Assembly (NCBI GenBank): GCA_021613535.1
Contig: CP075493.1
Location: forward strand, 5,146,001-5,210,000
Length of the DNA: 64,000 bases
Direction: 5' to 3'
Source of the DNA: Adineta vaga
Taxonomy: Eukaryota > Animalia > Rotifera
The notes beneath the pieces were generated by a model. That model did not search any database. It worked only from the letters and a program-made list of their open reading frames with translations, and had not been told where the DNA came from. A program made the position numbers and the translations under genes. This document shows, one piece after another, positions 1-64,000 of the stretch (within the stretch, counting starts at the first letter, position 1; every line of letters starts with the position of its first letter).

Positions 1-494
1 AATTTTAAGAAAGATTTTTGTCTAATCAATCGTATACAAACAATCGTGTGTCAATTTCTTCAATGAGAGAAAAGGAAATAATAGTTCAGTCGGGAAAAGA
101 AGAAGGAAAAAAAGTAGCTTTTCACGCAGCAATTATTTACTCTCTAAAGAACAAAGAGAAAAAAAAGCGAGTTTTTCTTTTCATTCAATTCACTAATAAG
201 TACTGTTCAAGATTTTGATTCATTTATTTGAAAATTATAACTTTACTACCAATAAAAATCGATGCAACGAAAGATATAGTGTAGACATGTATATGACATG
301 CCAATAATAAAAACGATGGTGACAATGGTAATATGGGCTCAGAAGAAACAAAAAATTCACTAGTCTATACCTCAACGATATTTCGTTTTCTGTTCTGTAT
401 ACTTAAGTAGCGTTATTGTGATTTTGATCGACGTCATGCCGATATAATATAACAAATCTATAAAGAAGAGAAGAAGAAGAAGAAGAAAAGTACG

Positions 495-2703
495 ATGTTG
501 AAAGCAATAACGACAATCACAAGTTTAACTATAATTTCAGTTTATTTCATACTTCTTTCTCTGACTTATCCATATGTATGTTGGTTTAAACATCGACCAC
601 CCAATGATGATGATTATTTACCACCTCAAATTGCGAAAATTATTAATAGACAAAGAACAAAATTTTGCTCCAAAAAGTATCCACTTAGTCTCATGCCAAT
701 GCCGTCGAAAATAATTATATCCGAGATGCCAAAACTATTCATATTCCTTCGATTATTCGCATCAAAACCACATGTTCTCTAACATTTCCAACGTTAAATT
801 CATCAGAAAATGCTTCATTTATTCTATCAATTGATTATGAAATCGACATGAAAAATAATTCCTATCCCGATTTGGGTATCGATGAATCCTATCAATTGAA
901 TATAACTTCAGAAAATGATGCTTTATTAGTTGCTAAAACATATGTCGGTATTATTCGTGGTCTTTCAACATTTCAACAATTACAATATCAAAAAGAAATA
1001 CCTATTCCACTTTCAATTCATGATCAACCACGCTTTATTTGGCGTGGTTTAATGCTCGATGTTGCACGTCATTTTATTCCAATATCAATGATTAAACAAA
1101 CAATTGATTTAATGAAACTTGTCAAAATGAATGTTTTACATTTACATTTAAGTGATGATCAAGGTTTTCGCATGGAATCGAAACGATTTCCATTACTTCA
1201 TGATTCATTGCTATTCTATTCACAATTAGATATTCGTACTCTAATTGAATATGCTCGAGTACGAGCTATTCGTATTGTACCTGAATTTGATATACCAGCA
1301 CATACAGCTGCATGGTTTGTTGGTTATCCACATTTAGCAAGTAGTCAAAAACGTTCGTATCAATTAGGAAAAACCTGGGGTGTTCAAAATGCCACGATGG
1401 ATGTCACTCGTCAAAGTACATATGATTTTCTTGATCAATTCTTTGCAGAAATGACACAAGTATTTCCGGATAAATATTTTCATATTGGTGGCGATGAATG
1501 TGTACCTTATGAATGGATACAATCGGAATCGATACGAAAATTTCTTCAACAAGAAAAATTGTACAGTCCTCAAAATTTACAAGCATATTTTACAAGACGA
1601 GTAGGAAAATTTCTAGAAAAATATAATCGTACGTATCTTATAAAACATAATAATTGATTGTGCATATATCGTTTTTCTTAGGTACAATGATGGGTTGGGA
1701 TGAAATTAGTACAGGAGATCTATCTAATCAATCTCTAATTCAATCATGGCGTAGTCGAATATCTCTCATAGATGCTGTTCATCGAGGTTACAATGCAATT
1801 CTGTCACATGGTTTCTATCTTGATCATATGTCACCAGCTAGTTTTCATTATAGTAATAATCTACGATTTGATTTTATGCTCAAGAAATCAGAACAAAAAC
1901 GTATTCTTGGTGGTGAAGCTTGTTTATGGACGGAATATATTGATGCAAATATGACACATTCTCGTCTTTGGCCACGAACAGCAGCTATTGCTGAACGATT
2001 ATGGTCATTTCAATATGATCAAATTGAATGTATGTACGATCGACTTTATCAATTAGATAAATATATATTTCATCCAAATGATGAACAATATCGAGAGAGT
2101 TTATCTAAATTCGCATCAAATGTTACTGCTTTGAAATTACTCGCAGATCTATGTGAACCATTAGGTTTACATGGACGTGATCAGAAACGGAACTATACGA
2201 GTCAAACTCCATTGAATCGTTTTGTCGATTTTCTACGACCAGAAAGTGAACAAACTCGACAATTAATAAAAATAACAAATATTTCAATATTATATTCAAC
2301 ATTTCTCTCGTGGAAAAGAAATCAATTCTATATAGATTCAAATGAGACAGAAATTTTACAACTTTCAGAAAATCTCATTCAATTAGGTGATATTGGCATT
2401 CGTCTATTGAAATTAATCGATAAAAATCAAGAACAAACAATCGTTTCATCTCGATGGTATTCTTATCAATTATATCTATTAAAAACATTAGAATATCAAG
2501 TACCAGAAATACGCTTAGCCGGTGTACGTGTTATTAAAGATTTACTTGAACAAATTGATTATTGTGCATTTGATTTCATTAATCTTAGTCTTCTTTTGTT
2601 TTTTCCATTGATTATTATTATCGTACAACGAATTAGTTTTATTCGACGACGTTTACTTTTACCATGTTTACTGTATTGTTTTCACAAATGTGCCCATTTG
2701 TAA
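495..2703 (+). CDS. Beta-N-acetylhexosaminidase (GH20), bacterial-type, one intron (1629-1681), apparent 1-nt frameshift near 720
   Basis: GH20 motifs LMPMP, DESYQL, WRGLMLDVARHF, HLHLSDDQGFR, PEFDIPAH, catalytic HIGGDE, MMGWDE, GGEACLWTE, WPRTAAIAERLWS. Intron GTACGT...TTAG joins KYNR/TMMGWDE in frame. Hydrophobic segments at both termini. Confidence 0.92.
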
Positions 2704-2770
2704 AGTTAGATCTTTTAGAAAATTAAATAAATATTCATTTCAACAATAAAACAAAATACATCTAGATTTA

Positions 2771-3349
2771 TTATTCATCACATGTATACAGTCGTGCACG
2801 AATACGTTCATGAACAAATTCATCTGTTAAATTCCAACCCCATTCAGGTAATAATTGTGGTCGTTTATGTGGAGTTAGAATAATCAATTTTTTTGCAATA
2901 AAACGTAATTGAATCATTACAAGTGGTAAATACGATGGTAAAATAAGATGAGCAGCAAAACTACAAATAATCACATCATAGATTTCATCTTCACTCTCCA
3001 GACAACCATCAGCAATTTGTTCGAATGTCCATTTACCATGAATAGGAGTACCTAGACGTTTTTCATATGCTTCACTTGTATAGGGATCAATTCCATTGAT
3101 CGATTGAAAACCTAATTGACGAAGAATCAATGTAATTTCACCACTACCACATGCTAAATCAAGAATTCGATCTGTAGGTTTTAAATTCCATTTTTTAACA
3201 AGTTGACCAACAATAGTAGTTAGACGATCTTCATGTGGATTTCGATAATCAGCACCGTATTGACTATAATATCCATTGACACCATATTTTTCATAGGCAT
3301 GTCGAATAGCAAATTCTTCGTCATCTTTATCATCATCTTCATTTGACAT
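2771..3349 (-). CDS. Class I SAM-dependent methyltransferase, intronless
   Basis: Motif I ILDLACGSGE, GIDPY, YDVIICSFAAH; likely ATG at 3349 (MSNEDDD). Confidence 0.88.
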   Translation of the reverse strand: MSNEDDDKDDEEFAIRHAYEKYGVNGYYSQYGADYRNPHEDRLTTIVGQLVKKWNLKPTDRILDLACGSGEITLILRQLGFQSINGIDPYTSEAYEKRLGTPIHGKWTFEQIADGCLESEDEIYDVIICSFAAHLILPSYLPLVMIQLRFIAKKLIILTPHKRPQLLPEWGWNLTDEFVHERIRARLYTCDE

Positions 3350-3569
3350 GATTGATTTCTCGTTACTTGCGATTTGCGAAAGAAAAGGAAAGGAAAGGGA
3401 ACTACACAGGATGATGATATAGTTGGGTATTCGAATACATGAATCAGAAGATGGATTGACAATAGAGGACACTAGTTTATTTTTTAATTATATTCATTGA
3501 TATACACTAAGAAAAATACGACAATATGTAATAGTAAAATAGAATAAAAGAAAAAAAATATATGATGAA

Positions 3570-4010
3570 CTAATAAGTTTCATTTAACATATTTTGAAGT
3601 GCTTCAATATAATCGACGGCTGCACGAAGTGTTTGAACTTTGGATATTCGAGATGAATTTCTTGTTGTATCATATTGCTCTTTCGTTTCACGTGATGTTG
3701 TTGAATTTGAATCAATAGGTAAAAGTTGTTGAAGTGTATAAAAAGCTTGATTAACATCTTGAACACGCAATCGTTCACGTTGATTGCGTCGTTGAACAAC
3801 ATGTTGAGGACGAAGATGATGTGGAATATGTTTTGATCGTCGTGATGATTTCTTTTTCGTATCAGTTGAATGAAAATTCTGATCAGATCTTGGATATATA
3901 TTTTCCATATATATGGATTGATTTTCATAATAATAGCAATCATAATAAGGTTCATATGAATAATCAGGTATATTGTTTGATATCGATTGCAAAGGTACTC
4001 GTGAAAACAT
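3570..4010 (-). CDS. bHLH transcription factor, achaete-scute-like, intronless
   Basis: VQRRNQRERLRVQDVNQAFYTLQQLLP ... RISKVQTLRAAVDYIEALQ matches the AS-C bHLH consensus. Confidence 0.85.
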   Translation of the reverse strand: MFSRVPLQSISNNIPDYSYEPYYDCYYYENQSIYMENIYPRSDQNFHSTDTKKKSSRRSKHIPHHLRPQHVVQRRNQRERLRVQDVNQAFYTLQQLLPIDSNSTTSRETKEQYDTTRNSSRISKVQTLRAAVDYIEALQNMLNETY

Positions 4011-5687
4011 ATTGTGCAGTAGTTAACTTAAAAAGAGATGAGTTTAAATATATCTCGGTGATTTCTTTTTCTCTCTCCCTCTCCCTCTCTCTCTTCTCAT
4101 TAATGAGCTAGAATTGATGAGATTTTAAATGTTTGTCTCTTTTTCTTCCCGTACGCGCATGTGTTGAGCAAAACAACAATTTCACACATACGCACATTTA
4201 CGAGCCTTGTAATTATTTCGGTGACATCACTCTGATCAGTTATCTTGAGAATGTATATGCATTACGATGAGATTATTGTCAATCATTAATGTGAAAGATG
4301 GAAAATCAAAAGAAAGAGGATGAATTTGATTTGCACATTCTTTGATCGTCATTCGATGATAGAATGGAAAACAATGTGTGATAATTATCTCAAGTGATTT
4401 AAAAAACGAAAAATGAATGCAACTATGTCTATAAATATGTAATAGTTGAGCAGGTGTTTTCTTCATTTCTCTAAATAGAATTTCGTTAATCATCACTGAG
4501 AATCTCGAAAAAATCGATTTCTAATGTAGTGTTTACATCAATAATAACCAAATAAACATATAGTATCTTCGATGTAATTGAGCTTATAATTACGTCTAAG
4601 TTCTATTATTGTCGATGTATTCTAGTTAGAATTTATTCATAAAAGATATCTATTCGACTTGAATTGAAGGTGTTGTGTTCGAAGTATACAAAGTGACACT
4701 TCAAAGGAAAGTGATTGATGGTCTCTCAAAGATCAGAATGATTATAGATTTTTGAAAACTGTAAAGAAAACGAATGTTATTTTTGACTTTTTCAATAGTT
4801 ATCAATGCATACATGTTTTCATTGTTTGTATTCGAATAATTAAAAGATATTATTCTTTATGGAGTGTTGTTAATTATCTGCTTATAGAAGCCTCAAGCGA
4901 TGTTTAAATTACACTAGAAATCAATATTCAAAAAGATAATGATGAGAACACATATATTCGTAAATAATATCTACACTGAAAAAATAATTCATAATTGTAT
5001 CATTAGTTTAATATATTCAAATTTTCACAACTAATTAACGTGTGATACTTCTGTCGACATTTTTTTCTTCTTCTAATGGCCAACTGTTAATCTATTAAAT
5101 ATATACACATATGTCATTCATATATATATGTAAAGAACAGGCAGATTATGTTTTCTTTCTGTTGTCTGTTCTTCTTCGTTGTTCATTCGTCAAATAAAGT
5201 TTATCATTTCTAGTCGAGATATCAAGGTCAAATGAATATTTTCTTCTTTTTTCCTCAATCCAGACAATTGTCTGTAATATCTATATTCTCTAACTGATTT
5301 TCCTAATAAAAAAACCATACGTAGTAAGTTATAGTTTTCTTCTTGAAAAGAAAATCTTTCTGAGAAAACGAAGAGATAATGTATGTCTTCAATGTTATTT
5401 CTATTGATAAGAATGCTGAAGGAAAAAAAGAAGAAGAAGAAGGAAAGATAGCTAGTGATATTAAGAATTTTCATCGATTGATTTTCCTTCTGTTATTCAT
5501 TCAACATAAGTATTATCTGGAATACTTCCGTTTCTTATCTTTGTATTAATAAATAATCATAGTATTTTGCGCATGTAATTAGCAATGTCCCTATTAGAGA
5601 ATGTTAGTGTTTCTTGCTGTTATTTGGAAGAAAAGAAGGAAATATTGAATTACTCTGTTTGTTTTCTTTTATACATTAGAAAAAAAA

Positions 5688-7011
5688 ATGCTACCAACAT
5701 CATCAACACCGAAAGATGAAATATATCCGTTAGGTAAATTTGTGATCGATCGTTCTTTTTCTTCTTCTTTATAATGAATTCAATTTTCAGCTCATATGCA
5801 TCCGACAACAACCAGAATGGATATTGTTACAAGTATGTGAGAATGAATCGATTGGGATCTTTAATAATCGTTTTCTATCTATTTATATTTAGAAGCCAAT
5901 CATAATATTGATATATGCACTTGGATTATAATTGGTTTTTCATATATTTTAATGATTGTTACATTTCCATTTTCATTATGTTTTTGCATTCGAGTTTGTT
6001 TTTATATTCTGTGTAATAACTATTCGTTATATTTTTCGTCTACATAGATTGTTCAAGAATATGAACGTGCAGTTATTTTTCGCCTTGGTCGAATTTTAAC
6101 AGGTATGCTTTCAATAGAGGATTGAATAGATATAATTCGTTGTTTTTCAGATGGTGCTAAAGGACCAGGTCTTTTTTTTATGGTACCTTGTATTGACAGA
6201 ATCATTAAAATTGATTTACGGACAGCAACATTTAATGTACCACCTCAAGAAGTAAAATGAATATTCTTCTACAAATCTCGTCAATATAAAACTACATTCA
6301 TAGGTATTAACACGTGATTCTGTAACGGTTTCTGTTGATGCAGTTGTGTACAGTCGAATTTTTAATCCAGTAAGTAGAACATTTTTTTATTAATTATGTA
6401 GGTTTACATGGTGTATCTTTTAGGTCATTAGTGTAATCAATGTAAAAAATACTCAATATGCGACACAATTACTTGCACAAACAACATTACGTAATATGCT
6501 TGGAACAAAGACACTTCAAGAAATTCTTAGTGATCGTGAAACAATTGCACATAATATGCAAGCGCATCTTGATCAAGGAACAGGTCCATGGGGTGTCAAA
6601 GTTGAACGTGTTGAAATGTATGTTTTCTCTCGTCTAATAATTCGAATAATAAAGAATTGGTGATTTTTCTGTTATTTCTAGTACGGATGTTCGATTACCA
6701 CACTCGATGCAACGATCGATGGCTGCTGAAGCTGAAGCAAGTCGTGAAGCACGTGCAAAAGTGATTGCTGCCGAAGGTGAACAAAAGGCGTCTCGACAAT
6801 TGAAAGAAGCAGCTGATGTTATCGCTACATCACCTATTGCTTTGCAATTACGATATTTACAAACATTAACACAAATATCAGCAGAAAAGAATTCGACGAT
6901 TATCTTTCCTATTCCTGGTTTGTTTGAAATCGAAAATCCGTTTCTTTTTAAATTTGGATTCTGTTTTTCTATTTAGTTGAATTTCTTAATCTAGTCAAAC
7001 ATCCAATGTGA
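5688..7011 (+). CDS. Stomatin/MEC-2-like band 7 (SPFH) protein, copy 1, multi-exon
   Basis: Spliced exons give [91 protein letters not shown]. Confidence 0.93.
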
Positions 7012-7386
7012 AGAAAATTATCAAATGAATAATACTCTTTTTGTGTGCTAGTCTTGTTGTTTATGTAATGAATAAAAAGAAAAAGTTGAATTTAGTTCTT
7101 CAGAATAGAACTATTTTCTCAATGACTGATGCATCCTCTTCATCTCAATATTTTCTTCACCTAGAAAGGAAAAAGAAACCTTCCTTTACTTTTCCGTAAT
7201 TGTCATTTGATGCAAACCTTTTTCTTTTTCAAATGTCATACCTACGTCAAAATGAAGAATAAAACGATGCTATAAAAGGAAAAATATAATTATCTCCGAG
7301 AATAATAAAGAAAAGAAAAGAAAATGTCAGGCGTCAGTTTATTTTTCATCGTTGAACTTTGATATGACAGTATAAAGTAGAGTAAG

Positions 7387-8725
7387 ATGGCAACAACAGT
7401 CGATTTAGTAGATGAAACTCGATCATTGAACAAGGAAAGTTAGTTGAATATGTTTTTTTTATCTCGATTGAAAAAATAGATAAATTTTTGCAATGAAATT
7501 TTTAGATCGTATTCATCCGATAAATACAACAACTGTATCTGATCAGACCAAAACACGATTCAGTAGATTATATGCCTATTAGTTGCTAGGGAAACTTTTT
7601 CTTTGTTGTAGGAAAAGAAGAAGAACCAGAAGAAACGACTAATTTTGATGCATGCGGTTGGATATTGATTGTCGTGTCGTATATTTTGGTCACATTGACT
7701 TTTCCTATTGCTGCATTCTTCTGTATTAATGTAAGTTTTGAGTAAAATGAGGTTCAGTGATATGCTGAGAATCTCATTCATTAGGTTGTTCAAGAATACC
7801 AACGAGCAGTTATTTTTCGTCTTGGACGAATTTTACAAGGTAAATCTCGATGTCAAACAATGATTCTATAAGAAAACTGACATTTAGGTGGTGCGAAAGG
7901 TCCTGGCCTATTCTTCATATTACCTTGTATTGACAATATTGTTAAAGTTGATTTACGTACAACTACATTCAGTGTACCACCTCATGAAGTAAATAGAAAC
8001 AATACACGTTTTAATTCTACATTTTATACAAATTTCTTAGATTTTAACACGCGATTCGGTTACAGTTACTGTTGATGCTGTGATTTATAGTCGTATTTTT
8101 GATCCAGTAATTGTCATCGATGAATGAATGATCATAAATATTCATTTTTTCTCTAGATTGCTAGTGTAACGAAAATCAGTAATATTGATTCTGCTACACA
8201 ATTACTTGCGCAAACAACACTACGTAATTTACTTGGAACAAAGACACTTCATGATATTTTAACGGACCGTGAAGGAATAGCAACGAGTATGGAAGCACAA
8301 CTTGTTGAAGGAACAGGTCCATGGGGTGTCAAAGTTGAACGTGTTGAAATGTATATCGACCATTTTTTCTATGAATAGTTTGAGAATGTTTTACTATTTA
8401 GTAAGGATGTTCGATTACCGCAATCGATGCAACGATCGATGGCTGCTGAAGCTGAAGCAAGTCGTGAAGCACGTGCAAAAGTGATTTCTGCCGAAGGTGA
8501 ACAAAAGGCGTCTCGACAATTGAAAGAAGCAGCTGATGTTATCGCATCATCACCCACTGCTTTGCAATTACGATATTTACAAACGTTAACACAAATATCA
8601 GCAGAAAAGAATTCGACGATTATCTTTCCAATTCCTGGTAAAAATTTTTGTTTTCTTTCAAATCTATTTCTACCGTATTTTGATCTTTAGTTGATTTACT
8701 ACAAGGTTTCAAACAAGGACATTAA
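7387..8725 (+). CDS. Stomatin/MEC-2-like band 7 (SPFH) protein, copy 2 (tandem paralog)
   Basis: Same motifs and matching intron positions as copy 1; ends [11 protein letters not shown]. Confidence 0.93.
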
Positions 8726-9042
8726 TAAAATTCAATGAATACTCATGATTAATATATTGATATTATGAATAATTGCTTTTCGTATTTTTTCGATTGTAAG
8801 TGTTGTAGTATATCAAGGTTTGAAAGTCTCGACATGATTATTTTATATTATTCATGCTCAAATGATTTTATATAATTGTTGTCGCGTCGTAGACTTTCGA
8901 ACAAGAAATTTCATCACTCTCATCTTTATTATTAATTGAAATTATGAAAAGTTTTCTTTACAAATAATCTGTGAAAATAAAAATCAGTCTCGAACACAAT
9001 TTCATCCCCACCGGTGATTGTTTCTCTTAAAATGAATTCACT

Positions 9043-10271
9043 CTATTTCATTGTATTAGTCGGAAGTGCAGAAGTTGATAAAAGTAAATATTCACTTGTT
9101 AACGTTTCACAACTTGATGCATCTGTTACAATTGTTGGTAATATTTTGGGCGGTATTTCATTCGATATTGTACTTATTAACGTTGGACATAAACTATCTG
9201 CACTTAATGTTGAATGACATGTTTGAGAATTGATTTGTTTCGTTGTTGGTATGGGTGATGAAATCGTTATCGATGTTAAATTTTCACAAGATGCTGTTAA
9301 ATTACGTTTAATATACGCAGCCATGAATACACGTTGTTGCTCTTTGGTCAAGGATAAACATTTGAATGTCATTTTACTAGACTAAAAAATCAACATTATA
9401 GGAATTTTAATCCACATGAAGACAAACAACACAAAAATTCTCATACCTTATTACGTACATGACCTTTACTTGAACAAACTTTTTCGAGAAAAACTTCTTC
9501 GTAAAGAAAAGGTCCAAGAAATGTGTAGACAAAAAATAAATTGCCAAATGCAAGAATAGAATTATTATTGATATAAAATGTTACTAATGATCGTATTGGA
9601 CTAAAGAGATATAAACATATCCATGTAATCGTTATAGATAAAGCAAGAAGACTGGTTAACAAGTAGATAAGATCATTTCGATAATTATATAAATGATATC
9701 GTATACTTGATTGAAATGAAAAAAGAAATAATAAGAAAAAATTCAATGATAATGAACAAAGAAATAAGGGTCGTGAACATTCGTTTGAACATTGATCAAA
9801 ACTGTCTTCATAATTATGATAATTGTAAAACCAAATAATAAGAATGCCAGTTTGAATTAAAATAACAAGAAGAAACAAAAGAAATGAACTCAATGAAATT
9901 AAATAGGTTTTTTTTGTTGAAGAATTCGCCATTTTAAATAACCATTGATGTGCAAAATGAATATTAAAACCAAGTAAAAGAAAAAACGGAAAAATCTGTA
10001 GGGAAATGGATTGAATTGTACAGATCCAATTTCGTGATACTTCAGGACGAAAAAGAAATGTCATTGAAGATAATAAAACGAGTAGAAGAGATAATTGTGA
10101 AATAAAAATATAAATTGTTGTTGATGAATGACGATGATTTCGTATATAAAATATCATATATGACAAATAAAGGATCAAACCAATGATAATAAGACCGATT
10201 AAACCATAAGATGGGAGATCAATTATGAAAATCGATGATGAAGAAGAAGACGACGAATTCGTGATACACAT
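9043..10271 (-). CDS. Multi-pass membrane protein, class C GPCR 7TM-like, no large ectodomain (exons 10271-9447, 9381-9043)
   Basis: About seven hydrophobic segments, FLFRP...C before TM3 and a Cys pair in the ECL2 position; phase-0 GT-AG intron leads to a Ser/Thr-rich tail. Confidence 0.6.
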
Positions 10272-11437
10272 GATTGAGAAAGACAACAAATCTAGAAGAA
10301 GAAATACTACTAAGTACCGATATTTTAGTAAATATGTACATTACGAGCGATAAAATAATTGTACGTCGTGATGATGACACTCGCGTACTAATGATACTTG
10401 AAAATGGTTCAACGATCGATGTACATATATATTTGTTCGATTTTTTTTCTCATTCTTTCTTTCGTTCGTTCTTATTCAACATTTTGTCTGTACTTTTATA
10501 CAGAACATATCTTTTTCTCCTTCGTCTCTCTCGCTCTCTGTGATGTTGTACAGTCGCCTCCTACTATCATTTTCGTTGTCGCTGTCTATGTCATCGTCGC
10601 ACGCCGAAGACAATCGTAAAAAATCGTCCATAGTTTCTCCTTCTCTTCGTTCACGTAATTTAACGCTTTTGTTCTTTCTTTCTTTCATTCTTTCAATATA
10701 CATTTGAAAATTTTTCGTTTGTTTTTTACTTAACAACACCTTAAATGAAGAGAAGTAAAGCTGCTAGTATATATACTGAATTACTACGTTTGATATTCCT
10801 CCTCTTTTTGTCTCTAGTACAAAAGGTTTCACATATATATATAAATCATTGTTTATACAACTCTAATCTCGAATTGTGTGTTTCGTAGAGGGTGAAGACA
10901 TAGAATGATTCATGAACGAAGAAAATATTCAATCGGTACCTTTTTTTGTATAACCTTGAGAAGTAGGAAAAAAAACGACGTCAATTGGTCAACTACTTTT
11001 TCTTACCTTGATTGTATAGGTACATGGAAAAGAGAAGTTACAATATAGGCGTGAAGAGTTGCTTTAAGGAAGAAAGAAGAAATGTGTGAAGGTAAATTCT
11101 CTTCAGATATGAACATAATAATTATAAATATTTATGATAGATACAAGTACTTTTTCAGAAGTGATCTTCAAATTAATTGTATAAATCAACAAAGGAAGTT
11201 TTCTTTTTCTCCTCCTTCTTTCTCTTTTTCTTTTTGAAAATAAAGCTTCTGTTACGTAATCGGAGAAGAATAAAGCTGCTTACAATTAATTTCCACATCA
11301 TACAAATGAACCTACTTTGGTCTTCTTAAAGGATTTAATCTTCTATATTAAACTAATCATTGTTATTCTATTGATAATGTTAGATTGATTTATTATGAAA
11401 GAAGAAAAAAATATGTTTTATTGTACAGATTAAATTT

Positions 11438-13447
11438 TTATCTATTTTCATTACAACAACCTGGATTGAAATACAAATCCTAAAATGAAAAGTATTGTTA
11501 TTGTTGTTGTTTTTTCCTGAGAAAATATTCAAGTTGTAAAGGATACTTACATGACGAAGATGACATTCGAAACAAGGCGTTTGAAATGGTGTAGATTCAT
11601 GAGCTGCAAATTTTTCATCCATAGTTCGATTAACCTGTGGATAAAGTTTGAGATGATTTTTGTAACTATTGATAATCTAATCTACTTACACAAGTAACCA
11701 TTCGTGCTAAATCATAATACCAAGCGGTTCGTGCAAAGACTGTAATTAACGATTGAATAAATATACTACCATCATCAGGCGAACGCCATGAAACATAATC
11801 TATAATACAAAAAAAAAGATCAACGTTGATTTTGAAGAGTATGTATCAAATCATGAAAATAACCTTTGACAGTTGAATACCAAATTGCCATATCACTTCG
11901 TATAGGTACCATTGTTGATCGATGACCACCACTATCAACAATAGTACGAGGATTTTCATTGGTAATACTATCTGATGACCAGATATTATTCGATCCGGTT
12001 GATAGAGAACGATTATTACATTGTGCTATAATAACATTTTAATCAGAACTATGGAATCTTCATAAAAGATTATTCTTACATCCTCGACATGCTTGTATAA
12101 TGAATAACTTCGGTTTTCCAATTAAATGATCATCAAATACAGATATAATATGTTCATCAACCTTCGAAATCAAAAACTATTTTTCTTATCTTCGACTTTA
12201 TTTTGTCTTAACTTACATTTAAAGCGAGTTCATCAACAGCATAAATAGTTCCATTTCCACCATGACTTAAAATAATCACTATCGAACAATCGCAAGATTC
12301 CTTCTTTTCTTCAATTAAATTAGCAAAATTTTCGATAACATTGATCATTTCCTAATAGAATAGAAAAAAATGTTATTTAATCGATAACAGAAAAGAATAA
12401 ATGTAACAAACTGTGTAGGTAAGATTTCGTCGAGGAAGAACAATAAAGCCGAGTTGTTCGAATAAACTTTTCAATTTACTTGCATCGACATCCGATCCTT
12501 GTCGAACTTCCATGGTTTTAAAAGCATCGACATTATTTATTAATAAACAATAACCACGTGGTTTACTTAACATTCGATAACACTAAAACAATTTTATCAT
12601 GAAAATCAATAATGAATGAATGACTAACCTTATTGGATCGTTTTGTTGGATCTAATTGTGGATATTGTTCAATAAGATCAGCTGTTAATAATTGTACTTC
12701 AAAACCCATAGGTACTTCATCTTCAAATTTAGTTACTTCAAGATTATTCAAATCATCAACTGAGATTTTATTATCAATCGATTCAATGTTAGTATCCATA
12801 TGACGTAATTGTTGATCTTCAATACTAGTTGGAACTGTTGGTTGTCCTCCAACAAGTGTTGGAAAATGATATTCAGCATCAAGTTGTTGACGAAGATTAC
12901 TCAGAAGAAAGTTTTCATCAAGTAATTGAACTAAATGTTGATTACCTAATGAAGATAGAAATGATAAATATGAGATAATAGATCGGTCTTCAAATACTTA
13001 CCAGCCAAATAGAGTGCTTCGATCAAAGGTTTAAATGCATGTTTACCTCGACTTAATACAAAATTTATTAATTCTCGTTTACGATCCTCAGGTACTGGAT
13101 ATTGCTATGAAAAAAGAATATTGTCAGCGATTACTGAATAGAATATGTATGAACTTACATGAAGAATTCGTGAACAAACAGAACGTGGTATTACTCCTAC
13201 AGATTCAAGGTAATCCATAACTTTTGTTGCTTGACACATAGAATAAATTAATTTATAACGATTTTTTGTGAGTTTTCTGATACATTCAGCATCGTCATCA
13301 TCCTAATAAACGTCATTATTTAGTTAATCGATTGAAAAGAAATAGATTACTTACTTCATTTTTAATATCATCTGTAGTTGTTGTAAGTAGAGAGTTTCTT
13401 TTAAGAAGTTCGATTAAAGTAAGAATTGAATTTTCTTGTTCAGACAT
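11438..13447 (-). CDS. Initiator-type caspase with N-terminal CARD-like domain, multi-exon
   Basis: KPRGYCLLINN, R.GSDVDA, ILSHG, KPKLFIIQACRG (about 12082-12118), SWRSPDDG, QTPCFE; N-terminal KNRYKLIYSMCQATKVMDYLES and SRGKHAFKPLIEAL are CARD-like. Confidence 0.92.
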
Positions 13448-14119
13448 ATTACATAAATTTATTTGAACATTGAAAATAGATAATTGACAAGAACGAATCT
13501 CGTTTGTATTATGTTACAGAAGATTTCTGAAATAACGATGTTGATCAGTTGTTCCCTCTTGAATTCGAAGGATTTCGATAATAGAAAAGTTACTGTTTGT
13601 TTTTGACTTTTCCTTCCTTTCTTTCTTTTGATCGATGCCAATCGAATTGAATCATTTCATTCACAAATATTGGTGATAAAGCCATTCATGAATGACAAAC
13701 AGATGGCGCTATATTTTTCAGTATCAAATACGTATTCTGTACTTCATAATTGGACTATTCATAATAGTTCTATGCAAAACAATTGATAAATCAATTATTA
13801 AACTTCTTTCTTTTTGCACATACTCACAAACTTCGAAAATTCAACATTTCAATAGTGATATGATAACCGGATTCCATTCATATTCTTGCATGTAATCAAT
13901 AGCATTTTCTTTCGATAGTTAAAAAAGATCCGTCATTTAAAAATTTAAGACAGGTCATGAATCAATAGGTTAAAGCAATTCTCATAACCATAAAAAAGTA
14001 TCGTAAATGAAAAACGTAAAATTCGCAGTGTATCAAAGAAATAGTCATACAGAAAAGTTTGATCTACTATGAATACGTCGTAACAAAGTTTTGTTAATAC
14101 AGTTCATAATGTATATTGC

Positions 14120-17100
14120 TTACGCACTATCAACATCATTTGATGATTCTGTCATTTGTAACAATTGATCTAGTTGACTTTCATAGTCTGATATTTCCAT
14201 CTGGTCTATCTCACCAGATGAATGAGCTATTTCAACAGCACGGAAAGCACAATTGGCAGCTTCTTCGTATCGTTCAAGACCTGTTAATGCCATTGCCATG
14301 TTACTATATGTCTTGGCCAACAAAGGATGGTTATTAGAGAGTGATTTAGACATAACCTGAACTGCTTTTTCAAAATACAGTAATCCTTCTTGGTACACTT
14401 TCATATCACAGAGAATTTTACCAAAAGAATTATATGTGGCACCTAATGACGGATCGTTAGGTGGAAGATATTTCTGCTGAATTTCCATCCCTTGGGTATA
14501 ATGTGAGAATCCAAGCAAGAAATCGTTCAGGAGAGTTTGTATTGGATTCTCATCGTCATCATCGTCATCAGAGGAGATTGTTGCTGTATTGTCTAATAGA
14601 AATAAGTTCTGCATGGTTTCGCAACCCTTTTTCATATATGAAATCGCCTTCAGCATATTTTCAGTGATTAAATCCTGATCAGTTGCATCGATATTGCTTT
14701 CGTAACACTTTGATCGAGTCAGTGGTGACGATTGTTGAATTTTTTGGAACAGTGTCTCAAAGTTTGACAGTCCAACTGACAAGCTTTTCATGAAAGCTCT
14801 AATGTCATTAGGATTGGCAAGGAGAGCATCTGACTGTGTGCGAGAAGATGATGTCAGTTTCTGTAGTGATTCAATCACATTCTTTATATGAGAAATACCT
14901 TCAGCCGAGTAATTTGAGCATTCTTGCATTGTGTGAGGATCACAACTAGATAACTGTAATAACTGTTGATTTTTTGAGATAAAATTTTGTTGAAGTTTAG
15001 CAGCATTCTCCAAACTGTTCAATGCATTTTTGTGATTGTTCATCAATTGGTTCACTATACCTATACGCGCGTGAAAATTACTGACAATTGGATGATCATG
15101 AGAAAGTGATGTCTGCATTATTGCTAGTCCTTTTTCAAAGTATGAGAGTGCTTTACGATAATTACCCAACGATTGATGACTATCTCCAATAGAAATATAA
15201 CAACAAGCCATGTGTGAATGATTATGTGGAAGAGATTTTTGTAGTATTGCAAGTGCTTTCTTGGAATAAGATAATGCTGTCTCACGATATCCACATGATC
15301 GATGAGCATCGGCCATATTAATATAGAGCATGGCAAAATCAGGATGATCAGATGGAAGAGACTTGTGAAATATTTCGAAGGTTTTCTTAAAATACGATAG
15401 AGCTGCTTCGTAATTGCCTGTTGAGTAATGTATTGAAGCAATATTGTGATAGATTGTAGCTAAAGTTGGATGATTTGTTGGAAGAGATTTGTGCAAGATT
15501 TTCAGCGTTTCTTCAAAGAATGATAGCGCCATTTTGAAATTTCTCATGAATTGATACACTAAAGCAGTATTGTTGTAACAAGTAGCTAAAAATGGATGAT
15601 CAAATGGAAGAGATTTGCGGTATATATTAAAAGCTTGCTCGAAATTGAACAATGCAGTCGTATAGTCACCCATATGTAAATGAACAACAGCAGTATTATT
15701 GTATATCGTACCGAATATTGGATTATCATGTGGAAAAATGTTTTGGTAAGTCTCAAGTGCTTTCTTCAGATGTTTTAATGCGCTCGAATACTCTCCGATT
15801 GACCGATGTGTTTCACCAATATTTATATTGACAAAAGTGCGAAATAACTCATCGATGTCGCAATCGTCATCGAATCTTGTTTGAATTAACATGTTAAATA
15901 TTTCTAGTGCACTTTCATATTTGCCGATTTTCATCATCAACATTCCCATCCGATGCCAACCGCCTATGAAGCCTATTTCTTCTCGCAAATAATCTGTCAA
16001 AGATTTCAAGTCAGGATCATTATCACTTGTCAATGCCAGGGAGATTTCCCATAAGCTATCTTGAATTTTAGTCAATTCACCAATTCGAAATACAGTGTGC
16101 ATTGAAAATAGAATTTCTTCTTCGTCGCCAAACTTGCTTAGATCGCATAGTGACACATATGGTGCAGAAGATATTGATGAATCAATTTCCATTCGAAATA
16201 GTACTCCATGCATATCAATATTTTGACGAGCACTCTCAGCAAACATGAGAGAAACCTTTCGATCCATACTTGTAGATAAGAAACTATTGAATGCAAACAA
16301 ACCACCTTTGTTGTTTCGTATTTTCTCAACATCAGTTGCCTTTAGTCCTTGTCCTCGATAAACAATCATCTTTGTCGTATGCGATACTTCTTCATGTCTC
16401 TGTTTGATTTCATCATGAAGATCACGAAGAAAGAAACCCATCTTGATCATCATTTCAGTGTCTTGAATGCGAAGAGCTTTGTTGAGTGTCGAATAGACGA
16501 ATGGTTCTTTTGTGTACCACCATATGGGTGAATGACGATCATAATATTTTTCGAACTGATGTAATGGTTGTGATCTAAAATCGTTCTGGTTGGGATGCTT
16601 GAGATAGAACTGTGTAAATGCTTGTCTTGCATTGTGATCATGTTCGATGTCGAGAATGATTTCTTTGATTAGTTGTGTATACATGAATGACTGATCTAGT
16701 TGATCAAGACTAGAAGTAGATGTGATGGACACGATACTGAAAGGCGCTTGATCAAATTGTTGACGAATAAGAGTTTGTCTTAGTGTTTCAATAATGACAT
16801 TGAAATTGGTGAATATTCCTTGTACTTTTTTGCATACCTTGACCTGTTGATCATTCAGGGTCAGTTCAGAATCTAAGATAAAGATCGACTTAAGCTGAGA
16901 AATATCTTCAAAAATAGAAACTAGTGGTTGCAGATGATGATTAGACATAATTAAGATCACGTGTTCATTAGCTATATCGGTGATAAAATCAATACATTCA
17001 TTTAGATCAGTGAATACATGAAATGAACCAGCAACTTCACGGAATTTATCAATGATATCATCTATATTTGAATGCGGGTGTTGTGCATTTAAGTTTAGCC

Positions 17101-17302
17101 AGATAACAATGACGTTTTGTATGGTCAAAGGATCTAATGTTCGATGTAAAGTGTCTTCAGTTTGTGACTTATTTGCTTTATCTGCCGAAAGATCAGATAT
17201 AAGATTTGTCTGGTTTCTAATGATACTTTTTCGTGTGGACGTTATATTCTCATCATCGGACGAAGATACAATACTAAACTTGGATCGTTTCTCGCGCAGC
17301 AT
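14120..17302 (-). CDS. ADP-ribosyltransferase (R-S-E type) plus TPR-repeat protein with N-terminal receiver-like domain; intronless
   Basis: Open frame of about 1060 aa; VYRGQG, FNSFLSTS, DEEEILF catalytic motifs; 42-aa kinesin-light-chain-type TPRs (SLPxxHPxLATxYNN). First ATG at 17302. Confidence 0.9.
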   Translation of the reverse strand: MLREKRSKFSIVSSSDDENITSTRKSIIRNQTNLISDLSADKANKSQTEDTLHRTLDPLTIQNVIVIWLNLNAQHPHSNIDDIIDKFREVAGSFHVFTDLNECIDFITDIANEHVILIMSNHHLQPLVSIFEDISQLKSIFILDSELTLNDQQVKVCKKVQGIFTNFNVIIETLRQTLIRQQFDQAPFSIVSITSTSSLDQLDQSFMYTQLIKEIILDIEHDHNARQAFTQFYLKHPNQNDFRSQPLHQFEKYYDRHSPIWWYTKEPFVYSTLNKALRIQDTEMMIKMGFFLRDLHDEIKQRHEEVSHTTKMIVYRGQGLKATDVEKIRNNKGGLFAFNSFLSTSMDRKVSLMFAESARQNIDMHGVLFRMEIDSSISSAPYVSLCDLSKFGDEEEILFSMHTVFRIGELTKIQDSLWEISLALTSDNDPDLKSLTDYLREEIGFIGGWHRMGMLMMKIGKYESALEIFNMLIQTRFDDDCDIDELFRTFVNINIGETHRSIGEYSSALKHLKKALETYQNIFPHDNPIFGTIYNNTAVVHLHMGDYTTALFNFEQAFNIYRKSLPFDHPFLATCYNNTALVYQFMRNFKMALSFFEETLKILHKSLPTNHPTLATIYHNIASIHYSTGNYEAALSYFKKTFEIFHKSLPSDHPDFAMLYINMADAHRSCGYRETALSYSKKALAILQKSLPHNHSHMACCYISIGDSHQSLGNYRKALSYFEKGLAIMQTSLSHDHPIVSNFHARIGIVNQLMNNHKNALNSLENAAKLQQNFISKNQQLLQLSSCDPHTMQECSNYSAEGISHIKNVIESLQKLTSSSRTQSDALLANPNDIRAFMKSLSVGLSNFETLFQKIQQSSPLTRSKCYESNIDATDQDLITENMLKAISYMKKGCETMQNLFLLDNTATISSDDDDDDENPIQTLLNDFLLGFSHYTQGMEIQQKYLPPNDPSLGATYNSFGKILCDMKVYQEGLLYFEKAVQVMSKSLSNNHPLLAKTYSNMAMALTGLERYEEAANCAFRAVEIAHSSGEIDQMEISDYESQLDQLLQMTESSNDVDSA

Positions 17303-20300
17303 TTTTAATTTATTAAAATCAGTATAATGCACATTGTGACGAATAAAAATGCATTTGATAAATTCACCTGTATTTATATCTCAATAAACCGCCTATCTTT
17401 TACGTTAATAACCCTTAACATTTTATACAACTACACTTGATTTTATATATTTCTTTGTCTATTCATAGTTTTTGTTGTTGAGTTACTGATGCATATTATA
17501 CAACAGAGTTGGTAAAAAGACATCGTTGTTGGAATAAAAATTTGCTTTGCGTTCCTTCGTGAGTTTGCAATCCACATATATAATAAAAACAGCCGTGCTT
17601 TATCGTTTTCTTCGTCGATATACTTTCTGATTTATTTATGTCACAATAGACAAAACCATTGTCGTACGATTTACTTCTCATCGAAAAACTTCTATATATA
17701 TATATTACCTACATATGCAAATCTTCTTCGTTGAATAATACTGCACGATAAAAAACAAAATTTAAGATTTGTTCTTATAATCTACACCGTAATCTGTCAT
17801 CAATGATTCATTGAAATTTGAGTCAGTTCAACTTCATCTTAGTATATACAATTATAAAGTTCAATAAGCTTAAGATATTTCTATATAATCTCAATGTCAG
17901 TAATTTATCAAGTGTTGAAATTAATAATTATTGCAACTTTGAATACTAGGTCAAGTACATATCAACACAGATATCGAAAAAATTAAAATAAATTTTCACA
18001 GCAAAAAGAAAAGAGAATTCAGCACATCATCAATCAATAAGATTATTTGCAAATATTCAAGTCAATGTCCCAAAGCTTTTTTTTCTTCTCCTCTCTTTCT
18101 CTTCGATTATCAATACATATATATATATCGGATATCTATATAGTTAAAGAATATGTGTAGATCTTTTCAATGCAATCATTTGTATTGATAGACATCTGAT
18201 CTTTCTCAATGAAATACGAACAAAAATAAATATATCGATATCCAAGATCAATGAAAATGATTCTTTTCTTTTTTATTCTCTCTCTCTCTGTAATTTTTCT
18301 TTTAGAGAAATAACAAACTTACACATATATATATGAAAAGAAAACAACACGCTATTGCCTCAGAAAAGACAATAATAGAGAGTAAAAACATTCATCAGGA
18401 AAACATTATTTATGGACAAAAGGACACGGATGCGTCATCGAATATCAATGTTAGAACATAAGAAATATTTTCGTATTCTTCTTCTTACAATCAAAGAATC
18501 TTTTCTTGTCATCATCTAGTTTATTGACATAATACAGATGACATTTCTAACTAATAGATTTTCTATGTTGTTATTCATAATCAAAAAGATTAGAACTTCA
18601 ACAGTAAACATCATTTTTTGTCGGAAAAGAAAGAGGAACGTATTTTTTTATTTCTTTCTATACTCGTATTAGAGCGACCTCCAACAAGATTTACTTTATT
18701 CAACATTATTTGTTTAACAGGAAGAAACATTGTCAAGAAAATCGCTAGTTATATTGAATTTAGAAACTTTGGAATTTTTATTCATCTTAATTAGTTCATT
18801 AAAATAACAATTTATTCGATTGGTTATTTTACCGACTTAGTAATTATTCATTGCAGTCAATATTATTTTTTGACGTGATCAGACAGTTCTATTATATAGG
18901 TGTAATGATTGATAGATTCTTTTTTTTCATTTACAACTAAACACATTCGAAAAATGATCAATACCTTTTTACTATTATTGTCCAAAGAAAAGGAACAAAT
19001 CTTATCTATATTTAATGAAAAAAAGACACAATTCCTCCCTTTACTTTTCATGTGAAAACAAGTAGCATATTTTCCTCTCCTTTTCCTTCTTCTTCTTCTT
19101 CTTCGTCTTTCTTTCTCTCTCTCTCCCTTTCCTAAAGACACAGGTCGTAATATAAACAGATGTCCCTCATGTGTATTTGGTCGTCTGTACTCTCTTTTGT
19201 ATGAGAGATTGACCGTACCGGAAGAGAACAGCAACGACGATAGACATATAAAAAAGGAGAGCGAACAAATCATATTGTCAATTTTTTCTTCCTATTCTCT
19301 TTTTCTCTCTTCTTTTCAGGGTAATACAAAAAAAAAGAAAAAAACTAGGCGAAAAGAAGAAAGAAGCAGCCCATAGCCCAACATCATTATCGGCGACACC
19401 GCCACACGCGAAGCTCTCACCATCTTGCTTCGCAATCAGATCACTTACATTTATATATACATATATCGTCTGCGTCTTCTTCGTTGTCATCACAACGTTA
19501 TTTATTACCTCAAAATATAACTGCTTCTTAGTCATTTTTCTTTTCTCATCTTCTTACATTACATTCATTTACAATTATTAGCCTGTTGACAATATCCTCC
19601 GAACATCTCTCAATTAATCATATCGAAATTATAGAGACAGGTAAATGGATATCATAACTTTAAAAAGAACGAAAGAAAAGAAAAACGAACTGAATATATA
19701 ACGCATTCAATCCTTACTACCATAAACTATGGTAATAATTCTTTAATATAACATGACCTTCTTGTTCATCATCATCGTCATCATTCTTCTCATGAATAAA
19801 TGCCATTGATTCTTTCTTGTTTTCTTGTTCTGGTGAACGTGAACAGGCATTTCTTTTTCGAGAAGGAAATACTTGTACATACATGTTGTATTGAGGTAGT
19901 AAGCTGAGAAAAGAGAATGAAGAAGCGAGGAAAAAGAGAATCGGAAAGAAGAAGAAGAAAAAGGCCAAAAATATGTATGTGTCTTTCTCTATATGTACAA
20001 TTAATCCTCTAGTAACAGTTATCCCATTCATACGACCATATGTAGTCGAGCTTTGTCATCATCATCATTATCATCATCAACTTTTGCTTTTCATCAATTG
20101 TCCTATAGAAATGAAAAAATGAACGAAAGTATCGATAGAAAGTGAAGGTTAAAATCAAGAATAGAGAGAGAGAGAGTGAAAGAAAGATCTCTAATTGATA
20201 TTTGTATATGTGTACATTTGCGTATACATCTATACTGACAAGTCTCATTAACTGAGAAGACCATAGATAGTATTCGTCATTCATCCGTGACCAATGTACA

Positions 20301-20373
20301 ATGTAGTTTGCATTTATGTTCGCGTAAAACATTTTTTCATCTCTTGTCGACTTGTAATTTGACAAGAATATAT

Positions 20374-22679
20374 ATGTCGTCCTTGTTGTTACAGGAGGAG
20401 GAGATGTTCTCGCTGCCAACTACACCTAATAACGCCACACCATCACCTCCGTCGTCGACCATAACGACGACGACAACAACAACACCCGTTTCAGCTCCTG
20501 TGGCATCCGCCGAGAAGACGCATGGAATTGCAATCGATGAGCCGTCGGCAAGTTTCTTTTTTAATTTTCTTTGTTACATTTGTTTATTTATATTTATTTA
20601 ATCAGGTGGCTCATCAAGCCATTCTATTTATTCTCGATGTGCTCATACGTAACAATCAAGCTATGCCTATTGTGAAGCTTTATGATAGCTTCGCTGATCG
20701 AACATTTACACCTCAAATGTTACGTGCTGTCGGTGGTAATGAGCAAGGATTACAACAATTCTTGCTTCGATATCCATCGTTATTTACTGTCAATAATGAT
20801 ACAGTTTCAGCTAATAGTGCAACACCCGTTCGCACGATCAATTCCTCCAAATCTCATCATTCGAAAACGAAATCGTCAGTTTTATCCGCCTCGACAAACG
20901 AGGCGAATGAATCTGCTCCTGGAACAGACATCATGACACTTTCGACAAGTAACAATAATGAAACAGTATGGGATGCAAAAACAATGCGTGAAATCGAACA
21001 AGAGGCAATTAATTTTTTTAAAAAGCAATTAAGCAAACGTGAGGAAGAATGGTTACCTATTGTTAGTGTTGCTGGACATGCTTCACAAGCAAGTGCTGAT
21101 GTTCGAAAATATGTTGGACCACAAAATGAATTTAAAATATTTCTTTCACGTTATCCCAATATATTTGTCGTACGAGAAGAATTTTGTGGTCTAAAAGTAA
21201 AAAATCAATTCAATTGAAAATAAATACAAATCATTTAATTTTTTAGGGTAAAGCAGATCTATCAGGTGTACCATTTCCACCTCCATCACCACCACCAAAA
21301 CGACGTGTAGCATTATTAAATAATAATATCATAAATACGAATGGAACAAATTTAATGTTAACACGTTCAACATCATTTAAAACCAATATACGACCAATTA
21401 TTGGTGGTTTAAATAATGGTTCAATGCCAAGTACACCAACTAGTAATATCAATCCATCGATGTTAATATCAACATCATCATCAGTTTCGTCATCATCAAC
21501 ACCAATACGAAATTCATCACAACGTTTAACACCTAACGAAGTTAAAGCTGTACATTATGTCATGCGTCTATTATATAAAAATGGCCATGTTTTACTTCAA
21601 AATGTTCCTGGATTAATTGCTCGTGCACCTGATCATCTTGCTCAATTGATCGGTTTTACACGTGAAGATTTAATCGTTTTCTTTAAACGACATAATGCAA
21701 TCTTTCAATTACATATCGATGGAACTGTTAGTGTTAAAACAGATGCTGTACGAGCATTATTAAATAAAAATGATAGTACACAAATTTCACCATCATCTAT
21801 TCAATTAGCTTCATCACAACAAACAACATCCATAACAGCATCAGGTGTTGTTATACGCATTTTTCCAAAATATGGTATTTTAAATATGGATAATAATGAA
21901 CAAGTCTTTTTCGATATACAATCATGTCATTTTGAAACATTTAATGATTTGACATGTGTTCTTAATTCCGGCGATTCGATGAATTTTAATGCAATACTTG
22001 GTCCAAAAGAAGGTAAATATACAATACATATATATATGTATCGATATTCAAGAGAGTTGTTTTTCTGTTTTTAAAAGGTTCAACGAAATGGAAATCATTA
22101 AAAACATGGCCACGTCAAAATAATCGTCCAGCTCAATTAATTACATCAACTAATTCCAATTCACCTTTATCACATATGGTCCATTCAATAAGTGCTAATA
22201 ATCTTTCATCGATCGCATCTGGCAATGGTGGTTACATCTCTCCACCATCCTATGAGCATTATACAACTATTCATCAACATCAAAATTCTATTCCGTCAAA
22301 CGGCTATGCACCTATTGATCAAGATTTAAATGCTTATCAAATGTCAATGGATAGCAATGGTGGGCTCGATGATTCATTTGATAATAATAATATTATTAAT
22401 GAAAATCAATCTCCACCAATTTCATTAACAAATTCGACCGGTTCAAATCGACATAGTCGTTTATTTCTACCACCAGTTGACGAAGAACAATGTCCATTAC
22501 CGAAAATGGCTGGTGGTCTCGATGCTGAAGTTCTTCGTCGAAATTTACAACAAGTCGCTCGACGTAAAAATGCCATCTCTTTACGTGAACAAGCCGATGA
22601 AACAGGTCGATATGTATCTCAAGGTTGTCAAACGACATCAACAGGAGAAATTCTAGCGACGAATATACATATCGAATAA
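20374..22679 (+). CDS. Egalitarian/LIN-66-like RNA-binding protein: three winged-helix (LOTUS-like) domains, cold-shock/OB-like domain, C-terminal QT motif; 4 exons
   Basis: FTPQMLRAVGGNEQGLQQFLLRYPSLF and LPIVSVAGHASQASADVR resemble the first two Egalitarian winged-helix domains as I recall them; SGVVIRIFPKYGIL...VFFD is CSD-like; ends VSQGCQTTSTGEILATNIHIE. Introns 20548-20605 (GC-AG), about 21197-21247 and 22013-22078. Confidence 0.75.
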
Positions 22680-22868
22680 ACAATGTTTCATTTTTCTTCG
22701 ATTTTGATTTCTTTTCTTACGTAGTTAGCATGTGTGTTTTTTTGCATTTCACATAAATTTTCGTTTGTTTTCTTTGATCTCTCTCTCTCTCTCTCTCTTT
22801 TCTTTCTTTCGACTTTTTATGATCTGGCAATCTGTCATTTCGTTTCTCTTCATCTTCTTTCTTGTTTT

Positions 22869-22902
<34 letters not shown>

Positions 22903-23038
22903 TAAAGATACGAGAAGAGAAGAAAAAGAGAAAAAAAATAACTAAGAATTTCCTCATTCATTCACAACATGGCACGTCCCCTTTTGTTGTTTCCGCTTCG
23001 AACATTTCCTTCGAACACTTGATTTGAATGTAAATCAA

Positions 23039-24930
23039 ATGATGAACACTTATCAATCGTTACTAATATTTGTCTTGATTTTATGTAAGTTCATTTCTCA
23101 ATGAATTTCTTCATCATTTGAGCATATGTATTCCACAGGTAAAAGTATTGATACAAGTGATATTGCCAAGAAATTATATGAAGATTTAATGCAGAATTAT
23201 GATAAACGAGTTAAACAATACTTCTTGCCGAGATGATCGATGATTCCATTCTTTTATCTTGATAGGTTCGACCGGTTATTAATGCAACCGAAACATTGAA
23301 TGTCGCAATTAGTTTAAGCGTATCACAATTAATTGATGTTGTAAGCAACAAGAATCAGATAGATTTCTCATTTATTTGTTTATTTGAGGATGAAAAAAAT
23401 CAAATTATGACTACGAATGTTTGGCTTAAACATGTAGGAAATGTTCACTATCTTTTCCGTTTATTCGATTTGAATCAATTAGGAATGGCGAGATTATCGA
23501 TTAACATGGAATCCCGCACTTTACGATAATATTTGTACAATGTATGTTCCATCAGAAGAATTATGGATACCTGACATTGCTCTATATAATAATGCTGATG
23601 GAAAATATCAAGTAACATTGAAGAGTAAGTTGATGAATCAAATGAAAAAAATGAAGTTTATTGATTTTATCATAATTAGCAAAAGCATCGGTTTATCCAA
23701 GTGGAGCGATCATTTGGGAACCACCAATGATTTATAAAAGTAGTTGTCCTATTAATGTTCAATATTTTCCATTTGGTGAGTTTCTAATTGTTTCGATATA
23801 TCTTGCCGTTCGTGTTTATTCATTCATATATAAATCATTTTTAGATGAGCAAAGTTGTTCTCTTAAGTTTGGTTCATGGACGTAAGTTTCTATCTATTCT
23901 TTCTCTTCCGTTCACTATTTCTCACTCATTCTTTAGTCACGATGGAAATCAAGTTAATTTAACTCATATTATTTACAAAAATCTCGAAGTAGCACGTAGT
24001 CATGATAATTATCGTCCACAAGGCGTTTTCTTTCGTGATTATTATCCAAATGGCGAATGGGATATTATTCGTGCACCGGCAATGCGTAATCAAAAGAAAT
24101 ATTCTTGTTGTTCTCAACCGTATTATGATATAACCTATGCACTTGTCTTAAAACGAAAAACATTATTCTATACCATACATTTAATAATTCCTTGTGTAGG
24201 AATTTCCTTATTGACCTTTATTGTTTTTTATTTACCGAGTCAATCGGGAGAAAAAATTGTTCTTTGTATAAGTATTGAATTAGCATTAACAGTGATCTTT
24301 CCATTATTGGCTGATTTAATACCATCAACATCGGTCATGATTCCATTATTAGGAAAATATCTCTTATTTATAATGATACTTGTATCATTATCAATTTTAA
24401 ATACAATTTTAATTCTTGCTATTTATTATCGCGAAGAAAATCAAAAGAAACAAATGCCTCAATGGATGAGATACTATTTTGTTGAAATTTTACCTCCATT
24501 TCTATTAATCACAGCACAAAAACCAATGAAAAATAAACACAATGTGAAAATTCAGTTGGATACATTTTTGAAATTACCTCAAGATAAATCACTTGATGCA
24601 GTTTTTTCACGAATGTTAGAAAAATTACTTCATCTAGGTGAAATCGAAAGAATTTTTTCAAAATTTGATACAGTTGTAATCAAAAATAAGGTAGAAGACA
24701 ATGAAACATTAACAATGTATTCATATTGTTCTTTCCTATTCATTTAGAATGCACGTGACTGGCATCAGATTTCAATTGTCATCGATCGTATTCTCTTGAT
24801 TATTTTCACGACTGTTTCATTAACAGGAACAATTTCAATTCTTGCACAACGAAAACCAAATGTTGCAGCAATAGTTGATTTAACAAATCTTGATCAAGGT
24901 GTTTTTAATGCTTGTAATTACAAACAATAA
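23039..24930 (+). CDS. Nicotinic acetylcholine receptor alpha-type subunit, multi-exon
   Basis: VRPV, DEKNQIMTTNVWL, LWIPDIALYNNADG, Cys-loop CPINVQYFPFDEQSC, vicinal cysteines YSCCSQPY, M1-M3, M4 exon WHQISIVIDR. Confidence 0.93.
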
Positions 24931-25156
24931 TATTTGAATAAAACTTTTCTATTTTAATCTTCTCACTTTCAAATGATCAAAATGCGAAGTTCAATCTAAA
25001 GGTCAGACAGATTAGACCATAAAACTAATATACAATAGTCATGCTTTGATATATAATTAACGAATCATTCAATGACAAATATATATTTCAACTATCAATG
25101 TATCAAAAACTAATCTATTTTCTTTGGAAATCTTAATGTTCGTAGAATTTTGTTGT

Positions 25157-26511
25157 TTAACGACTTTTTAATTTAGTTAATGCTTTTGTTAACATAGTTG
25201 GACGTTTGTCTCCATCATTCTTGACGGTAGGTACTGGTTGACGAGTATCGGGTCTCAGTGGTACATGTGGATTACTACGAAAATAATCGTCAAATGGTTG
25301 AACAAGAAACTTAATATGTGTATTTTCATTAATGACTTCAACAAGACTATTATGTGACATTCTATCGGTTGATTGATGATTGATTTCACGTATAACATCA
25401 TTTTCTTTAAGACCACTACGTTCAGCTGGGCTACCACTTTCAATTCGTTGAATAATATAATAAACTTTATTATATTGTAAATGAAAACCAAATCCTTGAA
25501 AATCTGGTGAACGATGAATATTTACTTCACGTAAATTTTGATCAGTGCCCGATGATGATAGTACACTATTTTCTCCACGTAGTGGTTGTTGATTTGGAAT
25601 ACGATTCGGTACTTGACTATTAACTAATGGTGGTACTGTTGCGGTGTATGCTGGTGGATTTACAATGGGATTCGATTCATTATTCACTAGTTGCGGGGCA
25701 GAATTGTATGGTGGATTAGTAGGCACTCGTCCTGGATTTTGATTAACTAATAGTCAAATTGATGAAGAAAATTCTCTATAAAAATCAGAATCTAACCTGT
25801 ATTGTTAGTGTTGGGTGTTGGATTATTTTGTGTATTACGTAACATGACATGAGATGTACCCATACTTGGTACTGCACGAAGTGTTGATGTTGATTGTTGA
25901 TTTATTTGCTGTTCTTGATTAGTTATAGCCGAAAGTTCTTTTCGTGGACGATGTCGACGTTTTCGTCGTCGTTCACTATGACGAGGATAATATGGTTGTG
26001 ATGGATTTTTATCAGATATTAATATATATTCATTTGCATGACTTGATGGTGCAGCAATAATATGTAGTGTTGGATCAGAAAATAATGACTTAATATATCT
26101 ACAAATTTACAAAGTAAAGATTTTATGATATATAGGAAGTCAAACATACTTTTCCAAATCATGATCTATATGATTGGTCGATGTTGATGGATAGTGGTGA
26201 TTTCCATCGTCTAGTGAATAAGGTTTTGACTCATTGATAGCGCCGAGTATATTTGTCGATTCAATTGAAAGAGTTAATGTTTGAGCATTCGCAGCTGTTT
26301 GTACAAGTGTATTTTTTGCATGTTTTAGTAATAATGAGACTAATTGCCCATTAAAAGCTAATACTCGATCACCAGGTTGTATATTTGCTTCTGCTGCTGG
26401 CGAATTTGGTTCAATGGTAACAATATAGATTCCCGAAGGTATATCTTCTCCAATATAGATCCCAAAATTATGATGGTCTGCACGTTTTTGTAAAACAACA
26501 GTACGTGCCAT
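25157..26511 (-). CDS. Two-PDZ-domain scaffold protein (3 exons)
   Basis: PDZ1 NFGIYI...SPAAEANIQPGDRVLAFNG; PDZ2 GFGFHL...SPAERSGLKENDVIREIN. Confidence 0.88.
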
Positions 26512-27028
26512 ACGAAAGATGGTTTAATTCTTTATTTTATGTCTACTCGTTGTAGGTAGAATATGATACATATATGCATAGATATATATATATATATTGC
26601 TTTTACAATTTATTTTTCTTTGGAAGATCGAACAAGCGTGTATGCATGCATGGTTGATTGCCTTTTTTCTGTTTCTTTTCAATCGTCTTTTTCTTCTGTC
26701 ATTTTAGCATACTGTGTGATGCTCATTTAACGTACTCATGCACGATGATTCGGTAAATGTAACATGATCAGCATGTCTTTGGTAACAGGGTGCATAGTAA
26801 AACAAATGAAAAATGGATATGGCGGTGAGATAAGTCATGAAAGGTAATGTAGAAAAGAAGAAAAATATATGCATATAATTATATGGATGATTGGTATATA
26901 TATATATCAATTTCTTAGAAATCAAATAAGTTCTATTTTATTATAGAATAGATGATTAATCATAAGTTCATCACCCTCGTTGACTTGTTTCTTTGACAAC
27001 TTCATTTAAAAGAACAAAAAATCGAAAA

Positions 27029-27497
27029 CTATTGAACATCAGTTGATTGTAAGACGATCAAAATATATTCTTTATCTAAATAAATCAAATTTATTAGAAT
27101 AAAATCAACACAAGTTTTTCTTCGAAATAACCAACCTGGTGCAATTAAAATTTCATGCTTTTTTGTTCGCATACGAAAAAATACTAATTCATTTGTTGGA
27201 TCAATTTCACGAATTGATGAACGAGCTTTATCAGTTAATGATCTAATCAATGCTGCATATTGTTGTGTCAACGATGTATCTAATGTTGAACGTATTGGAA
27301 TACCTGAAAATAACGATCATATTAAATGAAAAGCAATGAAGGATTTCTCTTACCATCATTGTTTATTATTAAATATCCTGTAACACCTTTATGTTCAAGA
27401 ATGCGTTTTAATGTATCATCAACTTCTGCCTTGAATAAATAATCAGAGAGATGTGTCAATAGAAATTCTAAGAAAAAAACTTATTCACTTGTGTCAT
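27029..27497 (-). CDS. DYNLRB: Dynein light chain Roadblock-type, copy A
   Basis: [62 protein letters not shown]. Confidence 0.93.
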
Positions 27498-27652
27498 TTC
27501 AATACGGAATGAATTTATCTACAAAAACAAAAGATATAGACGTTAATTAATGTACTTTATTTCTTCTTTTGAGATTAAAATTATTCTTTCGAGTAAAAAA
27601 CGAATAGAGAAATATTAAGGCAAGATCAATATAAAAAAGAAAAATCATTGTT

Positions 27653-28089
27653 CTATTGTTGTTCATTGGCTTGTAAAACAATAGTTAGATAATCTTTATC
27701 TAAATAGATATGATAGAAAAAGTAAATAAATTCTATTTGATGACAATGAATCTTACCGGGTGCAACAAGAATTTCTTGTTTTTTCGTACGAATACGAAAG
27801 AATGTCAGATCATTTTGAGGATCTAAATCTCTAACACAACTTTTTGCCTTATCAGAAAGTGTTCGAATAAGACCAGTTAATGACATTGTTGTTGAATTAT
27901 CAATTGTTGAACGAATAAAACTACCTATTGATTATTAATAAAACAAAATCTTTATTGTTTTTCTATTACGAAAATTTCATTACCATCATTGCTCATTATA
28001 ACAAATCCATGAACACCTTTATGAGTTTGAATACGTTTAATTGTTTCTTCGACTTCAATCTGTTGAGTCGATGGTACTGTTGTCGACAT
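27653..28089 (-). CDS. DYNLRB: Dynein light chain Roadblock-type, copy B
   Basis: [52 protein letters not shown]. Confidence 0.93.
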
Positions 28090-29233
28090 GTTTATGACAG
28101 CTGATGCACACACACACACTTACGTACAAGTAACAATCGATGATAGACTAACGGAAACTATGGCAACTGAAGAATATTTATGCGACAGTAGTGATGCCAT
28201 GGCGAACAATCTTCGAAGAGGTGAATAGAAAACATACATGGTACATTTTAGACCAATCATTTTTAAACAATTAGAGTTAGTTTTTTATGTCGATAAAAAA
28301 ATCAATTAAGCTGATAGACGATGAAGTAAATAATCATCAAAAGTTGTTAATGATTCTATTTCGATAAAAACGTGGACATCCATTCGTAAACGTAACATTG
28401 ACCATAGAGCTTATTTTGTAATTGAAATGAGATGTTCAAATAAGTTGAACTAGCTAAAAAAAATTATTTGAAAGGCATGGTATCAGATCATGCTTAATAT
28501 TTTTGATGTATATAATCAAATTTTCAGGGATTGTACTAGCCAAAAATTGCATCTTGTTATGTGTTTCAAGAGCAATTAAGAGTTGTTTGATTGTACTAAT
28601 GTTATAATGCCGATGAATCTGTGGTTGATTATTTGATAGGAAAGAAAAGAATAATCCATAACAATTCAATATTTGGATTTCATTACAATAGTCGCTGGAC
28701 TTTGTTTGACGCTTCAGTAAATCTGAATATTTCTCTTTTTACTATTTTATAGTTAAACTGAATGTATCGATCAATCGATATATGAAATAGAGAAAATTTT
28801 ACTAATCTTCTGATAAATTCCAGTTAAAACTAGTTTTCGTTTTAATAACAAGAAATCGAATGATTATTATTGTAAATAAACGACATCTATCATATCGAAG
28901 AGGTTTTCTCGTTTGTTTTAATTAGTGCATATGCAAACACGAATCACTATTGAAATACGAAAAGAGAAAAGAAATAAGTGTCGATGTCGAACAGAACAAA
29001 CTCATTTGTTCAGTTTTTATTGCATATATAACGTCTATGTGCGTGTGTGTGTATTGTCTCGTTTCTTATTTGTAGATCGATCGTTCATATTCTCTTTTTA
29101 CTTACTCGTCACATACTTTGTAACATGTTCATATTCTTCTCTTTGAAATGAAAGAAAGACACATTGATTTGAATCGATTTTTTATTGTGATGAGCAATTT
29201 GATTTTTTTTCTCTTTAATTAATAAAATATTCA

Positions 29234-30838
29234 ATGCAAAATGATTCGTCGTCGCTCGACACGCTCAAAGATAATTTGTTGCGCGCCGTCGATGCCGAAT
29301 ACAATGTAAAAGATTTTTTTCTTCTTAAAAAATTTAACAAAACTTAACTAAACACATCCAATTGATCATCTTTAGGTAATGAAAGCCGAAGTTGTATTGG
29401 ATATTATTTGTCAATTAGAAACGATGACGATTACAAAAGATCAATTACAAGTTTGACATTTTTAGTTCGGAGGAGAAGAGTATTGAAGTTCTTCTTTGTT
29501 TAGAAAACTCGTCTTGGTCGTGAGATCAATACAATACGTCAGAAGATTGATGCAAAGAAAAAATCTATTCAACAGATTGATAAATCTTCGGAGTTAATTA
29601 TTGAAATTGCACAACGTGCTAAGAAACTTTTACGATCTTGGCAAGGTTTATTGAATATTTGTACAAAAGATTCATCACCAATATGTACAAATGGAGAAAC
29701 GAAACCTCGATTGATCTTAAAAGTTAAACTTCATTCTTCACAAACAAAACGTAAACGTCAATTTGATAATGAAATTCATTCTAAACGAAAGAAAATTCAA
29801 GTTATTGAAACATCAATTTCATCGAATTTACCACATTCAAAAACAACACAAGAATTATTAATAGAAATGCAACAGAAGATTATCAATGAAAGTCTTCATG
29901 AATCTATTAAAAAAGATCACAATAAGATCCAGTTAGTATAAAACAGATATATATATATATAAAATACAGTTATCATTAGTCTTATTCATCGGAACAAAAT
30001 GTTTGTATTCAATTCGATCCCAAATAGAACAACTGTTGGCCAATATGACTTTGAAATATTTTCCTATCAGTTAAGACAAGATCGTTTCAGGTAGACTATA
30101 TTGATCGAGGTTGTAAGGTCACTACGTACATTGAGATTGCATCTCGTACCAAGAATGTGTTCCTCTCATTTCACGGTTTGATATCAATCGTGACTAAAAA
30201 TTTAGAGTACATAGTCATTCATAACTGTACTCGAGTTACTGTAAAGAAAAGAAATGATGAACTCTCTAGTAAAAGTAGAACATGATTTATCAATCAGTTT
30301 GCTATGTTTAAAACTATGGTTTTATTAATATAGGTCAACTCATGTTTCGAAACAAATCGCATCTTCAAATAATATTCATCATCTGCCCGGTTCTTCCACG
30401 GAAATGTCGTCTATGTCATCCTCCTTAACAAATACTACATCTTGCTCTCATGCAACAGCCATTCCCATTCTGCCAGAACAGAATCAATCGATTGAGTCAA
30501 CGGTTCATGAACAGTCAAAACTATTCTCATCATATCAAACGATTGCCGATCTTATGCAAGATCATCGTCGACGTGTCTTAGCTGAACATGATTCTCGAGA
30601 ATTAGAAGCAAGACCTGACTTATTATTAGTACCAATTGAACAACTAGCTTTTGTTTATGAACGCGAAAGAACGACACATTCAAATGAAATGACTCCATCC
30701 AAATATTCATCAATAACAACAATCGAAAAACTCAATCAACCATCTGATCTTATTGCTTTACCATTTATTGATTGTCCATTTGAATTCGACTTTATTCTTG
30801 ATGAATTAGTCGTACAACATCCAACAATAAACATATAG
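29234..30838 (+). CDS. MED26: Mediator subunit 26-like (TFIIS N-terminal domain), 4 exons
   Basis: LKDNLLRAVD..YN / VVLDIICQLE..TITKDQL / KTRLGREINTIR...AQRAKKLLRSWQ; C-terminal LIALPFID resembles the MED26 tail. Last intron is about 400 nt. Confidence 0.8.
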
Positions 30839-31134
30839 ATTTCTTTCTCTTTTTCCAAAAAGTCTACATGGTGTTTCAACAGTTTGTTTTCTTTTATGTA
30901 TATGTATATTTAAACGTTTATTTATAAGCATGAGTCAATTCTTTACTTCTCGTTCCAAATGAAAATCATCATATCGTGAATAGAAATAAGAATAGATTTT
31001 ATTTTGTTCGAAAAAAACGAACAAATAATTTCTATTATTGATTTAGAAAAAAAAGCAAGAAATTGGACAAAATATTATCACAATTAAAATGTTCGAAAGA
31101 AACAAAGATAAATATACAATAAAAGAAAAAAGTG

Positions 31135-32431
31135 TTATCGAATTTGTAATACAGCTGTAAACGAATAGGAATCTACATGACAATGAAACTTACGTTTATA
31201 TGCTCGATCAAGCCAATATCGATCGTAACGATAACTATCGAGTACACTTGTATCATCGAATTTTTCATTATTAGTATTATTACTTGTTTTTAAAACGAAC
31301 CAACCACGAATAACTAAACGTATTCGTTCTAATAATGGTAATTGAGTTTGTAAAAGAATAGTCCAAAATGATGAACGAATATAATCTGTATTATAAACGA
31401 GAGTTTCGATTGCAAAACGTCTTACAGATGGTACGGAATTTAATAGACGTTCAAGAACGGAAGCATCAAATGGACGAAAACATAAACGAAGATATGTTAT
31501 ATGAGCAAATGTATTCAGTGTTAATGTGGAAAGGAGATTTTCTTCGTTTGGTTTCGTTGAACTTGAACGAGGATCAAGTGTGAGAGAAAGTGAACGAACA
31601 CGTGGACAATGGGGTAAAAATGAAAATAGACGATCCGCATTGATAACGTCCAACGATAGTACTTCGGCATTACATGATGATATTATTTCACTTTCAGGCC
31701 ATTGAATTTTCTATAGAAAATAGAAAAAAAAGATCGATCTATGAATCTTTTCGAACAAAACAAATTATTAAATATCAAAAATTAGAATCACTACGAAATT
31801 TTTTACATCAACTCTCAATAACATTTGGTTCTCATTGCACGGTAAATCAGCGAAACAAAAGTTGTCTTTTGTCACAATTGTTATCTTATTAGTTCTCGAT
31901 TTTAATCTAAAGATTAAATTTCATATTTACTTCATGCAAACATAATACAGATACTCGAATATTTGATTGATTTAATAATGCATATGTAATATTTGCTAAT
32001 TCTTTATCTCGAAAAATTTCGTGTGTATTCACATTAAGATAATTCAAAAACGGTAATTGTTTGATTTGTTCTGCTACTTGCATTAATTCTTCATAATTAA
32101 TATCAATTAATGTCAATGCATGTAATGATTGAAAAACGAATAGATTTGTTTGAGACAGAAACGAACGAATTTGTGGATAACGATAATAATTATTTGACAG
32201 TATCAAAGTAAATATATTACTAAAATTTGTACTGGTTAATGATAAACAAAAATTATCAAAATTGGATTTATCAATTTTTGATACATCAGCAGTTAAACGT
32301 AGGCGAGAATCGAATACGAGAGAATTGAATCTTGAATTCATATTGAAAAATATAATCCAAACATCTTCAACGTTCATATATTCAAAAATGGCCATTAAAA
32401 TTTCACCTGAGAGATTCTCAAAACGAGACAT
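31135..32431 (-). CDS. F-box/LRR-like protein (exons 32431-31931, 31710-31135)
   Basis: MSRFENLSGEILMAIFEYM F-box start, LxxLxL repeats, in-frame GT-AG intron. Confidence 0.85.
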
Positions 32432-32616
32432 CTAAAACGTACCGAAAAATCACATAATTTCTGTTCTTCTTTCAAAAAAACCCAAAATGAAAAGTTTCAT
32501 AGATTATGTGTTAATGTTCGAGTTTACTTTTAACAAATCATCATTTCTTATTTACATAAACAATTGTTCACGAAGAACAAAACAAAAGAAAACAAAGGAA
32601 AATCACAAAAATCAAA

Positions 32617-35600
32617 CTAAATAAGCACCGGAGATGATATATGATCAATATTCGATCCTGTTCCTACTGTAAGTCGGGCACGTTTTTGTTGCCGTTGTTG
32701 ATAAATATTCATTGCTGAACGGCCATTGAAATTCGCTTGAGTATGTTGATCTTCATCATCACTATCAGCACGTTCAGTTTTTCTACCTTGTTGACTGTTA
32801 TTCATATCAAGATCACGGATTACTTCACCTTGAACACTTATACGTACCGGTTCGAAATCTAAAATTGATATATATGAAGAATTGCAACGTTTTTTTTTTA
32901 CAATACAATTAACTTACTATTGGGTATAACCGTTCGAGCAACATATTCCATTAATTTATCGATAATAACAAATGGACCCTATTTGAGAGAAGAAGATAAT
33001 CGAGGTTTATTGAATTTAATTTTCTTACTTCAAAATTTCTCGATGGTGGAAGAACTTTGACAAGATACAAAGCTGTATCGGGTAAAGGAAAAATTCCACC
33101 AGGTGTTGGATGACTACCTGGTAATGGATTTCGTGTTGGTCGAAATGGCATTAAATGTTTTATATCTGGTCGTGGTAAAAATGCACGTCGATCACGTGCA
33201 ACTTGTTCTAATAATGCTGTACTATTAACAGCCGTTGAACTATTAGCAATAATTGTTGTTGTTAAGAAAGAATTTGTCGAAACATTATCATTATAACCAA
33301 GTAATTTCAAATCATCTGTTGAACATGGTAATAAATTGAGAAATTTATATCGATCAATAATTAATAATGTTTCTCGACCATCTAATTCATTTAAATCTTG
33401 ATAAGCATTTGTACGACGTTTTTCAACTTTTTTTATCGATTGTAAATCTCCAACTTGCGATTCAAATTTCAGAAATTCATGCCATATCGATAATTGTGAT
33501 TGTTTTGGTATTGAATTGTCTAATGAAAGAACACGTTCGAATAAGACACGTGCATTATGATCTTCATTTAAATGTGTCATATAATCAATATAAGCTAATA
33601 TATAATCGACATTTTGACCATATTTTTTTAAGCCAAGATTAAAAATATTGAATGCAATACTATTATCTTTTGTACAATAATATTCCATTAATGCAGCTGC
33701 AACATAGATATGATGATTGATACGTGAATCATCACGTGCACGTTTAAATACAGCTCGTGCTGCTTTAATTCCATCAGCACGTCGTTCGAAACGCATTGCT
33801 TGAATATATGCTAATGTTGGATCTTTAAGATTTGATTCATTGAGATCAAGTAAACGATCATAAATTGCACGTGCTTTATCAACATTTAAACGATATTCTT
33901 CAAAATCAGCATAAGCAAAATGAATAAGCATATTTGAACGCATATATGTTTGAGTAGCACGTTCATATAAAGTCGAAGCTTCATCGAGAAAACGTTTTGC
34001 TAACTGAACATCACCTCGTTCAGAATATTGACGAGATGTTTGCTCCAAATACGCACATAATTCATACCTAAATAATAAACAATTACTAAAGATATCCAGT
34101 GTATCTGACATACATACCAAAGATCAGGATGATATCCTAAACATAGTAGACATTGTTCATATGCTAAAACAACTCGACGAGTAACAAGTAAAGCATCTTC
34201 TGTTTTCAATGGATTTGATCGTTCCCATGTAATAAGTTTTCTCCATGCTGCTAATTGTTTGATTTCATCAGTCGATTGTGGTGATGTTGACGGTACACAT
34301 GGACTATTTCGATCGATTGCACGTGTTAATGTTTCTAATTCTTTTGTTACACGTTTGACATTGAGAAAATCTCGAGAACGGGTTTCAATAATACTTTTTC
34401 CTAAGATTGGATTAATACTCTTAAAAGAACAACAAATTCAAAATGAATTAGTTACGTAATAAAAATGCAACTCACCATTTCAAACGTGCAATATTCTTTC
34501 CATAATAAATCCACACTAACAATAGGAATCACAATACCTTTTTGATAAACTTTCCGTACAGCAGCTATTTTTTGATTTTCAGCATATGTACCTACTGCCT
34601 CTCTGTTTGTGTAAAATTTAAATGATTCATGATTACACGAAGAAAAATAAAACACATTCAATTGAATACTTACACAGATTTAAGAAAATTAACATAATCA
34701 TTCCAAATTGTATATGAATAAACATCCATTCCAATTTTTTCCAAAGCAAAATCGTATGCTTGTACCATCTTTTCCCTAAATGAAGATAGAGCAAATTTTA
34801 TTAAACATTCCCAAAGAAATAAGAATTCAAAGAAAAGAATTCGATTTGTTGTTCACTCTCTTTCTCTCTCTCTCTCCATAAGAAAGTAGATTAATAATCT
34901 ACATACTGTGATTGTGTTCATTTGGAGAAGGAACATGTCAATGTGCAGGATATGATATGAAGAATAAAATAGATATATACATATATACAAAGAAGAGTGA
35001 AGGAAATATGAAGAATAAATATATTAAAGATCAAACAAATGAAATGTTCGTGCTTTTTATTTGTAAAAGATGAATAACAAATGTAGGTTATGAAAAATAA
35101 AACATGATAAGTAGAATAAACTCGATTGTATTTCACTATACTCAGTCTATAGATAATCATAAGTAGAAAAATGAAGAGAAATTCCAACCTGAATGTCGGT
35201 AAGATGCCTTTGGTATCACGAACATAGTTTAAATAACATTTCCATAGATCAATATTTAATACTTTAATTAAACATCGTTGAAATAACTAAATAGAAATAG
35301 ATAGTCAAGAATGATACTTTACGAAAGTTCTAACAAGTCAGCATGACAAACATTTTAATGCATCCTACTCAAATTCTCAGCCGAATATACCACTCGTTAG
35401 TGTAAATAGAATAAAACTTATCTTCTACATTATAATATTATCACCACTGTAATTCTATCAACTACTAGTTCACATATTTATGGAGAAGAAAAAAAGACTC
35501 ACAACCGTCGACCTTTCGCCGAAATTTATAGAAAACCATAAAATACAGATGAATCATTGCTTCTATGACTTACTTTTTCGACTTTGTCATAATTTCGTCC

Positions 35601-35989
35601 TTTCATCTAAAAGCATATTTATTTTATGTATGAATCTCTCAATTCGTTCTTACTTCCGATTCCACATAAAGTTTCCAAAATTTCCCACATGTGGGAAATT
35701 GTGCAATTAAAGATTCATAAAATTCTCTTGATTCTACGATCTTTTTATCCTAAAAATGTTCAATATTTTCATTCCTATTCATCGAAAACGTTTCGTACAT
35801 ACCTGAGCATCTTGAACTAATATAGCCCATGCATCAAGTGAATATTTATTTTCGTTAAGTATTCGACGTGCTTGTTGGATTTTTTCATTCCGTGTAAAAT
35901 CCTACTTGTAACAAAGGAAAAATCGAATTTCTATACATTCATACATTTCTTTCATTCTCTTCGCCTACCTCTCTCATGTGCATACTCAT
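32617..35989 (-). CDS. CSTF3: Cleavage stimulation factor 77 kDa subunit (Suppressor of forked), multi-exon
   Basis: [105 protein letters not shown]. Confidence 0.95.
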
Positions 35990-36097
35990 TTTGAAATAAT
36001 AATAATAATAATAATAAAATCTAAAAATAATTCGCTTTATTATCATGTAAGTAAATAATGATGAAAGAAGGAAAGTTTGTTTATTTAAAGGGATGTT

Positions 36098-36844
36098 TTA
36101 ATTCAACATGGATCGACGAACAGAACGAAGAATATGAAAAAGAAAATAGCCAAAAATGCATGTATAAAATAATCGATCACGTTTTTCACGACGAACTAAA
36201 TTGCGTTCAATTTGTTGGACACGATTTTGAAGTAGTTGAATTTTATTTAGAACATTTTTATCATCCATACTGTTTAATGGTTCAATATGCCATCTACATC
36301 GAAATTAAATGAATTATTTCAAAAATACATATGATTTCAATTCTTACGAATCAACAATTTTTATTGGTTGTTGAGGAGTTTTCACATCAACTGAAGTGTA
36401 ATCATCATCACTGGTACTTTCAATATCTTTTGGGTGAAGAGTCGAAGGAAGCGATGGTTGTTGAATAAATGAATCCGATAAATGATTTGATTCTCCATTA
36501 GTAAAGAAATCTGTATCATTCAACATGACCATACTTCCATTGCCGCCTGTAAAATGAAGATTTATTAAATTAAATAGAATAAATAGTAATTTACCTGGAC
36601 GAAGTCGATCAGGTACTTCCATACGAATTGGTACACGATCATTGTCTTGATGAAGACGAGAATTATTAGATCGAGTTGGACCAACTGTGATGGAATCGGG
36701 AACATGCATTTGATAACCTGATATAGATAGAAATTAGAAACAATTGTTTATAGATCAATATGTAAACGTACTCATATTTGTAATATGATTCAAATCGATT
36801 TTCTTTCGTACCAAATCATCAGGATCATCAGCTGAATGACTCAT
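36098..36844 (-). CDS. MFF: Mitochondrial fission factor (Mff/Tango11), 4 exons
   Basis: Two N-terminal repeats MHVPDSI and MEVPDRL; last exon has coiled coil IQLLQNRVQQIERNLVRREKRDR then tail anchor LFYTCIFGYFLFHIL. Confidence 0.82.
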
Positions 36845-37124
36845 ATTTAATCAATTCAATCTAAAATTTGGTTCTTTTTATCCTTTAAATGAAATATATG
36901 TTCATCTTGATAATAAATAAAGAAAAATGTTGTTGATCTTCTTTTCTTCTCCTGTAGAAATAAGAAACAAAAAATGATAGAAACACACCAATAAAATCAT
37001 GCGACTATATGAGAACGAAAGAACGGGTAAAGATACATATGTATATATGTATAATAGAAATAATACCAGAACATTATCCTAATTGAATAAAAGAAAGTGA
37101 ACGAACGAAAGATGTAAAATTTTG

Positions 37125-39908
37125 TCACTGTGATGGTTTCTCAACGTCTGGTCGAAGATCACGCTCCGTGTTATGACTTGTAATTTCGTCATTTTCGACG
37201 AGACGAGAATGTTCCGGTGATAATGATTGTTGTTGTTGTTGTTGCTGTTGTTTAAATATAAGAACTGATTCTGATGACCAATAAAGATTGCAAGATTTAT
37301 AGACTAGAAGTAGTTTCGTTTTAATGTAAATGGAAATATGAAGAGAAAGATTTTATGCATACCTAAAGTCCATACATAAGGTACAAAGAAATCTTCGGGT
37401 TGTTCTTCTTCAACATATTTAAATTTTAATTCGGGAAATTTCTAAAAAGAAAAGTTCGAATGAAATAAACAACTGAGTTGAGATTTACTTTTAAACGATC
37501 TAATGGAAATTGTTTAGCACCCATTTCTAAAGCTTCTTTCACATATTCTGTTGAACGTTGTTCAAGTTTTTCTACTTTGTCAGCAAAATAGACAATAATC
37601 TAAATAATTCTCAAAATATTTGATATTCATATGAACGACATGTTCAAATATTTACCGTATCAATATTTTGTAAAACATCTTGAAAGCTCGGATGTGTTCT
37701 ATAATTCTCGAAAATATCTTTGTTATAAAGTAATGTATAAATCAAATTGATATTATGTTGCAATGTATGTGATAAACATGAATTAATTATTTCTAAGACC
37801 ATTCGCATAACATCTTCAATAATAGTTAAATCTTGAACATATTCATTGAGAATGTCAACATTCGTCGTTGATGATTGTTGTTGAATATGATCTAATGTTT
37901 TCGAATGTTTACGTGCAAGTAAATGAAATAATGAAACAATTCTTTGAGAAACATAGGTATGTAAATTTTGAAATTGTGATGACATATTAGCGAGAGCAGC
38001 AAGACAATTCGTATGAAGATATTTATCACGCATACGTGTCATGTTAAATTGAATTGTACGAAGAACAACAGCAACAAGTAAACCTCCTAAAGTTATTTCA
38101 TTCAAGGATCGTTCAGTATACCTAAAAGAAAAACACGATTACAATGAGTCACAAATGTTGTACTTCACATGATAAGTTACCATGTCAGTTTTTTCAATTT
38201 AATATCATGAATTGTTCTATTAAAATAATCATCTTCAGATAGAATCAATAGAATAATCAATGACATATAAATATGATGTGAATTGCGTTCTGTTGCTGCA
38301 TAGATAACTCGTAGAACTGGTAAGACCTAAAACAAAATCTCATTCAATGGAATTAAAACTGAATATTTCACTCACAATTTGGTCGATATTAGTTCGCGAG
38401 ATTACGTATGCTTTGAAATGTTGATTCCGATGTAATAGCATATACAATAATAATGTACTTTGATCAGTATGTACTGTTTGACAAAGAACATCATATAAAC
38501 GACGATAATCAACTGAAAACCAAGGTAATGGTTCAGAATCTGGTAAGTTAGTTGGTGTATCTATAAGTATAATTTATATAGGAAAAGAATTGTTCGAAAA
38601 AAAACCATCTTGAACATCTACCTTGTGTATCAGTAAAATGTAATAGAGCTAATCGATATGGATTTCGATGAGCATCATTAGTAAAATGATTGCTTAGAAT
38701 TAATATTAAATGAATACTTTGGTTTGCTAAATGTCGATTACGAAGATCATATGCTGGATCAGTTGGAGGAACTATTCCGTCAGCAGTTGATGTTGACGCT
38801 GTAGATGATGCCATACCAAGAGTAACAACCGACCATAGACCCTCTAAATATCGCATAGAAAACTACGAGTCTATTTATATTTAATTTGAAACTTTTATGA
38901 AAATGATTAGATGTTTAATAACACTCGATTTTTCTTTCGTTTCTTACTTACGTGCAACACTTTGTCCAATTTTATACAATGTTCCGCTATCACCATTCGA
39001 ATCATTCAATGGAACAACTGCTAATGCTGATGGACAGTCTGTTTGTTTTATAAAATGTTCTAATAAAGTTCTTGTAAATTCCGATATTAACAATGGACTA
39101 GAAAACAAAGTGATAGATCTTTCAGAAAAACAAAAATCAAAAACTTTTCATACTCAAGTCGATGCATAAAGATACTATATATAGCACTAATAAGTGCTGC
39201 TTCTTTAGCACACATTTGAATTGATAAGAGAGAAAGTAATGTATTCAATACTTCCAAATGTAAAGCATATGAATATGTTTCCACAGGAATAGCAATAGTT
39301 GTTCGAAATAATGTATCAACAAAGAAACTCATCAATGATATTCGATCTAAATTAGATTAATTGATCAGATCAACGATCGATTCTCTCATTTTGATTTACT
39401 CGTACTTGAATTGTCTTGTGATAGGAAATATGGATGAAGATTTTGTTCCGAATCGATTTCAATCAAATATTTAGTTATACAACGAAGTATCAATAAAGCA
39501 CTGTAAGTTTGCCATGTGACAATAGTACTGAAAACGAAATCAATACAATTTCCTCTATCAACCTATTTTAACATACTCTTCACATTCTTCACGAGCAGCA
39601 GATGCTAAACGAATGAAAACTTCAATTAATGTTCCATAATTATTTGTCTTGGGATTATTAGTTTCTAATTGTTGTAGATAGATCGAAGAAGATTCTTCAA
39701 TTAATTTTGAATGAGCACTAAAAATGAAAAGTTTTCATTTTGTATAAAATAGCAAACGAATTTCTTACGTAGTAAATGAAGTTTGTAAACGAAAGGATAG
39801 AAATTGATTCCAAAATGGATCATTGACGGATATTGATTCTTCACTGACGAAACGTTTTAAATATTCGTTCGATTTTAAATCATTCAAAGACGAATATTGA
39901 GCACCCAT
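37125..39908 (-). CDS. DYM: Dymeclin, multi-exon
   Basis: MGAQYSS myristoylation start, [89 protein letters not shown]. Confidence 0.95.
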
Positions 39909-40638
39909 TTTTTGACGAATATTTAATTAATGTCAATCGAATAAAATACTGTGTAGTAAATAGATTACATCGTCGATTGTAAGAAATAGAGGGATGATGC
40001 ATACATATACATGCAAACATATTTTATCAACTACGGATAGGAAGAACCAATGAAATTAACTTGAATAACCTTTAACATTTAAAATGAAGTTTTATTAAAT
40101 TTCGATTGAAAAGATCATAACAAGAGACTTTTATATACTCGAATATTTGATTATCAAACAAGTAAACTGAAAATTTCATCCAGATGTCGCTACTATGTAA
40201 CCACTCTAAAACCGAAATACACCTATGAAAAGATATCAAAGAACAAATATCTGCTATTACAGTATCAGCTGCAAGTTGAAGAGGTCCGAACATAATGCTA
40301 TTAGTTTGTACATACGATCTTGTGATATTTTCAAAAGATATGTATATTTCAAGTGCTCTTTCTGTATTTTATTATTCATTCTTGATGTGAAAATATATGA
40401 AATCAATAAACTTTTACTTTGAAACGTGAGACAGGATTTTTCAAAAGTGTTGCATGATTTTTGTTGAAAAAAGCCGACATACATTATTAAAATATTTTGT
40501 TCGATTCTTTCGACAAAGCTTGTTATAAAACATGGAAGTAAAGCAAAAAACAATTGTTAACAAAAGGTATAAACACGTGTGTACACAAGAGAAGTATAAA
40601 TTGAAATTTTCAAAACTTTAAAAGGAGAAAAATTTACA

Positions 40639-64000: not shown

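Follow-up and report, generated by a model that had tools for sequence, protein, structure and literature searches.

Receiver-like ADP-ribosyltransferases with TPR arrays form a very large gene family in bdelloid rotifers and possibly serve in defence

Gene content of the locus

The window, a 64-kb stretch of DNA that was analysed as a whole, contains 18 open reading frames (ORFs) of at least 150 amino acids, the longest of which runs on the minus strand for 1060 residues without a stop (Table 1). It joins a receiver-like N-terminal domain to an R-S-E ADP-ribosyltransferase (ART) and an array of TPRs, an architecture that a sequence-only reading of this DNA had proposed and that Pfam, predicted folds and the repeat period confirm; that reading gave no strand. 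Pfam matched ADPrib_exo_Tox at residues 269–414 (E 3.5e-8; 33.4 bits, cut-off 23.4) and ART at residues 243–424 (25.9 bits, cut-off 22.3), together with TPR_12/TPR_10. These three parts, together with a short insert, account for the protein, in which Pfam found no NACHT or NB-ARC P-loop ATPase. A hydropathy scan revealed neither a signal peptide nor a membrane segment (maximum 19-residue value 0.95; N-terminus negative), and the protein is likely to be intracellular or cytosolic, judging from its sequence.

The frame is also intronless over its 3.2 kb, as first read. This is normal for the close subfamily, in which 40 of 46 related loci have no stops or intron-sized gaps, these being loci whose match spans the receiver and the start of the ART, some of them redundant and all found by a search that favours gap-free loci. 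Short contigs match the focal gene without differences at 14453–14641 and 16016–16180; they come from three runs that were guessed to be RNA, none being so recorded, which leave most of the ORF uncovered and say nothing about its level of expression.

Two further family members lie in the window, and the three copies are in three states, as described earlier. Copy 2 has H in place of the catalytic R, WTI in place of STS and no ExE; to this we add a frame break near 40724–40731 and an apparent intron at 40969–41020 in the receiver domain (GT..AG from the sequence alone, without RNA support). Copy 3 keeps R, STS and ExE, carries three in-frame stops and a frame change and, as a further addition, is truncated, ending at a 347-nt MITE-like element. 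Many contigs from DNA runs stack on this element.

Table 1. Positions of the focal gene, its domains and motifs, and neighbouring features in the window
Feature	Position	Strand	Basis
Intact single-frame gene: pseudo-receiver, R-S-E ART and 42-aa TPR array	14120..17302	-	ORF, Pfam, RNA-run contigs
CheY-like receiver fold without phospho-acceptor Asp (predicted pseudo-receiver), aa 62–185	16748..17119	-	AF2 model, VIA-align, column counts
R-S-E (ARTC-type) ADP-ribosyltransferase domain, aa ~200–430	16013..16705	-	Pfam, Foldseek, conservation
aliph-R, R278	ART domain	-	
arom-R, R316, in Y315-R316-G317 (YRG)	16355-16357	-	read directly
STS motif, S343-T344-S345	16268-16276	-	read directly
ExE in ARTT loop, E394 and E396	16115-16123	-	read directly
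First TPR block, aa 447–778, one degenerate and seven scored 42-aa repeats	14969..15964	-	Pfam, autocorrelation, repeat scoring
Insert of ~150 aa with acidic run, aa 786–935, between TPR blocks	14498..14947	-	
Second TPR block, aa 950–1033, two repeats	14204..14455	-	repeat scoring
Spliced caspase gene with weak CARD match	11438..13447	-	RNA contigs, domain matches
Family copy 2, catalytically degenerate	40639..42607	+	3' part in an RNA-run contig
Family copy 3, pseudogene truncated in TPRs	49456..50836	+	
347-nt non-coding element with 66-nt terminal inverted repeats, MITE-like	50831..51177	.	

A predicted receiver fold joined to a conserved ART

The N-terminal domain is predicted to have a receiver-like fold, which bears out its earlier description as receiver-like alpha/beta. 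Its AF2 model (pLDDT 83) comprises five strands and five helices, and VIA-align gave a best Z of 11.0 (rmsd 2.7, 113 residues aligned, full-domain cover), with receiver or response-regulator entries making up about 46 of the 50 rows listed. Foldseek on the same domain gave a mixture of flavodoxin-like folds and nothing below E 0.001, and we found no family name for it in Pfam, NCBIfam or the Atlas. Strand 3 (residues 114–119) ends in aliphatic residues and then Ser in 190 of 253 homologues. The phospho-acceptor Asp is outside the five commonest residues in either column at this position across the 253, the register being taken from secondary structure and not from a residue-level structural alignment. 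K159, positioned before strand 5, is conserved in 235 of 253 (columns were tabulated up to residue 165).

The toxin-type R-STS-ExE site was likewise found intact. Among the 120 closest homologues, R316 is kept in 119–120 and S, T, E394 and E396 each in all 120; overall, 236 of 253 retain all four catalytic residues R, S, E and E, in both cases among homologues selected by likeness to the intact query. These near-invariant residues span several genera at 35–60% identity. Every Foldseek row listed for the ART model (pLDDT 86) was an R-S-E ART, the best being Vis, CDTa, HopU1, C3, ExoS and Tre1 (E 1e-8 to 5e-6, 10–17% identity), and dN/dS in the ART core was 0.12–0.23 in three diverged gene pairs. 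Because the catalytic residues are kept and the core is under purifying selection, the focal enzyme is likely to be active, as a mono-ADP-ribosyltransferase. An ExE motif as a rule directs ADP-ribose transfer to arginine, and the first Glu, invariant here, favours transfer over plain hydrolysis. Prediction of a complex between the receiver and ART and the TPR block, run without alignments, scored 0.01, a value with no bearing on contact either way.

Variation in the TPR array

Autocorrelation gave a repeat period of 42 residues for the focal array, which holds nine scored repeats (residues 485–778 and 950–1033) in addition to the degenerate first one. The insert between its two blocks is common to only 4 of 252 other homologues. 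Across 253 proteins the number of TPRs varies from 0 to 17, and a scan of 10 atypical homologues for other C-terminal domains returned TPR and ART families only. A repeat pair at least 80% identical is present in 19 of 207 proteins; the focal gene shows no such internal conservation, its most similar pair being 50% identical.

Positions 6, 13, 16 and 17 of the repeat, which share one face of helix A, are among the most variable. In comparisons of near-identical internal repeats, 23 of 28 proteins differed more in the groove than on the outer face (sign test p 0.0009, the proteins being not fully independent because they are related), and pooled dN was 0.42 in the groove versus 0.22 on the outer face (17 repeat pairs, 7 loci; Fisher p 0.0004). 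The sequence-only reading had suggested looking at the concave face for signs of selection: the groove does change about twice as fast as the outer face, but its dN/dS of 0.77 falls short of positive selection (outer face 0.41, other positions 0.33; none above 1, in a small sample). In the diverged pair L006/L017 groove dN/dS was 0.05, and across 24 paralogue pairs the differing positions were nearly equal in proportion (298/912 in the groove versus 352/1202 on the outer face). We set aside a groove excess in near-identical alleles (L005 versus L002/L004; 7–8 nonsynonymous and 0 synonymous changes) because it depends on one low-coverage truncated contig with about 3 groove differences in three aligned repeats. 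A variable groove is a feature of TPRs in general and is not specific to immunity. Defence roles have already been proposed for the TPR expansions of bdelloids (Arkhipova 2013).

Family size, turnover and origin

Family matches numbered 2134 at 90% clustering and 4573 at 50%, and all named matches were bdelloid; 431 genes in A. vaga and 366 in A. ricciae are assigned to GO:0003956 (PMC11258130 Suppl. Data 3). The family amounts to hundreds of genes per bdelloid genome, given which three copies within 64 kb are unremarkable; the focal locus is an ordinary member with nothing special about it. The closest UniProt and NCBI relatives are 60–62% identical, and entries from Adineta, Rotaria and Didymodactylos called 'NAD(P)(+)--arginine ADP-ribosyltransferase' or 'Kinesin light chain' belong to the same family under automatic names. 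Our literature searches found no description or functional study of the family, in keeping with the earlier statement that none was known. Birth-and-death turnover, suggested at first from the three copies, is supported by gene decay, 8 of 53 related loci being interrupted by stops or frame changes; diverged gene pairs are under purifying selection overall (dN/dS 0.16–0.34).

Scans of prokaryotic genomes, phage, PADLOC, NCBIfam and PHROG gave no convincing source, so the donor of the ART was not found. The receiver–ART core was unmatched in phage records, PADLOC and NCBIfam, and PHROG gave only weak matches, to Alt-like ARTs. The prokaryotic scan produced two loci, which we rejected as evidence of bacterial origin and judged to be rotifer contamination: one (L052) is an AT-rich contig of 1953 nt and the other (L053) a chimera that joins GC-rich bacterial genes to AT-rich eukaryotic ones. 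An Atlas cluster with ART, commonest in ciliates (score 0.76), is a lead only.

Expression under challenge and the caspase neighbour

Published data did not bear out the expected induction by fungal challenge: every list in which the GO class is enriched is a 'down' list (6 and 19 of 431 A. vaga genes; 8 of 366 for A. ricciae), and no 'up' list contains it, in a test that covered HGT-candidate genes and for a class that need not equal the receiver–ART–TPR family (PMC11258130). Genes over-expressed in desiccation and rehydration show an enrichment for 'ADP-ribosylation', which the authors discuss in terms of PARPs (PMC10809525).

Beside the focal gene lies a co-directional caspase gene, with its ATG at 13447, 673 nt beyond the ART gene stop. 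The sequence-only reading had described it as a CARD caspase. The caspase is real: GT-AG splicing is visible in RNA contigs, a C14 match extends over four exons, and SHG and QACR motifs are present. Its CARD match is weak, however, being divided between two exons (E 0.05 and 0.006), and a functional link is unsupported. None of 53 related loci shows a caspase match (274 kb; many with short 3' flanks), no other neighbour in the window recurs around them, and about 1.3 ART–caspase adjacencies per bdelloid genome are expected by chance (431 x 2 x 101 / ~66,000 genes). The RNA contigs of the caspase extend no further than 13598, and no contig links the caspase to the ART gene. The caspase is probably unrelated to the ART gene and outside the system, and adds little to the interest of the locus.

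A tentative model and its rivals

The reading that we favour, at slightly under even chances, is that the family is a recognition-coupled repertoire of cytosolic mono-ARTs that operates without an NLR ATPase and likely serves defence against invaders; it rests on the hundreds of paralogues, conserved catalysis, variable repeat number, faster-changing groove and gene decay. The TPR groove of each paralogue would bind a different peptide surface, on an invader protein or a guarded host protein, and binding would bring the ART into place or set it free to modify arginine, with NAD+ as the ADP-ribose donor, on that protein or on one close by. The pseudo-receiver, lacking the phospho-acceptor Asp, could be a protein-contact or allosteric module that regulates the enzyme, and dead-site copies such as copy 2 may be decoys, regulators or just decaying. 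A bolder form of this idea, which we think rather unlikely, is an NLR-sized set in which hundreds of intracellular immune receptors without an ATPase each combine parts of bacterial type: a pseudo-receiver switch, a toxin-type arginine ART and a recombining 42-residue TPR sensor. If true, bdelloids would possess a sensor-effector class new to animals, which would partly explain how these largely asexual animals keep pace with parasites.

The main rival is a non-immune signalling role, possible but on balance doubtful, in which TPRs recruit host substrates on which the ART writes a reversible mark, the family having expanded as kinases have for stress, desiccation or development. The receiver fold suggests such a role, and it agrees with purifying selection in diverged pairs, with the decrease of the GO class under fungus and with the desiccation and rehydration enrichment, to which a contribution of this family is only possible; hundreds of paralogues, frequent pseudogenes, varying repeat number and homogenised internal repeats nevertheless suit conflict better than housekeeping. 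We consider improbable a model in which the protein is a sensor that holds its ART in an autoinhibited state, in which the ART once freed depletes NAD+ or causes cell death, and which is wired to the adjacent CARD caspase. An effector at the N-terminus with repeats at the C-terminus does recall NLR logic, and the caspase is close, co-directional and transcribed, but against this stand the lack of a caspase match in 53 related loci, many with short 3' flanks, the adjacency expected by chance, RNA contigs that end short of the ART gene and an invariant first Glu that favours transfer over hydrolysis. Slightly less probable still is a selfish or neutral expansion, in which a toxin-derived gene multiplies through duplication while being largely dispensable, somewhat in the manner of AACRNL, for which free-living eukaryotes, Rotifera among them, offer a precedent (PMC12957317). 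The intronless subfamily, the low RNA cover and the many broken copies would fit, yet the active site is near-invariant between genera, dN/dS is low, transposase or reverse transcriptase was seen neither in the gene nor beside it, and AACRNL has an H-Y-Y-type ART in another architecture.

Whatever its role proves to be, immune or regulatory, the family is very large and its enzymes are unstudied: bdelloids encode hundreds of apparently cytosolic R-S-E ARTs whose active sites are near-invariant and which are joined to a receiver fold without a name in databases. If the recognition-coupled defence reading holds, the family bears on the old question of bdelloid resistance to coevolving parasites.

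Comparison with known systems

The N-terminal domain resembles response-regulator receivers and pseudo-receivers in its five-strand, five-helix predicted fold (Z up to 11.0) and differs from response-regulator receivers in lacking the strand-3 Asp, in its 3–16% identity and in having an ART as output. R-S-E ARTs in animals are generally described as a handful of extracellular enzymes. The rotifer ART shares with the animal ecto-ARTs (ARTC1–5) a Pfam ART match above cut-off and the ExE motif; unlike them, it has no signal peptide or anchor in a hydropathy scan, a cytosolic architecture and a massive expansion. With bacterial R-S-E mono-ARTs (Vis, HopU1, ExoS, Tre1, C3, CDTa, SpvB) it shares the predicted fold, and it carries the arom-R, aliph-R, STS and [QE]xE elements defined for such enzymes (PMC6829252), but it is 10–17% identical, is encoded by an animal in hundreds of copies and is fused to a receiver and TPRs, with no secretion or translocation part seen.

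Like NLR and STAND receptors, the family ends in superstructure-forming repeats of variable number. Its 42-residue, kinesin-light-chain-type TPRs, which match the Podospora repeat structure 4y6c, resemble those of fungal NLR-like STAND proteins in varying repeat number, some internally conserved arrays and a variable groove (Dyrka et al. 2014, PMC4986451), whereas the rotifer protein lacks a NACHT or NB-ARC ATPase, has an ART effector and a receiver, and belongs to a family whose groove dN/dS is 0.77. AACRNL, too, is a mono-ART that derives from a toxin and has expanded in free-living animals (Xu et al. 2026, PMC12957317), but it combines an H-Y-Y diphtheria-type site with a Crinkler/UBL N-terminus, whereas the family described here combines an R-S-E site with a predicted receiver fold.

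Architecture of the focal protein

The minus strand of the focal gene encodes a protein of 1060 amino acids, and the plus strand there is riddled with stop codons. This frame is the longest among the 18 open reading frames (ORFs) of at least 150 amino acids in the window, where GC content is around 30% and introns are short and bounded by GT-AG. Matches to ADPrib_exo_Tox and ART exceed the Pfam cut-offs, and Pfam also recognises numerous TPRs; the repeat period is 42, and nine repeats score against the family matrix, with a 150-aa insert preceding the final two. The sequence-only reading of a receiver-like domain fused to an R-S-E ART and a TPR array is real and correct, for a gene that is an ordinary member of its family.

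R-S-E ARTs are defined, in the available text of PMC6829252, by arom-R, STS and [QE]xE motifs together with a weaker aliph-R motif. The focal protein has all of them (L277-R278, Y315-R316, S343-T344-S345 and E394-x-E396). The 120 closest proteins all carry S343, T344, E394, E396 and R278, and 119 of them carry R316; R, S, E and E are retained in 236 of 253 homologues (these 120 and 133 more distant ones), a set picked by likeness to an intact query and therefore under-counting dead-site members such as copy 2. An AF2 model of residues 51-450 (pLDDT 86, pTM 0.83) matches Vis, CDTa, HopU1, C3, ExoS, Tre1 and SpvB, with E values of 1e-8 to 5e-6 at 10-17% identity. The ExE motif would imply transfer to arginine. 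Hydropathy revealed no signal peptide or membrane helix.

The N-terminal domain matches no Pfam, PHROG or NCBIfam family convincingly, and no family is common to its 30 nearest Atlas clusters, which are mostly Rotifera among those listed. Modelled alone (pLDDT 83), it alternates five strands with five helices. Foldseek returned weak flavodoxin-like matches and nothing better; with an exhaustive aligner, response-regulator receivers headed the ranking (Z 11.0, rmsd 2.7, 113 residues) and receivers filled nearly all of the best 50 rows. Ser closes strand 3 in 190 of 253 proteins, and Asp is absent from the common residues there, so the domain is a predicted pseudo-receiver. The receiver is doubled in homologues P0027 and P0126, and the entire receiver and ART core is duplicated in P0008, P0012 and P0252; these may reflect genuine rearrangement or the fusion of gene models.

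Features of the window
Feature	Coordinates	Strand	Description
Hexosaminidase gene	848-2703		Glycosyl hydrolase family 20; two long ORFs, few introns; possibly horizontally acquired
Methyltransferase ORF	2771-3349	-	Second methyltransferase ORF
7tm_3 region	9441-10271	-	Class C GPCR-like transmembrane region, apparently without large ectodomain
Caspase gene	11438-13447	-	Spliced
Caspase intron	12026-12081	-	Ends not canonical GT-AG in window sequence; RNA contigs differ by two letters at the joint, possibly allelic
Focal gene	14120-17302	-	Receiver-like, ART, TPR
Egalitarian-like gene	20522-22074	+	Winged-helix domains (Pfam WH_Egal); upstream of ART gene, divergent orientation
Copy 2	40639-42607	+	Family member
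F-box-like/LRR gene	42865-43904	+	Right after copy 2; weak Pfam LRR match
Legumain-like gene	46870-49226	-	Peptidase C13, spliced; very deep RNA-run contig cover
Copy 3	49456-50836	+	Family member
MITE-like element	50831-51177		347 nt; 66-nt terminal inverted repeats (95%); truncates copy 3
Broken frames	51041-52006	-	Presumably resemble plant or bacterial-type SAM-dependent carboxyl methyltransferase
F-box-like/LRR gene	52774-53232	+	Near copy 3

Family size, range and decay

Homologues fall into 2134 clusters at 90% identity (proteins of 583-1855 aa), with 596 more among shorter proteins, and into 4573 clusters at 50% identity, 989 of them below E 1e-30. Among the matches listed, covering the best 120-150 of each cluster search, every homologue with a named source comes from a bdelloid rotifer (Adineta, Rotaria or Didymodactylos), the closest being 60-62% identical across residues 50-450; this points to a bdelloid host for the window. 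Nowell et al. 2024 (PMC11258130, Supplementary Data 3) assign the arginine ADP-ribosyltransferase GO term to 431 genes of A. vaga and 366 of A. ricciae. A search of prokaryotic genomes found no true prokaryotic copy; two matches in genome bins look like contamination and were rejected. Phage records yielded no match at all. One Acetobacteraceae-bin contig (L053, 1-10988) is a chimera in which GC-rich rhamnose-pathway genes abut AT-rich rotifer-like DNA that carries a P-type ATPase and a broken ART-TPR gene; contamination of this kind could mislead claims of horizontal transfer.

In copy 2 the active site reads H and WTI and lacks ExE, and an apparent intron interrupts its receiver. Its frame is also broken near 40724-40731, a point absent from the earlier description; a DNA-run contig differs there, so the break may belong to one haplotype or stem from misassembly. 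A 705-nt RNA-run contig is identical to the 3' part of copy 2. Copy 3 retains the motifs, is interrupted by stops and by a frame change, and terminates at the MITE-like element, which occurs once in the window but is likely to be repeated in the genome, because many DNA-run contigs pile up on it. Stops or frame changes also occur in 8 of 53 related loci, some possibly through assembly errors; together with the decayed copies 2 and 3, these indicate that the proposed birth and death is real but family-wide. The neighbouring F-box-like/LRR genes, read from translations, belong to a kind that is expanded in bdelloids.

The family already carries automatic UniProt names. A full-text literature search, with most subscription journals outside its scope, found no published description of the receiver-ART-TPR architecture; its receiver fold, the invariance of its catalytic residues and the combination of domains appear to be undescribed so far, and the family, a remarkable one, is apparently unstudied.

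Candidate mechanisms

Tentatively, we consider it most likely that the protein is a cytosolic mono-ART that the TPR groove would aim or switch and the pseudo-receiver would tune, in a family that may have diversified for biotic conflict. Strict autoinhibition coupled to caspase-driven death is improbable. The caspase gene begins 673 nt beyond the ART stop codon. Two of its exons match CARD weakly and four match C14; its splicing is visible in three runs that are presumably RNA, and no contig joins it to the ART gene. Eight caspase exon queries, all of which match the window as a control, had no match in the 53 related loci (274 kb, several redundant), a weak test for loci with little 3' flank (0-3.8 kb in the 22 loci measured); none of 921 other window frames matches the 53 loci either. 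With 431 ART genes, 101 caspase-domain proteins and around 66,000 gene models, about 1.3 adjacent pairs per genome are expected by chance, leaving the suggested caspase link unsupported.

A role in host signalling or stress marks is the main, though less likely, alternative to the conflict-driven mono-ART. In runs bearing spliced RNA, short contigs are identical to the focal ORF over two stretches of 189 and 165 nt and show 3 differences from it at a third place. The intergenic bins on either side (13808-14275 and 17552-18000) have no contig cover, which hints that the ORF is transcribed. Induction by pathogens had been predicted, and this fails for fungal challenge: in the available data of PMC11258130, HGT-candidate genes that go down are enriched in the arginine ADP-ribosyltransferase GO class (in A. 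vaga, 6 of its 431 genes at 7 h and 19 at 24 h, FDR 1e-12; in A. ricciae, 8 of 366), and the class is in none of the up-regulated sheets. Constitutive sensing, or defence directed at other enemies, is compatible with these data; the authors raise such a trade-off for down-regulated HGT genes in general. Selfish or neutral spread seems the least probable explanation. In three pairs of diverged genes taken from metagenome loci, dN/dS is 0.12-0.23 for the ART core and 0.16-0.34 for whole genes.

Variation in the TPR array

TPR number ranges from 0 to 17 across the 253 proteins, partial ones included, and positions 13, 16, 6, 35, 17 and 3 of the 42 vary most. Four of these, 6, 13, 16 and 17, share one face of the first helix, and we equate this face with the ligand groove on the basis of TPR geometry. 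In 23 of 28 proteins, near-identical internal repeats differ from each other more at groove positions than at exposed positions of the outer face. A DNA comparison of 17 disjoint repeat pairs, drawn from 7 loci, gives dN/dS of 0.77 in the groove, 0.41 on the outer face and 0.33 elsewhere. Across 24 paralogue pairs the faces differ about equally (0.33 groove, 0.29 outer), and the groove of one pair of loci, L006/L017, is strongly conserved (0.05); the focal gene's own repeats are at most 50% alike. Only the 17-pair test is partly independent, because the position sets were derived from the same protein collection as the 28-protein and 24-pair comparisons. In the groove, too, dN/dS stays below 1. 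Expansion of TPR and other repeat families, with a proposed role in defence, is described in the available text of PMC3846280. The rotifer pattern resembles that of fungal NLR-TPRs, but it is weaker than the positive selection reported for those fungal repeats in the available part of PMC4986451.
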